Positions 1-64,000 of a stretch of 64,000 bases of DNA are shown here, piece after piece (the stretch's first letter is position 1; each line of letters opens with the position of its first letter). The DNA lies in NCBI GenBank assembly GCA_045863295.1, contig BTWA01000001.1, positions 106,677 through 170,676 of the forward strand. Direction: 5' to 3'. Under the pieces are notes generated by a model. It worked only from the letters and a program-made list of their open reading frames with translations, had not been told where the DNA came from and searched no databases. The translations under genes and the position numbers were made by a program. This DNA is from Candidatus Hydrogenedentota bacterium (lineage in GTDB: Bacteria > Hydrogenedentota > Hydrogenedentia > Hydrogenedentales > SLHB01).

Positions 1-284
1 TATGGCGCCACAATGCCGGCCGCGCCGCCATCGAGTGCCATGCACGCGAGATTCGGGTTTGGCTCCGGAATCCGGACAATGGGAGGAATACCCAAACCGG
101 CAAACGAGCGGCACATCCACGAGAGTTTCTCGCGATCGATGGGAATGTGTTCCGTGTCGATAAATGCGAAATCCGCGCCGGTCCGCGCAATCATCTCGGG
201 CCATCCGGCCGCGGTGCTGGTGACCGCGGTGCCGTAAACCCGCCTACCGGCCCGCAATGCTTCGGCCAATTCCCTTCCGCGCAT
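1..284 (-). CDS. HpcH/HpaI aldolase/citrate lyase family protein (5' part; runs off the window edge)
   Basis: Manual translation from ATG 284: MRGRELAEALRAGRRVYGT...GADFAFIDTEHIP...PPIVRIP...ALDGGAAGIVAPY. The DxEH, VRIP and LDxGAxGI motifs are typical of HpcH. Not in the ORF track because it has no stop in the window. Confidence 0.85.
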   Translation of the reverse strand, partial: MRGRELAEALRAGRRVYGTAVTSTAAGWPEMIARTGADFAFIDTEHIPIDREKLSWMCRSFAGLGIPPIVRIPEPNPNLACMALDGGAAGIVAP

Positions 285-449
285 GGTATTGATCCTTTCC
301 GCCCAATTCGCGTTGATGCGCCCGCCGGATCAGAGTAGCAAACCCCGGCGCCATGACCCAAGCAAACGGTGTGGGAATGCAAACAAAAAGCGGCTCCGCG
401 TCCCGGATAACCGGTCGCGGAGCCGCGTGGATTGCCTATTGTGAGGCCG

Positions 450-2141
450 TCAGCGCGGGCGGGCTTCTTCGCCAGCTGGCGGGGCCGCGACAGGCGCCGC
501 TGGAGCCGCCGGCGGGGCTGCGCCGGGAGCAGCCCCGGGCTGATTCTGCATGTTCTGTTGGTCGGTTTGGAATCGCATCTTGGCGAGTTCCGCGTCTTCG
601 ACCTTGGTTGCGGAATCCTTGATGAGCTGTTCCTTTTGCTGTGTTTGCGGACCCGCGTCATCGGGCACCACGGATACAATGGCGGGAATGCTGCTGTAGG
701 CGGCAATCGCCTCATCAAAGCGGTTTTCCTCGACCATCGTATCTCCCTGGTCGATCTGATCTTCAGCGGCATTAAGCACGTCGTTGATGATGTCGGTAAT
801 ATTCCGCTTGCTGGACTCGATGCCGTCCTGTGCGGCCAGATGCTGTTCCTCGAATTCGTCGCCGACGGATTCAAAGACGAGCACAGCCTTGTTATACAGC
901 GCAATGGACTCTGCGTACTGTGCATTCACCTTCCGGTCTTCGGCCTCACGCATCACGCTCTCGGCGGCGGCGACTGTGCGCAATGCAACTTGAAGGCGTT
1001 CATTCCGTTCGGCAATCGCCACCTGGGTCTGATTGATCAGGCTGGCGGCTTCGTCGTTGGATCTGTCGATTTCCAGTGCCTGGGTAAAATTCCTAAGCGC
1101 TACTTCGAGCGCGTCTTTGGGCGCCTCTGGTTTTCCCGCCATGTCGAACGACTTCTTACCCGCGGTCAGATAGTGCCCCGCGAGTTTGCTGTTGATCCGG
1201 TTCCGCTCCGGACCCTCCGCATTGTCCAACGCGACCATCCAAATTTGGACACCTCGATCCTTGAGGTCGTCGCGAGAGTAGTTGTAGTAAACGTCGCCGA
1301 CTTTTTCAAAGGCATCGGCAATGCCCGGATTCGACTCGGCGAAGATACGATAGACGCGTTCGGCCTCTCGCGTATTGTGCTTTTCATTCAGGAGATGGCT
1401 GATCTCGTCCACGTAATACCAAGTAATGGCCTTGTCGGATGGAGCCGAGTGCGTGGGGTCGGCTTCGTTACGCAGCACGGTGTACCAGACATCGGAGATG
1501 GCCTGTACGGATTTCTGGAAAAAGAGTCCGGTGCCATTCTTGAGGTAGCCGTTATAATTCTTGCCCTGTTTGTAATCGGCGGCGATCAAATTGTGGGCTT
1601 CTTTGTAAGGGAGCAGGAGATCGTTGAAATACATGGGCACGTTTCGGACGTAATAGAGAGGTCTCGCCCGATCGTCGAAAACGATGGATTCGAGATTCTT
1701 ATCCACGTCGGCATTGATTCGTGCAAGCAATTCCTTGCTCGCGGCGGACTGATCGTAGGAGTAGGGAAACAAAACGTCCGAAACGATGCGGGCAAGCGTG
1801 CCCATACGAAAGGCGAAGTAACTTCCAACGCCTTCTTTGCGCACATAGCGCAAGAGCTGGATTTCGGCGCCGATGCTTCCAATGGCCTGGCTCACGTTCT
1901 CGGTCGGAGGAGGCGTACCAAGCCCTGCGGGCCCGATCAGGACTCCGCGGAGCACGTCGGTTTCGAAATTGGTTTCATTGTCGCGTGTCTTAAACGGGTC
2001 ACCGATTTGGCGGCGCACCACCTGAAACGACGTGCCAATGATGGCGCGTTGCGCGTCGGGTCCCCAGGCCCAGGCGGCATCGGAGATCAGCATGATTGCT
2101 GCCGCGCACAGCAGGACATAAGCAAGGTGTTTGGCGTTCAT
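450..2141 (-). CDS. Secreted TPR-repeat protein with a degenerate phospholipase C/P1-nuclease-like N-terminal domain
   Basis: Signal peptide ending AWA|WG. TPR-like helices (AFEKVGDVYY, FTQALEIDRSNDEA, FDEAIAAYS). Pro/Ala-rich tail. Confidence 0.65.
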   Translation of the reverse strand: MNAKHLAYVLLCAAAIMLISDAAWAWGPDAQRAIIGTSFQVVRRQIGDPFKTRDNETNFETDVLRGVLIGPAGLGTPPPTENVSQAIGSIGAEIQLLRYVRKEGVGSYFAFRMGTLARIVSDVLFPYSYDQSAASKELLARINADVDKNLESIVFDDRARPLYYVRNVPMYFNDLLLPYKEAHNLIAADYKQGKNYNGYLKNGTGLFFQKSVQAISDVWYTVLRNEADPTHSAPSDKAITWYYVDEISHLLNEKHNTREAERVYRIFAESNPGIADAFEKVGDVYYNYSRDDLKDRGVQIWMVALDNAEGPERNRINSKLAGHYLTAGKKSFDMAGKPEAPKDALEVALRNFTQALEIDRSNDEAASLINQTQVAIAERNERLQVALRTVAAAESVMREAEDRKVNAQYAESIALYNKAVLVFESVGDEFEEQHLAAQDGIESSKRNITDIINDVLNAAEDQIDQGDTMVEENRFDEAIAAYSSIPAIVSVVPDDAGPQTQQKEQLIKDSATKVEDAELAKMRFQTDQQNMQNQPGAAPGAAPPAAPAAPVAAPPAGEEARPR

Positions 2142-2250
2142 TCGTTACCTCGTTTGTGGCTTATCCGTCCACGGACAAGCACGTTCTAACACCGTCCGGC
2201 TTCACGCGAACGGGGATTGCCTCTACAAGTACCCGTATGTCCACCCGCCA

Positions 2251-3282
2251 TCAGAAATACAGGCCACTATACCATGGGTCATTCGGATAATACCGGTAGC
2301 GGGGAACAAACGGCGTTTCCGGCAACCGGTTGCTGCACCACGGCGGAATATTCAACAGCGGTTCATTCGTATATACGTTCAAACGCATCCAATCCGCGAG
2401 CAATTCGGTATACGGAGGCTTGTTCTGCGGGTTACGGTAGCGCACGAATTCCACGTGACCGTCTTTGTAAAGTACGTTGCCGCCGTATGGCAACTGATGA
2501 TTGGCATTGAATTCGCCGGCTATTGTAAACGTATCGAACAGCACGGGAATCTGCGATTCGGCTACCGCGCCCCGGGCCGGGTTGTTGGCATCGACCGAAA
2601 ACAACCGGTCCACACCGTCCCGCAACCGGAACAACATCGGCGCGCCGCCGGGGCCATGCGGCCCAGCCAGCGGGATGTTGTCCTGCATGAAGTCGACCGC
2701 GCCCCGGGCCATTAAATCGTCGAGGGCTTCAAACATGAACACGAAGTTCTCCTCGGTGACGGCCGCATAGGGAAGGTAGACATATTGTTGGCTGGTGACA
2801 CATTCCACGTCGGGATAGGTGCCGATAAACCGTTCGATGATGGCTGCGTTTCTGGGGTCGCTGGTCATGATGGGTTCGAGGTGCAATTGCCGCTCAAACG
2901 TCATGTCCAGATACCAATCCCGCTCGCCCTCGGCCATGCGTGCAGTATTGGCCGGGCATTCCATGAGGCGGAGATCCGGCAGGTAATCGGGATAAAGCAA
3001 ACGCAAATCGACGGCATAGTTGTTTCGCATCAACGGATTTAACGAATTCCATCCCCAATACGGATTGGGATGGCCGGGCGGGTATATGCTCTGGTTGTCG
3101 TGGGCGAACATTTGAAAGGCGATGGCCGCCTGCCGCATGTTGTTCTGGCAGTATGCCTTTCGCGCGGCCATGCGTGCGCGCGCCAACGCCGGCAATAGCA
3201 ATGCGGCGAGGATGGAGATGATAGTAATCACCACCAGCAATTCGATAAGACTGAAGCCGTGCCTGGATTTGGGGCGGATCAT
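2251..3282 (-). CDS. DUF1559-type prepilin N-terminal cleavage/methylation domain protein
   Basis: [31 protein letters not shown]...CQNNMRQ, plus C-terminal NH...[11 protein letters not shown]. Start moved to ATG 3282. Confidence 0.9.
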
Positions 3283-3465
3283 GAGTGTCCTGTCAGAAGC
3301 CAGCGAGCCCACGGCGCTTCTTACCCCCCGCGTGACGCCGTCAACTAGGTCTAAATACGCGCGGTACAGTAGCATAAGAAGGGTGTGCGATCAACCGTTC
3401 ACCACGGCTTACCGGCCCTGGAAGGGTGGGTGAATTGGTACTCAATCCTGGAGTAGACTCTGCTC

Positions 3466-4449
3466 ATGTGGAATTTTAGCTTGGTCCTTATCAGCGTCTT
3501 GGCTGCTTCCGGCGAAGTTGCATTTCTAGCCGGCACCGAACAGGAAGATCGTTGCGTACACGTTCTTTCGGTCGAAACCGGCGAAGTGACACGGGTCGGC
3601 CTCGGCGAGCGCGATGGCGCACCCGTATGGTCGCCGGAGGGGGACCAGATTGCCTTCTCGGCACAATACCCAGACGGGCTGGGAATATATGTTATTCACT
3701 ATCCCGGCGGTACGCCTCAATTGGTTCCGGCAATAGGCACTTGGAACCAGTACCCGCGATGGTCTCCCGACGGTAGCAAGCTGGCGTTTCAAGTGGGAGG
3801 ACTGCTTGAGGCAAGTATTGAGGTTTTTGATGTAACTAAAAACGCGTCAGTTCGTTATGGCGGTGAAGCTAAAGGACTGATGCGACCGGTTTGGGAAGCC
3901 AACGACCGCTTGATAACCGTAGGAATTCGAGGGCTGCCCGACGAATTGACGTCTGGATTGACCTTGGTGACCGAAAACAATACCGAGAAGACCAATCGTT
4001 CCAGCGACGCCTATACGGTCTGGGCCGTTGAGCCCAGCGCACCGTTGGAAGCGGTTGCGTTTGAGAGCAACGACGGCGGCGATCGGGAAATCATTGTATA
4101 TACCGCCCGGTCCGGTGCGGTGGATGTATCCAATCATGCCGCAGCTGACCTGAATCCCGTGTGGTCACCGGATGGACAGTGGATCGCATTCGAGTCATTT
4201 CGGGGGGGCACGCGTGGCCTATACCAAGTGAAACCTGCGCAGTTACTGGTTAAGACTATTGCCGCCGACCCGGGATACAACAATTGGTCACCTTCCTGGT
4301 CGCCGGACATGACCCAAGTTGCCTTTATTACTGATCGCAGCGGCTCGCCGAAGTTGGCGATTGTCGACCTCGCCAGCGGCGAAACCCGGTTATTCGATGC
4401 CATTCCGGGCGATCACGCCGCGCCCGCCTGGAGGCCCAAGGGAAAATGA
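3466..4449 (+). CDS. TolB-like PD40/WD40 beta-propeller protein
   Basis: Repeated PxWSPDG motifs (PVWSPEG, PRWSPDG, PVWSPDG, PSWSPD); N-terminal signal. Confidence 0.85.
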   Translation: MWNFSLVLISVLAASGEVAFLAGTEQEDRCVHVLSVETGEVTRVGLGERDGAPVWSPEGDQIAFSAQYPDGLGIYVIHYPGGTPQLVPAIGTWNQYPRWSPDGSKLAFQVGGLLEASIEVFDVTKNASVRYGGEAKGLMRPVWEANDRLITVGIRGLPDELTSGLTLVTENNTEKTNRSSDAYTVWAVEPSAPLEAVAFESNDGGDREIIVYTARSGAVDVSNHAAADLNPVWSPDGQWIAFESFRGGTRGLYQVKPAQLLVKTIAADPGYNNWSPSWSPDMTQVAFITDRSGSPKLAIVDLASGETRLFDAIPGDHAAPAWRPKGK

Positions 4450-5471
4450 CGTCGCGTATAGGACTTGTGCTGATATTGGCGCTGCCGGCTGTGTGGGCAC
4501 GGTCGGCCGACGGGTTGTTGGACGTGGTGATCACGCCGAACAACGGCATGCCCGCCCTCGTAAAGCCGGGCGAAAGTTTTTCCATTACTTCGAAATCCGA
4601 GGCGACTTTCGCCATCCAAAACGATTTGGGCACGTATCCGGTTGCCGTCGAATGGGCACCGCTTCCGGGAGGCCGGTTCCGGGGCACGGCAACGGTGCCC
4701 GATGCGGCTGCGCCCGGCGCATATGCCATAACGGCCTCGACAGGCGACAAAAGCGATACGACGGTCCGATCGGTGTATGTCCTCTCGGAATTTCCGGAGA
4801 GCTATTCCGTCGCGCACGTATCGGACACGCACGTCGGATCGGGAAGGCACCCGCGCCCTTCCGAAGCGATTGTTCAGGATGTTTTCAACGCGGTTAATGC
4901 AACGGGGGCGGCGTTTTGTCTGGTCACGGGCGATGTGACGGAAAACGGAGAAGTGGAGCAGTACCAGAATTTCGTGAAGCTGCTTGACACGTGTACGCTC
5001 CCCACGTTTGTTGTCTCCGGCAACCACGATCGCAAGGCGCTTAACTACGAAAACTTTTTTGGACCGGATGCCTACTATTTTTGGTTTGGCAACGACGGAT
5101 ATCTTGGATTCGACACGAAGGATTTCATCGTTGCGGATGATCTCAGCCCGCAGGTGAATTTACTGTATCCCTACCGCCGCGCTATCAAACCGGCCCGTTG
5201 GGCGATTGGTTTTTCGCATCGCTACGAAGCCGATATGGGGATGAACGCGCAATTGACGTTGTTCGTGGACGACCCGCTCGATCATTTCTTCTTCGGCCAT
5301 TGGCACCGGGAAGCGCGCGCGCACGAAAAGGAAGTGCCCTGGAATGCGCCGGGAGGGGCTGTGCCCTACACGGTGACCCCCGCGGCTATTAACGGCGCCA
5401 TGCGCGTGTTCAAGGTAGATGCCAATGCCATTACACCGGAACCCACGCAGAAGGTGGCCGCGATCGAATAG
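4446..5471 (+). CDS. Secreted calcineurin-like metallophosphoesterase
   Basis: SDTH, TGDVT, GNHD, FSH and GHWH motifs. Signal peptide. ATGA overlap with the upstream gene. Confidence 0.9.
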   Translation: MTSRIGLVLILALPAVWARSADGLLDVVITPNNGMPALVKPGESFSITSKSEATFAIQNDLGTYPVAVEWAPLPGGRFRGTATVPDAAAPGAYAITASTGDKSDTTVRSVYVLSEFPESYSVAHVSDTHVGSGRHPRPSEAIVQDVFNAVNATGAAFCLVTGDVTENGEVEQYQNFVKLLDTCTLPTFVVSGNHDRKALNYENFFGPDAYYFWFGNDGYLGFDTKDFIVADDLSPQVNLLYPYRRAIKPARWAIGFSHRYEADMGMNAQLTLFVDDPLDHFFFGHWHREARAHEKEVPWNAPGGAVPYTVTPAAINGAMRVFKVDANAITPEPTQKVAAIE

Positions 5472-5496
5472 CGGCCGCGGCGCGCTCCACCCCGAA

Positions 5497-6228
5497 TTAT
5501 TCCGGTTCCGGCGCCAATACCAGTTCGCGTCTTAACAACAGGGTATCGCGCAGAGCCCAAGGGGCATAAGCGATCACAAAGAACACCACCATAAGCGCGG
5601 CGAGCACGCCCAGATACCAAGGCCACGGTCCGAAGTAATCCATAAGGCCTGCACCTGTGGGTTTGGCGCGCAGAAACAAATAGTTTACGTCGAGTCCGAC
5701 ATTTATCGGCGTGATGAGACCTGCGTAGATGACGGTCGCGACCATGGCCTTTGGGATGGATGCCCACGTGGGCCGATACCCGTATATAACCGCCATGTAC
5801 GCCGCGCCGTAAACGATGTATACATGGCCCGTGAAGTACAGCAGAAAGAAATAGTGTGGAAAATCATATTCGACCTCCGGCATCAGCATCCCCAGCACGG
5901 TGCCGATGAACCCCCAGAAATAAAGCACTTCGAATACAAGTCGCTTGTGCGCGATGAGCAGAACGATAGTTAGGATCGTGGATATGCCGCACAGGTGAAA
6001 CGGCAGCACTTCACGGGCCTCGTAGTCGGTAAGCCAGACATACAGAACGCGTTCGATTAAGTACTGAACAGCGATCAACACGGCGAAACTGATTTCAAAC
6101 CGGCGACACGCTTGTGGACCGGCAAAACGCTTCATGCCCCAGCACAAAAGAAACCCCACTAACGCGAGGACGAGCAACGTGCCCACGTGGGTCGAACTGA
6201 ACAGCGTGAACGGACGTTCGTTGTGCAT
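5497..6228 (-). CDS. YwaF/TIGR02206-family integral membrane protein
   Basis: FS.TH start, LPFHLC, NYLFL..KP and FGPWPWY motifs; multiple TM helices. Start at ATG 6228. Confidence 0.85.
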   Translation of the reverse strand: MHNERPFTLFSSTHVGTLLVLALVGFLLCWGMKRFAGPQACRRFEISFAVLIAVQYLIERVLYVWLTDYEAREVLPFHLCGISTILTIVLLIAHKRLVFEVLYFWGFIGTVLGMLMPEVEYDFPHYFFLLYFTGHVYIVYGAAYMAVIYGYRPTWASIPKAMVATVIYAGLITPINVGLDVNYLFLRAKPTGAGLMDYFGPWPWYLGVLAALMVVFFVIAYAPWALRDTLLLRRELVLAPEPE

Positions 6229-6280
6229 ATGACGTATTCCCCGTGAATGGCCAAGGCCAGGCTTTAGCAAACCGCCCTGT

Positions 6281-7684
6281 TTACCGATTCCGCGCGCGAA
6301 TCAAGAACGCCCAGTCCAACTTGTCCGGTTTTGTCAATACCAGTTTCCCAGTGGAATTGTGCCACACACCCCACTCACCGTTTCTGGGATTGTACGAACG
6401 CCACTCGTGCTCCACCTCTTGGACATCCACGGCCAACACGACCTCCTGTGGAGCGTCCCGCTTGATGAACACGGCATATTCATGCCCCGGGTTGGCAAGG
6501 CAATAAGCGCCCTCGGTAACCAGGTCATTATGCGGTTTCATCGCATCAAGAGTGATTAAATTCGCGTTAAAAAACCGGCTGGCATGGCCGAGCCAATCCC
6601 GTTTGATCATGCCCTTGTCGCCTTCGGGCACGTGCGGATCATATCCCATGATGCCGGTACGAACAGTCTCTTGATCGGCGTCCGCATGGAAGGCGTAGTG
6701 GCCTCCCCCCATGGCAAACGTCCAGATGGCCGTGCGCACCCCTTCGCCTTGGTACGGCGGTCCTTCCAGAAACAGATAAGGCCGGGCCGGTGTGCCCTTA
6801 AACCCGTTGACGGCCAGCGTGTTCTTCTCATCGCCGGCTACAGTGTCGCTGAACACCCAATCCACGGAATCACGGCGCGCGTTCCAGTCTACCCACACCG
6901 CGCCGCGCGACTTGAAGAAAGTCAGAAAATGGTCGCCGATGTTGCCTTCGGGATACGAATGCTCGTCCAGGAACACAAAGAAGACGTTGCCCAGTCCATT
7001 GAGTTGATTGATGTATTCGAGGGAGAGCCGTTCCCACACCCATTGCGTCTTGCGCGCCGGCGGCCAATCCTCTGACCATTCCATCTTGCAGACCTCATTT
7101 CCCGGCGACTCAATTCGCACGGCGTCCTTCACGTCGGTGAGGTGACCTCCGTTGTCCGCGTGCAATGGATGATAAGCGAAATCTTGCGAGTGCTTTGCCC
7201 ATCCCGTGAACACGGTAATGCCGACAATTATGCCTTTTTCTTCCGCGTATCGGCAGAGATCGCGCAGGCGCGGCCAATACCTGTCCAAGGAATCATTCGG
7301 ACCATCGTCAAACGTCCGCAGGTCCCACTGCGAAAGCTGATCGCGCGCCTGCGAGCCGTCATTTTTCCGTGCCCAAGGTGTAATGCCGGGATATACATAT
7401 CCCCACCGGTCTTCGATGTCCGACCCATCCTGCAATTGCCTGGGCGGCGTAAATGACCACACATGCACCATGGGAATGCCTCGGTCGTGGCAATCGTCGA
7501 CCCACGCGCGGTAGTCGAGGTTTGCATTTTGAGTGACGCACTGTGTACCGGAATCGCCAAATAGCATGAGCGTCCGGCCCTTGTACACGATGTAGTGCCC
7601 GCTTGGACTCACGGAAAGGCCTGAGGCGGAACAGGCGGCAGCAACCAGCATCGCGGTCGACAGCAAGGCGCCAGATGGCTTCAT
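6281..7684 (-). CDS. Secreted glycoside-hydrolase-like (DUF4038-like TIM barrel) protein with C-terminal putative collagen-binding domain
   Basis: Signal peptide MKPSGALLSTAMLVAAAC. N-terminal SPSGHY..Y.G...L.GD. C-terminal YCLANPG.EYAV...W..YNPRNG. The upstream ORF extension crosses the tRNA and is spurious. Confidence 0.65.
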   Translation of the reverse strand: MKPSGALLSTAMLVAAACSASGLSVSPSGHYIVYKGRTLMLFGDSGTQCVTQNANLDYRAWVDDCHDRGIPMVHVWSFTPPRQLQDGSDIEDRWGYVYPGITPWARKNDGSQARDQLSQWDLRTFDDGPNDSLDRYWPRLRDLCRYAEEKGIIVGITVFTGWAKHSQDFAYHPLHADNGGHLTDVKDAVRIESPGNEVCKMEWSEDWPPARKTQWVWERLSLEYINQLNGLGNVFFVFLDEHSYPEGNIGDHFLTFFKSRGAVWVDWNARRDSVDWVFSDTVAGDEKNTLAVNGFKGTPARPYLFLEGPPYQGEGVRTAIWTFAMGGGHYAFHADADQETVRTGIMGYDPHVPEGDKGMIKRDWLGHASRFFNANLITLDAMKPHNDLVTEGAYCLANPGHEYAVFIKRDAPQEVVLAVDVQEVEHEWRSYNPRNGEWGVWHNSTGKLVLTKPDKLDWAFLIRARNR

Positions 7685-7767
7685 TGCAGGCCTCCCCCGG
7701 CATGTGAATTTGATCAATCTGTTGACGTCACCGCTGCGACTTCGAGATTTGGGCCGGAAAGACGGAA

Positions 7768-7843
7768 TGGTGAACGGGGTGGGGATCGAACCCACGACCT
7801 CCGGATTAAAAGTCCGATGCTCTACCAACTGAGCTACCCGTTC
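7768..7843 (-). tRNA. tRNA-Lys (anticodon UUU)
   Basis: GAACGGGTAGCTCAGTTGGTAGAGCATCGGAC-TTT-TAATCCGGAGGTCGTGGGTTCGATCCCCACCCCGTTCACCA. 76 nt, complete cloverleaf, encoded CCA. Confidence 0.97.
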
Positions 7844-7906
7844 ACGAAAACGAGGCAAACTAAAAGCGAGCCCTTGACGGGCTCGCGTCCGTTTTTTGCG
7901 GTCAGA

Positions 7907-7936
7907 AGTGTATCGAATGGCTGTAAGACAAGTCAA
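7907..7936 (-). promoter_or_regulatory. Putative sigma70 promoter for tRNA-Lys
   Basis: TTGACT-N18-TACACT on the minus strand, about 60 nt upstream of the tRNA. Confidence 0.5.
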
Positions 7937-8094
7937 GAAAAGTACCGGAATTTGGCAGCGAAACGGTGACAATTGAGCGTGGTGTGGATAAACGCCACTG
8001 AATTTGCTCGATTTACGGAACGTGGAACACAAGGTCAAGCAGAATCACAACGCGCGGGCGAGGCAATCCAAGCCAAAAGTGGTAAACTGAATTC

Positions 8095-11000
8095 ATGGAC
8101 GTGCGCCCCCCAACGAAAATCCCACGATCGCCGCTACGCAAGTGGTTGTGGCCAGTTGTCGCTCTTGGAATCCTTGTCATTGTAATCAAAGGCGGCGAAT
8201 GGGCCATGGGCGCCGATCGGTATCGTCCGTTGTTGGAAGAGCGCCTCACCCGGTGGACCGGGCAACCTGCCTCAATAGCGCGCTTGGACATTGATCTTCT
8301 GCCAATCCCGACGCTGACCGCTTCCTCCGTATCGCTGGGAAGCGGAGATTTTCGTGCCGAATCCCCCATGGTATCCGCCCGCATTGACCTGACGGCGTTG
8401 GCGCGTGGCATTCTGGATATTTCCCGGATCCACGTCTACGACTTGATAGTTGTTCTACCGGAAAAGCCTGCAGACGCCGCGGAAAAACTAAAGACCCTTG
8501 GCCCGGAAAAGCAGTCCCAGCCGCAAGGACAATCGCCTTTCGACGTGACTCTGACTCGCATCGAGGCCGATGCTGCGAAACTCTTTCTTGGCCAACAGGC
8601 AAAAGAGCCGGTGCTTGTGGCCGAAGTCGCGGTGGAGAACGTGCTCGAACCTGCAATTTTCATCCACGGAGATGGCGCGCTAATCGGATATGGGGAAGGC
8701 GCGAGGATTCGCACGGATCTTCAAATCGATACGAAGGCCGGTGGCGAAATCAAGGTTGGGGTGAGCGGTACTTTCTCCATAGACCGGATCGACACAGGCA
8801 TGCTGTTACCTGATTCGCCGGCGCCGGCGCTGGTGGCGAACATGTATGGAACCATTGAGCGAACGGGCCCGGCGTTGGTGGCGCTCACCATTGGCGGTTC
8901 CGCGGCTCCGGTTCAAAAGGATCCACGCCTCGATGCATTGTCCGGAGCTTTTGAAGGCGCAAAGGCGTGGTGGGACAATGGCGACATCATTGTCAATGAT
9001 TTTCACTGGGCATCGCCTGGCATGGACGCCGTGTCGGATATTACGGTGGGTATCGATCAGAATACGTCCGTGCTTGTGAACACGTTCTCCATGAATGCGG
9101 CAGGCATTGAAGCCGTACTTTCTGCAAATCCGCCGGGCAATTTCACGGTCACCGCCGATCCCGGGGCGGTTTTTACCGCACGGGACATCACCTTCGACAT
9201 CGACCCCTCGCGTCATTTAATCCTCGGATCCGGTACGGGAGAGTTCTCGGGCATCCATTTGGCCATCGACGATGGTGCCCGGGCCTTCAGCGATATCCAT
9301 GGAAGGCTGTCGGTTGCCAATCGGTCACTTGTGATCGAAAATCTCGTGAGCGAGGGGTTTACGATAAGCGGTACGGTTACACCCGACTTTGCTGACCAGT
9401 CCTACGGCCTTGACCTGAAGGGCGAACTCGTATTGACACGAGAGCGGGTCTTGGGCTTTGTCGATGCCAACGGACTCAGCGAGGCGCAGGGTACGCTGCG
9501 GGTGTCGCGGTTTACGGCCTCTGTCGTTTCCGGTGAAGGGGCGCCAAATGACTTGCGGATCGAAGGGGACATTTCCGGGGGCGTGCTGGGTTTCGATACA
9601 GAGGGTTGGAAGGATCGGCTTACTCAAATAGAAGGCACGTTCGCAGCCGAGGCGGATTCGGTGGCCACGCAACTTGCGGCCAAGTCCCAACAGCTTGGGG
9701 ATGTGTCGGTCAAAGGCAGCTACCTGATTGAACAAAAGAGATGGGACGGCACGGTATCTGGCGACCTCACAGCGGTAAAGGTGTCGTTTGGCGAAAGCGA
9801 TGCCGCGAAGAAAATCACGCCTGACGTGCTTAGGGCATTTGGTTCGTCTACGTTTCACACGATTGTGACGTTACCTGAATCCGAGAATGGCCCCATTACC
9901 CTTGAGGCGGCGCGTAGTGGTGTGCCGCGTCTCAATGCCGATATCACATGGTCGTATCTCGACGATGCGTATGGCTTGGGCGAACTTAGTCTGGACGCTG
10001 ACCTCCCGGCGGATGCCGTCCGGAGCGTGTTACCCGAGAGTCTTATTGCGAGCGGCCCGGTGGCTGTGCAAGTTGATGCGCAGGTGACACAGGAGACCCT
10101 GGCGGCAACAGTTGATATGACGGAGGCCAGCCTCGAGATAGGATCTGATTTTCAAAAGGAGACCGGCACGCCGGCAGTCCTGCATTTAACCGGCACATCC
10201 GGGGCGGGCCAGTGGGCAGCCGATACGCTCACCCTTGATCTCGATGGGCAGACGATCTCGGGCCGGATGGAAAAAGATCGGTTTGTATCCGACGATATCC
10301 ACGTCGACCTCTCTGGATTGAACAGCCTGCTCAGGGATGGACGCAAGACATCGGGCACAATCTCCGGGCGCTTTACTTCCGCACCAGCCACTGCCGACTT
10401 GACCCTGTCCAACGCGCACCTCGATTGGTCACAGGATGTGGGTCTAGGTCCTGTAAACGGTCGCATTGTATTGGGTGAGAACGGAGTGGCTTTTCACAGT
10501 CTTGTGGTACACGGCGCTAATTCCGATTGCGAACTGAACGGCGAAGAACGCGCCGGCGCTTGGTCGGGATCGCTGCAGGGCGACCAGCTTGACCTCAATG
10601 CCATCGAAGCCTTGTACACGGCAATTACGAAACTGACCGTCGAATCCGAAGAGACAGCGGAAACCGCGACCACAAAGCCAGCCTCACCGCCGAAGCGCGG
10701 TTCCTTTACGGTTAACCTCGGCAGAGTTCTCTATCGCCGGGCTCAATTCACCGACGCAAGCGCGACCGTGCGATTCGACGAAAAGGGATTTCACATAGAC
10801 AAGCTCTCCGCGGTTCCCGGCTCGGGTTCATTGCACGGCAACGTGGATTTCTCAAGAGGAACCAAGGGAGCACCGGGCCAAATCCGTACAGTCGTCTCCC
10901 TCGACCACGTGGATGCCCGGACGCTGGATGGCCTCGCCTTTGCCGAGTCGAGGGACATCGCGGGACAATTGACCGGCAGTATAGATCTGGTGATGCCGGC

Positions 11001-11649
11001 CGGCGGAGGAGCGACGCCCATCCATGGTGCGAACGGTGTCATTCGGTTTACGGGAGAATCGGGTTCCTTTGGCAAATTGGGTATCGCCACCAAAGTGGTG
11101 ACCCTTCTGCGCACAACAGAAATTATCAAGTTGCGTCTGCCATCCGTGCGCGACAAAGGTTTGACCTTTGATACATGCCAGGGGGAGTTGGTATTTGAAA
11201 ACGGAGTCATGCGTTTGGCGCATTTCGAGGCACGTACCCCGAGCTATGAAATCAAAGCGGCGGGTCAGACCGATTTTCCCCGTGATGCTATGGACCTTGA
11301 GATTGTTTTCAATCCCATGGAAACAGTAACCGGTGTCGCCAAACCAATACCCATATTGGGCGAAATCATCGGAAAAGTCGGTGCCATTGGCGGCATTCCC
11401 ATCAAGGCCACCGGGCCGATAGCCGACCCCAAGGTGGGAATATCTGCCGTTGGAATCCTCACACGGGCACTGCCAACGGGCAAGGTAGAGTCCGCAGAAC
11501 CACCGGCTGGCGAGTTCGAAACCCTGGATGCGGGAGCAACGCCACCGGCCGTCGAAGCGCCCACCGGTGGCGAAGCAGGCGTAGAAAACTCACTGAGCGA
11601 TGAATTGATCGAAAAGGCCTCGGAAGCCGTACGCGACTTGGTTCGATAG
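8095..11649 (+). CDS. AsmA-like family (bridge-like lipid transport) protein
   Basis: N-terminal TM followed by 'YRPLLEERLTRWTGQP.I..LDI'. Long beta-strand-rich body. AsmA-like C-terminus (GLTFD...G...F.NG....; PIKATGPIADPKV). Confidence 0.8.
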   Translation: MDVRPPTKIPRSPLRKWLWPVVALGILVIVIKGGEWAMGADRYRPLLEERLTRWTGQPASIARLDIDLLPIPTLTASSVSLGSGDFRAESPMVSARIDLTALARGILDISRIHVYDLIVVLPEKPADAAEKLKTLGPEKQSQPQGQSPFDVTLTRIEADAAKLFLGQQAKEPVLVAEVAVENVLEPAIFIHGDGALIGYGEGARIRTDLQIDTKAGGEIKVGVSGTFSIDRIDTGMLLPDSPAPALVANMYGTIERTGPALVALTIGGSAAPVQKDPRLDALSGAFEGAKAWWDNGDIIVNDFHWASPGMDAVSDITVGIDQNTSVLVNTFSMNAAGIEAVLSANPPGNFTVTADPGAVFTARDITFDIDPSRHLILGSGTGEFSGIHLAIDDGARAFSDIHGRLSVANRSLVIENLVSEGFTISGTVTPDFADQSYGLDLKGELVLTRERVLGFVDANGLSEAQGTLRVSRFTASVVSGEGAPNDLRIEGDISGGVLGFDTEGWKDRLTQIEGTFAAEADSVATQLAAKSQQLGDVSVKGSYLIEQKRWDGTVSGDLTAVKVSFGESDAAKKITPDVLRAFGSSTFHTIVTLPESENGPITLEAARSGVPRLNADITWSYLDDAYGLGELSLDADLPADAVRSVLPESLIASGPVAVQVDAQVTQETLAATVDMTEASLEIGSDFQKETGTPAVLHLTGTSGAGQWAADTLTLDLDGQTISGRMEKDRFVSDDIHVDLSGLNSLLRDGRKTSGTISGRFTSAPATADLTLSNAHLDWSQDVGLGPVNGRIVLGENGVAFHSLVVHGANSDCELNGEERAGAWSGSLQGDQLDLNAIEALYTAITKLTVESEETAETATTKPASPPKRGSFTVNLGRVLYRRAQFTDASATVRFDEKGFHIDKLSAVPGSGSLHGNVDFSRGTKGAPGQIRTVVSLDHVDARTLDGLAFAESRDIAGQLTGSIDLVMPAGGGATPIHGANGVIRFTGESGSFGKLGIATKVVTLLRTTEIIKLRLPSVRDKGLTFDTCQGELVFENGVMRLAHFEARTPSYEIKAAGQTDFPRDAMDLEIVFNPMETVTGVAKPIPILGEIIGKVGAIGGIPIKATGPIADPKVGISAVGILTRALPTGKVESAEPPAGEFETLDAGATPPAVEAPTGGEAGVENSLSDELIEKASEAVRDLVR

Positions 11650-11794
11650 CCGCCGGTGGTTGCGCCAAGTCCGGCGATTGGCTCCAAAATGACCTGAACC
11701 CAGCAACCTGTTATACTTGCGGCCGCCCGAATCCGGGATGTGCTGATTCCGCGCGCACCGGGTGCAACGAGTATTCAACGAGGACTTCACAACC

Positions 11795-12730
11795 ATGAAT
11801 GGTGTGGCATATCCACTGACCGACGGCCCCCCCAGGGTTCAAATTCAAACCCAGGCCGGGTGCAATGGCCGTTGCGTGTTTTGTCCCAACGAAGAACTCC
11901 TGGCCACGGACATGCCGCACGGCAAGATGTCGTGGGAACTGTTCACAAAGATCATTGACGAATTGGCCACAATGCCGCCGCGACGGATCGGGCTGTACAT
12001 GATGAACGAACCGCTCTCCGACAAGCGCATGCCGGAGTTTGTGAGGTACGTGTCGGAGAAGATCCCGAGCACCAAATCGCAGATTATCACCAATGGCACT
12101 GCATTGAATGAAACCATGGCGGAAGCCCTGATCGACGCGGGGCTCAAGGAATTGAAGTGCAGTCTGCAATCGCTCGACCCTGAGACCAACAAGCAAATCA
12201 TGGGATACGAGAGCACGAAAGTCATCGAAAATTGCATCAATTTCAAGAAGGCGTTGAAACGCAAGCGGTCCAAGCTTGAGTTCCGTGTTTCGATGGTGGT
12301 GCAAAAGAGCAACGTGGACGACATTCCAAAGATACGAAAGTTTTGGGACCGGCACCGGGTGCGGCTCGTAACCTCTGCCTTGGAGAATCGCGGCGGAAAC
12401 ATCAAGGCGGCGTCCGAGATGAACATCGGCGAAATGAAATCCATGGGCAACTGCATCCGTCCTTCGCGGGACCTGATGATACTTTACAATGGTGACGTGC
12501 CGTTGTGTTGTGTGGATTGGTTCCGAACCACCATTCTGGGGAATGTGGAGCGGCAGTCTATCCGCGAGGTTTGGCACGGAGACGCGGTGCAGCGGATTCG
12601 TGACGGATTGCGGGAAGGCGATGTGACCAAGTTGCCGGATATATGCCGTAACTGCGGCGAAAGTGCGGTGCCTCATATGCATCGCCGGGGATTGAAGGGC
12701 ATCCTGAGCCGGCTGGCTGCGGCATTCTGA
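11795..12730 (+). CDS. Radical SAM/SPASM domain protein
   Basis: CNGRCVFC (CxxxCxxC), NEP, ITNG, and a SPASM-type C..P...I..NGDVPLCC...LGNV...IREVW...CRNC. Alternative GTG start at 11762. Confidence 0.9.
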   Translation: MNGVAYPLTDGPPRVQIQTQAGCNGRCVFCPNEELLATDMPHGKMSWELFTKIIDELATMPPRRIGLYMMNEPLSDKRMPEFVRYVSEKIPSTKSQIITNGTALNETMAEALIDAGLKELKCSLQSLDPETNKQIMGYESTKVIENCINFKKALKRKRSKLEFRVSMVVQKSNVDDIPKIRKFWDRHRVRLVTSALENRGGNIKAASEMNIGEMKSMGNCIRPSRDLMILYNGDVPLCCVDWFRTTILGNVERQSIREVWHGDAVQRIRDGLREGDVTKLPDICRNCGESAVPHMHRRGLKGILSRLAAAF

Positions 12731-12890
12731 ATCCGCGCGCGTAGGTCGTTCGGATGGGTGGGCGTGCCTCAGGCAACAGCCGGCACAAGTTCGATGTCAC
12801 TCGCATTACGTTATTCGCCGTCAAGAAGCGTTAGGGCATGCGTCGCCGGACACAAACAGTGACCACGTTACAAGGCGAAAGGGGAATCTC

Positions 12891-13166
12891 ATGAGCAGCG
12901 AAGACCTGGATATGCGATTTGCGCAGGCCGCCGAAGACGTGACGAAGCTGCCCGAAGCGCCAGATAACACGATTATGCTGCAACTATACGGATTGTTTAA
13001 ACAAGCAACCAAGGGCGATTGCGATGGAAAGCGCCCTGGAATTCTCGATTTAATCGGGCGCGCCAAATACGATTCCTGGGCGGAAAACAAGGGGACACCC
13101 CAGGAAACTGCCAAAGAGAAGTACATTGCATTGGTCGCTGAATTGAAAAGCAACGTGGGAAAGTAA
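12891..13166 (+). CDS. Acyl-CoA-binding protein (ACBP)
   Basis: LYGLFKQATKGD...RPG..D..GRAKYDSW...KG...AKEKYI is the ACBP signature. Confidence 0.95.
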   Translation: MSSEDLDMRFAQAAEDVTKLPEAPDNTIMLQLYGLFKQATKGDCDGKRPGILDLIGRAKYDSWAENKGTPQETAKEKYIALVAELKSNVGK

Positions 13167-13189
13167 TCCACCGGGGAAGGAATCGCGAC

Positions 13190-14032
13190 ATGAAAGTGGG
13201 CGTCAATCTGTTGCTGTGGACGGGCGTGGTGACGGAGAAAGAGTTGGACTTATTGCCGGTCATCAAATCTTGGGGCGCAGATGGCGTGGAACTGCCGATG
13301 TTTTCGCCTGATGCGTCTCCCTGGAAGACCGTGGCCAAGGCGTGTGATGACCACGGCCTGGGCAGGTCGACCGTGGCGGTGTTGCCTCCGGGCGCCAATC
13401 TCATTGGAGACGAAGCCGCCGAACGCAAAGCGGCGGTCGATTTCCTGAAGGCCTGTGTCGATGCCAGTGCAAGCATGGGCGCCGACGTGTTGTGCGGTCC
13501 GGTATACAGTCCGGTGGGACGTCTTGTAGGTCGTGGCCCGACTGATGAAGAGCGTGCCCGGTGCATTGAGGGGTTGAAGTCGGTCGGCGAGCATGCCAAA
13601 GGCACTGGCGTAAAAGTCGCCGTCGAACCGTTGAACCGGTTCGAGACCTACTTTCTCAACACGCAGTCTGATACCGCAAAAATCGTTGACGCGGTGGGCC
13701 TTGATTCCATCGGTCAAATGTTTGACACCTTTCATGCAAACATAGAAGAGAAAGACGTGGCAAAGTGCATTGCCGATGGCGGCAAACGCATCGTGCATGT
13801 GCATATTTCGGCCAACGATCGCGCCACCCCTGGCGAAGATCATATCGATTATGTCTCGCCAATGAAGGCGTTGAAAACCATCGGATACAACGGATGGCTG
13901 ACCCTGGAGGCGTTTGGACAACGCCTGCCCGAGCTTGCCGCGGCTACGTGCATCTGGCGCAAGATGGCGCCGAGTGAAGAATACATCGCCGAACACGGCG
14001 CGAAGTTCATCAAGAAGTTGATTCAATCGTGA
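13190..14032 (+). CDS. Sugar phosphate isomerase/epimerase (D-psicose/D-tagatose 3-epimerase family)
   Basis: EPLNRFE, DTFHANIEE, HVHISANDR..PG..H, LEAF. Confidence 0.9.
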   Translation: MKVGVNLLLWTGVVTEKELDLLPVIKSWGADGVELPMFSPDASPWKTVAKACDDHGLGRSTVAVLPPGANLIGDEAAERKAAVDFLKACVDASASMGADVLCGPVYSPVGRLVGRGPTDEERARCIEGLKSVGEHAKGTGVKVAVEPLNRFETYFLNTQSDTAKIVDAVGLDSIGQMFDTFHANIEEKDVAKCIADGGKRIVHVHISANDRATPGEDHIDYVSPMKALKTIGYNGWLTLEAFGQRLPELAAATCIWRKMAPSEEYIAEHGAKFIKKLIQS

Positions 14033-14171
14033 CCGCTTGAACCTGGATTTGGTGGACCGTCGTCGTGTTTCTCAGCTCATTGATCTCCCGTCCCGCGCAC
14101 TTTCGCGCGGAGCAGGGTAGTGAGGATTTCCATCCGTAGCGAGTACTCCCCCCGTTTAAGGAGTTTTTACC

Positions 14172-16175
14172 ATGTTCCGACTGTCGTGCATCTGCCTCGT
14201 AGCGTATGCCGTGGGTGCCGCACTTGCCGCCGCGCAGCACACAATTCACGTTTCACCGGATGGCGCCAATGGAGCGCTGACAACGGTTCACGCTGCGCAA
14301 GAGGCTGTGCGCGCTTTGAAGAAGGACGCACCCCTGACACAGCCGGTACAGGTCGTCATCCATGCGGGAACTTATCCGCTGGATCAACCGTTGGCCTTTA
14401 CCCCTGACGATTCCGGCACGGCTGATGCCCCGGTCACGTATGTCGCCGCGCCAGGCGCGAAGCCGGTGCTGAGCGCGGGACGAGTCATCACTGGATGGCG
14501 CGAAGTGGACGGCAAATGGGTTGCCGATCTGCCAGAGACAAAGAACGGCGCCTGGGTGTTCAGCTCGCTGTGGGTGAACGGCAAGCTACGTACACTCGCT
14601 CGCACTCCCAACGAAGGATTTCATCTCACGGCCGGAAAAGTCGCGGGTGCGCAGGATGCCGAAGGAAAATGGACCGATGTGGCCTACCGTGCGTTCGTGT
14701 TCAAGCCCGGCGATATTCAACACTGGGAAGGCGGCGGGAATGCGCGCGTGGTGGCTATCCATTCCTGGGATACCTCGCACTTCCGCATCGAGTCGATCGA
14801 CAATGCCACAAACACAGTAACTCTCGCCGGAAAGACGTCGTGGCCCTATGAACATTGGGGACCGGAGCAGCGGTACTTTGTGGAAAACTTTCCGCAAGCA
14901 CTGGACGCACCGGGCGAATGGTATCTCGACACTGTTAATGGAGTGGTGACCTATATTCCGATGCCGGGCGAGACCCTCGATAACACAACGATAGTGGCGC
15001 CAAAGTTGGCGAGCGTGGTCACCTTCTCCGGTGATGCGGCCAACGCCACGCACGTAGAGCATGTGACGTTGGACGGACTTGTTCTAAAGCACGCGGATCA
15101 CACGATCGGGCCGGATGGTTTTACGAACCAACAAGCAGCCTGGAGCGTGCACGGAGCGATTCAAGGGCAAGGCGCGCGCAACGTAGCGATCAAAAACTGC
15201 GAGATAACGGAGTCCGGCACGTATGGGATTTGGTTCCAGCAGCAATGCGAAGACATTGCCATAGTCCACAACAACATCCACGATATGGGGGCCGGTGGCG
15301 TTCGTATCGGGCACATGGGCAACGATCCCACCGTGCGCGCGACCATCGACAATAATTGGATTCACGACCTTGGCCAAATCTATCCGGCCGCGGTGGGCGT
15401 CTGGATCGGGCGAAGCTCGCACAATACTATCTCGCACAACCGGATTCACGACTTCTATTACACCGGCATTTCGATCGGCTGGTCGTGGGGATACGACGAA
15501 TCGTCGGCTAACCACAACGTCATCGAATACAACCACGTGTACAATCTCGGGAAAGGCCTGCTGAGCGACATGGGCGGCATTTACTTGTTGGGCATTGCGC
15601 CCGGCACAACTGTGCGCAACAACGTCTTTCACGACATTGAATCGTTCTACTACGGCGGATGGGGCATCTATCCCGACGAAGGAAGCAGCGAACTGCTGAT
15701 CGAAAACAACATCGCATACAACACGAAGACTGGCGGGTTTCACCAGCATTATGGCCGCGAAAACATCGTGCGCAACAACATTTTTGCTTTCTCCAAGAAT
15801 GCGCAAATCATGCGAACCCGCGAAGAAGATCACATCTCGTTCCGGTTTGAACGGAACATCGTCTATTTCGACAACGGCAACCTGCTCGGAAGCAACTGGA
15901 AGAATGAAAAGTTCGTCATCAACAACAACTGCTATTGGGACACTTCCGGAAAAGGATTCACCTTTGCGAATGCCACGCTGGACGAATGGCGGGCCCGCGG
16001 CCACGACGTGAACTCCATTATCGAAGATCCGCTGTTCATCAACGCCGAAGCCCGTGATTTCAGCCTGAAGCCCGAATCGCCGGCGATCAACACCATTGGT
16101 TTTGCCCCCATCGATACCTCCAAAGTGGGTCTCTACGGCGAAGCGGAATGGGTCAACGCACCGAACGGGAAATAG
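14172..16175 (+). CDS. Secreted right-handed parallel beta-helix protein (GH141-like/pectin-lyase fold)
   Basis: HVSPDG start, LDAPGEWYLD, YTGISIGWSWG, LSDMGGIY, GIYPDEGSS, many I.NN repeats. Confidence 0.85.
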   Translation: MFRLSCICLVAYAVGAALAAAQHTIHVSPDGANGALTTVHAAQEAVRALKKDAPLTQPVQVVIHAGTYPLDQPLAFTPDDSGTADAPVTYVAAPGAKPVLSAGRVITGWREVDGKWVADLPETKNGAWVFSSLWVNGKLRTLARTPNEGFHLTAGKVAGAQDAEGKWTDVAYRAFVFKPGDIQHWEGGGNARVVAIHSWDTSHFRIESIDNATNTVTLAGKTSWPYEHWGPEQRYFVENFPQALDAPGEWYLDTVNGVVTYIPMPGETLDNTTIVAPKLASVVTFSGDAANATHVEHVTLDGLVLKHADHTIGPDGFTNQQAAWSVHGAIQGQGARNVAIKNCEITESGTYGIWFQQQCEDIAIVHNNIHDMGAGGVRIGHMGNDPTVRATIDNNWIHDLGQIYPAAVGVWIGRSSHNTISHNRIHDFYYTGISIGWSWGYDESSANHNVIEYNHVYNLGKGLLSDMGGIYLLGIAPGTTVRNNVFHDIESFYYGGWGIYPDEGSSELLIENNIAYNTKTGGFHQHYGRENIVRNNIFAFSKNAQIMRTREEDHISFRFERNIVYFDNGNLLGSNWKNEKFVINNNCYWDTSGKGFTFANATLDEWRARGHDVNSIIEDPLFINAEARDFSLKPESPAINTIGFAPIDTSKVGLYGEAEWVNAPNGK

Positions 16176-16485
16176 CGGGTTCTGGCTCCAGTGGGAAAGC
16201 GGGAAAAGAGGCACCCGCTTGCGGGATCGTGGTTTTTGCAGTATAGTCACTATGGTACGTTATAGGCGGATCGGGGTTAGGGTACCGCCTTAAGTACCGG
16301 GTAATGGCAAGGACCGTGCCGGGCAATGCACACGGCCCGACTCCAGCAATGGAATGAAGGTTGCGGCTTTCCCCTCTCTTCACTCCGTCCGCCATACGCA
16401 GAATGCCGGTCGATTTGAATTCGGAGCCGGGCCTGAAGAAGGGCCGGGCGAATGACATAGTTATGGCGGATGCGACAGAGTTGCT

Positions 16486-18780
16486 ATGAGTGCAATTGCC
16501 GTTAAATCGACGAAGTGGACGTTGGACATTATGTCCAAGCTCAGCAAGGCGAATGTTCGAGTTCGGAACACTGAGCACATCACGGACGACATGGCCATTG
16601 TCTTTGTCGTGAACCATTTCACGCGGCTCGAGACTATCCTCCTCCCCTACTACCTCAACAAACACACCGGCCGAGAAGTTTGGTCGCTTGCCGCCGCCGA
16701 ACTGTTTCGTGGCCGCATCGGACAATATCTGCTCACCATGGGCAACGTGTCCACCAAGGATCCCGACCGGGACAGAATCATGGTTCGCACACTGATCCTC
16801 GGCGAACACCCCTGGATCATTTTTCCCGAAGGCGCCATGATGAAGAACAAGAAGGTCGTGGACCGTCGGGGCATGTTTCAGATTTGCCTGCAAGGCAAGT
16901 GCCGGTTACCCCACACCGGCGCGGCAGTGATTGCGCTTCGCGCCGAGTTTTACAGGCGCAAATTGCAGCACCTGAAAGACGATCCGGCTTATGAGTCCGT
17001 TTTGAAGGAAGTCTCAGAGCAGTTCGACCTGCAGGATCTCGGCAGCGCGCTGACAAAGCGCACTGTAATCGTGCCAGTGAACGTAACCTATTTCCCTATC
17101 CGCGCCGAAGACAATGTTGTGTTGCGCGTTGCGCGCGGCGTAGCCAAGGATTTGAGCAAGCGGGCACTCGAAGAGCTTTCCGTAGAAGGTACGGTGTTAT
17201 CGCAGAACACCGACATCGATATAACCTTGGGGCCTCCCATCGACATCGGAGAATACCTGGATGCGGCCGAATTCCAGGATCTCTTGACGGAATCCGGGGA
17301 CCCTGTCGGACTTCAGGAAGAAGATGTCCGATCAAAGTTCAGCGAAGCAGGCCGCAGGCTCATGGTCCGCTACATGACGGACATCTATAACATGACGACG
17401 GTCAACTATGATCACGTCATCGGGACCGTGGTGCGCAATCAGCGGGCGCGCCGATCCTCGGAAAGAACCTACGGCCATCGGATCTATTTGGCTACAGAGC
17501 GGCTGCGAAAGGTCAGTGGTTTACGGCTGCATCCCGGACTCGAGAAGACGTACCGCGACCTCGCCTACGACGAGCCCTGTCCTTACTTTCAAGACTTTAT
17601 GGAGGTCTGCATCAAGGATGGGGTGTTGGAGGAATCCGGCGACGGATACATCAAGCGAATCGGATTGCGGGAGAACGAGGCGGACTTTCACACCGTGCGT
17701 CAGGACGACCTGCCTTCGGTAATAGCGAACGAAATCGAGCCCATGCCGCTGGTCACATCCATCATTCAGAATGTGGCGTATATGCCGCACAAGGTGCTTG
17801 GGCGGCACATCCGGGATCAATTTCAACGCGAAGACGAGTGTAACTTCGAATTGGACTATGCCGAATACGCCATTCCCGGCGAAAGCAAACCTCCCGCCGT
17901 CGGAAGGCCGTTTCTTCTGCTTCCGGAACGGGTGAAAGGCGGTATGGTGCTCATTCACGGCTATATGGCAGCGCCGCTCGAAGTCCGAAACCTCGCCGAA
18001 TATTTTTATCAGCGCGGTTACGCCGTCTACGGCGTGCGGCTGAAGGGGCACGGAACGTCGCCCGAAGATCTTGCGCAGACCCGTTGGGAGGAATGGTATG
18101 AATCGATGAACCGCGGTTATGCGATCATCAAGACGTTGACGGATAATATCGTGATTGGCGGCTTTTCAACCGGAGGCGCCCTGGCGCTGCTGGCAGCGGG
18201 CCGCAAGCGGGACAAGGTGAAGGCGGTCTTCAGCATTTGCGCTCCGCAAACGCTACGGAATTACATGGCCCGTTTCGCTTCCTCTATCGTTTCCATGAAC
18301 ACGTTGATGTCCAAGATCACCGGAGGTGGAAAGAACTGGGAATACGTCGAAAACAATCCCGAGAATCCCCACATCAATTACACGCGGAATCCACTTCGTG
18401 GCGTGAAACAATTGGGCGAGTTGATGAAGGCGACCGAGACCGCCTTGCCGGATATTTGCGTGCCGACCTTAATCGTTCAGAGCTACGGCGATCCCATTAT
18501 CAATCCGGTTAGTGCGATGAACATTTTTGAGGGCGTGGGAACGCATCTCAAAGAACTGACAGTTTTCGACCGGCCCAATCACGGAATCATCAACGGAGCG
18601 CACTCGGAAGAAGTGTTCGACCGGGTCGAAAGGTTCCTTACGTTCGCCAGGTCCAAATCCGATGCCGCACTGGCTTCCGAAGCAGCGCGAAAGCGCGTAC
18701 CCGAAACACCCCGACCCCAACGCTTTGCAAAGCCGGCCCCTGAAACCGGCGACGCGGAACCGGTGGCCGCACCCGCCTGA
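16486..18780 (+). CDS. PlsC-type acyltransferase fused to an alpha/beta-hydrolase (esterase/lipase)
   Basis: N-terminal NHFTRLE and IFPEG blocks. C-terminal LIHGY, GHGTS, GFSTGG nucleophile elbow, GDP and NHGI. Confidence 0.85.
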   Translation: MSAIAVKSTKWTLDIMSKLSKANVRVRNTEHITDDMAIVFVVNHFTRLETILLPYYLNKHTGREVWSLAAAELFRGRIGQYLLTMGNVSTKDPDRDRIMVRTLILGEHPWIIFPEGAMMKNKKVVDRRGMFQICLQGKCRLPHTGAAVIALRAEFYRRKLQHLKDDPAYESVLKEVSEQFDLQDLGSALTKRTVIVPVNVTYFPIRAEDNVVLRVARGVAKDLSKRALEELSVEGTVLSQNTDIDITLGPPIDIGEYLDAAEFQDLLTESGDPVGLQEEDVRSKFSEAGRRLMVRYMTDIYNMTTVNYDHVIGTVVRNQRARRSSERTYGHRIYLATERLRKVSGLRLHPGLEKTYRDLAYDEPCPYFQDFMEVCIKDGVLEESGDGYIKRIGLRENEADFHTVRQDDLPSVIANEIEPMPLVTSIIQNVAYMPHKVLGRHIRDQFQREDECNFELDYAEYAIPGESKPPAVGRPFLLLPERVKGGMVLIHGYMAAPLEVRNLAEYFYQRGYAVYGVRLKGHGTSPEDLAQTRWEEWYESMNRGYAIIKTLTDNIVIGGFSTGGALALLAAGRKRDKVKAVFSICAPQTLRNYMARFASSIVSMNTLMSKITGGGKNWEYVENNPENPHINYTRNPLRGVKQLGELMKATETALPDICVPTLIVQSYGDPIINPVSAMNIFEGVGTHLKELTVFDRPNHGIINGAHSEEVFDRVERFLTFARSKSDAALASEAARKRVPETPRPQRFAKPAPETGDAEPVAAPA

Positions 18781-18935
18781 GCCGGCATTCCTTTGATCCG
18801 ATGATCCGCGTGCCGATCGAAATTGAACAGCAACTCCTGTCTTTTCCAACCCATGATGCACCACCTCCAGAGCCTTACGTAGAGCGGGTGAAATCAGCAG
18901 AAGCGTTACACATGCGCAACAAAACCGAGCACATG

Positions 18936-18991
18936 TGTTCGATTCGACGCCTATACTCCAGTCGGATAGACATACAGGCGTCGATTGGGCA
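18936..18991. promoter_or_regulatory. Candidate upstream activator (enhancer-binding) sites
   Basis: Three related quasi-palindromes (TTCGATTCGACG, GTCGGATAGACA, GTCGATTGGGCA) about 60-115 bp upstream of a sigma54 promoter. Includes the inverted pair TCGACGCCT/AGGCGTCGA. Confidence 0.4.
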
Positions 18992-19050
18992 TATGCCCTA
19001 AGATTCTTTTGGACAAACACTTATACATAGCTGTTCCGCCGGATGCGCCG

Positions 19051-19067
19051 CTGGCACGCAGTTTGCC
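19051..19067 (+). promoter_or_regulatory. Sigma54 (-24/-12) promoter
   Basis: CTGGCACGCAGTTTGCC = TGGCAC-N5-TTGC, about 45 nt before the ATG at 19114, which has a GGAGGT RBS. Confidence 0.8.
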
Positions 19068-19113
19068 TATCAGAACCCAACCCTTGTAGCCATGGTGTCT
19101 CCGGAGGTGCTGA

Positions 19114-20217
19114 ATGGACGTTTTTCCCGCTCTCGATCCGATACCCCTTCCCGCACCGGTGTGGGTCTTCAAGGGGTTGCACACGGCGACCCTTGCACTT
19201 CATTTTCTTGCAGTTCACTTTCTTGTGGGGGGGCTCATGTTGGCCACATGGTGGTCACTACGGGGACGACTGCAACGCGATCCCATGATGCTGACGGCGT
19301 CCGGGTTGGTCGTACACCGCCTTCCTCTGGTCATGACCTTTGTCATCAACCTGGGTGTACCGCCGCTCCTCTTTACACAAGTTCTTTACGGCCGAGCTTT
19401 TTACACGGGCAGCGTGCTCATCGGGTTTTGGTGGCTGAGTGTTGTGCCCTTCGCAATAATCGGTTACACAATGCTTTACATCATGGAAAAGATGGCCGCG
19501 GGGCGCCGCTTTACGGCGTGGGTTGGCCTTATAGCCATTGTCGTGGTCCTCAAAGTCGGCATGATTTTTAGCCGGACAATGACCCTCATGCTCCAACCCG
19601 AAGGCTGGAACGACATGTATCGATCCAGCGCCTTGGGCATGCACTTTGGCGCAACCAGCGACATGTGGGCGCGATGGAGCTTCATGACACTGGCCGCGGT
19701 AGGCGTCACTGGCATTGCTTTGATGCTAATGGCGTTGAAGAGTGGTATTACACCGGACGTGGCTACGTTCCTGCGCAAGCGAGGGGGTTGGGTGCTGGCC
19801 GTGTTCTCCGGTGTGCAACTCATACTGGCCGTTTGGGTTCTGCAGACCCAACCTGCGCCCGTGCGAGAAGCACTGATGGCGAGCACAGGCTACAAGATTA
19901 TTGCGGGACTCTGGGCGCTTAGCGCCGTAGGCCTGATCGCGATGGGTCTATGGAGTGTCCGATCGGCGTCACCATGGCTCGCATGGGGAGCATTGGCCAA
20001 GGGCTTTGTAAACACCGTGTTGCTCGTTCTCTTTCGCGACGGTATCCGCGATGTAACCCTGACTCAAGCAGGCTTCAACGTGTGGGATCAGCCGGTTGTT
20101 ACAAATTGGTCCACGGTGGGTCTGTTTCTCATTCTGTTCGTGGCCGCTGTCGCAATTGTGTTGTGGATGAGTTGGGTGATGCTTCGGGCCAAACCGGCGG
20201 AGGAACGCTACGCATGA
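19114..20217 (+). CDS. Cytochrome bd-like oxidase partner subunit (CydA-paralogous membrane protein)
   Basis: About 9 TM helices. PIPLPAP...LHFLAVHFLVGG, INLGVPPLLF.QVLYG and RDGIRD echo the CydA-like subunit at 21880. Confidence 0.65.
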   Translation: MDVFPALDPIPLPAPVWVFKGLHTATLALHFLAVHFLVGGLMLATWWSLRGRLQRDPMMLTASGLVVHRLPLVMTFVINLGVPPLLFTQVLYGRAFYTGSVLIGFWWLSVVPFAIIGYTMLYIMEKMAAGRRFTAWVGLIAIVVVLKVGMIFSRTMTLMLQPEGWNDMYRSSALGMHFGATSDMWARWSFMTLAAVGVTGIALMLMALKSGITPDVATFLRKRGGWVLAVFSGVQLILAVWVLQTQPAPVREALMASTGYKIIAGLWALSAVGLIAMGLWSVRSASPWLAWGALAKGFVNTVLLVLFRDGIRDVTLTQAGFNVWDQPVVTNWSTVGLFLILFVAAVAIVLWMSWVMLRAKPAEERYA

Positions 20218-20230
20218 AGGAAGACTTCCG

Positions 20231-20704
20231 ATGAGCAAACCAGCCAAGACGCCGCCGCACGGTGAGCCGGTTGGCCGCCGCCGGTTCGTGCAAGTCAGCG
20301 TTGGAGCTGTTGGCGCCTGCTACGCGGCGGTCATTGGATACCCGGTGTACCGCTACCTGGCCACGCCGGCGGTGCGTGCCGAAGCATTGGGGGCGATCAC
20401 CGAAGTCGCCATTCCTGAGAGCGACCTGCCCAAGGCGGGCAGCGTGCTCCGGTTCATGTTTGGTTCCCGGCCAGCCATGTTGATCCACCACACCACCGGC
20501 GAGATGGTGTGCTTCGACGCGCAATGCACGCATCTCGGTTGCACTGTGCAATTCCAAGCAGAGCAAAATCGCATCTACTGTGCTTGCCACGGCGGCGTGT
20601 ACGACATGCACACCGGCAAGAATGTGGCTGGGCCGCCCCCAAAGCCATTGAAACAATACAACGTGGAGGTCGCCGATGGGCAAGTCGTCATCTCTCGCGC
20701 ATAA
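20231..20704 (+). CDS. Rieske 2Fe-2S subunit of a Rieske/cytochrome b complex
   Basis: Tat signal GRRRFV, CTHLGC and CACHGG boxes, GPPPKPL. Confidence 0.95.
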   Translation: MSKPAKTPPHGEPVGRRRFVQVSVGAVGACYAAVIGYPVYRYLATPAVRAEALGAITEVAIPESDLPKAGSVLRFMFGSRPAMLIHHTTGEMVCFDAQCTHLGCTVQFQAEQNRIYCACHGGVYDMHTGKNVAGPPPKPLKQYNVEVADGQVVISRA

Positions 20705-21782
20705 GCCGAGCGGGTCTCCGCTTTACGACTGGTTGAACGACCGCCTCGATTTGGATGCGGCGATGGAACTCGCCAAGGCAAAACAGGTGCCGCTGCACAA
20801 GCACACTTACTGGTACTATTGGGGCGGGATCTCTCTCTTCTTCTTCCTCGTTCAACTGGTAAGCGGCGTATTGCTTCTGGTGTACTACAGACCGGGACCC
20901 GAAGCCTACGATTCCGTGCGGCAAATTACGTACGACATTGAATTCGGCTGGCTCGTCCGATCCGCGCACTCCTGGTCCGCCAATTTGATGGTCGTGGCCA
21001 TTTTTGTGCACATGTTTTCGGTCTTCTTCATGAAGGCGTATCGAAAGCCACGGGAATTCGGCTGGTGGAGCGGACTCGCCCTCGCTGGACTGACGCTTGT
21101 TTTCGGATTCAGCGGCTATCTGTTGCCGATGGACGAACTGGCATACTTCGCCACCAAAGTTGGGCTTGAGATTCCACAGGCGATCCCGGGCGTGGGGCAA
21201 GCTATCGTTACGCTTGTGCAAGGTGGAGAGAATGTAACCGAGGTGACCATCCAGCGGTTCTTCGCGTTGCATGCCGTTGTGTTGCCGCTGCTCTTTATTC
21301 CGCTGTTGGCGTTTCACTTGTGGCTTGTGCAAAAGCACGGCAACGCCGTGCCGCCAAGCGAAGAGCAGATTCCTGAGTCCAAACGGCGCTCGATACCGTT
21401 CTTTCCCAACTTTCTAACCAAAGATCTCGCCATGTGGCTGATCGCGCTGAACGTGATGGCCATTCTCGCGTCGATGTATCCGTGGCAACTCGGCATGCAG
21501 GCGGACCCTGCCGCGCCCGCTCCGGAAGGCATACACCCGGAATGGTATTTCATGAGTCAGTTCCAAGTGTTGAAAGTGCTGGGCCGGTGGTTTCCCGGAC
21601 TCCTCGGCGAATACCTCGGTATTGCCTTGTTCACCGCCACCGGCTTGTTGTGGGCGTTGATTCCTTTGTACGACAAGAGCAGCGCGCGGGCGCGTCAGGC
21701 ACGCAACGCGACATGGGCCGGCGTGGCCATGCTCCTGGGCCTCATCCTGTTCACATGCTGGGGCTATATTGAAGTCTTATGA
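20676..21782 (+). CDS. Cytochrome b subunit (cyt b6 and subunit IV fused)
   Basis: YDWLNDRL, GWLVRSAHSWSAN...HM, FSGYLLP, RFFALH...LAFH, PEWYF Qo motif. GGAGG RBS. Confidence 0.93.
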   Translation: MGKSSSLAHKPSGSPLYDWLNDRLDLDAAMELAKAKQVPLHKHTYWYYWGGISLFFFLVQLVSGVLLLVYYRPGPEAYDSVRQITYDIEFGWLVRSAHSWSANLMVVAIFVHMFSVFFMKAYRKPREFGWWSGLALAGLTLVFGFSGYLLPMDELAYFATKVGLEIPQAIPGVGQAIVTLVQGGENVTEVTIQRFFALHAVVLPLLFIPLLAFHLWLVQKHGNAVPPSEEQIPESKRRSIPFFPNFLTKDLAMWLIALNVMAILASMYPWQLGMQADPAAPAPEGIHPEWYFMSQFQVLKVLGRWFPGLLGEYLGIALFTATGLLWALIPLYDKSSARARQARNATWAGVAMLLGLILFTCWGYIEVL

Positions 21783-21879
21783 TTCTGAACATCACCGCCA
21801 CTATCGGGAACGAGTGCAGGGAGCCGGCCTTTGCCGCAACGAGGCGGCTCCCCACGCACTCCATTGAGGAGATCGCACC

Positions 21880-23367
21880 ATGAATTACCCCGTGTGGGAC
21901 GTTCCCATTCTCGGAAGCGGCTGGGTGATAGGGATCATCGCCATCATCCACGTGCTCATCTCCCACTTTGCGATAGGCGGCGGATTCTATCTTCCCATGG
22001 CCGAGCGCAAGGCGCTTCGCGAAGGCCGCGACGATTGGATGGCGCAGGTCAAGAAGCACGCGAAATTCTTCCTGATTCTTACCGGAGTCTACGGCACGAT
22101 GACCGGTGTCGGCATATGGTACGCGATTGGTCTTGCAAGCCCGGAAGCCACGAGCACGTTAATTCACAACTTTGTGTTTGGATGGGCCATCGAATGGACC
22201 TTCTTCTTCGTTGAAGTGGCGGCCGCCGCCGTCTATTACTACACGTGGGGAAGGGTTTCCGACAAGACACATCTCACCATCGGCTGGATCTATGCGGGAT
22301 CCGCCTGGTTGAGCCTTGTCATCATCAACGGCATTCTGACGTTCATGCTGACTCCGGGTGAAGGCTGGTTGTCTGTCGCGGGCACAGGCGCGGAGGCCAG
22401 CAAGTTCTGGCACGCCTTCTTCAACCCTACCTATTGGCCAAGTCTTGTGTTGCGCACGCTCATCTGCATAACGCTCGCGGGTGTGTGGGCGCTGGTCACC
22501 GCCAGCCGCATCGACGGATATGAGAAGCCCCAACTAAAAGCCGAAATCATTCGCTGGTCGGCAAAATGGCTCATTCCCGGATATCTACTGCTTCCCTTTG
22601 CGTTCGCGTGGTATTTGTACATGGTTCCGGAAACGCAGCGTGCGTTATTGTCGTTGGGCATGGCGACCATCGGGCAGGGCGTGTTCACGCAGGTGACGCG
22701 CGCTGCCCTGGTCGCTGTGATGTCATCCGCGACGATTCTGGCGATCGTGTATTTCCTGGCCTACCGTAATCCCCGCGACTTCTATCTTGGCCATGCGCTT
22801 TCCGTGTTGTTTCTAGCGCTCGCGGCCACGGCGTCGACCGAGCAGGCCCGCGAAATGCTGCGCAAACCCTATGTGATTGGCCGGCACATGTACTCAAACG
22901 GGATTCGAGTGAACGATGTGAAGCGGTTTAACGAAGAAGGCTATCTGACCCGCACCGTATGGGCGTCGGAAGTGGATCGCGAAGCGTGGGCTCGAATCGA
23001 TGCGAGCGCTGTGGAAGGGAGAGTGGCTTTTGCATCGCTCGCGGCAACAGATCGCACAGCCCACCTCAACCGAGGCCTCTTGATGTTGCGCGGCCAATGC
23101 TATTCCTGTCACACGGTCGATGGCTACCGTTCACTGCGAAAACTGCTTTCCGGACGCGATCGTGACGCGATCGGAAATATCCTCGGCATGCTGCATAATT
23201 ATGCGGACGACTCTCCCTACAAGAAATACATGCCGCCACTGGTGGGCACGGAAAAGGAGATACAAGCGCTCGGCGACTACCTGAACACGTTGGTCAATGG
23301 CGACAATGCAAACAAAGAGCCGTTACCGGCTCTGGCCCAACTGCCGGCTGTTCCCACGCAGCCGTAA
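21880..23367 (+). CDS. Cytochrome bd-like oxidase subunit I fused to a C-terminal monoheme cytochrome c
   Basis: IHVLISHFAIGGG, WAIEWTFFFVE (CydA E99/E107-like), EQAREMLRKPY (GRQPW-like), CYSCH heme c site and MPP distal Met. Confidence 0.8.
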   Translation: MNYPVWDVPILGSGWVIGIIAIIHVLISHFAIGGGFYLPMAERKALREGRDDWMAQVKKHAKFFLILTGVYGTMTGVGIWYAIGLASPEATSTLIHNFVFGWAIEWTFFFVEVAAAAVYYYTWGRVSDKTHLTIGWIYAGSAWLSLVIINGILTFMLTPGEGWLSVAGTGAEASKFWHAFFNPTYWPSLVLRTLICITLAGVWALVTASRIDGYEKPQLKAEIIRWSAKWLIPGYLLLPFAFAWYLYMVPETQRALLSLGMATIGQGVFTQVTRAALVAVMSSATILAIVYFLAYRNPRDFYLGHALSVLFLALAATASTEQAREMLRKPYVIGRHMYSNGIRVNDVKRFNEEGYLTRTVWASEVDREAWARIDASAVEGRVAFASLAATDRTAHLNRGLLMLRGQCYSCHTVDGYRSLRKLLSGRDRDAIGNILGMLHNYADDSPYKKYMPPLVGTEKEIQALGDYLNTLVNGDNANKEPLPALAQLPAVPTQP

Positions 23368-23400
23368 GAGGCCAAGTGCCTTCATTGGGAGGTCACAATC

Positions 23401-23739
23401 GTGGACCCCGCAGAAGCGTTGTTCCCTGATTTGGTGATTGGGCTGGTTATCATTGCTGTCAGCTTGCCGCTCATTCTTAACAAGATTCCACCCAATCACT
23501 TCTACGGGGTGCGAATTCCGAAGGCGTTTGAATCGGAACGGAATTGGTATGACATCAACGCATACGGCGGCCGAGCGCTGTGTAGTTGGGGTGCAGTCAT
23601 TCTTCTGGCCGCATTCGCGAAAAACCGGCTCGCCGCGGCGGGTGTACTCGACGGGAATTTGATCACTTTGGCGCTGCCTGTTTTTGCGTGCGTGGCCGCA
23701 GCGATCATTCAAATCCTATGGTACGCGCGCAAGCTTTAA
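23401..23739 (+). CDS. SdpI/YhfL family membrane protein
   Basis: KIPPNHFYGVRIP.AF.S..NW..IN...G motif; three TM helices; GGGAGG RBS before GTG. Confidence 0.85.
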   Translation: MDPAEALFPDLVIGLVIIAVSLPLILNKIPPNHFYGVRIPKAFESERNWYDINAYGGRALCSWGAVILLAAFAKNRLAAAGVLDGNLITLALPVFACVAAAIIQILWYARKL

Positions 23740-23746
23740 CCTGCTT

Positions 23747-24706
23747 CTATAACTTGGATCGCGCCGACACCCATCCGCTATCGATATCCGCCTGTAGACC
23801 TGCGCCGCGATACGTATCCTCCGAAGCAAGATTGCCTTTGAGGTAAACGTCGAACCACGCGACCATATAGCGTTGCGCCAAGGCGCGCACTTCGTTCTGA
23901 TCGCGAGTACCGCCGCCACAGAAGATCTGGCCCAGGCTGTTGGGTCCCGGGCTTGACTCTAGGAAGTCGATGTGGGCCGAGCCCAATACGGTGACCTCAA
24001 TGACCGGGGCTACTGCATAGTCGAACAATCGTATGGGGTATGGGCTGTATTCGCGACCGGCGCAATATCCAATTTCCGACATGAGCCACATGACCGGCAC
24101 GGCCGTATGGGCAAATCCCGTGCCCAGTTCATAGCCCGGCTGCTCGTAGCCGTTGTCGAGACTCACGACCGCGTCAAATCGTGGATTGCGGAATGCGGAT
24201 GCCAACGCCAGTTGCCCGCCTTGCGAATGTCCGGTGACGCCAATGTGATCCATGTCGAGCAAGCCAAAAAGCGGCGACTCAGGATTGACGTTTTCGGCGT
24301 CTGCCCAGTCCAACAAGGCATCGCCTTGCTCGAGTTGCGCGTCCCGAGTCGAAAAACCAATTCCGAACAGGGCAGGCTCCGGGAATGCGCGGATGATACA
24401 TACATAGCCCCATTGCGCGAGTGTTTGGGCATACCGGTAGTAAGCGCCGCGAGGCTGATTCCAACCGCTGTGCAATACCACCAGGGGAAACGGTCCCTGA
24501 TCCTTTTCCGCGGGATAGGCGATGGTCAACGGGAGATTATGAGAAAGAAATGTAGTCTCATACTGGACCACGGTAAGTGGCCCGGGATAGCCAACCACAG
24601 CGGGTTCCACTGTGGGACAGCCCTGGCCCGGCAAAAGGGTTGCCATCAGGGCCAGCCAAGCGAACCCCGCGATTTCCCTGGATCGGCTCCGATTCCATTT
24701 CATCAT
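23747..24706 (-). CDS. Exported alpha/beta-hydrolase (chlorophyllase/cutinase-like)
   Basis: IAYP....GPFPLVVL, LAQWGY, GVTGHSQGG, GSAH.DF, AWFDVYLKG. Signal/lipobox-like PGQGC. Confidence 0.8.
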   Translation of the reverse strand: MMKWNRSRSREIAGFAWLALMATLLPGQGCPTVEPAVVGYPGPLTVVQYETTFLSHNLPLTIAYPAEKDQGPFPLVVLHSGWNQPRGAYYRYAQTLAQWGYVCIIRAFPEPALFGIGFSTRDAQLEQGDALLDWADAENVNPESPLFGLLDMDHIGVTGHSQGGQLALASAFRNPRFDAVVSLDNGYEQPGYELGTGFAHTAVPVMWLMSEIGYCAGREYSPYPIRLFDYAVAPVIEVTVLGSAHIDFLESSPGPNSLGQIFCGGGTRDQNEVRALAQRYMVAWFDVYLKGNLASEDTYRGAGLQADIDSGWVSARSKL

Positions 24707-24931
24707 CAATTCCCGCTTTCCTTCTGGAGGGATTGCCCGCACCAACGCGAGTCCCAGCCGCCCCCCAGCTTTCAAGAATACATTTACGCTTCCCAAATAT
24801 CACGGAAGTTGTTGATCTGTCACGTGGTTACGTTGCCCGGGTGGTGTGCTCGCCCACAACCCAATAGTGCGCTTTGTAGGAACCGGTTTTCAAGAAGAGC
24901 AGGACCGGTCAAATTCGCGTAACCAACGTGG

Positions 24932-24960
24932 TTGGCATAACTTCCGGCAAGTGCTACAAT
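24932..24960 (+). promoter_or_regulatory. Putative sigma70 promoter
   Basis: TTGGCA-N17-TACAAT with a TG extension, upstream of the small CDS at 24989. Confidence 0.55.
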
Positions 24961-24988
24961 TCGGATTGCGACGATGGGAGAACCAGCG

Positions 24989-25183
24989 ATGCCAACTTTC
25001 GAATACCATGCGATTCGTGCCGAGGGTGACGAAGAAAAGTCGTTTGTGGGGGGTGTGGTGGTGGCCCGGTCGCGCCACGAGGCCAAAGAAAAATTGCGCG
25101 AGCGGGGTCTGAAGGCGACCATGCTCAAGAAGGCCCGTGGCATGATGAGCATCGTGAAATGGATCGACGCGGATATCCGCTGA
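24989..25183 (+). CDS. Small protein resembling the N-terminal domain of PilC/GspF
   Basis: MPTFEYHA...G......G.V.A.S..EA...LRERGL. GGGAG RBS and its own promoter. Confidence 0.6.
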   Translation: MPTFEYHAIRAEGDEEKSFVGGVVVARSRHEAKEKLRERGLKATMLKKARGMMSIVKWIDADIR

Positions 25184-25268
25184 TTGCGGCATCTGATTCC
25201 GCTGTTCCAGGGGGCCACAGGGGCGGCACCGCATCCAGCGGCCGGCACACTCAGGAGATTTGTAAAAC

Positions 25269-25973
25269 GTGGAATGTGCAGTCTGCGAGGTCCGCAGTTC
25301 TGTCGGATACTGCATCGAATGTCAAAAACTCCTTTGCGAAACGTGCAGCACTCCGTGTGAACAATGCGGCAAATTGTGCTGCGAAGATCATGCCTACGAG
25401 ACGCGCAGCGGCCGGATCCTCTGCGTAAACTGTTACGGCGAGCGCGAAGAGAAGCGTGCCCGGGTTAAGGCTGCCAAGACAGGCAAGGGCGACGATGAAA
25501 CCAGCTTCGGTGCGCTGGAGGGCGTGGATGCACCGCCGGAGGCCGAAGGCGAAGGCGCCGCCCTGGTGGCCAGCGCTGCGCGCACGGTTGAGCCTTGGAA
25601 GGTCAGTCTCATTACCGCCAGTGTTGGATTGCTGGTGATGTTGGTTGTCGCTTTTGTTCCGGCCTTGCGATCCATCCCTTTATTGCTTGTAGTGGTACCC
25701 ACTCCTTTGGTGCTTCTCATTATTCCTCTTATTGCGCTTTTCTGGGGCGTCTATGGTTACTTCCGGGAAGAGTTCTACGAAAACCGGCCCAAGTGTTTGG
25801 CCGGCGTCGGAATAGCGGGTTTAACCATTCTGATCGCCGTTGCATCCATTTCGAATGCCCCCGTGGATGAAGAACGCAAACAGATCGAAACCGTCGCGGA
25901 ACAACGCGAAGAGATGACGAAGGACGACGTTAAGGGCTATCGAGAGCAAGTTCTACAACGCTTTCAACAATAA
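25269..25973 (+). CDS. Cys-rich zinc-finger (B-box-like) membrane protein
   Basis: Repeated CxxC (CAVC, CIEC, CETC, CEQC, CCEDH, CVNC) then three TM helices; AGGAG RBS. Confidence 0.75.
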   Translation: MECAVCEVRSSVGYCIECQKLLCETCSTPCEQCGKLCCEDHAYETRSGRILCVNCYGEREEKRARVKAAKTGKGDDETSFGALEGVDAPPEAEGEGAALVASAARTVEPWKVSLITASVGLLVMLVVAFVPALRSIPLLLVVVPTPLVLLIIPLIALFWGVYGYFREEFYENRPKCLAGVGIAGLTILIAVASISNAPVDEERKQIETVAEQREEMTKDDVKGYREQVLQRFQQ

Positions 25974-25993
25974 GCCGCCGTGAGGAGTCGCAT

Positions 25994-26107
25994 GTGTTCG
26001 ATTTTGCGGATGTGTACGTCTGGTTCCTGCACAATAAATGGTGGATGTGGGGCGTCTTGCCGTTTATAGTTCTCGTAATCATTGTCCGGTCGATCCAGGG
26101 CCGTTGA
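25994..26107 (+). CDS. 37-aa single-TM microprotein
   Basis: GAGGAG-N6-GTG; MFDFADVYVWFLHNKWWMWGVLPFIVLVIIVRSIQGR*. Confidence 0.6.
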   Translation: MFDFADVYVWFLHNKWWMWGVLPFIVLVIIVRSIQGR

Positions 26108-26295
26108 ATCGATCGCGCAACTCCCTTCACCTTCCCTTGGTGCTGTGCCGTGCCGATTCGCGCCTCAGTGGGCTTGCTTGCAGCCTCTATTGACTTACCT
26201 CCAATCCTGCGTAAATTTGACAAGAACCCGCGAAATTAAGGTACTATTTGCGGTTTCATGTTGGGTCGGATTCCACTTTTTGGAGATTGGTTTTC

Positions 26296-28074
26296 ATGCA
26301 TCCTTATCGCAGTCACACGTGCGGCGAATTGCGGAAGTCCCACGTGGGACAAGGCGTACGAATGTCCGGATGGGTTCATCGCAAGCGGGATCACGGCGGC
26401 GTCATCTTTATTGACTTGCGTGACCACTATGGGATTTCACAAGTGGTAGTCAATCCGGATTCCCCCTGCTTTTCGGAAGCGGACCGCGTGCGTGTCGAGA
26501 GCGTAATCGTGCTTTCCGGCCAGGTAGTCGCGCGGACCGAAGGCACGGTAAACGCCAACTTGGCCACCGGGGAAATCGAAGTGGTGGCCGATGCACTGGC
26601 CATCGAATCGCAGTCGGAAGTCATACCGTTTCCCATTAATCAGGAGATGGATTACCCGGAAGAAACGCGTCTGACGTACCGGTTTCTGGATTTGCGCCGC
26701 GAGCGGTTGCACCAAAATATTCTCCTGCGAAGCAAGACGGCCCAATTGACGCGCAAACACTTGACCGACCGCGGATTCGTCGAATATCACACTCCGATTC
26801 TCACGAGTTCTTCCCCGGAAGGCGCACGCGACTACCTGGTGCCAAGCCGCCTGTATCCCGGTCAGTTCTATGCGCTGCCGCAGGCGCCACAACAGTTCAA
26901 GCAATTACTTATGATCGGCGGGTTTGATCGGTATTTTCAGATTGCACCCTGTTTTCGCGACGAGGATAGCCGGGCAGACCGCAGCCCCGGCGAGTTTTAT
27001 CAGATCGATATGGAAATGTCCTTTGTTACCCAGGAAGACATCTTTCATGAGGTGGAACTCGTGCTCGTACGGCTGTTCAAGGAACTCTCCACAACAACGA
27101 TCGTCTCGGAATCGTTCCCCCATATCCCCTATCGTGTGTCCATGGAGAAGTACGGTACGGACAAGCCCGATCTCCGGTTTGCCATGGAGATGGTCGAGGT
27201 ATCCGATCTCTTCGGCGGCAGCGGCCTGAAGGTATTCGCCGACGCGGTTGCAAAAGGCGGCGCCGTGAAAACGATTCTCGTCGAAAAAGCGGCCGACCAG
27301 TCCAGAAAATTCTTTGATCAGGCCGAAGAATTTGCCAAGGGTGAAGGCGCGAAAGGGCTTGCGTGGGTCGCCCTCCGCGACGGCGAGATGAAAGGACCCA
27401 TCGTCAAGTTCTTCTCGGATTCCGAGAAGCAGGGAATTATTGAACGTACCGGCGCCAAGGAAGGCGATGTGCTCTTTTTTGGGGCGGGTGACCGCAAGAC
27501 AACCAACGAACTTCTTGGCAAAGTGCGCGTATACCTCGCGAAACAGCTTGATCGCATCGATTCCAAACTTGCGGCATTTTGCTGGATCGTCGACTTTCCC
27601 ATGTTTGAGTACAACGAGGAAGAAAAGAGAGTCGATTTCTCCCACAATCCGTTTTCGATGCCGCAGGGCGGTATGGATGCGCTGATAGCGAAGGATCCGC
27701 TGGAGGTACTCGCGTTTCAGTACGACGTGGTATGCAACGGCATTGAGTTGTCGTCCGGCGCGATTCGAAACCACCGGCCGGATATCATGATGAAGGCATT
27801 TGAAATTGCGGGATACGATGCCACGATTGTAAAGACAAAGTTTCCCGCCCTTTGGAACGCGTTTCACTTTGGCGCTCCACCCCACGGCGGTATTGCGCCG
27901 GGATTCGATCGGATAGTCATGTTGTTGGCCGACGAGCCGAATATTCGCGAAGTGATAGCATTCCCGCTCAATCAGAAGGCGCAAGATCTCATGATGGGCG
28001 CACCCGGAGAAGTGACGAAGAAGCAATTGGATGAGTTGCACTTGCAAGTAAAGTATCCGCCTGTGAAGGCCTGA
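26296..28074 (+). CDS. aspS: Aspartate--tRNA ligase (probably non-discriminating)
   Basis: YRSHTCGELR, RDHGG, PEGARDYLVP, LPQAPQQFKQLLM, CFRDED, GAPPHGGIAPGFDR. Confidence 0.98.
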   Translation: MHPYRSHTCGELRKSHVGQGVRMSGWVHRKRDHGGVIFIDLRDHYGISQVVVNPDSPCFSEADRVRVESVIVLSGQVVARTEGTVNANLATGEIEVVADALAIESQSEVIPFPINQEMDYPEETRLTYRFLDLRRERLHQNILLRSKTAQLTRKHLTDRGFVEYHTPILTSSSPEGARDYLVPSRLYPGQFYALPQAPQQFKQLLMIGGFDRYFQIAPCFRDEDSRADRSPGEFYQIDMEMSFVTQEDIFHEVELVLVRLFKELSTTTIVSESFPHIPYRVSMEKYGTDKPDLRFAMEMVEVSDLFGGSGLKVFADAVAKGGAVKTILVEKAADQSRKFFDQAEEFAKGEGAKGLAWVALRDGEMKGPIVKFFSDSEKQGIIERTGAKEGDVLFFGAGDRKTTNELLGKVRVYLAKQLDRIDSKLAAFCWIVDFPMFEYNEEEKRVDFSHNPFSMPQGGMDALIAKDPLEVLAFQYDVVCNGIELSSGAIRNHRPDIMMKAFEIAGYDATIVKTKFPALWNAFHFGAPPHGGIAPGFDRIVMLLADEPNIREVIAFPLNQKAQDLMMGAPGEVTKKQLDELHLQVKYPPVKA

Positions 28075-28116
28075 CAACCCATCAACAGTGAAGCTAACGC
28101 CAGACAGGTTGACACT

Positions 28117-28626
28117 ATGAGCGCGAAGCCAAACGTTCCCGTGGTCCGGCCCGTTGCGTGGGCCAGCGCGCTCATTCAGATTCCCGTGGTCGTGGGGTTC
28201 ATACTCCTGTTTCGTCCGATGGGGTATCCACTGGGGATTGCCGTCGCGGCCGTCACCTATGTAGTGCTCTCGTACTCATTCCGGACTTACGTCAACCGCC
28301 ACCACAGTCGCGGCATGCGGCGAATCTGGGCAGGCGATCATGCAGGAGCTATTCCCGAGTTCGAAAAGGCCTACGACTATTTTTCACGCCATTCCTGGAT
28401 CGACAAATACAGATACGTCTGGTCCTCGTCGCGTTTGGCCTACCGGGAAATGGCGTTGTGCAACGCTGCGTATTGCCACATGCAGTTGGGAAACGTCAGC
28501 GCGGCCAAATCCAGTCTCCGCAAAGCCGTTGAGGAATTCCCCAAAGGCCATATGGCATCGGCCACGTTGAACATGATCGAGACTATTGAGAAATCCAATG
28601 GGGACCAGTTAGCGGACTCCCACTAG
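28117..28626 (+). CDS. Membrane-anchored TPR protein
   Basis: Two TM helices then TPR helices (AIPEFEKAY; ALCNAAYCHMQLGN..AA....RKA). Confidence 0.7.
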   Translation: MSAKPNVPVVRPVAWASALIQIPVVVGFILLFRPMGYPLGIAVAAVTYVVLSYSFRTYVNRHHSRGMRRIWAGDHAGAIPEFEKAYDYFSRHSWIDKYRYVWSSSRLAYREMALCNAAYCHMQLGNVSAAKSSLRKAVEEFPKGHMASATLNMIETIEKSNGDQLADSH

Positions 28627-29111
28627 CCCTGCCACCGGTATCGCAATACCGATGCGGTGTCACCCGGAAACTCGGCGGTCTGTACAAAGCCGACGCGCTC
28701 GACCAGAGTCCGTGACGCTTGGTTGAGGGCGTCAACTCCCGCCACAAGCGTCGTTTGTTTTAGTGTACGGACTGCGTAGTCCATCAGAGCCCGTAGCGAT
28801 TCCTCGCCATATCCTTCGCCCCAGTAAAACGGATAGAAACCAATCAGCGGTTCTACCTCGTCGCACCAATCCGCCTTTCGTAACCCCGCGAAGCCGATGG
28901 TATGGCCGTAGTCATGTGGCCGAATAACCCAGAGCCCCAATTCATTCTCGAACCGCGCCACGACTTGTTCCGCTTCTTCCAAAGGAAGAATCCGATCGTC
29001 CCATAGATACCGCCGCACGTCCGGATCGATCCAGAGCACCCACAAGTCATACGCATCCGCTGCGCTGGCAGGCGTCATGCGCAGCCGGGTCGTAATCAAA
29101 TCGTTCTTCAC
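28623..29111 (-). CDS. GNAT N-acetyltransferase (RimJ/RimL family)
   Basis: LITTRLRM, DPDVRRYL, YWGEGYG.E, N.AS..L.ER.GF. Confidence 0.9.
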   Translation of the reverse strand: MKNDLITTRLRMTPASAADAYDLWVLWIDPDVRRYLWDDRILPLEEAEQVVARFENELGLWVIRPHDYGHTIGFAGLRKADWCDEVEPLIGFYPFYWGEGYGEESLRALMDYAVRTLKQTTLVAGVDALNQASRTLVERVGFVQTAEFPGDTASVLRYRWQG

Positions 29112-29300
29112 AATCTACGGCTCCTGCATTCCTCCGAGAAGTATGCGCAATGGGAGATTCCGGGACAACCCCGTGGCAGCCCAAAGCGCGATTTTCGGTT
29201 GGGGAATGCGGGTCATGCGGTTACATGCGCTCGCGAATATGACGGCGTGGCGCTGACGCATATTTCGCGGTACAATGAATGCACTCACTGGCGGTTACTC

Positions 29301-32300
29301 ATGCGGAAGCGTCGACTCACACATTCCTTACTTGTGCCGGCCGTTTTTCTGTCCGTGGCCCATTGCGCCTGCGGACTGGAGTTGCTTTGGAAAACGGATT
29401 TGGTTTCTTCTTCCCGCGGTTTGCCTTTGGCCGCTGATTTTGACGGCGACGGACTGCCGGAAATCATCGCCACCACACGGTTCGACGGCGCCGTATGGGT
29501 GCTCGACAACGTCGGGCGGGAAATTCACAAGTTTACCCGTGACGCCTGGCTGGAAGGCGGCCTTGCGTCCAGCACTTCGTCCCCAGGCCGCCCGCGAATG
29601 CTGGCATACCAGCAGTCGGATGGACGTGTTGTTTTGTTCAATGCGTCCACCGGATTGAGCGTGTATGCGGACGTTCCGGGAAACCCGGCCATCGGATGCG
29701 CTCCCGTGTTCGCCAATCTGAATGGCAAGGGCGCGGAAGAGATTCTGATTACCCGTAAGGACGGTGTCCTCTCGGCGTTTAACAATGCGCTTGAGCCCAT
29801 CTGGCTCTACAGTGCCGGGAGCCCAATCGAGTCCGCACCTTCCGTCGCCCTTCTCTATACCGAGTTCGCGAGCGTCTACGTTTTGACCGCCGATGGCGTT
29901 CTTCATGCCGTTCGCGGCGACGGCATGCCCATGTGGCGAGTTGCCCTGGCAAATGCCGCTCCGCGTTTCCCGTCCGTAACCGATGTCACGGTCGTGGAGA
30001 TTGGCCGGGACGAACCGGCGGTACTGGTGTCGGACGCGGCCGGTATCCTGTATGCCTTTGGTGCCGCCACTGGACGCGAGTTTTGGCGTGTCCAAGCCGC
30101 GGCCAGTCCAATGGGCGCACCCGCCTATATCACCATTTCAGGTCACCAGGACAACGCATTCGTTCTAATGAGCGAATCAGGCGAATTGGCAGTCGTTGAC
30201 CGCGACGGCACATTGACTGCAACCGGCACATTGCCCAAAGGTCGGTACATTGCAAGGCCGTTGGTGGCCGACGTGGACGAGGATGGCGAACTTGAAATTG
30301 TGGCCGCGACCAACAACTGGCAAATTGTAGTAGCCAATCGGACCGGCGAAGTCGAGGAATGGATTGATTTGCGCGGGAGTGCCCGCGAAGGTCTGATTAT
30401 GGCTGACGTCAACGACGACGGCCGCCTGGAATTGCTGGCGGCCACGGATTGCGCCGCTGTCTACTGCTTTGCCACACGTGCACGTTCCGGTTGGGCGCAC
30501 CCGCGATGTGGCGCCGCGAATACGGGCGTCGCCTCGGTCATCACGCCACGCCCAGTCCCCACGGACGCCATTGCCGTTTCTTCCCTGCGCTATACACCCA
30601 AAGTAACCGTAGCACCTCACACTACAGGATCCACGTATACAACCGCCGTCTTGGAGTTTCAGCGCGGACACGGTGATCGCCATGTAGTGGCGACCATCCG
30701 GCAAGAAGGCCGCATAGTCGGCAGTACCGCAAAATCGCCGGAATCCGGAGAACTCGCGGTGACCGTTGCGCGGCGTTTTCCCGTAGAATTGACGTGCGAT
30801 GTAATTGTGTATGGTTCCAGCGGGCGGCCCATAGGGCAGATGTTGGGAATTCCTGCCCTGCCCCCAAAAGACGACACCGTGCGGATGCATTCCGCCGAAT
30901 CGTTACTGACATTAATGAACAGCCGTGGCGATGCATACCGTGTTCCTGCTTCATGGATGTTGCCCTCCGTTTCCGGCCGGTCCATGTGGCATGTGGCAAG
31001 TCACGCGCCTGAGGTATGGCGGGCGTTGCATATCCAAGACGATCCATTCATCGCGGATGCGGGAATGCGGGTCGTGGGGTCCGCGGCGAAGGAGCAGTCC
31101 GTTATTCGTGCGGGACATCCCGTCTGGGAAGTTCTTAAGCACAGTGAAAAACCGTTTGTAGTAATGAACGACTATTTCCGGCCACGCCAAGCCTACAGCA
31201 ATGCCGATTATCAGGCCCTGGTCGAGATGGGCGGCGATCGGTTTCTCGGGTTTCAAGTACATGAGTGGGCCTATCCCATCTGGAAGCAACAACTCGAAGG
31301 CGCGGCTCAACCGCCATCCACACGCGATCAAGCCGCTCAAATCGTTCGCGACGGATACGCCACGGTCGCCGCGTTGGCGAACAACCACATGTTTCCGGGA
31401 GAAGGGTACGGACTTTTTCATCACGTCGCCTACGAACAAGGCGCCGGCATGGCCTATCTGGAAGTGGGTGAAAATATACCCTGTGCTCCCCTGCTTACTG
31501 CTGCAATACGGGGGGCGGCGCGACAGTTCGGGGGCCGGCCGTGGGGCGCATATATCTCGAATTGGTTTCGCGGTTCGGTCACTGACGGTCGTCTGGAAAA
31601 CGCGGATTCCATAGGTTGGCGCAAGCCGGAAGACAGCATGACTCGATTTGGCGGTCATTCGCCTTCGCTCGAATTTCGGTTGGCCATGGCCGCATACCTC
31701 GCAGGCGCCTCAATCTTGCAGCACGAGTCGGATCACTATCTCGGATCGGTGTATGCAACCGAGTACTCGAACACTTCCGTCGTTCTGTCCCGCCACGGCG
31801 CGGCCATGAAGCGATGGTTTGATTTCGCACACAACGATCGGGATCGCGGTATCCCTTATACGCCCGTCGCGTTCATGCTGGACGCAAACCATGGATGGCG
31901 GCCCCGCGAACTTATCTTTGGGCTATGGCCTCCCACACGCGCGGAACAATCGATCGAGCGCATCTTGTTTCATACCTACTCGTTTAGCGGCCGGCTGGAT
32001 TTCGAATCCGGCTATCTGACCAACGGACGGTATGGCGATATCTTCGACATCGTGACCAGTGCTATCTCCACAAAGGGGCTCGAAGGGTATGGCGTGCTCT
32101 GGCCGCTGGGCGATGTTCCGCTTTCGGTCACACAGCGCCAATCCATTATGACGTATGTGGAACGAGGCGGAATCGCTGTACTGGATGGTTCCATCGCGCG
32201 GCAGTTTACACCTCATTTCACCGGCGTCCGCCTTGCCGATGGGTTTCTACACGATATCAGCATCCGTTCCTCCATTCAGGAACTGCCGCCATTAACTGAT

Positions 32301-32828
32301 CCGTACCGGCATCGCCCCATGGCAATTGGGCAAGAGGCCGTGCCGATAGCGTGGTCTGGACAAGGACGCCCGGTCATGGTTTGGAAGCAAGTGGGCCAGG
32401 GCGCACTGATCATTTCAGGGTTGGATCATTGGCTTGATGTGCGCGGACAAATGCTTCCGGTCACAGGGCTCATTCTGCAAATGATTGAGAAGGCCTTTGT
32501 ACCATTTTCAATCACGGGCGAAGTAGAGCGAATTCTGTCGAAGACTCGGGATGGCTGGATCATCGGCCTCATCAACAACAACGGAATTCGCAAAGTGCCG
32601 ACACAGCAGGAAACCGTGGATCCCGCGGAAACCCGGTCATGCCTCATTCAATTTCGCGGATCGGCCCCCGCCCATTTCACGCCGCTGATGGGATCGTTCT
32701 CGTGGAACGAGTCCGCGGGGGCTGTTGAAGCAAGAATACCGCCCGGTGAAGTAGCGATAGTGCGTTTTGTGGACCCTGGCGCTGAGACTGCGGTACACGG
32801 CCCGCCGATTGCCACCCCGGCCTTGTAA
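29301..32828 (+). CDS. Large secreted protein: PQQ-like/FG-GAP beta-propeller plus putative glycoside-hydrolase TIM barrel and trimerisation-like domain
   Basis: Signal peptide. ADFDGDGLPEI, ADVDEDGELEI and ADVNDDGRLE repeats. C-half has GFQVHEW, LEVGEN and YVERGG.AV. Start set at ATG 29301. Confidence 0.65.
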   Translation: MRKRRLTHSLLVPAVFLSVAHCACGLELLWKTDLVSSSRGLPLAADFDGDGLPEIIATTRFDGAVWVLDNVGREIHKFTRDAWLEGGLASSTSSPGRPRMLAYQQSDGRVVLFNASTGLSVYADVPGNPAIGCAPVFANLNGKGAEEILITRKDGVLSAFNNALEPIWLYSAGSPIESAPSVALLYTEFASVYVLTADGVLHAVRGDGMPMWRVALANAAPRFPSVTDVTVVEIGRDEPAVLVSDAAGILYAFGAATGREFWRVQAAASPMGAPAYITISGHQDNAFVLMSESGELAVVDRDGTLTATGTLPKGRYIARPLVADVDEDGELEIVAATNNWQIVVANRTGEVEEWIDLRGSAREGLIMADVNDDGRLELLAATDCAAVYCFATRARSGWAHPRCGAANTGVASVITPRPVPTDAIAVSSLRYTPKVTVAPHTTGSTYTTAVLEFQRGHGDRHVVATIRQEGRIVGSTAKSPESGELAVTVARRFPVELTCDVIVYGSSGRPIGQMLGIPALPPKDDTVRMHSAESLLTLMNSRGDAYRVPASWMLPSVSGRSMWHVASHAPEVWRALHIQDDPFIADAGMRVVGSAAKEQSVIRAGHPVWEVLKHSEKPFVVMNDYFRPRQAYSNADYQALVEMGGDRFLGFQVHEWAYPIWKQQLEGAAQPPSTRDQAAQIVRDGYATVAALANNHMFPGEGYGLFHHVAYEQGAGMAYLEVGENIPCAPLLTAAIRGAARQFGGRPWGAYISNWFRGSVTDGRLENADSIGWRKPEDSMTRFGGHSPSLEFRLAMAAYLAGASILQHESDHYLGSVYATEYSNTSVVLSRHGAAMKRWFDFAHNDRDRGIPYTPVAFMLDANHGWRPRELIFGLWPPTRAEQSIERILFHTYSFSGRLDFESGYLTNGRYGDIFDIVTSAISTKGLEGYGVLWPLGDVPLSVTQRQSIMTYVERGGIAVLDGSIARQFTPHFTGVRLADGFLHDISIRSSIQELPPLTDPYRHRPMAIGQEAVPIAWSGQGRPVMVWKQVGQGALIISGLDHWLDVRGQMLPVTGLILQMIEKAFVPFSITGEVERILSKTRDGWIIGLINNNGIRKVPTQQETVDPAETRSCLIQFRGSAPAHFTPLMGSFSWNESAGAVEARIPPGEVAIVRFVDPGAETAVHGPPIATPAL

Positions 32829-32833
32829 TAGAA

Positions 32834-32865
32834 AGCCGCCGCGCGGAGGTTGCCACGCGGCGGCT
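32834..32865. terminator. Hairpin between convergent genes (probable terminator)
   Basis: AGCCGCCGCG-N12-CGCGGCGGCT, a perfect 10-bp stem; U-tracts are weak. Confidence 0.55.
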
Positions 32866-32886
32866 CAGCAAAAACGAGGTAAAACG

Positions 32887-33228
32887 TCAGGACCCCTGGC
32901 CGGGCGACGGGTCGAGCAAATCCAATTTGCTTTCCTTGTCCTTGAACTCCTCGGCCGTATCCAAGGCTCCCTTGGTTTCGTTAATCACGGGCCATTCCGC
33001 AGCCAACTTGATATTCAACGCCTTAAACGAATCCCATTTCTCCGGCAAGTCTTCTTCCGGATAAATGGCATGCACTGGACATTCGTCCACGCACGCACCA
33101 CAATCAATACACTCGTCGGGGTCGATTACCAGCATGTTTGCGCCTTCGTGGAAACAGTCCACTGGGCAAACCGCCACGCAGTCTGTGTACTTGCACTTAA
33201 TGCAAGGCTCCGCAACAATGTGGGCCAT
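32887..33228 (-). CDS. fdxA: FdxA-type (7Fe-family) ferredoxin with DUF3470 tail
   Basis: [29 protein letters not shown]...[20 protein letters not shown]...WPVI. Confidence 0.93.
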
Positions 33229-33300
33229 AATGCACGCTCTCCCTGAATCAAATCCGCCGGACCCCGTTCCAACAACTGGCGCCAAACGGCTTTACCATAC

Positions 33301-33386
33301 ACTGAAACAGACACCGCAACCCGCCCGAAAGGCGGACGGTTGGGCCTAGTGACTATCACTACGGCGCCGACATTGTCAAATTCAGT
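33301..33386 (+). ncRNA. Structured RNA candidate with c-di-GMP-I (GEMM)-like architecture
   Basis: CCGCC-CGAAA-GGCGG-ACG hairpin followed by GTTGG-GCC-TAGTGA/TCACTA-C-GGC-G-CCGAC, closed by GACA/TGTC and ACTGAA/TTCAGT. The AAA junction is missing. Confidence 0.3.
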
Positions 33387-33502
33387 ATACAGATAAATAG
33401 TTTTAAACGCGAAAGCACGCCGAATTCAATGTCTAACACGGCGGCGCGCTAGATTTTCGAGGACGGCCACAGCCCCAGCCACGATAAGGAGCCAAAGTCT
33501 CT

Positions 33503-33976
33503 ATGTCTGTGCGACCCTTGACCCGCGACTCCCTGCCCTACTTTCATGATGCCTTGAACCGCCTCGCGCCGGAGACAGCCCGCCAATGGGGTCAGCTCAC
33601 GGCAATTCAAATGGTCTGCCACCTACGACGGACCTTTGAGATCTCGCTCGGAGAAATCAACGACCCGCAGTTGCGGGACATGAGTTATCCCGTCTTACGC
33701 TCGGTCATCTACTGGTTTTTCTTCGTCCAATTCACGAACTGGCCGAAGGGGAAGATCAAGGCTCCGGAGGTCTTCACGCCGGAAGCCGAAGGATCACTTG
33801 AAACAGAGCGGCGAATCCTCTTCGAGTGCATCGATCGGTTTGTCGCCGAGCATACAGACCATCCGGATCGGCGCACCTTGACGCCGCTATTGGGCTACAT
33901 CACGCTTCGCCGGTGGAGTCAGGTGCATGGAGTTCACCTCCACCATCACCTTAGGCAGTTCGGACTCATCCCGTAA
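33503..33976 (+). CDS. DUF1569 (DinB/YfiT superfamily) protein
   Basis: L.PE...QWG.L...QM..HL and C-terminal HL.HHLRQFG; AAGGAG RBS. Confidence 0.9.
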   Translation: MSVRPLTRDSLPYFHDALNRLAPETARQWGQLTAIQMVCHLRRTFEISLGEINDPQLRDMSYPVLRSVIYWFFFVQFTNWPKGKIKAPEVFTPEAEGSLETERRILFECIDRFVAEHTDHPDRRTLTPLLGYITLRRWSQVHGVHLHHHLRQFGLIP

Positions 33977-34137
33977 TTCACAAAGATCGCGGACTCTTCA
34001 TACTATATTTGGTGGCACTTACCTTTGCGAAGTCGATATGTTGCGCTACTCCGTCAGTCCGGAAAAGTAGATGCGTGGAAAGGAATTGGCAACTCCGTCA
34101 AGCATATGCAGCGATTAATGTTACGCACGGTTAATTG

Positions 34138-34167
34138 TTGACGAGAATCCCGTGGCGGTGGTAGAAT
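34138..34167 (+). promoter_or_regulatory. Putative sigma70 promoter of the pilus cluster
   Basis: TTGACG-N18-TAGAAT with a TG extension, about 60 nt before ATG 34231. Confidence 0.5.
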
Positions 34168-34230
34168 ACCTGTTGTGACATGTGAAAGCTTCACCACGGA
34201 ATTCCCCGTGTACTGGTTCGAGTGTAACGA

Positions 34231-36522
34231 ATGCTTTCTTGGCGCCGAGACAAAGATAAAGACAAGGACAAAGCCCCGGCGGTACCCGCTCCACCGGAGC
34301 CGCCGCCCCAGGCGTTCGCGCGTCCTCGAACTGGCACGCGCCCCAACCGGGGACGCTTGGGCGAAGTCCTTGTAGACGAAGGAGTTATCTCCCAGGCTCA
34401 ACTCGACGATGCCCTTCGCCGCCAAAAGGAAACAGGCGGCTTCATTGGCAAAGTCCTGGTCGACGCCGGATTCATTGACCAACGCACCCTAATCGCATTT
34501 CTTGTCAAGCAATGCAAGATTCCCCATATCAGCCTGCTGGACTATGAAATCAACTCGAAATTGTTTGAGCTCGTCCCAAAAGAGTTGTGCTCGAAGCACC
34601 ACCTACTGCCGATCGACAAATTGGGAAAGATTCTGACTCTGGCGATGGTTGACCCGCTGGATGTTGACGCCTTGGAACAGGTCCGGTCTACGTGCCCCGA
34701 CCTGAAGATCAAACCAATCTTGTGCGATTGGTCGCATTTTGAGTCGCTATCAAAGCGATTGTTGGAAGAGGGACCGGCGCAGAGTGCGCAAGAGTGGTCC
34801 AGCCCAGCCTACACGCTCCCGTCCAAACCGGTCGCCAAGGCCGTCCCCGCGCCCGACAAGTCCGCTTCCGCGTCGCCGCCCGTCCCCGAGAAGAAGCCAG
34901 ATGCGGAGGAGGGACACCTCGATCCCTCGGTCATCGACCAGTTGGTAAAAGCCGCACAGGTAGAGGCAACGAAAACCGACGCTCACGCACCTGCGGAAAT
35001 GCCACCCAAACCGGTGAAATTACCAGACATGGCTGCCGGTACGAACGTGGACGCCGTAGCACGCCGTTTAGAAGCCGGTATCGAAAGCCGTATAGCTGCG
35101 GCTATCGAATCGGCTTTGAGCAGGCAAGCGGCCACTGCCGAGCCCAATCCCGTTCCTGTGGCGAGCGACACACTGGAACTCGAGGAACGGATTTCAATTG
35201 CGGTGGCGTCTGCCATGGCCCAGCACGCTCAGGTAGCCGCAGTTTCTCAAGAAGCGCTAAGCCGCATTGAGAAAACGCTCCAAGAACAAGCCGGGCTCCA
35301 TGCGTCCGCGATTGTTTCCACAGCGACAGACGAGTCGTCCCGCGAAAACTTGTTGTTGCAGCTGGAACACCGGCTCCGCGACCACCTTGACCAGACCGTC
35401 TCCGAAGCACTCGAGCGACATGCCCACTTGGCCGCCGAGCATCAGGAGGCTCAAGATCGCTTTGAACACCAGCTGAAGTCACATCTGGAAACTGCGGTTA
35501 CCGAGGCCGTTGAGCGTCAAGTGCAGTCGACGCTCGAACGTGAGGAGACGCTGCTACAAACGGCGGCTCAGCGGGCCGCCGATGCCGCCGCAGCGGTTGA
35601 AAAAGCTCTGGAGGAGATCAAGGCGCTCGAAAAGCCCGCGGAACCGGAATACGACAATGTCATGGCGTTTCCCGTTAGCCAGCCCACCCCGCTCGAACTT
35701 CATCTGGATGGCGGTGTACCGGAACCGGTGCTGGATACGCCAGGCATGTCTATTGCCGCCGAAGGCCTTTCCGTCCATTTTCCGGACCTACCCAAGTTAA
35801 AGACGCGCCTGACCTTCAAGCGTTTTCTGTGCGATAGTCATAACCATTTTGCATGGACATTGGCCCAAGCCGTCGCCGATAACCCTGGCAACGCATTCAA
35901 TCCACTTTACCTGCACGGTGGTCCCGGCTTGGGGAAGAGTCACCTCCTGAATTCCGTGGGCCTCCGCCTGGCGGGACGAAACGATGCTTCTCGTATCGTG
36001 GCTTTGACAGGGAACCGGTTTTTGCAGGGTTATCGTAAGGCTTTACAAGATAACAGCTTAGAGAGTTTTCGCCACCTGCTGATGCAATGCGAGATGGTCT
36101 TGTTTGACGATCTCCAAGCCTTGGCAAATCATCATGAGGCCCAAGAAGAACTGATCGACTTTCTCAATGCCATGGAGTCCAGTTCCCGGCAGTTGGTGCT
36201 TGCTGGGGATAAGCGGCCCGACCATATGGCCGGCTTCGATCCCCGTATAATATCGCGACTGAGCGGCGGAGTGACGGTGCGGCTGCAAGCTCCCGATTTG
36301 GAGACGCGGATGGGCCTCCTGCAACGGCAAGCGCGCGAAGAGAAAACGTTGGTCCCGGAAGAGACGATAGCCCTTATTGCCGACCGGATCCCCTCCGACA
36401 TACGGGCGATGATGGGTGCATTGAGAAAACTCACCGCGTATGCGAAACTGATGAAGCAGGAACTCACCGCCGATACGGCCGTTGAGTGGCTCCGCCGTTT
36501 GGGCGTAGTGGACGCGGCCTGA
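34231..36522 (+). CDS. MshEN/T2SSE-N domain fused to a DnaA-type AAA+ ATPase (no DNA-binding domain IV)
   Basis: RLGEVLVDEGVISQAQLDDALRRQ (MshEN), then LVP...C.KH.LLPI...LAMVDPLD. C-terminal TF..F....N..A...A.AVA.NPG..FNPLYLHGGPGLGKSHLL, VLFDD, QEE, RIISRL..G, PDLETR, DIR...GAL. Confidence 0.85.
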   Translation: MLSWRRDKDKDKDKAPAVPAPPEPPPQAFARPRTGTRPNRGRLGEVLVDEGVISQAQLDDALRRQKETGGFIGKVLVDAGFIDQRTLIAFLVKQCKIPHISLLDYEINSKLFELVPKELCSKHHLLPIDKLGKILTLAMVDPLDVDALEQVRSTCPDLKIKPILCDWSHFESLSKRLLEEGPAQSAQEWSSPAYTLPSKPVAKAVPAPDKSASASPPVPEKKPDAEEGHLDPSVIDQLVKAAQVEATKTDAHAPAEMPPKPVKLPDMAAGTNVDAVARRLEAGIESRIAAAIESALSRQAATAEPNPVPVASDTLELEERISIAVASAMAQHAQVAAVSQEALSRIEKTLQEQAGLHASAIVSTATDESSRENLLLQLEHRLRDHLDQTVSEALERHAHLAAEHQEAQDRFEHQLKSHLETAVTEAVERQVQSTLEREETLLQTAAQRAADAAAAVEKALEEIKALEKPAEPEYDNVMAFPVSQPTPLELHLDGGVPEPVLDTPGMSIAAEGLSVHFPDLPKLKTRLTFKRFLCDSHNHFAWTLAQAVADNPGNAFNPLYLHGGPGLGKSHLLNSVGLRLAGRNDASRIVALTGNRFLQGYRKALQDNSLESFRHLLMQCEMVLFDDLQALANHHEAQEELIDFLNAMESSSRQLVLAGDKRPDHMAGFDPRIISRLSGGVTVRLQAPDLETRMGLLQRQAREEKTLVPEETIALIADRIPSDIRAMMGALRKLTAYAKLMKQELTADTAVEWLRRLGVVDAA

Positions 36523-36636
36523 CGCCGAATCAGAGTGCGTTGGGTCCACCCCGGACGGGCTTCGTAGCAGCCAGAGAGTCCCGCCTCGGTTGAACGAGCC
36601 GGCATGGCGTAGTATGCCAAACAAAGGAGGCGGAAC

Positions 36637-38358
36637 GTGCCCCCAAAAATTGCCAAACGCCGCTTAGGCGACGTACTCCTCGAACAAAACCTAATCACCC
36701 GGGAACAACTGGACGAGTGCCTGAATGTTCAACGGCAAACGGGCCAGAGCCTTGCCCACGTGCTTCTCACCAAGAAGTATTTGAGCGAGGAAGATCTAGT
36801 CATCACGCTCAGCGAACAGCTTGGAATTCCCCACATCCGCGTTGCGAACTACAACATTCACGAGGAAGTCCTGAAGGAAGTGCCCGAGACGCTCGCGCGT
36901 CAATACCTGATGCTTCCGGTCTCCGTGACCGGGGATGTCCTGACGCTGGCCATGGCCGATCCGCTGAACATCATGGCGCTCGATGATCTCCGAATGTTGA
37001 CCAGTTACGAGATTGAGCCGGTGGTGGCCGTGGAATCCGAGTTGATGGAGGCCATTAACAAACACTATGGCGGCAACAAATCGGCCGAATTGTACAACGA
37101 ATTAGTAACGGACGATCGCCAGGACAGCCTCGAAGTACTGGAAGAGAAAGACACGATTGAAGATATTGCCTCCAACGAAGCGGAAGCCCAGGACGCGCCA
37201 ATTGTCCGGCTTGCAAATCTAATACTCGTGAATGCGCTTGAGGCGAGGGCAAGCGATATCCACATTGAACCGTTTGAAAAAGTATTGCGTGTCCGGTATC
37301 GCATCGATGGCATGCTTGAAGAGACGAAAAGCCCGCCCAAGTCCATGCAAGCGGCGCTTATTTCCCGCCTGAAAATCATGTCGAATCTCGATATTGCCGA
37401 ACACCGCTTGCCGCAGGACGGGCGATTCAGAATCAAGTACCGTGCAAAGGAAGTCGACTTCCGCGTATCAATTCTACCCTGTTACTATGGCGAAAAAGTT
37501 GTGATGCGCGTGCTCGACAAGAGCAGCCTGACACTCGATTTGGATGGACTGGGTTTTGAGCAGCAGCCGATGGATGCGTTTCGCGACGCACTTCAACGGC
37601 CTTACGGCATGATTCTAGTTACCGGTCCCACGGGCAGCGGCAAAACGACCACGCTCTATAGCGCCCTGCATAAATTGAACGATCCCGACACCAATGTCGT
37701 GACGGTTGAGGACCCCGTTGAATACGAACTTTTCGGCATCAATCAGGTGCAATGCAAGCCAGAAATCGGCCTAACCTTTGCCGCTTCCCTACGAAGCATT
37801 CTCCGCCAGGATCCGGATATTGTCATGGTCGGTGAAATCCGCGACGAAGAAACGGCGGATATCGCGATTAAGGCAGCTCTGACGGGGCACCTTGTGCTGA
37901 GCACGTTGCATACGAACGATGCGGCCAGCGTGTTTACCCGTCTGGTTGACATGGGCATGGAGCCCTTCCTCGTGCAGTCGTCAGTGGTACTGGCGTCCGC
38001 GCAGCGGCTTATGCGGCGCATTTGCCCGGAATGCAAAGAACAGATTCGCGTACCGGACGAAGTTCTGGAACGGATTCAATTCAAGCCTGAGGCGGGATCG
38101 CCCACGCCAACGTGGGTGCGCGGCCGAGGCTGCAGCAAATGTAAGAATACCGGCTACCGGGGCCGTCTGGCGGTGCTTGAAGCCATGCCGGATTACCTTG
38201 AGTTGCAGGAATACATTATGAAGCGCGCGCCATCGTCCGAAATCAAACGGATTGCCATGGAGTGCGGCATGCGTTCGCTGCGTCAAAATGCCTTGACCAA
38301 AGCCGCGAACGGCCACACTACCATTGAAGAAGTACTGCGAATTTCCGCCGCGGACTGA
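36637..38358 (+). CDS. pilB: Type IV pilus assembly ATPase PilB (GspE/PulE family)
   Basis: N-terminal RLG..L MshEN-like motif, ASDIHIEP, LDIAEHRLPQDGR, GPTGSGKTT, VEDPVEY, LRQDPD, CPEC/CSKC zinc motif. Confidence 0.93.
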   Translation: MPPKIAKRRLGDVLLEQNLITREQLDECLNVQRQTGQSLAHVLLTKKYLSEEDLVITLSEQLGIPHIRVANYNIHEEVLKEVPETLARQYLMLPVSVTGDVLTLAMADPLNIMALDDLRMLTSYEIEPVVAVESELMEAINKHYGGNKSAELYNELVTDDRQDSLEVLEEKDTIEDIASNEAEAQDAPIVRLANLILVNALEARASDIHIEPFEKVLRVRYRIDGMLEETKSPPKSMQAALISRLKIMSNLDIAEHRLPQDGRFRIKYRAKEVDFRVSILPCYYGEKVVMRVLDKSSLTLDLDGLGFEQQPMDAFRDALQRPYGMILVTGPTGSGKTTTLYSALHKLNDPDTNVVTVEDPVEYELFGINQVQCKPEIGLTFAASLRSILRQDPDIVMVGEIRDEETADIAIKAALTGHLVLSTLHTNDAASVFTRLVDMGMEPFLVQSSVVLASAQRLMRRICPECKEQIRVPDEVLERIQFKPEAGSPTPTWVRGRGCSKCKNTGYRGRLAVLEAMPDYLELQEYIMKRAPSSEIKRIAMECGMRSLRQNALTKAANGHTTIEEVLRISAAD

Positions 38359-38431
38359 TGCCGGTTACTGTGTAATGTCCTAGTCACGATCGGGTGCGAA
38401 GGGTTGCGTCACTATTGCGAGGTAGGGGTGA

Positions 38432-39505
38432 ATGGCCGACATCAGCATGAAAGAACTCCTGGTCCAGATGATCGAGTTGGGGTCCAGCGACCTGCATATT
38501 GTCGTTGGATCTCCGCCGATAGTCCGCGTCAACGGATCGTTGGAGCCGCTCCCCGGGTATCCCCGCCTTCGGCCTGACGATACGCAGGAAGTAATCTACA
38601 GCGTAATGAACGAGGATCAGGTGGCGACCTTCGAAGCCACGCGCGAATGTGACATGTCTTTCGGTTTGGATGGACTGAGCCGATTCCGCCTAAATGTTTA
38701 CCGCGACCGCGGGTCGGTTGTCGGGGCATTTCGTTCCATTCCGTTTGAGATTCGGACCTTTGAAGAACTGGGATTGCCTCGCGTCGTCGCCGATTTCGCG
38801 CACCGTCCATTGGGATTGATACTCGTGTGCGGACCCACCGGCAGCGGTAAATCGACAACGCTGGCGGCCATCATCGACCGCATCAACACAGAGCGGCCAG
38901 TACACATCATCACGGTCGAGGATCCGATCGAGTACCTGCACAACCACAAGACGGCGACCATCAACCAGCGAGAGGTGAACGCGGACACCAATTCGTTCGC
39001 GGCCGCACTGAAACACGTGTTGCGGCAGGATCCCGACGTGATTCTGATCGGTGAAATGCGCGACCCGGAGACCATCTCCGCGGCGCTGACCGTTGCGGAA
39101 ACCGGCCACTTGGTGTTCGCCACGTTGCATACGAATGATGCGGTGCAGACCATTAACCGCATTGTGGACGTGTTTCCTTCCAATCAGCAGGCCCAGATCC
39201 GCACGCAGTTGTCATTCGTGCTGGAAGGCGTGTGCGTGCAACAGTTGATTCCGCGAGCAGACGGCATGGGCCGCGCGCTCGCCATGGAAATCATGTTGCC
39301 GAACACCGCCATACGTTCGTTGATTCGCGAAGAAAAACTGCAGCAAATTCCGTCCATGATTGAAATTGGCGCGGGCGACGGCATGATGACCATGAACCAA
39401 TCGCTGTATCGCCTGATCCGGCGCGGCGTCATCTCGCTCGACATCGCATTCAAGCGGACGATGGATCCGGAAGGGCTGCAGCGGCTCCTCGACAAAGGGA
39501 ATTGA
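38432..39505 (+). CDS. pilT: Type IV pilus retraction ATPase PilT
   Basis: SDLHI..G.PP, GPTGSGKST, LRQDPDVILIGEMRD, AETGHLVFATLHT, AIRSLIRE. Confidence 0.97.
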   Translation: MADISMKELLVQMIELGSSDLHIVVGSPPIVRVNGSLEPLPGYPRLRPDDTQEVIYSVMNEDQVATFEATRECDMSFGLDGLSRFRLNVYRDRGSVVGAFRSIPFEIRTFEELGLPRVVADFAHRPLGLILVCGPTGSGKSTTLAAIIDRINTERPVHIITVEDPIEYLHNHKTATINQREVNADTNSFAAALKHVLRQDPDVILIGEMRDPETISAALTVAETGHLVFATLHTNDAVQTINRIVDVFPSNQQAQIRTQLSFVLEGVCVQQLIPRADGMGRALAMEIMLPNTAIRSLIREEKLQQIPSMIEIGAGDGMMTMNQSLYRLIRRGVISLDIAFKRTMDPEGLQRLLDKGN

Positions 39506-39512
39506 CGCCTCT

Positions 39513-41135
39513 GTGATACGCACAACCCGCACTGAGCCACTCCGGCCTTCCCTGGAAGAATCGGCGGCGTGGCTGTGGGTTGTGGGCGTAATCCGCTTGG
39601 TGCTCATCGCCATCATCGCCTTGGGCGCCTACCTCGTGGGTGGCTTCACGCCCGGTGCGACCCCCTACCTGCTTGGCTTCTATGGCTTCGGCATTGCTGC
39701 CGGTGCCTGGTCCATTTATTCCATCCGAAAAACGCACGCGTACTCGGATCTTCAAACAGTAGCGCAGATGCTGGTGGACTTTGGAGTGGTCGCCGCAACC
39801 GTTAGCTTCACCGGCGGATCCGAAAGCTTTTTTTCATTTCTATTTGTGGTGGTAATCCTGGAGTCCGGCGTACTGCTGGGGCTGGCCCAGGGATTCGCCA
39901 TTGCAACGCTCGCCATGGGCATCATGGGTGTGCACGTGATGACAGCAACGCCGCCGGATGAGTTGCCGGGGGCGCCCGCAGCGTTTGTCAATTCGGCGAC
40001 GCTCTGGTACGACTTCTTTGTGCAAACGCTTGCCTATTACCTGACCGCATCGATCAGTGGGTACTGGAACCAACAGGTCCGCCGGTTGCAACAATTTCAG
40101 CGCGAAATTCTGGACAACATGAACAACGGATTTCTCATCGCCGACAACAGCGGCAACGTGGTGGTCCTCAACAAGGCCGCGGCCCGGATTCTTGAATGCA
40201 GCGAACAGGAAGCCCTGGGAAAACCCGTTCAAAGCATCTTGCGCGATGCATCCGGCGGAGAGTGCCCCGTGGTGACCGCCCTTCGATCCAACCGAGATTT
40301 CACCCGATACGAATTTAACCTGATTGCGCCTTCGACGGCCATCAAGATACTGGGGTTAAGCACCAGCCGGATGTTGGATTGGCGAGGCCGCGCGACGGGC
40401 ATCATTGTCATCTTCATGGACCTCACTGAATTGAACCAGATGCGCGAAGATCTAAAACGCCAGGATCGGTTGGCGGTCGTGGGCGAACTGGCGGCAGGAC
40501 TCGCGCATGAAATCCGCAACCCGGTGGCCGCGATACGCGGAGCAGTCGACGAATTGCAGGACAATCTGCAGAACACGGCCATCGCGGAGAAGCTTGCACG
40601 GCTGGGTCTGCGCGAATGCGATCATTTAAACAAGATCGTGACCGACTTTCTTGAGTTCGCGCGCGAACCCAAATTGCGCCGCGACGTATTCGACGTGCGA
40701 TCGCTCGCGCAAGAAACCGTGGACTCGTTGATGCGTCTGGACAATGACGATGAAGCATTTAAGGTGGCAACCACCTTTCCAAAATCACCCTGCTACGTAT
40801 CCGGCGACGCGGCTCAAATCAAGCAAGTGTTCCTGAATCTGGGAAAGAACGCAGTAGAGGCCATGGGCGGTAAAGGCCAGTTGACCGTCGTTGTCGTGCG
40901 TGACACGGTTTCAATCGAAACTCGTTTTGAAGACACGGGCCCCGGCATCGATCCGGACAAGGTTGCGCGCATTTTTGAGCCTTTCTATACTACAAAAGCA
41001 TCCGGTGTGGGCATGGGGCTTGCCATTTGCCACCGCATCGTTACAGCCCATGACGGAACCATTCGCGCCACGTCGCGCGAAGGCGGGGGGACCACCCTGA
41101 GCGTCCGCCTGCCCGCAACCCGGATCGAGGAGTGA
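39513..41135 (+). CDS. pilS: PilS-like membrane sensor histidine kinase (PAS)
   Basis: Multi-TM N-terminus with D.......V.FTGG.ES.F, a PAS domain, AHEIRNP H-box, and N/G1/F/G2 boxes. Position between pilT and a sigma54 response regulator. Confidence 0.8.
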   Translation: MIRTTRTEPLRPSLEESAAWLWVVGVIRLVLIAIIALGAYLVGGFTPGATPYLLGFYGFGIAAGAWSIYSIRKTHAYSDLQTVAQMLVDFGVVAATVSFTGGSESFFSFLFVVVILESGVLLGLAQGFAIATLAMGIMGVHVMTATPPDELPGAPAAFVNSATLWYDFFVQTLAYYLTASISGYWNQQVRRLQQFQREILDNMNNGFLIADNSGNVVVLNKAAARILECSEQEALGKPVQSILRDASGGECPVVTALRSNRDFTRYEFNLIAPSTAIKILGLSTSRMLDWRGRATGIIVIFMDLTELNQMREDLKRQDRLAVVGELAAGLAHEIRNPVAAIRGAVDELQDNLQNTAIAEKLARLGLRECDHLNKIVTDFLEFAREPKLRRDVFDVRSLAQETVDSLMRLDNDDEAFKVATTFPKSPCYVSGDAAQIKQVFLNLGKNAVEAMGGKGQLTVVVVRDTVSIETRFEDTGPGIDPDKVARIFEPFYTTKASGVGMGLAICHRIVTAHDGTIRATSREGGGTTLSVRLPATRIEE

Positions 41136-41141
41136 GTCCAA

Positions 41142-42533
41142 TTGGGCGCGAAACACCGCGTGCTTGTAGTTGACGACGAAGCCGGCGTGCGCGAACTGCT
41201 GGAAATTGTGCTGTCCAATGCAGGTTACGACGTGGTTGTGCTCGATAGTGTCGTGCCGGCGCGTGAACGGTTGGAGAAAGAAGCCTTCGATCTGGCCATT
41301 ACCGATTTGCGGATGGGCAGTGAACGCGACGCTGGCATGCAATTCCTGTCGTGGCTGCAAGAACATGCCCCCATGACCCCCGCCATCATGATGACTGCTT
41401 ACGGATCGGTCGAGACCGCCATTGAAGCCATGAAACGGGGCGCCGCCGATTACATCATGAAACCGTTCAAAAACGACGAAGTCCGGCTCGTCGTGCAGCG
41501 CGCCATCGAGCAGCGCAACCTCCGGCGCGAAAATCAGGCGCATCGGCGTGAACAGGCCGCCCGCGGCGACATCAGTAACATTATCGGCACCAGCAAAGCC
41601 ATTGAAGAAGTGCGCGACATGATTCGCCGCGTGGCCAAATTGCCGAGCACTGTGGCCATCCACGGTGAAAGCGGTACGGGCAAAGAACTGGTAGCGCGCG
41701 GAATCCACCAGCTTAGCGATCGCGCCACGAAACCGTTTGTCGCCATCAACTGCGGCGGTTTTCCAGAGACCCTCCTCGAGAGCGAGTTGTTTGGACATCG
41801 CAAAGGCTCGTTTACCGGCGCAGTGGATGACAAGGAGGGGTTGTTCGTTGTGGCCGACGGCGGCACGCTGTTTCTGGACGAAGTAGGCGAGATGCCGCTC
41901 TCGCTCCAAGTGAAGCTATTGCGCGTGTTGGACAATAACACCGTGTTGCCCGTGGGCAGCACAACGCCGATCCACGTGGACGTGCGCATCATTTCGGCGA
42001 CCAACCGGAACCTGGAGAAGATGGCCCAGGAAGGCACGTTTCGTGAAGACCTGTTCTACCGTTTGAACGTCATTCCAATCACCGTTCCGCCATTGCGCGA
42101 ACGTTCAGACGACATACCACTCCTGGCGCGCACTTTTGTGGAGCGTCACGCCCGAAAAATGTCCCGTGCCGCCGTTGAGCTTTCGCCTGAGGCCGAATCG
42201 GCCTTGCAGCAGTACAACTGGCCGGGCAATGTGCGCGAATTGATGAACGTACTCGAACGCGCGGTGGCGCTGTGCCGGGACAGCCGAGTGGACGCCGTGG
42301 ATTTGCCGAAGAATATTCAGACCTATCTGGCACCCACGGAAGCGGCCAAGACAAAGCTGCCGGACGTGGGGTTCGATCTTGAAGCCCATATCTCGGACAT
42401 CGAAATCAATTTTATCGAACAAGCACTGCGGAACGCCAAGTATTCGCAAAAGCGCGCCGCGGAATTGCTTGGACTCACGTCGCGATCGCTGCGATACCGA
42501 CTGAAGAAATACGGCCTGAGCGACGAAGATTAA
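41142..42533 (+). CDS. pilR: PilR-like sigma54-dependent response regulator (NtrC family)
   Basis: Receiver domain (LVVDDE, TDLRM), [30 protein letters not shown], Fis HTH with RSLRYRLKK typical of PilR. Confidence 0.85.
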   Translation: MGAKHRVLVVDDEAGVRELLEIVLSNAGYDVVVLDSVVPARERLEKEAFDLAITDLRMGSERDAGMQFLSWLQEHAPMTPAIMMTAYGSVETAIEAMKRGAADYIMKPFKNDEVRLVVQRAIEQRNLRRENQAHRREQAARGDISNIIGTSKAIEEVRDMIRRVAKLPSTVAIHGESGTGKELVARGIHQLSDRATKPFVAINCGGFPETLLESELFGHRKGSFTGAVDDKEGLFVVADGGTLFLDEVGEMPLSLQVKLLRVLDNNTVLPVGSTTPIHVDVRIISATNRNLEKMAQEGTFREDLFYRLNVIPITVPPLRERSDDIPLLARTFVERHARKMSRAAVELSPEAESALQQYNWPGNVRELMNVLERAVALCRDSRVDAVDLPKNIQTYLAPTEAAKTKLPDVGFDLEAHISDIEINFIEQALRNAKYSQKRAAELLGLTSRSLRYRLKKYGLSDED

Positions 42534-42537
42534 CCAC

Positions 42538-43848
42538 TTACGCCAGATAGTTCAGCAAGGCGTTCGCCACGCGCCCGTTGCGGCCGTCCTCGTAGTAGAA
42601 CTTGGCAGTTTGTGTCAGCCGGTTGCCGCCGGAAGTCTTCTCGTTGATGTTGGTGTACCCCAAGTCAATGGTGGATACGCCTGCATCCTTCAGAGAGATG
42701 AGTTCGCCTTCTTCCGTGCTGCCGTCGCCATCGTCGCGCCATAGCCGCAAGTCGCCGTATTTCTCGTCGTTCCGATCGATGCGGCCATCGTTGTTGCTAT
42801 CCAGTTTTCGCAACTCTTCAAATCCATGCGCCGCGCCACGCTGATCGCCGAACAGTTCCGTGCCGTCATCGATTGTCCCGTTGCCGTTCCGGTCAAGCGC
42901 GAGAAAAGCGTCGCCGCCGTTCACAAAGCCGGTTCTAACCGCCGCGCCGCTCCCCAACAGATCGAAATTTGCGCCGTTCCTGTAATTCGTGAGCTCAATA
43001 CCGTCACCGTCCAAATCGAACACAATGGGATCGGATTCCTGCACTTTTCCCTGTGTCACTTCGACGGAAGTAAATTCAAACTCCAATTGAATCTGAAATC
43101 CGGCCGCCTGAACCGTTGTGCCGCCTCCGTTTGCCGCTGGCGAAGCAAATAGCGGATTGTCCAGCAGGCCGCCCTCCTGCAAGCCTTTCAACAAGTTGTT
43201 GAAGCGCGTTTCAAAATCGCCTTCGCCTTTGAAGAAACCATCCAGCAACTCCAATAACTTATTGAGTACTTCGTCGGCCTTGCTCAGTGCATCATCAGCG
43301 AAAGCGAGAAACGAATCGAATGCCTCATCGGCATTCACCGATTGCTCCGCGCCCGTCGCGAACCCGTTCAGGGCTGCGCCCGATATCGAGACAGACAGCG
43401 AGAATCGTTGAGCCGTCAAACGGCCTGCTTCCACCAAACGGTTTCCACGCGCACCGTCCAGATTTTCCGCCGCATTCTGTATGCGTTGAGAAAACCTGGC
43501 AACTTCAATCTCGCGCGATTCAGCGTAGAATTCGAAGGTAAGCTGGTTGGCCGAGGCCGCGCTCGATGCGGCCCCCTCGTCTCCCGAGGATGCAGCCTGC
43601 TTGGAATTGTAGGAGAACGAGAGCTTTTCCACCAACGATCGGTAGACGAAGCCTTCGAACTGTTCCGCGATTTCACCGGCTTGATCCGGCCCGAACGAAT
43701 CCGACGGTTCGGACGCAGACCCGGATGCTGGCGTGGTGCTTCCCTTCGATTGGGTCAGCAGGTTGGTCAAGGCCCGAGCCGATCGGTTGAACAACGATTC
43801 CACCGATGCGCCAAGCGGAGACAATACGCCTCCCGTAGAACTCCCCAT
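42538..43848 (-). CDS. Hypothetical protein with C-terminal Ca-binding motifs (DPIVFDLDGDG family)
   Basis: DPIVFDLDGDGIE, DAFLALDRNGNGTIDDGTELFG, LDSNNDGRID, LWRDDGDG....GEL. No Sec signal. GGAGG RBS. Confidence 0.75.
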   Translation of the reverse strand: MGSSTGGVLSPLGASVESLFNRSARALTNLLTQSKGSTTPASGSASEPSDSFGPDQAGEIAEQFEGFVYRSLVEKLSFSYNSKQAASSGDEGAASSAASANQLTFEFYAESREIEVARFSQRIQNAAENLDGARGNRLVEAGRLTAQRFSLSVSISGAALNGFATGAEQSVNADEAFDSFLAFADDALSKADEVLNKLLELLDGFFKGEGDFETRFNNLLKGLQEGGLLDNPLFASPAANGGGTTVQAAGFQIQLEFEFTSVEVTQGKVQESDPIVFDLDGDGIELTNYRNGANFDLLGSGAAVRTGFVNGGDAFLALDRNGNGTIDDGTELFGDQRGAAHGFEELRKLDSNNDGRIDRNDEKYGDLRLWRDDGDGSTEEGELISLKDAGVSTIDLGYTNINEKTSGGNRLTQTAKFYYEDGRNGRVANALLNYLA

Positions 43849-43909
43849 GGTTCACCTCCAGTGGGTCAAGTCCCCTCGTAAAAAAGTCGAATCTGAATGC
43901 CCGTTCCGT

Positions 43910-43937
43910 CTATCGGCACAAGGCTGGAAAAGCTTTA
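43910..43937 (-). promoter_or_regulatory. Sigma28 (FliA/SigD)-type promoter
   Basis: TAAA-N16-GCCGATAG on the minus strand, about 60 nt upstream of ATG 43848. Confidence 0.7.
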
Positions 43938-44114
43938 GCCCCGACGCTGCCCGTACACCCTGCCCAACACGTTTACCCAACCCAGGGAGGCGGGCTCTGC
44001 CATAGGAGAGACCAAAGGGCGGTACTCGCGAAAGCCCGGGTGGATGCGATGCGGCGGCTGGTCTATGGAAGGCGTAATCCGTTATAATCCCCGATCTTTG
44101 TCAGAACGGAAACC

Positions 44115-45296
44115 ATGGCCACATCATCCTTTACAACGCCCCTCCGAAGGGAACCGCCCCAGTCCGTGAGCTGGAATGGGCGACGCCATTTTGTCCTTCA
44201 CCGCTACGTGGTGTGGGAAGTGATGACGCCGGCCGTGCTCGCGATGGTGGTCCTGAGCCTGATTGGACCCATCAACGAAATGCGGGAGCGCACGCGCGAG
44301 CTTCCGCTGGAATTCCTGGAGCTGTGGGATGTGGTTCGGCTCATCGCCTACTTCTTGCCGACCATTGTCTCGTACGTCATTCCCATCACCTACATGTTGG
44401 GAATCTTGATGGCTTTCGGCCGTTTGGCACAGAACAATGAAATCACCGCCATGAAAGCCGCGGGCATTCCACTGAAACAAGTGGTCATGCCAGTAATCGC
44501 GCTGGGTGCGGTGCTGAGCGCATTCTGCTTTCTTCTGCAAGACAGGGTTCAGCCGGCGGCATTTGCACGCGTCAACGCGCTGATATTTCAGGAGTTGCCA
44601 AAGCGCATCACGTTGGAAGTACTGCCGCCGGGCGTCATGCACGAATTTGGCAATTGGCGCATCTATTACAGAGACCGCGACGTGGCGACCAAGACGCTCC
44701 TGAACGTCGAGATTATGGACCAAGTGACCGCGGGCGAACGTAAAATCTACCTTGCCGAGTCCGCCCAGTTCAGCGATGGCGACACTTCGACCGCCCTCCT
44801 GTTACGGAACGGACAATACATACACCTTCGGAGCAGCACTCGCCCGATCAGGGGAATGTTCGAGACGACCGAGATCATGATGCCGAAAAAGGGACTTCCC
44901 ACGGAAACCGGCCGGAAAAGAACCCTGCAGTTGGGAGAGCTATTCACGGAAGAACAGGCAATTGCCCAGCGATATGAGGCTCAGCCGTCTCAGTCATTGG
45001 GGAAACGAGTCTTAAGTCTGCGGGTGGAAATCGCTGACCGCATAAGCCTTTCGTTGGCCTGTCTGATGGTGAGTCTGGTGGCTGCGCCACTCGCTGTACG
45101 CGGATCGCGCGCCGGCCGGGCTCACGGCTTCGCCCTGGGCTTTGGGATTCTTCTGGTGTATTACACCCTCAAGCTGGGCCTTGAGCCACGCGCGGGTGTG
45201 CCCGGCCTGACCGAAACCGTACTGCGCGCGATGACACCTAATCTCGTGCTTGGCGCCGCCGGCGTATGGGCATTGTGGCGAGTGGACCGGATATGA
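44115..45296 (+). CDS. lptF: LPS export ABC permease LptF
   Basis: LHRYV..E, IPITY...ILMAFGRLAQNNEITAMKAAGI, 3+3 TM layout. Confidence 0.85.
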   Translation: MATSSFTTPLRREPPQSVSWNGRRHFVLHRYVVWEVMTPAVLAMVVLSLIGPINEMRERTRELPLEFLELWDVVRLIAYFLPTIVSYVIPITYMLGILMAFGRLAQNNEITAMKAAGIPLKQVVMPVIALGAVLSAFCFLLQDRVQPAAFARVNALIFQELPKRITLEVLPPGVMHEFGNWRIYYRDRDVATKTLLNVEIMDQVTAGERKIYLAESAQFSDGDTSTALLLRNGQYIHLRSSTRPIRGMFETTEIMMPKKGLPTETGRKRTLQLGELFTEEQAIAQRYEAQPSQSLGKRVLSLRVEIADRISLSLACLMVSLVAAPLAVRGSRAGRAHGFALGFGILLVYYTLKLGLEPRAGVPGLTETVLRAMTPNLVLGAAGVWALWRVDRI

Positions 45297-46372
45297 AAAC
45301 CGTCGATCGATATCTGGTTATTCGGTTTATGGGCGCCATACTCAAAACATTGATCAGCATGATCTCGCTCTACATCGTGGTGGATTTGTTGACCGCCCGT
45401 AATGCGGCGATCCTGAGAAATGACATACCCATCGCGGTGGTTGTTCAATACTACGCGGCGTTGACACCGTGGATTGTGGGTCAGATTGCCCCGTTCGCCG
45501 TACTCGTTGCCGGGCTGATGGTCATTGGCGATACAGCGCAGAACAACGAAGTCGTTGCCATGATGTCTGGCGGAATCAGTCTGCGGCGGTTTGTGCTTGG
45601 GCCGATTGTGGTGGTCGCGGCGTTTGCCGTTGCCACCTTCCTAGTGACCGAAACGATTGGTGTGACAGCCGCCCGCACGACTGAATCGTTGTACAAATCC
45701 TACTTCTCCCGCAATCCCGATTTCGATCGACATGGCATTAGCTGGGGCAATTTGTCCGGCGGATGGACCTGCCATATCCGAAAATTCAATCGGATCGCCC
45801 TGACCGGCGAAGATGTCTTTATTCACATTGCAACCAAGGAGCGCACCGAACAAATCGAAGCGCACCGAATACTTTGGGACGACTCCACTGGACAGTGGCT
45901 GATTGAAGACGGAAGGTGGTACACGTGGGCAGCCGATCAGTCTACCGTGCGATGGGAGCCCATTTCCCAACGGCCAGCGCCGTTCACGGAAACCCCAGAG
46001 ACCTTGTTTTCTGTATTCGACGAAGCCGATACCAAGACGCCGGAGCAATTGAAAGAAGACATCGAAGCGGCGGAATCCCGCAACATGCAATCTTCCGCGT
46101 TGAAAGTCGCTTATCAAGCCAAGTTCGCCAGACCGGCCATGTGTTTTGTCATGATCTGGCTTGCAATACCCTTCGCGCTGCGCCTGCGCCGGGGCGGTCT
46201 TGCGATCAGTTTTGGGCTGGGCATCTTGATTGGCACGGCCTATTTGCTCGTGTTTCTTGTGTCCATGCGCATTGGCGAAGCCGGGCGCCTTTCGCCAGTG
46301 CTCGCGGCGTGGCTTGCCAATGTCGCCTTTCTTTGCGGAGGGCAGGTTTTATTCTGGCGCACGCCCACCTGA
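45293..46372 (+). CDS. lptG: LPS export ABC permease LptG
   Basis: MKTVDRYL, NNEVVAMMSGGISL.R, LSPVLAAWLAN; ATGA overlap with lptF. Confidence 0.85.
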   Translation: MKTVDRYLVIRFMGAILKTLISMISLYIVVDLLTARNAAILRNDIPIAVVVQYYAALTPWIVGQIAPFAVLVAGLMVIGDTAQNNEVVAMMSGGISLRRFVLGPIVVVAAFAVATFLVTETIGVTAARTTESLYKSYFSRNPDFDRHGISWGNLSGGWTCHIRKFNRIALTGEDVFIHIATKERTEQIEAHRILWDDSTGQWLIEDGRWYTWAADQSTVRWEPISQRPAPFTETPETLFSVFDEADTKTPEQLKEDIEAAESRNMQSSALKVAYQAKFARPAMCFVMIWLAIPFALRLRRGGLAISFGLGILIGTAYLLVFLVSMRIGEAGRLSPVLAAWLANVAFLCGGQVLFWRTPT

Positions 46373-46405
46373 TTGGAAACGGGGGAATTCTGGAGGGACC
46401 TATTC

Positions 46406-47644
46406 ATGAAACCGAATTCAGAGGCCTACCTGCGATCCGCATTGGCCCAGTTGGAAGACCGCGTCGGATCGCTGGACTCCATCAAAAATCGCATTAAGCA
46501 TCACCGCATAGAGACGCCCTCCTGGGGGTACGGCGATTCCGGCACGCGTTTCAAAGTATTCACTCAGCCCGGCGCGGCCCGCACGGTATGGGAAAAAATT
46601 GACGATGCCGCCACGGTGCATAGGTTTACGGGCGCGGCTCCTTCAGTGGCGCTGCACATTCCCTGGGACAAAGTGGACGATTACGCTGCGCTAAGCGCGT
46701 TCGCCCTCGAACGTGGCGTGTCGCTGGGAGCCATCAATCCCAATGTCTTTCAAGACGACTGCTACAAACTCGGCAGCTTGACCCATGAAGATCGAGCCGT
46801 TCGCAAGAAAGCGGTCGACCACCTGATCGAATGCGTTGAGATCGCAAAGGAAGTACGATCCTCGCTGCTCAGTTTGTGGTTCGCGGACGGAACCAACTAC
46901 CCCGGTCAGGGCGACATCCGCCGCCGCAAACGCTGGATGCAAGAAGGGTTGGCCGAGACCTACGCCGCCATGCCTCCAGGGATGCGCATGCTAGTTGAAT
47001 ACAAATTCTTCGAACCTGCGTTTTACCATACTGACATCGCGGACTGGGGAATGTCGTTTGCCTACTGCAAACATCTGGGCGAACAAGCACAGGTGCTGAT
47101 CGATCTCGGTCACCATCCCCTCGGCACCAATATCGAACATATCGTCGCATTCCTGTTGGACGAAGGTAAGATGGGCGGGTTCCACTTCAACAACAAGAAA
47201 TACGCTGACGACGACGTTACAGTGGGCAGCGTGAATCCGTACGAGCTCTTCCTGATTTACAACGAGCTCGTTGCCGCCGAAGACGATCCGGAGATTCACG
47301 CCGATGTGGCGTACATGATCGATCAGAGCCATAACGTAAAGCCCAAGATCGAAGCCATGATCCAATCCATCCAGAATTGCCAAACCCAATATGCGAGAGC
47401 CTGCCTCGTCGATCGCAAAGCCCTGAAGGAGGCACAGCAATCGGGCGACATCGTGCGCGCGGAAGAAGTCTTGCAGGACGCCTACCAAACCGACGTGCGT
47501 CCGCTGCTGGCGCAGGTGCGCGTAGAACAAGGCCTCGATCCCGATCCGTTGCAGGCATACCGCGGCAGCGGACACCAAGCTGGCATCGAAGCGTCGCGAG
47601 GCAAGCGCGGCGCCGACAAGGTGACCTCGGGTTATCCGGGCTGA
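46406..47644 (+). CDS. rhaI: L-rhamnose isomerase (RhaI type)
   Basis: IETPSWGYGDSGTRFKVF, LHIPWD, WFADGTNYPGQ, EYKFFEP.FY.TD..DWG, DLGHH, MIDQSHN. Confidence 0.9.
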   Translation: MKPNSEAYLRSALAQLEDRVGSLDSIKNRIKHHRIETPSWGYGDSGTRFKVFTQPGAARTVWEKIDDAATVHRFTGAAPSVALHIPWDKVDDYAALSAFALERGVSLGAINPNVFQDDCYKLGSLTHEDRAVRKKAVDHLIECVEIAKEVRSSLLSLWFADGTNYPGQGDIRRRKRWMQEGLAETYAAMPPGMRMLVEYKFFEPAFYHTDIADWGMSFAYCKHLGEQAQVLIDLGHHPLGTNIEHIVAFLLDEGKMGGFHFNNKKYADDDVTVGSVNPYELFLIYNELVAAEDDPEIHADVAYMIDQSHNVKPKIEAMIQSIQNCQTQYARACLVDRKALKEAQQSGDIVRAEEVLQDAYQTDVRPLLAQVRVEQGLDPDPLQAYRGSGHQAGIEASRGKRGADKVTSGYPG

Positions 47645-47762
47645 TTCATCGAAGGGTGAAGGTGTGTACGTGGGCGTCCGCTGAATGGCCGCCCGGCCAT
47701 CATTGTCATACGGCGTTTTGTGAGGATTAGGTTAGGCCGGCGGTTGGGTCGGAAGGGGAAGC

Positions 47763-48596
47763 GTGATTTGCATGTACCGGCGCACTCTAATTAAAACATT
47801 GATTTACCTGGTAGGACCACTCACGCTTACTGGAGTCCTGCTTGCTCTCTATTTTTCAGGCGACATCTTTCTCCAGCGGTTGGTCAGTCCCAAGCTGCCT
47901 CCCTTGCCTCCAGATTCGTGGCGGGAATTTGGCCTTTTGGAGAACTTCCAAAATCTTCTTCTGATATGCATGGCAGCGGTTGCGCTGAGGTCCGCGCTGA
48001 CCAAACCTACAAAGCGGGAGAGGCGCATTTTCGCTTGCGTAACTCTTCTCTCAGCGTTCGTGCTACTGGAAGAGATAGATTACGGAGCACACTTTGTGCG
48101 CTACTGGAATTCGGACCACGACATCGAATGGTTTCGCCCAGTCTCGGAATGGCCGGTGGAACTTACGGATGCCATCGACATCAAGACCGAGCCATTCAAT
48201 TTGCATAATATTGATGATGTAACCGACCACATGAAGCTGGCCGCAAATGTCGTACTTGCGATGCTGTTTGTTGTCGCCCCCATTTTTGTCCACCGCATCC
48301 GAAACCCATGGATGCGCTATTTCGTGCCCGACCGATTTGCGGTAGGAACGGTGGTGTGTCTCGTGGCGGTTCGATACGTGACACATCACCTCGGCGAATT
48401 GGAACGTGCCGCGGTTGCGGCCCACCCGGGAAATCGGGAACTTGGATCGATTAGCAGAAACCTCTCCGAGTTCCGGGAACTGGGTATGTACTATCTCTGG
48501 CTCATTTACTTGATCGATATGGCGTTTTTCCGGCAATCGCCCACGTTGAGTCCAAACGAACAGATTCAAACGTCTCGCGATGACTGTTCCCCGTGA
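47763..48596 (+). CDS. Hypothetical multi-pass membrane protein
   Basis: Several TM helices; E.GLLEN.Q, LEEIDYG, NLHN, SE.REL. Confidence 0.7.
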   Translation: MICMYRRTLIKTLIYLVGPLTLTGVLLALYFSGDIFLQRLVSPKLPPLPPDSWREFGLLENFQNLLLICMAAVALRSALTKPTKRERRIFACVTLLSAFVLLEEIDYGAHFVRYWNSDHDIEWFRPVSEWPVELTDAIDIKTEPFNLHNIDDVTDHMKLAANVVLAMLFVVAPIFVHRIRNPWMRYFVPDRFAVGTVVCLVAVRYVTHHLGELERAAVAAHPGNRELGSISRNLSEFRELGMYYLWLIYLIDMAFFRQSPTLSPNEQIQTSRDDCSP

Positions 48597-48666
48597 GTGG
48601 GAGACGTTTGTGTCAGGCATGGTGTCGAATATGTCAGGATGGTTGTCAATACAGCAAGAGAGCATT

Positions 48667-49716
48667 ATGAATCGACGTTCCTTTCTTGTAAGTCTGGCAG
48701 CCGCAGCCAACGCATTGGAAAACGTCGGGCAAGACGTCGCGCCGACGTCCACTCCCGGCCGCTGGCGCGGTTTCAACCTGCTTGAGAAATTTATCGCGGA
48801 ATCAAAGAGTCCGTTTGTCGAGCGCGATTTCGCATGGATGCAACAGTGGGGCTTCGATTTTGTTCGCCTGCCCATGGATTACCGGTGCTGGGCGCGCCAG
48901 GACGACTGGCTTACACTTGATGAGCCCGAATTGAAAGAAATCGACGATGCAGTAACGCTGGGTGGCAAATATGGTGTGCATGTGAGCATCAATTTCCATC
49001 GCGCACCGGGTTACAGCGTAAATCCAAATCCCCCCGAGCCGGTTTCCCTTTGGGAGGACGAAAATGCACAAGCGGCATTTGCTCAACACTGGCGCCATTT
49101 CGCTGCGAGATACGCGGGTGTGCCCAACGACCGTGTGAGTTTCAATCTGTTGAACGAACCCGCAAAGATTTCCGAAGATCGCTACGTGCGTGTCGCCTTG
49201 AGGGCTATTGAGGCAATTCGCGACGTAGACGCCGATCGCCTCATCATTTCGGATGGCCTGCATTGGGCGCGCCAGCCGGTAAAGTCGCTGGCGGTCGAGG
49301 GCGTGGCGCAGAGCACCCGCGGGTATGACCCTATGCCTATCAGCCATTATCAGGCATCGTGGGTGAATGGATCGGACAAGTGGCCCCTGCCCGAGTGGCC
49401 TAGCGAGGATGGAGAGAATTCGTGGAACCAGGATCGTTTGCGCACGATGTATGATGCTTGGCGCGACTTGGCCGAATCGGGCGTGGTCGTGCACGTTGGC
49501 GAATTCGGCGCGTTCAACCGAACGCCCCATGCCGTGGTCATGGCCTGGATGAAAGACAATCTGGAGATATGGAAAGAAGCCGGATGGGGCTGGGCGCTGT
49601 GGAACTTGCGGGGCTCGTTCGGGGTTGTCGATTCCGGACGGTCCGATGTCGTCTACGAGGAGTTTGACGGCCACAAACTTGACAAGGCAATGTTGGATCT
49701 GTTGCGCAACTTCTAA
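48667..49716 (+). CDS. Glycoside hydrolase family 5 (Tat-exported)
   Basis: MNRRSFL Tat signal, WRGFNL, GFDFVRLP, LLNEP (acid/base), VGEFG (nucleophile), GWALW. Confidence 0.92.
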   Translation: MNRRSFLVSLAAAANALENVGQDVAPTSTPGRWRGFNLLEKFIAESKSPFVERDFAWMQQWGFDFVRLPMDYRCWARQDDWLTLDEPELKEIDDAVTLGGKYGVHVSINFHRAPGYSVNPNPPEPVSLWEDENAQAAFAQHWRHFAARYAGVPNDRVSFNLLNEPAKISEDRYVRVALRAIEAIRDVDADRLIISDGLHWARQPVKSLAVEGVAQSTRGYDPMPISHYQASWVNGSDKWPLPEWPSEDGENSWNQDRLRTMYDAWRDLAESGVVVHVGEFGAFNRTPHAVVMAWMKDNLEIWKEAGWGWALWNLRGSFGVVDSGRSDVVYEEFDGHKLDKAMLDLLRNF

Positions 49717-49761
49717 ATCTGCTTTGACGGTCACAAAATTCTCCATGGGAGTTCTTATCAC

Positions 49762-51813
49762 ATGTACTGTCGTCCTGCCGCTTTTCTGGTCGTCTGGGCA
49801 TTGCTGGAGATGACGGATCCTTCCGTGCACGCGCAGACTTCCGCGCCGGTCACGCGCGTGTCAGTCGTACTTGACACGGACGCTACCCCTCCGGAGATTC
49901 TTGCGGCCGGTGTACTGAAACGGCGAGTAGAGCAAGTGAGCGAGGTGACTGTAGAAATCGGCCAAACCGCCGGCGCAAATGCAGTCATGTATCTGGGCGT
50001 CTCGCGTGAAGCCGGTACGGTGCATGATCAGTTTGCGCGCCTGAACGGAACATTGCCTGGGCGCAAGGAGGAATTGTTTCCAGAAGGCTATGCTGTGAAG
50101 TCCGATGGAAACGTAATTGTAGCCGTTGGAGTGGATGCGCGCGGCGTGTTGTATGCGGTGGGTGAAATCGTGCGGCAACTGAAATACGCGGCGGACTCCA
50201 TTGCAATACCTGTTATCGACGTGCAGACCGCGCCCGCATTCCGTTACCGCGGTTTCTCCGCGAATCAAGGCGGCACGATGATGAAGATTACGGGTGCGCG
50301 CGGTTGGACCGAAGACGAATTGCACGACGTGATCATGGAATATGCGCTCGCCGGAGGTAACACATTCTATGCCTCGGACCAACCCAGTCCATTCTATGAT
50401 TGGCAGAAATCCCACGGGTTTATGACCGTCACCGGCGCAAGGCCGAATCAGTTGCGCAGCGAGTTTCCACCGGAATGGAAGGCAGCGGGCCGCGAGGGCT
50501 GGGAAGGAAACACGTGGGTATGTCCTTCGATACCCGAGGCGCGCGCAGCCCTGATAAAGCAATGGGAAGAGGATTTCGGCTCGAGCGCGTTTCATGATGT
50601 GATGCGTTTCTATGCCGGCGATCCCGGCGGATGCACCTGCGACCAATGCACGCCGTGGGGTAAGACCTTTGTGGAGTTCTGCGAAGAGCTGGCGGCGATT
50701 TGGCTAAAGCACCATCCCGGAAGCACTGTGCAGATCGCGAACCAAGGCTTGGACAACGCCGGCGATCAGGCCATCTTCGATTATCTGAATGAGAAGCCGC
50801 GGACATGGTCGTACGGAATTTGCTACGGTCCCGGCAGCAACGCTATGTCGCCATACTTCCGCGATATTGACATGCGAGACGACCTGTTCGCCTATCCCGG
50901 CCAAGGACCGGTGAACCGCTACGTGGCGGAAATCGTTAGTGAATTGCCAGCCGATCAGCGTCTGGTTCACTACTCCGATATTACCCATTGGATCAGTGCG
51001 CAGTATATGGTCGAGCATCCGGAACCACACATAGTGAAAGCATATGGCCGCCGCACGTTTCATGCACGCCCCAAGGCGATGTATTGGACATTTCAGGCAA
51101 TCATGCCATTCTCCGAAGGCGATATCATCTATTCCGAGGGCAATCACGACGAGTTTCATCAGTACTTGTGGGCACGGCTTCTATGGGATCCGAACCGCTC
51201 TCTGGACGATGTCATGACGGAATACTGTACGCTCTACTTCGGCGAAGAGGCCGCCCCGGAGATGGTACAGGCGCTTTTCCAATTGGAGAGCAGTCTTGAA
51301 GCGTCTTTGGCGGAAAACCCTGGCATCGAAAAGTACTACGCACTCGTCAAGTCGGCCGGCGAAAAGATGCCCGCATGGCGCAAAGAAAAGGATTATCGCT
51401 GGCGGCTTCACATGCAAAAAGCCGCGCTTGACCGCTACAATCAGTGGAAGCTTCGCGCGGAGTTGGACAAAGAAGCGCGAATCCGGAGTGTACTTGAGCC
51501 GGCGATTGCAAAAGGGCCGCTGGATGAAGCAATCGAAGCCGCGCAGTCCATACTCAACGAATCAAACGAGATGCCTGAGATGGCCGCACTGCGAGAAGAA
51601 GCGCGAGTGTTGGGCGAGGAAACCAATGCGCGCCACGGCGATAGAAACCCCGGTTACTTCAAATTGGACCAGCCGTTCCGCGACCTTCCGGGAATCCAGC
51701 GCAGTCTCGATGCGGCCAAGTCGGCACAAGGCCGCGAACAAAAGCGCGAGCACCTGAAATTCACACTTAAACTCACGGAAAAACCAACCGTGCACGGCAA
51801 CATCTTCTGGTAA
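49762..51813 (+). CDS. Secreted putative glycoside hydrolase (GH20/GH67-type N-domain plus uncharacterised barrel)
   Basis: Signal peptide; PEGYAV....I...G.D.RGVLYAV...P.FRYRG; DPGGC.C..C; ARLLWDP. Confidence 0.6.
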   Translation: MYCRPAAFLVVWALLEMTDPSVHAQTSAPVTRVSVVLDTDATPPEILAAGVLKRRVEQVSEVTVEIGQTAGANAVMYLGVSREAGTVHDQFARLNGTLPGRKEELFPEGYAVKSDGNVIVAVGVDARGVLYAVGEIVRQLKYAADSIAIPVIDVQTAPAFRYRGFSANQGGTMMKITGARGWTEDELHDVIMEYALAGGNTFYASDQPSPFYDWQKSHGFMTVTGARPNQLRSEFPPEWKAAGREGWEGNTWVCPSIPEARAALIKQWEEDFGSSAFHDVMRFYAGDPGGCTCDQCTPWGKTFVEFCEELAAIWLKHHPGSTVQIANQGLDNAGDQAIFDYLNEKPRTWSYGICYGPGSNAMSPYFRDIDMRDDLFAYPGQGPVNRYVAEIVSELPADQRLVHYSDITHWISAQYMVEHPEPHIVKAYGRRTFHARPKAMYWTFQAIMPFSEGDIIYSEGNHDEFHQYLWARLLWDPNRSLDDVMTEYCTLYFGEEAAPEMVQALFQLESSLEASLAENPGIEKYYALVKSAGEKMPAWRKEKDYRWRLHMQKAALDRYNQWKLRAELDKEARIRSVLEPAIAKGPLDEAIEAAQSILNESNEMPEMAALREEARVLGEETNARHGDRNPGYFKLDQPFRDLPGIQRSLDAAKSAQGREQKREHLKFTLKLTEKPTVHGNIFW

Positions 51814-51816
51814 GTG

Positions 51817-53235
51817 CTATTCGCCCGGTTCAAGCGGGATGCCCAGCGCCTTCATGCGACGCCAGACCGAAGTCCGAGTAAGGCCCAGCCGCCGCGCGGC
51901 CTCGGCCTTGTTCCAGTCGCACTCCCGCAAGACTTCGATCAACTGATCCTTGGATGCGGACCGGTGCCTGCCGTGGCGCACCGCGCGCGCATACGGCAAC
52001 GCGGCGGGCAACTCGGGCGCCGCGCACATTTTGCTCCGGAGTTCCATGCGCCGGATTTCCAGCGGCAAATCGAACGGTCCAATCAACGGGCCGGGGCAAG
52101 TGACGAATGCATGCTCCACCGCATTCTCCAACTCTCGCACGTTGCCCGGCCAGCAATAGTCCATCATGATGCGCATGGCCTCCGGCGAAAATCCACGAAT
52201 GTCCTTGTTCGTCGATCGACGGAACAGACCGATGAAGTGGTTCAACAGCAGCGGCATGTCTTCCTTGCGCTCCCGCAGCGGAGGCAGAACGACGGGAAAG
52301 ACCTTCAACCGGTAGTACAGGTCTTCCCGGAAATTGCCTTTCTTCACCTCCGCCAGCAAATCCTTGTTGGTGGCCGCAATGATGCGCACGTCGACTCTCC
52401 GGGAGATCGATTCGCCGACGCGTTCCAGTTCGCGCTCCTGCAGAACGCGCAACAACTTCACTTGGATCAAGGGCGGAATCTCGCCAATCTCATCCAGAAA
52501 AATGGTGCCGCCGTCCGCGCGTTCGAACCGGCCTATGTTGTCGCGAATCGCGCCCGTAAACGCACCCTTGACGTGCCCAAACAGTTCGCTTTCCAGAAGC
52601 GACTCGCTGAGCGCCGAACAATTGACCGTGACGATGGGTTTCCCCCGCCGGTCGCTGTTGAAGTGAATCGCTTTGGCAACCAGTTCCTTGCCGGTACCCG
52701 TCTCTCCATAAACAAGCACAGTCACGTTGGAGGCCGCCGCCATCTCCACGAGGTTGTAAAGTTCCTGCATGGGCCGGCTCTTGCCAATCAGACTGTGGAA
52801 TTCGTACCGCTCGGCCACGTGGCGCTGCAGACTGCTGACTTGCTCCTGGAGCTCGCGCACGGGGCTGATATCGGTGAGCGTAATGACCGCCCCCACAGCC
52901 TCGCCATCGGCATCGCGGAGAACCCGGCCATTTGCAATCACCGGCACCTCGGTTCCGTCGCGACGCGCGATCACCGTCTCCACGCGGTTGGCCTCTCCCC
53001 GCGCAAACAATTCGCAATCCATGTTCTCGAAAGGCACGGCCGTCCCTGCGTCGCCTGCTTTGAGAAACGAGCAGGGTTGGCCATACGCTTCATCGCTGGA
53101 ATATCCCGTGAGCCGCTGCATGGCCCGGTTCCATCGTTGAATCCGATGGTCGTTGTCAATGACAAAAACGCCGTCGGCCATGGTGTCCAGGATGGCCGCC
53201 AATTCCAACGCTTCCCGTTCGAATGACTCAATCAC
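51817..53235 (-). CDS. PAS-domain sigma54-dependent transcriptional activator
   Basis: PAS domain, [33 protein letters not shown], Fis HTH. GTG start at 53235 chosen from the RBS. Confidence 0.93.
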
Positions 53236-53376
53236 GGCACGCCCCCTTTCTCCGCAAAGACTCCTTAGTATACAACGAAACCAGGCGCTGTGTACCCCTG
53301 GTTTCAAACCGGACGGAAATGCGCTACAATCGCGCTGTACATTCGTTTGATAGAGAATTGTCCAGGAGGAGCCGCC

Positions 53377-54468
53377 ATGGGCTTGTTTGACATGATCCGG
53401 GGCCAGTTAATTGATGTGATCGAGTGGCTCGATCCGTCCAACGACACAATGGTCTATCGATACGAGCGCCACGACAACGAGATTAAATACGGCGCCAAGC
53501 TGATAGTGCGCGAGTCGCAGGTCGCCGTGTTCATTCACAAAGGCCAACTCGCAGACGTGTTCGCGCCCGGCACCCACACGCTGGAAACGCAGAACATCCC
53601 CATATTGACTACCCTGATGTCATGGCCGCACGGATTCAACAGTCCGTTCAAGGCTGAAGTCTATTTCGTCAACACGAAACGCTTCACCGATCTTAAGTGG
53701 GGCACGAAGAATCCAATCATGTTGCGCGATCCCGAGTTTGGCCCGGTGCGCCTGCGCGCCTACGGCACCTACGCCATCCGCGTCATGTATGCGCCCACGT
53801 TTATCAAGGAGATCGCCGGCACCGATGGCGTGTTCACCTCCGCTGAGATCACGAATCAGTTACGCAACCTCATCGTGGCGCGATTCAGTGACATCCTCGG
53901 GGAAAGCAAGATCCCCATTCTCGATCTCGCCGCGAACTACAGCGAGTTGGGCAAGTTTGTTTCGCAGAACATCATCGACGATTTCGACGCGTACGGACTC
54001 CAGGTCACCGATTTCACCGTCGAAAACATTTCGCTCCCGCCCGGCGTGGAAGAAGCGCTCGACAAACGCACCAGCATGGGCATCCTTGGCGACATGAACA
54101 AATACTCCCAATACGCCGCAGCCAACGCCATGGAAAAAGCCGCCGAAAATCCCGGCGGCATGGCATCCGGCGGCATGGGTATGGCCATGGGCGTGGCTAT
54201 GGCGGGTCAAGTCGCCCAGGCGGCACGCCCCGGAGGTCCACCGCCCGTGCCGGGCTCAGCCGCCGCCAGTTACTTCGTGGCCTCAGGCGGCCAGCAAGCA
54301 GGCCCCTACGATGTGGCGGCCCTGCAAAACCAGGCGCGCGGAGGCCAACTCACCCGTGACACGCTCGTGTGGTGCGAAGGAATGGTCAACTGGGAAAAGG
54401 CAGGATCCGTGCCCGCGCTCTCCAGCGTATTCTCGGCGATGCCGCCTCCATTGCCGCCTTCACCGTAA
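53377..54468 (+). CDS. SPFH (YdjI-like) domain protein with C-terminal GYF_2 domain
   Basis: IDVIEW, LIVRESQ.AVF, FNSPFKAEVYFVN, KWGT.NP, and tail QAGPY...L......G.LT.DTLVW..GM..W. Confidence 0.9.
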   Translation: MGLFDMIRGQLIDVIEWLDPSNDTMVYRYERHDNEIKYGAKLIVRESQVAVFIHKGQLADVFAPGTHTLETQNIPILTTLMSWPHGFNSPFKAEVYFVNTKRFTDLKWGTKNPIMLRDPEFGPVRLRAYGTYAIRVMYAPTFIKEIAGTDGVFTSAEITNQLRNLIVARFSDILGESKIPILDLAANYSELGKFVSQNIIDDFDAYGLQVTDFTVENISLPPGVEEALDKRTSMGILGDMNKYSQYAAANAMEKAAENPGGMASGGMGMAMGVAMAGQVAQAARPGGPPPVPGSAAASYFVASGGQQAGPYDVAALQNQARGGQLTRDTLVWCEGMVNWEKAGSVPALSSVFSAMPPPLPPSP

Positions 54469-54515
54469 TCACGTTCGTCGGGTAATGGCTGTAGCCTGAA
54501 TTTGATGAGGTTGCC

Positions 54516-55604
54516 GTGGGGGAAGAACAGTTTTTTCCATGCGCCCAATGCGGCGCGAAGTTGGAATTCGATCCGGCTGCATCTGCGCAAGTATGCACGC
54601 ACTGCGGTTTCGAGAACGCCATCGAAACCGCCGATGAGCCGATCGAAGAGTTGAACTACACCGCCCACATGGCCGAATTGGCGGGCCAGGCCGAAACCGT
54701 CGACGTCATTACCGTCAAATGCGTGGGGTGTGGCGCCGAATCCACCCAGGGTCCCAGCGAGACCGCCGGAAAATGCCCGTTTTGCGGCGCGGCCATTGTC
54801 TCGACCGCGCAGTCTCACAAGTTGATCAAGCCGGCCTCGCTGCTGCCGTTTGGAGTGACCAAGGAACAAGCCCGCGATTCCTACCGGAAATGGATCCACG
54901 GCCTCTGGTTCGCGCCCAATGCCCTGCGCCGGAATGCCCGCCAGGATACCCCGGTCAACGGCATGTACTGCCCCTACTGGACCTACGATACCAACACCGT
55001 CACCCGGTACAAAGGGCAGCGCGGCGATTACTACTACACCACCGAAAGTTATACAACCACCGTGAACGGCAAAAGCGTGCGCCGCACGCGCCAAGTGCGC
55101 AAGACCCGGTGGCGCTCCGCCAGCGGCACCGTCAGCAACGCCTTCGACGACGTATTGGTCGTCGCCAGTCAGTCGCTTCCCCGCCAATACGCCGAAGCGC
55201 TAGAGCCGTGGGACCTGCAGAACCTCGTGCCCTATAAAGACGACTACCTCGCCGGCTTCAGGGCCGAGAGTTATCAGGTCGACCTCGTGCAAGGCTTCGA
55301 ACGCGCCAAGGAATTGATGGCCCCCACCATCCACCAAACGATCTGCCGCGACATCGGCGGAGACGAACAACGCGTTTCTTGGACCAGCACCCAATACAAC
55401 CGCGTCACCTTCAAACACACGCTCCTGCCGGTATGGATCAGCGCGTACCGTTACGGAAAGAAAACCTACCGGTTCCTCGTGAACGCGCGAACCGGCGAAG
55501 TGCAGGGCGAACGCCCATGGAGTTGGGTGAAAATCACGCTGGCCGTGCTGGCGGGGGTTGCGGTCGTCGGTGCAATTGCCGCAATCATCGCGGCGAATCA
55601 GTGA
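54516..55604 (+). CDS. Multi-zinc-ribbon membrane protein (partner of the SPFH protein)
   Basis: CAQCGA, CTHCG, CVGCGA, CPFCG; PYWTYD; LEPWD; IGGDEQR; LLPVW...Y.Y; VNARTGEVQGERP; C-terminal TM. Confidence 0.85.
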   Translation: MGEEQFFPCAQCGAKLEFDPAASAQVCTHCGFENAIETADEPIEELNYTAHMAELAGQAETVDVITVKCVGCGAESTQGPSETAGKCPFCGAAIVSTAQSHKLIKPASLLPFGVTKEQARDSYRKWIHGLWFAPNALRRNARQDTPVNGMYCPYWTYDTNTVTRYKGQRGDYYYTTESYTTTVNGKSVRRTRQVRKTRWRSASGTVSNAFDDVLVVASQSLPRQYAEALEPWDLQNLVPYKDDYLAGFRAESYQVDLVQGFERAKELMAPTIHQTICRDIGGDEQRVSWTSTQYNRVTFKHTLLPVWISAYRYGKKTYRFLVNARTGEVQGERPWSWVKITLAVLAGVAVVGAIAAIIAANQ

Positions 55605-55659
55605 GCGATCAGAGTCCCTTGCGCAGATTGTATCCCCTCATTCCGATCCGTGCGATTTA

Positions 55660-56487
55660 TCAATCCATGCTTTTCACGTCGAACCGCTCGAATTCGGCCC
55701 AGTTGGGGGCTTTAGTGCCGTCTAGTTGGGCCCAGTAACGTCGGGGGTTCTCCTGATCGTAGCCGAAGATGTGCGCCTTGCGGGGAATGACGGCGCGCAC
55801 CACGCGCACATTCAGGGAAATCTTCACCCCTTCCTCCACATACGAATCGGCCACGATAGCTCCTGAGGCAATCGCAACTTTGTCTTCGAGAATAGACGGA
55901 CCGAGGACCTGCGATCCGTTGCCGAAGAACACGCGGCCACCCACAATGGGGTGACGGCGTCCTGTACGAGATCGCCGGCCCGTTGCCCCGAGGGTAACTC
56001 CGTGGTAGATGAAGGTGTGCGGTCCGACTTCGCTCGTTGCGCCGATGACCGTGCCATGGCCGTGGTCGATCCCGAACGGCACGGCAATGCGAGCGCCGGG
56101 ATGGATCTCCACGTTCGTGTTCTTCTGCACGTACTTGGCCATGACTTCAATGCTGTAGAGCAGGTCCGGCCACGCGTCCAACAGCGTTTGAAAGATCCGG
56201 TGCGCGGCTATGGCCGCCATGCCCCGGCGCACACTCAGGATTTGCACGTCGCTGTACCCTGCCGAGGCGGGGTCCTCCTCCCGGAAAAAGTCCATATCGG
56301 CGGCGATCATGGAACGGAGCGAGGCCGCCCGATCGCGTCCAAAATAACGATTCAGAAAGGCATCCAGCGCGGCATGGGTGACCTCGCCGTTGCTCAACCC
56401 GAGTACGGCCGTTAATTCGCTCTCAAAAGCCGTCATTTCAGGCGTGCCCGGGCGTAATTCCACGGGATACGAGTGCGCGTTCGTCAT
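55660..56487 (-). CDS. cysE: Serine O-acetyltransferase-like hexapeptide acyltransferase
   Basis: DPA, HR, EIHPGARI, IDHG.GTVIG.T, YHGVTLGA, RHP.VG. Confidence 0.75.
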   Translation of the reverse strand: MTNAHSYPVELRPGTPEMTAFESELTAVLGLSNGEVTHAALDAFLNRYFGRDRAASLRSMIAADMDFFREEDPASAGYSDVQILSVRRGMAAIAAHRIFQTLLDAWPDLLYSIEVMAKYVQKNTNVEIHPGARIAVPFGIDHGHGTVIGATSEVGPHTFIYHGVTLGATGRRSRTGRRHPIVGGRVFFGNGSQVLGPSILEDKVAIASGAIVADSYVEEGVKISLNVRVVRAVIPRKAHIFGYDQENPRRYWAQLDGTKAPNWAEFERFDVKSMD

Positions 56488-56696
56488 AAGGCTCCTTCAG
56501 TGCCGGTCCGCCGGACGTTTACAATCTACTACGGTGTAGCACCGACGCTTGGAAGGAGTCAACCGGACGGCTGTCCGGGACTATTCCCGCGTTGCATTTC
56601 CGGGGCCTTGGTTGCCTTCGTTCGGGTGCATCCCGTAGACTTCGTCCGGAGGCATTTGCCTTCACTTTGGGGGAATTCGCAGGGGAGTATGGTTGG

Positions 56697-57230
56697 GTGA
56701 TTTTGCCGGACAGACGCATCAAAGAACTCTTGGCCAGCGGCGATTTGGTCATTGATCCACTCGATGATATGCAGATTGGCCCGGCCTCCGTGGATCTTCG
56801 CCTTGGAGGCACATTCCTGACGCCGCGTGCCACAACCGGCATGTTTTCCATGGCCGAACCCATCGAGTACGAGCGGGTCGAAGGCGAACATTTTGTAGTG
56901 CCGGCGCACGGCTTCGTGTTGGCCACCACGCGCGAGGTCATTAAACTCCCCGACTACCTGACCGCGTTCGTCGAAGGCCGCAGCTCCGTCGGCCGGTTGG
57001 GCCTGTTCATTCAAAACGCGGGATGGGTGGACCCGGGGTTCCACGGCGCCATTACGCTTGAGTTGTTCAACGCCAATACCGCCCCCATGCGGATATCGGC
57101 CGGCCGCCGCATTTGCCAACTGGTCATCGCCCAATCCGATGGACCGGTGGATCGGCCGTATCAGGGGAAATACCAAGGCCAACTCGACACCACCGGATCC
57201 CGCGTGCACTTGGATACTGAAAACGCCTGA
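56697..57230 (+). CDS. dcd: dCTP deaminase
   Basis: MILPD..I, QIGPASVDLRLG, EGRSSVGRLGL, AGWVDPGF.G.ITLE, ICQL, YQGKYQGQ. Confidence 0.95.
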   Translation: MILPDRRIKELLASGDLVIDPLDDMQIGPASVDLRLGGTFLTPRATTGMFSMAEPIEYERVEGEHFVVPAHGFVLATTREVIKLPDYLTAFVEGRSSVGRLGLFIQNAGWVDPGFHGAITLELFNANTAPMRISAGRRICQLVIAQSDGPVDRPYQGKYQGQLDTTGSRVHLDTENA

Positions 57231-57233
57231 CGT

Positions 57234-57920
57234 TTACGCGTACTGGAGCGGGTCCGTCAATCCCGCGTCGGCAAACGCCTTCAAACGTTCCACGCAAGTC
57301 GGGCAGGTGCCGCAGGCGGCCACCCCACCCCGGTAACACGACCACGTGTGAGTGAAGTCGACCCCCAATTCGGCTCCCAGGCGGACCGCATCCGACTTGA
57401 GGGATGCCACGAAGGGTGCGTGTACCGTAATAGCCTGCCGTCGGTTCAATGAAAGCACCTCATTAATGCGTTTCAGGAACTCTGCCGTGCAGTCCCAATA
57501 CCCGTACTCGTCGCGAGCTTGAGCCCCATAGTAGACATCCGTCACCCCATGGGCTTCAGCATACGCAGCCGCCATGGAAAGCAGCATCATGTTTCGGTTG
57601 GGCACGTACGTGGGCGGCTGATCGAGGTCTGTTTCACAAAGCGTTTCAAAATCCGGAACTTCCGCACCGCCCCGGACAAGGGTCGTGCCCGAAGCCACGA
57701 GCGGACCCAAAAACGACACGTCCAGGACCGTATGTTTGGCCACTCCTGCGGCCTCGGCCTGCCAATCCGCGCAGTCCAACTCGCGCGCGTGGCGCTGGCC
57801 ATAGTCGAAACTCAACGTAAAAACGGGGGTTTTGCGCAACTGTTTCACCGCGTGGTGCAAGAGTACGGAGGAATCCAATCCTCCGCTAAGCAAAACGACC
57901 GCTCCAGGCGATCCAGCCAT
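57234..57920 (-). CDS. queC: 7-cyano-7-deazaguanine synthase
   Basis: AVVLLSGGLDS, FDYGQRH..E, TYVPNRN, YWDC..EF, TWSCY.G...ACG.C.TC..R. Confidence 0.96.
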   Translation of the reverse strand: MAGSPGAVVLLSGGLDSSVLLHHAVKQLRKTPVFTLSFDYGQRHARELDCADWQAEAAGVAKHTVLDVSFLGPLVASGTTLVRGGAEVPDFETLCETDLDQPPTYVPNRNMMLLSMAAAYAEAHGVTDVYYGAQARDEYGYWDCTAEFLKRINEVLSLNRRQAITVHAPFVASLKSDAVRLGAELGVDFTHTWSCYRGGVAACGTCPTCVERLKAFADAGLTDPLQYA

Positions 57921-58163
57921 GGTCGAGACCTCCGAATCCGGGTGGACAAGTCCGCTAATCTAGTCGGAAACCCGTCGCGGTAACAACAAAATGCGCGGGG
58001 TGCGCGGCATTTTCGCAGTGCATGACTGGAATGTGGAACGACGCTGTTCCACGCCGGTTCGACCAAAATTGATATCACGGAACCGGCGGATCGTTGCATC
58101 CCAAGGCAGTGCAGGATAGAATTCCCGGTTTCGTGGATTACGTTTGGCTTGATGGAAGACCCC

Positions 58164-59561
58164 ATGCCGCTACAACTCTTCAATACCTTGACCCGCAAGA
58201 AAGAACTGTTTGAACCGCTGGAGCCGCCCAAGGTCCGACTGTATACCTGCGGACCGACGGTGTACAACTTTGCGCATATCGGAAACCTGCGGACCTTTAT
58301 GTTCGAGGATTTGTTGCGCCGATACCTTAAATTTCGAGGGTACGAAGTCTTTCATGTCATGAACCTGACAGACATCGAAGACAAGATCATCCGCACGTGC
58401 CGCGAGACCGGCGAGTCGCGCGAGTCGCTGGTGAATCGGTACGCCCAAGCGTTTTTCGAGGATTTGGACGCTTTGGGCATTGAGCGCGCCGAGGTCTATC
58501 CCAAGGCCACGGACCACATCCCCGAGATGGTGGCCATGATTCAGACCTTGATCGAGCGAGGTCACGCCTATGCTGCAAACGGCTCGGTCTACTTCAAATT
58601 GTCCTCCTTCCCCCACTACGGATGCCTGTCGCATTTCAACATGGACGAATTGCAGCAGGGCGCGTCCGGCCGGGTGGATTCGGACGAATACGAAACCGAA
58701 GACGTGCGGGATTTTGCGCTCTGGAAAGCCTGGGACGAGGACGACGGCGACATCTATTGGGAAACGGCCTTGGGCAAGGGGCGTCCTGGTTGGCACATCG
58801 AATGTTCCGCGATGGCGATCAAATACATGGGCGAATCGTTCGACATCCACTGCGGCGGCATCGACAACATGTTTCCGCACCATGAAAACGAAATTGCTCA
58901 GTCCGAAGCGGTGACCGGGAAACAATTCGTGAAATACTGGCTGCACGCGCAGCACCTGTTGGTCGAAGGCAGGAAGATGTCCAAGTCGTTCGGCAACTTC
59001 TACACCCTTCGCGACCTGATGGCGCAGGGCCACGATCCCGTGGCGATTCGCTACCTCTTGATTTCAACGGACTACCGCAAACAGGCCAATTTCACCGTTG
59101 AAGCCCTCGAATCGGCTAAGAACGCGTTGAGGCGAATCCGCGACTTCCGCCTGCGTTTGGAGGCGGTAAAAATGCCCTCCGGGCGGGATTTGACCGGCGA
59201 GGCACCCGCGTGCGAAAAGCAGTTCGTCGAGGCGTTGGATGACGATCTGAACATATCGGCCGCCCTCGCGTCCGTATTCGACTTTATTCGTGACACCAAC
59301 AAATGGGTGGACCGGTCAGAACTGAGTGTCCAAGGCGCGACCAGGGCACTGCAGTTGCTGGATCGCTTGAACGCAGTCACGGGAGTATTTGGCTCCCCCG
59401 GCGATCAAATCCCAGATGAGGTGGCCGCATTGGTGGCGGAACGTCAGAAAGCAAGGCGCGCCAAGGACTTCGCCGCATCGGACGCCGCCCGCGATAAGCT
59501 GCGGGATCTCGGCTGGGTGGTGGAGGATACCGCCGATGGCCCCCGGGTAAAGCGTCTGTAG
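58164..59561 (+). CDS. cysS: Cysteine--tRNA ligase
   Basis: [43 protein letters not shown]. Confidence 0.98.
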
Positions 59562-59666
59562 GGCAGTAACGGATTGCTCCAAAATCGGGTATACTTGGAC
59601 AGGGTTCGGAACCAGGTGCCAATCTAATTGCCAAATTCGTATACTACGAAATTCCGGAGGACATGG

Positions 59667-59695
59667 TTGACAGGCTGGGGACCCTATGCTAGACT
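59667..59695 (+). promoter_or_regulatory. Strong sigma70 promoter
   Basis: TTGACA-N17-TAGACT with a TG extension, about 200 nt upstream of ATG 59901. Confidence 0.7.
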
Positions 59696-59900
59696 GGGGT
59701 ACATAGCTATCCTCCGGCAATCGGGAAGAATGGTGCATTTGCCGGACAATCGGGGAGAGGCTGGGTGGCGACATGAGGTGGGGCTGCGCACTAGACATTT
59801 CTTTTGAGTAGGGGAAGTATTCTGTCCTTTTGATTCCAGGCTTTACTTCAGGTTCCATCCTGGTATGCAGATTCTCTTAAGGGAAGGAGGTGAAAGGTAC

Positions 59901-60350
59901 ATGAAAAAGGTAGCGATAGTTGCGGCAGTGGCTCTTATCGGTATGGTTACTTCGTTCGCGGCGACGGTGGGTGTTCCCCACTACTTGGACGACGGTAACG
60001 CGACCGGTGCGGCTCTTCTTCCGACGAACGACGGCGCGGCGACGTACATTGCGTTGCACAACCTGACGGGTTCGGCGGCAGTTTGTACTGTCCAGTACTT
60101 CGACAACGACGGTACGGCTCGTACTCCGGCTGTGAACACGTTCTTGATTCCGGCGGGTGCGGCATTCTCGTTCCGTCCGGTGGCGACCGATCCTTCGGAA
60201 GGTGCTGGCGGTGCTGTTCCGAACAAGAACGGCGGTAAGGTTGCTGGTACGGCGATCGTCACGGTTCCCGGCACGGCCGCTCAATGGGCGGGCCGCGTTG
60301 CGACGCATGACGACGATTACTCGTACGCGTACACCCTTATCTTCAACTAA
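59901..60350 (+). CDS. Small secreted protein of unknown function, probably very highly expressed
   Basis: AAGGAGGTGA RBS, Sec signal MKKVAIVAAVALIGMVTSFA|A, strongly optimised codon usage. Confidence 0.85.
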   Translation: MKKVAIVAAVALIGMVTSFAATVGVPHYLDDGNATGAALLPTNDGAATYIALHNLTGSAAVCTVQYFDNDGTARTPAVNTFLIPAGAAFSFRPVATDPSEGAGGAVPNKNGGKVAGTAIVTVPGTAAQWAGRVATHDDDYSYAYTLIFN

Positions 60351-60437
60351 TTCGGCCAACGGTCTCCGTTAGCCGGACTCGAAGACAGGTGTAGGGAAGG
60401 TTCCTTACGGGCCATTCTTTCAGATTTCGAGTCTAAG

Positions 60438-60479
60438 AGGTGAGAATGTCGAGATGGACATGCTCACCTTTTTTATTTT
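60438..60479 (+). terminator. Rho-independent terminator
   Basis: AGGTGAG-A-ATGTC/GACAT-G-CTCACCT stem followed by TTTTTATTTT. Confidence 0.85.
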
Positions 60480-60777
60480 GCCCGGTTCGATGTACCCCTC
60501 ATTTTCGTGTTTTCATCCTCCCCGTCGAATCGCTACAATGAGGCTCAGGCTAACCCGCATTCTGCACCACGCACGCTTTAAGCGTGGTGCAAAATGCTCA
60601 CACAGAATCGGCTGGGCTTGAGACACTGAGGATATTTCACGAGCACACTGTACTTGCATCGGATTGGTCAATGGCCCGGTGGAATAGTTGTTACAAAGTT
60701 AGTTGGACAACGTCGTGAAATATCCGGGCTAAACGTCCAGCAAAAATGTCCTTTTGGGAGAGTTATGAGATTGATCC

Positions 60778-61989
60778 ATGGTGTTTGAAGACTTTGGTTT
60801 GGATCCGCGGTGTCTGCATGTATTGCGAGAGTGGGATATCCACACCCCGACCCCGGTGCAGGCACAAGCCATACCGATAGCGTTGGAAGGCCACGATCTC
60901 ATTGCCGTTGCGCAAACCGGAACCGGCAAGACGCTGGGCTACACCCTTCCCTGCTTGACGCGATTGGCGCAAGGCAAAGTGCACAGCAACATGATGCTGG
61001 TGCTCGTGCCCACGCGGGAATTGGCCCAACAAACCCATGAAGTAATCAACGACATGGGAAAGGCCCTGGGTATACGCGCTTCGTTAATTTATGGCGGTGT
61101 CGGCTACGACAAACAGAACCGCGACCTGAAGAAGGGTTGCGCAGTGGTGGTAGCCACCCCCGGGCGTTTGCTCGATCACTTGGAACGCGGCAACGCGCAC
61201 TTCGGCGAACTGGTCATTCTGGTCCTCGATGAGGCGGATCGCATGCTGGACATGGGATTTCTCCCGGACATCAAGCGAATCTTGTGCAAACTCCCCAACG
61301 ATCGCCAGACGCTCATGTTTTCCGCCACCTTTCCAGACGAAATCTCGCGCCTCGCCCGCGAAATGCTCCACGAGCCGGAACGCGTCACCGTTGGTGCGAC
61401 ACACAAACCCGTCGACAAAGTGCGGCAGGTGTTGTACACCGTCCAGGTGGAAAACAAGAGCGACTTGCTCCTGCAACTCTTGGAAGGCAGTACCGTCAAC
61501 TCAACCATGATCTTTCTGCGCACCAAAGAACGCACGGAACGGTTGGCGCATCTGTTGAAGAGGCATAAACTGAAGGCCGTGGCGATTCACGGCGATCGGT
61601 CCCAAAGCCAACGCGAAGAGGCCCTTCGAGGTTTCCGTTCAGGCAAGTACAGTATCCTGGTGGCGACCGACGTGGCCGCCCGCGGCCTGGATATCGACGG
61701 CGTCAGTCACGTTTTCAATTACGACATTCCTCCCACCGCGGAAGATTATCTGCATCGGATTGGACGCACCGCACGCGCGGACACCGATGGCGACGCAATT
61801 ACCTTTGTCACGCCCCAGGAATACAAAGAGTTGGAGTCCATCGAACGCACCCTGGGTAAATCCCTTCCGCGCGGCGAATGGGATGGATCTGTAAACGTGC
61901 TATCGCTGTTCGTGCCCAAGGAACAGGAGAAGAAAAGCCGCCCAGCGGCAAATAGACGAGGCCGGCGGGGATTGTTGCGCCGCCGGTAA
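60778..61989 (+). CDS. DEAD-box RNA helicase (RhlE-like)
   Basis: Q motif PTPVQ, AQTGTGKT, PTRELA, TPGRL, DEAD, SAT, ARGLD, HRIGRTAR; basic tail. Confidence 0.96.
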   Translation: MVFEDFGLDPRCLHVLREWDIHTPTPVQAQAIPIALEGHDLIAVAQTGTGKTLGYTLPCLTRLAQGKVHSNMMLVLVPTRELAQQTHEVINDMGKALGIRASLIYGGVGYDKQNRDLKKGCAVVVATPGRLLDHLERGNAHFGELVILVLDEADRMLDMGFLPDIKRILCKLPNDRQTLMFSATFPDEISRLAREMLHEPERVTVGATHKPVDKVRQVLYTVQVENKSDLLLQLLEGSTVNSTMIFLRTKERTERLAHLLKRHKLKAVAIHGDRSQSQREEALRGFRSGKYSILVATDVAARGLDIDGVSHVFNYDIPPTAEDYLHRIGRTARADTDGDAITFVTPQEYKELESIERTLGKSLPRGEWDGSVNVLSLFVPKEQEKKSRPAANRRGRRGLLRRR

Positions 61990-62009
61990 TCGCAATCCAA
62001 TCGATGCGT

Positions 62010-62216
62010 TCACGGATCTACTTCGAATCTGGATTGTAGTTCCCGCATATTGGGCACGTCTGTGTAGAAGATACCACTGGCATCCCGGCCGCTTTCGTAG
62101 TTCTTCTCGATCACAGAGCCCGCATATCCATTGCGGGCAACCCAAGGCATCGCCACCGCCATGCCGAAAATCGTAATGGCAATTGCGGAAAACCAAATAG
62201 CCACATTTCTCGCCAT
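62010..62216 (-). CDS. Small membrane-anchored protein downstream of the exporter gene
   Basis: 68 aa with an N-terminal TM; starts 4 nt after the exporter stop. Confidence 0.6.
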   Translation of the reverse strand: MARNVAIWFSAIAITIFGMAVAMPWVARNGYAGSVIEKNYESGRDASGIFYTDVPNMRELQSRFEVDP

Positions 62217-62220
62217 GTCA

Positions 62221-63534
62221 TTAATCCAAAAGGTTCGGGCGCGTCATGATGACGCCGCTCAACACCAGCCACGATACCAATAGCGAGAGCACGAGGCTGA
62301 AGACTTGTCCCACGATGTACAGATTAAACGGCTTACCGCCCACCATCTGGCTGGTGAGGGATTTGATGTTGGATTCCAATCCAATGGAAACGAATGCCAT
62401 GCAAAACAGCCAATTCCGGTAGCTGTTGGTTTGCGCCAGGAATCCATCCACGACGTCTTCACCCAAGAAGGGGATTAGTACCAACGATGCGAAGATGGAC
62501 GCGCCGAGAAACCCCAGGATGAATTTTGGAAAGCGGGTCCACAGCTCCATCAACGAAGGGCGCTGCCCATTCGCGTCGCGTTCAACATTCGTGACCCAGA
62601 AAAGTGCAATGCCAAATGCAATGACGCCGATCAATATGTTCTGAATCATCTTCACGATGCCCGCGACTGCTTCGGCATTCTCGCCGAGCGCGGCTCCCGC
62701 GGCGACGACCGCGCCGGTGGAATCGATCGTATTGCCCATCCACGCTCCGCCTACCATCTCGTCCAAGCCAAAGAACCGAATGCCCGCGGGCATGGCGATC
62801 ATCATGATCACGGTGAAAATCAGCGACATGCCGATCGCCATTGTCAGATCGTCTTTCTTGGCCTTGCAGGCCGCGCCGGCCGCGATAGCCGCAGAGACAC
62901 CACACACCGACGTGGCGGCCGCGATGACCATCACCAAGGGCTTGTTGGTCATCTTCAGAAATCGTGTGCCATAAAACCACATGAAGACAATGACAACAGG
63001 CGTCACACCCCACGCAATCAAGACACCGTAGAAACTGAATGCGAGGATTTTGTTCAACAGAATATCCGCGCCAAACACCACGAGTCCGGTCTTAATATAG
63101 AATTCCGTGCGGGCACCGTGCATCAGCCACGCGGGCGCGCCAAACGTGTTGCTGACAAGCATGCCAAGGCCCAGTGCCCAGAAAGCATAACTGATGTCAT
63201 ATGCTTTGACGGCCTTTTCATTGGAAACAACATAAGCCAGAGATGCCAGCATGAATACCACGACGAAGCCCGGGACAAATTGTTTCCACGCCGATGCGCC
63301 TTCCATGAACCGGATGGCGAGGGCGAAGACGGCACACAAGGCAAGCGCCAACGGCAGCAGCGGGATAAGCGCGCCCGGCGAATGGGCCTCGAGAAATCCG
63401 CCCCACGCCCACTTCGGCATCGACGGAACAGAATCGATCGCGCCGCAAAAGACCGAGGCCAACAGCGCAAACCCCAACCATACGGCCCACCAGTCCTCGA
63501 TCTTGAATAGACTGGCCACGCTTGACTTGTTCAT
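62221..63534 (-). CDS. Putative sulfate exporter family (YeiH/UPF0324) transporter
   Basis: EDWWAVWLG, EFYIKTGLV, SVCGVSAAIA, GAWMG.TIDSTGAVVAAG, RFPKFILGF. Confidence 0.9.
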   Translation of the reverse strand: MNKSSVASLFKIEDWWAVWLGFALLASVFCGAIDSVPSMPKWAWGGFLEAHSPGALIPLLPLALALCAVFALAIRFMEGASAWKQFVPGFVVVFMLASLAYVVSNEKAVKAYDISYAFWALGLGMLVSNTFGAPAWLMHGARTEFYIKTGLVVFGADILLNKILAFSFYGVLIAWGVTPVVIVFMWFYGTRFLKMTNKPLVMVIAAATSVCGVSAAIAAGAACKAKKDDLTMAIGMSLIFTVIMMIAMPAGIRFFGLDEMVGGAWMGNTIDSTGAVVAAGAALGENAEAVAGIVKMIQNILIGVIAFGIALFWVTNVERDANGQRPSLMELWTRFPKFILGFLGASIFASLVLIPFLGEDVVDGFLAQTNSYRNWLFCMAFVSIGLESNIKSLTSQMVGGKPFNLYIVGQVFSLVLSLLVSWLVLSGVIMTRPNLLD

Positions 63535-63557
63535 GCTTCCCCCGTTATCGCGCCCGA

Positions 63558-64000
63558 TCACCAACTCGACAAGTAGCGGATATAGGTATCAATACCCCGG
63601 TAATAATTGGGCAGATACTGGCGCTCGTTCGGGCCATGAATGCCGTCATCCGGCAGTGCAAATCCCAGCATCACGGTTTCCACGCCAAGCTTTTCTTGAA
63701 GCATGTTCACAATCGGCACCGTGCCGCCTTCGCGCTTGAAAACCGGATCGACCCCGAATACCGCCTTGAGTGCATCCATGGCCTTCTGAATCGCGGGACC
63801 CTTGCGATTCATGATCGCCGGTTTGGCGTGTGCCATTTCCGTCAGTGTCCAAGTGACGGTCGACGGCGCATTGCTCTTCAAGTACGCGCGCAACTGATCG
63901 GCCACTTCGTTGGGATCCTGATCGGGAACCAGGCGCGTCGAAATCTTGGCCATAGCCTTCGCGGGCAGTACCGTCTTCGATCCTGCGCCCGTAAATCCGC
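63558..64000 (-). CDS. M20 family metallopeptidase (dipeptidase/deacylase), 3' part; truncated by the window edge
   Basis: KTVLPAKA.AKISTRLVPDQDP, REGGTVP, GF..PDD.IHGPNE. Confidence 0.9.
   Translation of the reverse strand, partial: GFTGAGSKTVLPAKAMAKISTRLVPDQDPNEVADQLRAYLKSNAPSTVTWTLTEMAHAKPAIMNRKGPAIQKAMDALKAVFGVDPVFKREGGTVPIVNMLQEKLGVETVMLGFALPDDGIHGPNERQYLPNYYRGIDTYIRYLSSW

Follow-up and report, generated by a model that had tools for sequence, protein, structure and literature searches.

The MshEN domains of MshE, PilB and PilF, represented by structures from V. cholerae (5htl), T. thermophilus (6f8l) and M. xanthus (3jc8), carry tandem c-di-GMP motifs with a five-residue spacer, followed by an N1 subdomain. 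In its published description the motif reads RLGxxhhxxGhhxxxxLxxxLxxQ and occurs as two 24-residue copies with 5 residues between them; substitutions of G11 and G40 abolish c-di-GMP binding, and a change of Arg9 shifts the affinity less than 5-fold (PMC5013675). A trans-acting c-di-GMP receptor is described for the FimX-PilZ-PilB system of Xanthomonas, where PilB is reached via an adaptor (PMC12943098). In DnaA, domain III binds ssDNA via its H/B motifs (H/B residues V211 and R245), R227 is a residue of the AID and, in E. coli, R285 acts as the Arg finger (PMC10325909). Hda (HdaA) is a DnaA-inactivating paralogue that lacks domain IV. The N-terminal beta-clamp-binding motif of Hda has the consensus QL[SD]LF or QLxLxL. 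We know of no case in which a DnaA AAA+ module works outside replication.

Here we describe a protein family that joins an MshEN domain to a DnaA-type AAA+ module and sits before pilB in Hydrogenedentota. The initial annotation had known of no protein described with such an architecture, and our literature searches likewise found no published account of an MshEN-DnaA AAA+ family; nor is a DnaA-type output domain among the MshEN architectures in Supplementary Table 4 of PMC5013675. In the window (the whole 64,000-nt stretch analysed) the gene is laid out as follows.

34231..36522, + strand: fusion gene, 763 aa, with MshEN, spacer and DnaA-type AAA+ in an intact open frame
34354..34512, + strand: MshEN_N, tandem 24-residue c-di-GMP motifs at aa 42-65 and 71-94, separated by 5 residues
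34513..34764, + strand: MshEN_C or N1 subdomain, aa 95-178, PF05157, model pLDDT about 90, predicted PilB-contact surface
34771..35046, + strand: disordered Pro/Ala-rich linker, aa 181-272
35047..35628, + strand: long helical region, aa 273-466
35629..35766, + strand: second disordered linker, aa 467-512, pLDDT below 50
35788..36501, + strand: DnaA-type AAA+ domain III with lid, aa 520-757, PF00308, pLDDT about 95

The fusion of MshEN and DnaA domain III in one open reading frame, first read from the letters alone, was recovered by both Pfam and NCBIfam. MshEN (PF05157) matched aa 96-177 (E 5.4e-15, 55.6 bits against a cut-off of 23.1) and Bac_DnaA (PF00308) matched aa 523-683 (E 6.1e-41). The c-di-GMP motif model NF053729, whose cut-off is 38 bits, scored 62 bits over aa 42-94, in agreement with a canonical MshEN motif placed earlier at about aa 42. 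Neither Bac_DnaA_C (PF08299) nor DnaA_N (PF11638) gave a Pfam match at E<=1, and the T2SSE ATPase domain (PF00437), which the neighbouring PilB has, was not matched by Pfam in the fusion. Met1 is almost invariant in the family alignment. The first linker is without conservation in the same alignment; its pLDDT is below 50 at aa 181-231 and 241-273, on either side of a short helix (aa 232-246) with a block mean of 53. Helices were modelled at 273-302, 314-364 and 368-466 in the spacer, with pLDDT of about 61-79 in most blocks and below 50 at aa 303-313. A Pfam search of aa 273-466 gave sub-threshold matches only, and judging from the model this region is probably a coiled-coil spacer. A DUF445 match and the start of the TIGR00362 alignment at aa 389 both lie within this low-conservation spacer and were not taken as a real domain or as DnaA domain I/II, respectively.

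The gene lies directly upstream of pilB-pilT-pilS-pilR on the same strand, as had been noted at the outset, and is preceded by a promoter candidate.

34138..34167, + strand: sigma-70-like promoter candidate, TTGACG-18-TAGAAT, 64 nt before the ATG, called by consensus match only
36637..38358, + strand: PilB extension ATPase, T2SSE and MshEN, with degenerate c-di-GMP motifs
38432..39505, + strand: PilT-type retraction ATPase, T2SSE, 357 aa
39513..41135, + strand: PilS-like PAS histidine kinase (neighbour annotation)
41142..42533, + strand: PilR-like sigma-54 response regulator (neighbour annotation)

The promoter candidate has 10/12 consensus matches plus an extended TG. The sigma-54 promoter consensus is TGGCAC-N5-TTGCW; this pattern gave 34 matches where chance predicts 35, and the region upstream of the fusion gene had none. 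No terminator-like site was found on the + strand within the 114-nt gap between the fusion gene and pilB. A lone sequencing run labelled RNA-Seq is probably DNA.

A survey of the architecture and its synteny, proposed in the initial annotation, found the family to be widespread. More than 237 homologues with the same architecture were found in independent assemblies, and in 71 of 81 Hydrogenedentota genomes a match reached E<=1e-100, outscoring every true-DnaA match. The other 10 genomes surveyed held no strong match; among five fusion-less genomes that we checked, two also missed the PilB orthologue. We compared 80 related loci, 68 of which hold the AAA+ part. Wherever at least 700 nt of downstream sequence was available, the next gene was pilB (64/64 loci), at a distance of 12-131 nt (median 49). 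Where the downstream sequence extended over at least 7 kb, pilT and pilS were each found in 38 of 45 loci and pilR in 37 of 45. In one genome, an AAA-less MshEN protein of 325 aa is encoded immediately before a PilB with 74% identity.

The N domain of the fusion is 33% identical to that of the neighbouring PilB. All specified positions of motif I of the fusion match the consensus given in PMC5013675; motif II departs from it in its first position only, with Phe where the consensus has Arg. The motif glycines of the window's fusion are G44 and G73. This Phe opens motif II in 49/52 fusions and is outside the relaxed set given there, [RKPN]. Together with the missing T2SSE ATPase and four family-specific cysteines in the N1 subdomain (C95, C120, C155 and C165), it distinguishes the fusion from MshE, PilB and PilF. 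The critical glycines were counted at 52 paired loci: that of motif I is present in 51 fusions against 26 adjacent PilBs, and that of motif II in 48 fusions against none of the PilBs. In the same direction, PilB matched the relaxed pattern published in PMC5013675 at motif II in 0/67 loci and at motif I in 10/67, and neither motif of the window's PilB matches it. By its sequence, the MshEN_N of the fusion would thus be expected to bind c-di-GMP. To go by the 17 GGDEF matches in its genome, the organism makes c-di-GMP. Because the motif II glycine was never present in PilB, the motor has probably lost its own ability to bind c-di-GMP, and since the site is kept in the fusion, the latter would be the c-di-GMP input in trans. 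A strict division of labour is weakened by two genomes of one genus (g36), in which a PilB orthologue (61-62% identity) is equally degenerate and no fusion lies upstream.

We modelled the complex of full PilB with aa 40-180 of the fusion, in three runs and with three controls. The pair was predicted to interact with an ipSAE of 0.66 (runs 0.70, 0.66 and 0.66), while the best control gave 0.00. The ipSAE mark is reached by 116/157 solved complexes and by 2/215 mismatched pairs, counts that are a rough guide here given our custom alignments. The N1 subdomain of the fusion is predicted to pair with the N1 subdomain of PilB; the runs agreed in at least 98% of contacts, with partner pLDDT of at least 83, and aa 96-101 of the fusion belong to a predicted strand contact. 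Of the 28 interface residues, 14 do not vary across the family, against 20 of 113 elsewhere, the conserved interface residues also forming fold-core strands. The predicted contact joins paralogous domains through equivalent surfaces, and it may reflect no more than the way in which PilB-type proteins contact themselves N1:N1, or a structure remembered by the predictor.

With little more than even confidence, we read the fusion as an accessory of the type IVa PilB motor that senses c-di-GMP in trans and serves as an ATP switch. Its MshEN_N would take up c-di-GMP, which the co-encoded PilB can presumably no longer do; the signal would reach the pilus motor in trans, through pairing of the fusion's N1 with the homologous N1 of PilB. 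In being a separate c-di-GMP sensor that may signal to PilB, it would resemble FimX-PilZ-PilB, although the EAL and PilZ domains there are not related to the MshEN and DnaA AAA+ domains here, and its link to PilB is deduced. The initial annotation had offered a DnaA-derived ATPase repurposed in the pilus motor as one of two possibilities, and this is the one that we favour, given the pilB gene next in line in all 64 loci, the two fusion-less genomes that have no PilB orthologue either, the AAA-less version and the predicted complex with PilB.

An unlikely but serious competitor keeps the fusion at the pilus without direct PilB binding: its N1 would dock on PilM or PilC and compete there with PilB or PilT, with c-di-GMP and the ATP state of an AAA+ ring setting the occupancy of the machine. 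The N1 domain of GspE docks on GspL. The N domain of the fusion is a full PilB-type MshEN_N plus MshEN_C, and MshEN_C corresponds to the T2SSE N1 domain of 2BH1 and 4PHT (supplement of PMC5013675). Synteny with pilB is equally compatible with docking on the platform, but the conserved fusion-pilB cluster is without a PilM or PilC gene. The partner would be ambiguous as well, for the genome holds 5 PilM_2 matches (besides about 9 platform proteins and 12 MshEN proteins), and the single complex test, with PilB as partner, favoured PilB.

The AAA+ module was aligned to E. coli DnaA for residue numbering, and 29 fusions were counted against 19 DnaAs. The Walker A and B, sensor I, Arg-finger and sensor II assignments made from the sequence alone all held in this alignment.

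35917..35940, + strand: Walker A GGPGLGKS, aa 563-570; K569 corresponds to E. coli K178, Lys in 29/29
36097..36111, + strand: Walker B VLFDD, aa 623-627; D626/D627 correspond to D235/D236, 29/29
36208..36210, + strand: sensor I Asp660, corresponding to E. coli D269, 29/29
36256..36258, + strand: Arg finger R676, corresponding to E. coli R285, 29/29
36403..36405, + strand: sensor II R725, corresponding to E. coli R334 (the sensor II residue of DnaA), 29/29

The fusion shares the AAA+ fold and lid of DnaA domain III (B. subtilis 8bv3/8btg), scoring 163 bits to 8bv3 without gaps over 522-755, and has these motifs in common with it. It differs from DnaA in its score (246.6 bits, below the TIGR00362 cut-off of 343.9), in its replaced AID and H/B residues, in forming a separate, MshEN-fused and pilB-linked clade, and, to go by its sequence, in lacking domains I and IV as well as DnaA-box binding. 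The protein was said to stop exactly where domain IV would begin, and its C-terminus indeed aligns to about residue 363 of the genome's own DnaA, the start of domain IV. That DnaA is an ordinary one (468 aa, domains I, III and IV). Like Hda, the fusion is a DnaA-related AAA+ protein without a DNA-binding domain in which the Arg finger is kept. It is not Hda-like in score: 3sc3/3bos gave 42 bits and 5x06 gave 36.5, where DnaA gave 163, and TIGR03420 gave 91.3 bits against a cut-off of 194.8. The clamp motif, which had not been seen in the window's copy at the outset, was found in 0/30 family members by a search that detected QLSLPL in E. coli Hda as a positive control. In the tree the AAA+ domain falls on the DnaA side, with E. 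coli Hda as a long, distant outgroup branch.

The other possibility raised initially, that the protein mimics DnaA under the control of c-di-GMP and so affects replication, found no positive support. Here the AAA+ module would cap or hetero-oligomerise with host DnaA-ATP through its Arg finger, so that c-di-GMP or pilus state modulates initiation. The position in the tree, a domain III that is 33% identical to that of the host DnaA, and an intact ATP site with the Arg finger, sensor II and the Walker motifs all invariant are what such a role would ask for. Against it stand the absent clamp motif, the lack of replication genes near the fusion gene, the strict linkage to pilB, the AAA-less variant retained beside pilB, and a branch with an SH-aLRT of 95 that divides the fusion clade from all true DnaAs. 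The AID position R227, Arg in 19/19 DnaAs, is Cys in 22/29 fusions, and R245 is replaced too; E204 is Ser in 21/29. We regard this reading as highly improbable. Fractionally less credible again is a bridge from pilus motor to chromosome cycle, in which the fusion would sit on PilB via N1 when c-di-GMP-bound while its AAA+ module co-oligomerises with DnaA-ATP, the initiator being sequestered or released according to surface or pilus state.

Type IV pili are involved in the uptake of DNA. The ssDNA binding of DnaA domain III through its H/B motifs (PMC10325909) could suggest that the DnaA-like module binds incoming ssDNA in pilus-mediated uptake. The H/B positions are lost, though: V211 is variable among fusions and R245 is Glu in 24/29, a charge reversal, and no competence genes were visible in the fusion-pilB cluster. 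We give this explanation less credence than either form of the replication link.

Under the preferred reading, the DnaA-derived AAA+ module would act without DNA contact, as an ATP-dependent switch of head-to-tail self-assembly that clusters or frees bound PilB N domains, so that assembly of the PilB hexamer or its docking at the pilus base would be gated. We infer that the fusion binds c-di-GMP and PilB, has ATPase activity and oligomerises; the AAA+ role proposed here is, to our knowledge, without precedent. A DnaA-type copy, kept in most of the Hydrogenedentota genomes surveyed and stripped of all its DNA-related parts, would then be wired to a second-messenger receptor and a pilus motor. 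If this is true, it would be a new c-di-GMP route to PilB, in which a paralogous head domain serves as a decoy in trans once the site in the motor itself has decayed, and the first non-replicative job of the DnaA-type ATP switch. It would also correct hundreds of database entries named "chromosomal replication initiator protein DnaA".

That the gene is an assembly chimera or is decaying, suggested only by the long branch of the window's copy (1.45 against a median of 0.47), is almost certainly wrong: the spread of the family, the intact open frame and short identical contigs from three other studies, which together tile all three regions, N domain, spacer and AAA+ module (none covers the entire gene), refute it. 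Tandem and giant relatives also exist.

The reading frame at window positions 34231-36522 (+ strand) is open and encodes a product of 763 aa. A Pfam scan of this protein placed MshEN at aa 96-177 (E 5.4e-15) and Bac_DnaA at aa 523-683 (E 6.1e-41), with no match to Bac_DnaA_C or DnaA_N, and the 53-residue c-di-GMP motif model of NCBIfam (NF053729) matched aa 42-94 with 62 bits against a cut-off of 38. These searches bore out the domain make-up proposed in the initial annotation, MshEN joined to a DnaA domain III that lacks domain IV. The protein fell under the NCBIfam cut-offs for DnaA (TIGR00362, 246.6 bits) and Hda (TIGR03420, 91.3 bits). Among solved structures, the C-terminal part matched B. 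subtilis DnaA with 163 bits, gap-free across aa 522-755, and Hda with merely 36-42 bits; the N-terminal part matched T. thermophilus PilF (97 bits), M. xanthus PilB (73 bits) and V. cholerae MshE (5htl, 69 bits). In an alignment with the genome's own DnaA, the C terminus of the fusion was found at the domain III/domain IV border. Modelling with AlphaFold2 from a family alignment of 30 rows (mean pLDDT 73.7) divided the protein into five parts.

Parts of the fusion model, in order
aa 42-178: MshEN domain, confident (pLDDT ~90)
aa 181-272: linker, mostly disordered
aa 273-466: three long helices (pLDDT ~61-79 in most blocks, <50 at aa 303-313)
aa 467-512: second linker, disordered
aa 520-757: AAA+ domain with lid, confident (pLDDT ~95)

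A homologue search of 5.8 billion proteins returned at least 237 matches among the scored candidates. MshEN and Bac_DnaA occurred together in 120/120 homologues among the matches listed, mostly from Hydrogenedentota and named in the databases "ATP-binding protein", "DnaA/Hda family protein" or "chromosomal replication initiator protein DnaA". The same architecture and phylum recurred in two clusters of the ESM Atlas, of 72 and 56 members. In a survey of 81 Hydrogenedentota genomes, 71 gave a fusion match at E<=1e-100, while true DnaA matches were clearly weaker (~1e-82 to 1e-89). Pieces of the N domain, spacer and AAA+ part were also found, identical, in short contigs from three other studies. 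An assembly chimera, which the initial annotation had named as a possible refutation, is therefore excluded, and the family is real. A literature search for MshEN with DnaA, or for DnaA-like proteins with type IV pili or PilB, returned no account in papers open without subscription. Text searches did not find DnaA in either supplementary file of PMC5013675, including the MshEN architectures of its Supplementary Table 4.

The fusion is tightly linked to pilus genes. Its AAA+ part was present in 68 of 80 related loci; of the other 12, six were cut by contig ends and six carried a different protein, the PAS-GGDEF form described below. Wherever at least 700 nt of downstream sequence was available, pilB was the next gene (64/64 loci), after a gap of 12-131 nt (median 49). 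Where the downstream sequence reached 7 kb or more, pilT (38/45 loci), pilS (38/45) and pilR (37/45) followed. In the window itself, the genes after the fusion, all in its orientation, encode PilB, PilT, a PAS histidine kinase and a sigma-54 response regulator, which agrees with the position upstream of pilB-pilT-pilS-pilR that had been claimed. A sigma-70-like site 64 nt before the fusion ATG, and the lack of any + strand terminator-like site in the gap before pilB, are a weak indication that the two genes form one operon. A scan of 35 other window ORFs revealed no replication gene, pilC or pilM. Three further window features were recorded.

Further window features
2251-3375 (-): 374-aa protein with an N-terminal methylation (pilin-type) motif
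51817-53307 (-): PAS sigma-54 activator
53290-54468 (+): SPFH/Band-7 protein with a GYF_2 domain

We compared the c-di-GMP sites of the fusion and the neighbouring PilB. PMC5013675 gives the motif as two 24-residue units, RLGxx(L/V/I)(L/V/I)xxG(L/V/I)(L/V/I)xxxxLxxxLxxQ, with five residues between them, and states that substituting G11 or G40 abolishes binding and that Arg9 changes shift affinity less than five-fold. Motif I of the fusion (aa 42-65) has all specified positions, and motif II (aa 71-94) all save the first, which is Phe; given the small effect of Arg9 changes in that account, this Phe may, by analogy, be tolerated. Across 52 paired loci, the motif-I glycine was present in 51/52 fusions and 26/52 adjacent PilBs, and the motif-II glycine in 48/52 and 0/52, respectively. 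The published relaxed pattern was found in adjacent PilB at 10/67 loci for motif I and 0/67 for motif II. Of the 12 MshEN proteins in the genome, both motifs are intact in three; in the fusion one is intact and the other fails at its first residue only, and in the neighbouring PilB neither is intact. The genome also gave 17 GGDEF matches. We infer from these comparisons that the fusion provides a c-di-GMP input lost from the neighbouring PilB. Against a strict replacement of input, in two genomes of one genus the PilB orthologue (61-62% identity) is equally degenerate with no fusion upstream.

The genome is unusually rich in secretion/pilus ATPase systems and c-di-GMP signalling: alongside its MshEN proteins it has 18 T2SSF half-domain matches (about nine platform proteins) and 5 PilM_2 matches. 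Four cysteines, C95, C120, C155 and C165 (window 34513-34764), are invariant or nearly so in fusion-type MshEN_C (the N1 subdomain), where the neighbouring PilB has Leu, Ala, Thr and Ala; they could form a metal or redox site.

There are three Bac_DnaA matches in the genome, two of them outside the fusion.

Bac_DnaA proteins other than the fusion
Own DnaA: 468 aa, domains I, III and IV, ordinary
Third Bac_DnaA protein (contig C57, locus L003:1-1953, -): N-terminal AAA+ (49.6 bits), then >500 aa of coiled coil

The third protein has an open frame of 999 aa that runs off its locus, and the adjoining ORF is PP2C phosphatase-like by eye. An exhaustive search with fusion aa 505-763 gave 2175 proteins at E<=1e-30. 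From the best 150 of these and the genome, 92 AAA+ domains were taken into a tree (IQ-TREE quick search, LG+C20), after 21/49 fusion and 33/45 tandem-AAA+ representatives had been dropped at random to limit its size; three further tandem-domain segments fell under the length filter. The 32 fusion-family rows formed one group (SH-aLRT 99), and true DnaAs and tandem-AAA+ proteins all lay beyond a branch of support 95. Long outgroup branches led to E. coli Hda and to the third Bac_DnaA paralogue; the fusion AAA+ lay on the DnaA side of the tree. The end branch of the window copy was long (1.45, median 0.47).

Alignment to E. coli DnaA recovered every AAA+ residue noted initially. Among 29 fusions compared with 19 DnaAs (E. 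coli DnaA numbering), 29/29 retain the Lys of Walker A, the two Asp of Walker B, Asp at sensor I (D269) and Arg at sensor II (R334), as well as the Arg finger (R285). The R227 position (AID in PMC10325909) is Cys in 22/29 fusions and Arg in 19/19 DnaAs; of the ssDNA-binding positions given in that paper, R245 is Glu in 24/29 fusions and V211 varies. At E204, 21/29 fusions have Ser and 18/19 DnaAs have Glu. A clamp-binding motif, already reported as missing, was found in 0/30 family members, while QLSLPL of the control E. coli Hda was detected. From these kept and lost residues and the lack of a clamp motif, the module has the look of a switch for self-association driven by ATP, one that has given up DNA handling and is no Hda. 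The c-di-GMP-gated DnaA mimic acting on replication, named first in the initial annotation, found no positive support and is unlikely, with no clamp motif, no replication gene nearby and R227 and R245 replaced.

The alternative offered there, a DnaA-derived ATPase repurposed for the pilus, fared better: there is good support, from architecture, conservation and linkage to pilB, for a fusion that works with the pilus. We modelled full-length PilB (52-row alignment) with fusion aa 40-180 (52 rows, same loci). The complex scored an ipSAE of 0.66 (runs 0.70, 0.66, 0.66) and the best of three controls 0.00; the mark, passed by 116/157 solved complexes and 2/215 mismatched pairs, is a rough guide here because our own alignments were used. 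The runs shared at least 98% of contacts, with partner pLDDT of at least 83. PilB 52-75, 95-103 and 125-132 face fusion 85-107, 128-137 and 159-164, and the two N1 subdomains join via equivalent strands around a common IPHI motif. Invariant residues make up 14/28 of the interface and 20/113 of the others (Fisher p 0.0009), or 12/23 and 14/61 within MshEN_C (p 0.016). The model supports binding of PilB by the fusion N domain. The two N domains are paralogous (33% identity), and the predicted contact may instead mirror the way these domains pair with themselves through N1:N1, or a remembered structure; the conserved interface residues also belong to structural strands. In the pilus reading, c-di-GMP would be sensed in trans by the fusion for PilB, the fusion N1 would pair with the PilB N1, and the AAA+ module would drive clustering by ATP.

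Relatives of the fusion vary in what follows MshEN. In G076, a genome with no strong fusion match, a 325-aa protein (L095:4482-5459) of MshEN and a helical region without AAA+ is encoded immediately ahead of a PilB of 74% identity. Two fusion-less genomes have only PilB paralogues of 44-45% identity. The MshEN subtype with LVKQCKIPH is also joined to PAS-GGDEF at 6/80 loci (L069:9959-11533, and L068, L078, L079, L080 and L083), which by sequence would equip a diguanylate cyclase with a c-di-GMP receptor domain; the four cysteines are present, and a sigma-54 activator gene follows, its N-terminal part GAF-type by eye. The same subtype is joined to a cNMP-binding domain, as in a 592-aa protein of G029 (L098:2082-3860, -), whose MshEN (48% identical to that of the fusion) precedes a cyclic-nucleotide-binding domain. 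Two giant relatives, P0122 (1876 aa) and P0124 (1990 aa), have two DnaA AAA+ domains besides MshEN, the second of them after a very long coiled coil rich in Glu and Ala. Proteins of ~650 aa that have a pair of DnaA-type AAA+ in tandem and lack domain IV (P0123, P0126, P0138 and others) made up 45 of the best 150 representatives; one is named as from a Gemmatimonadota MAG.
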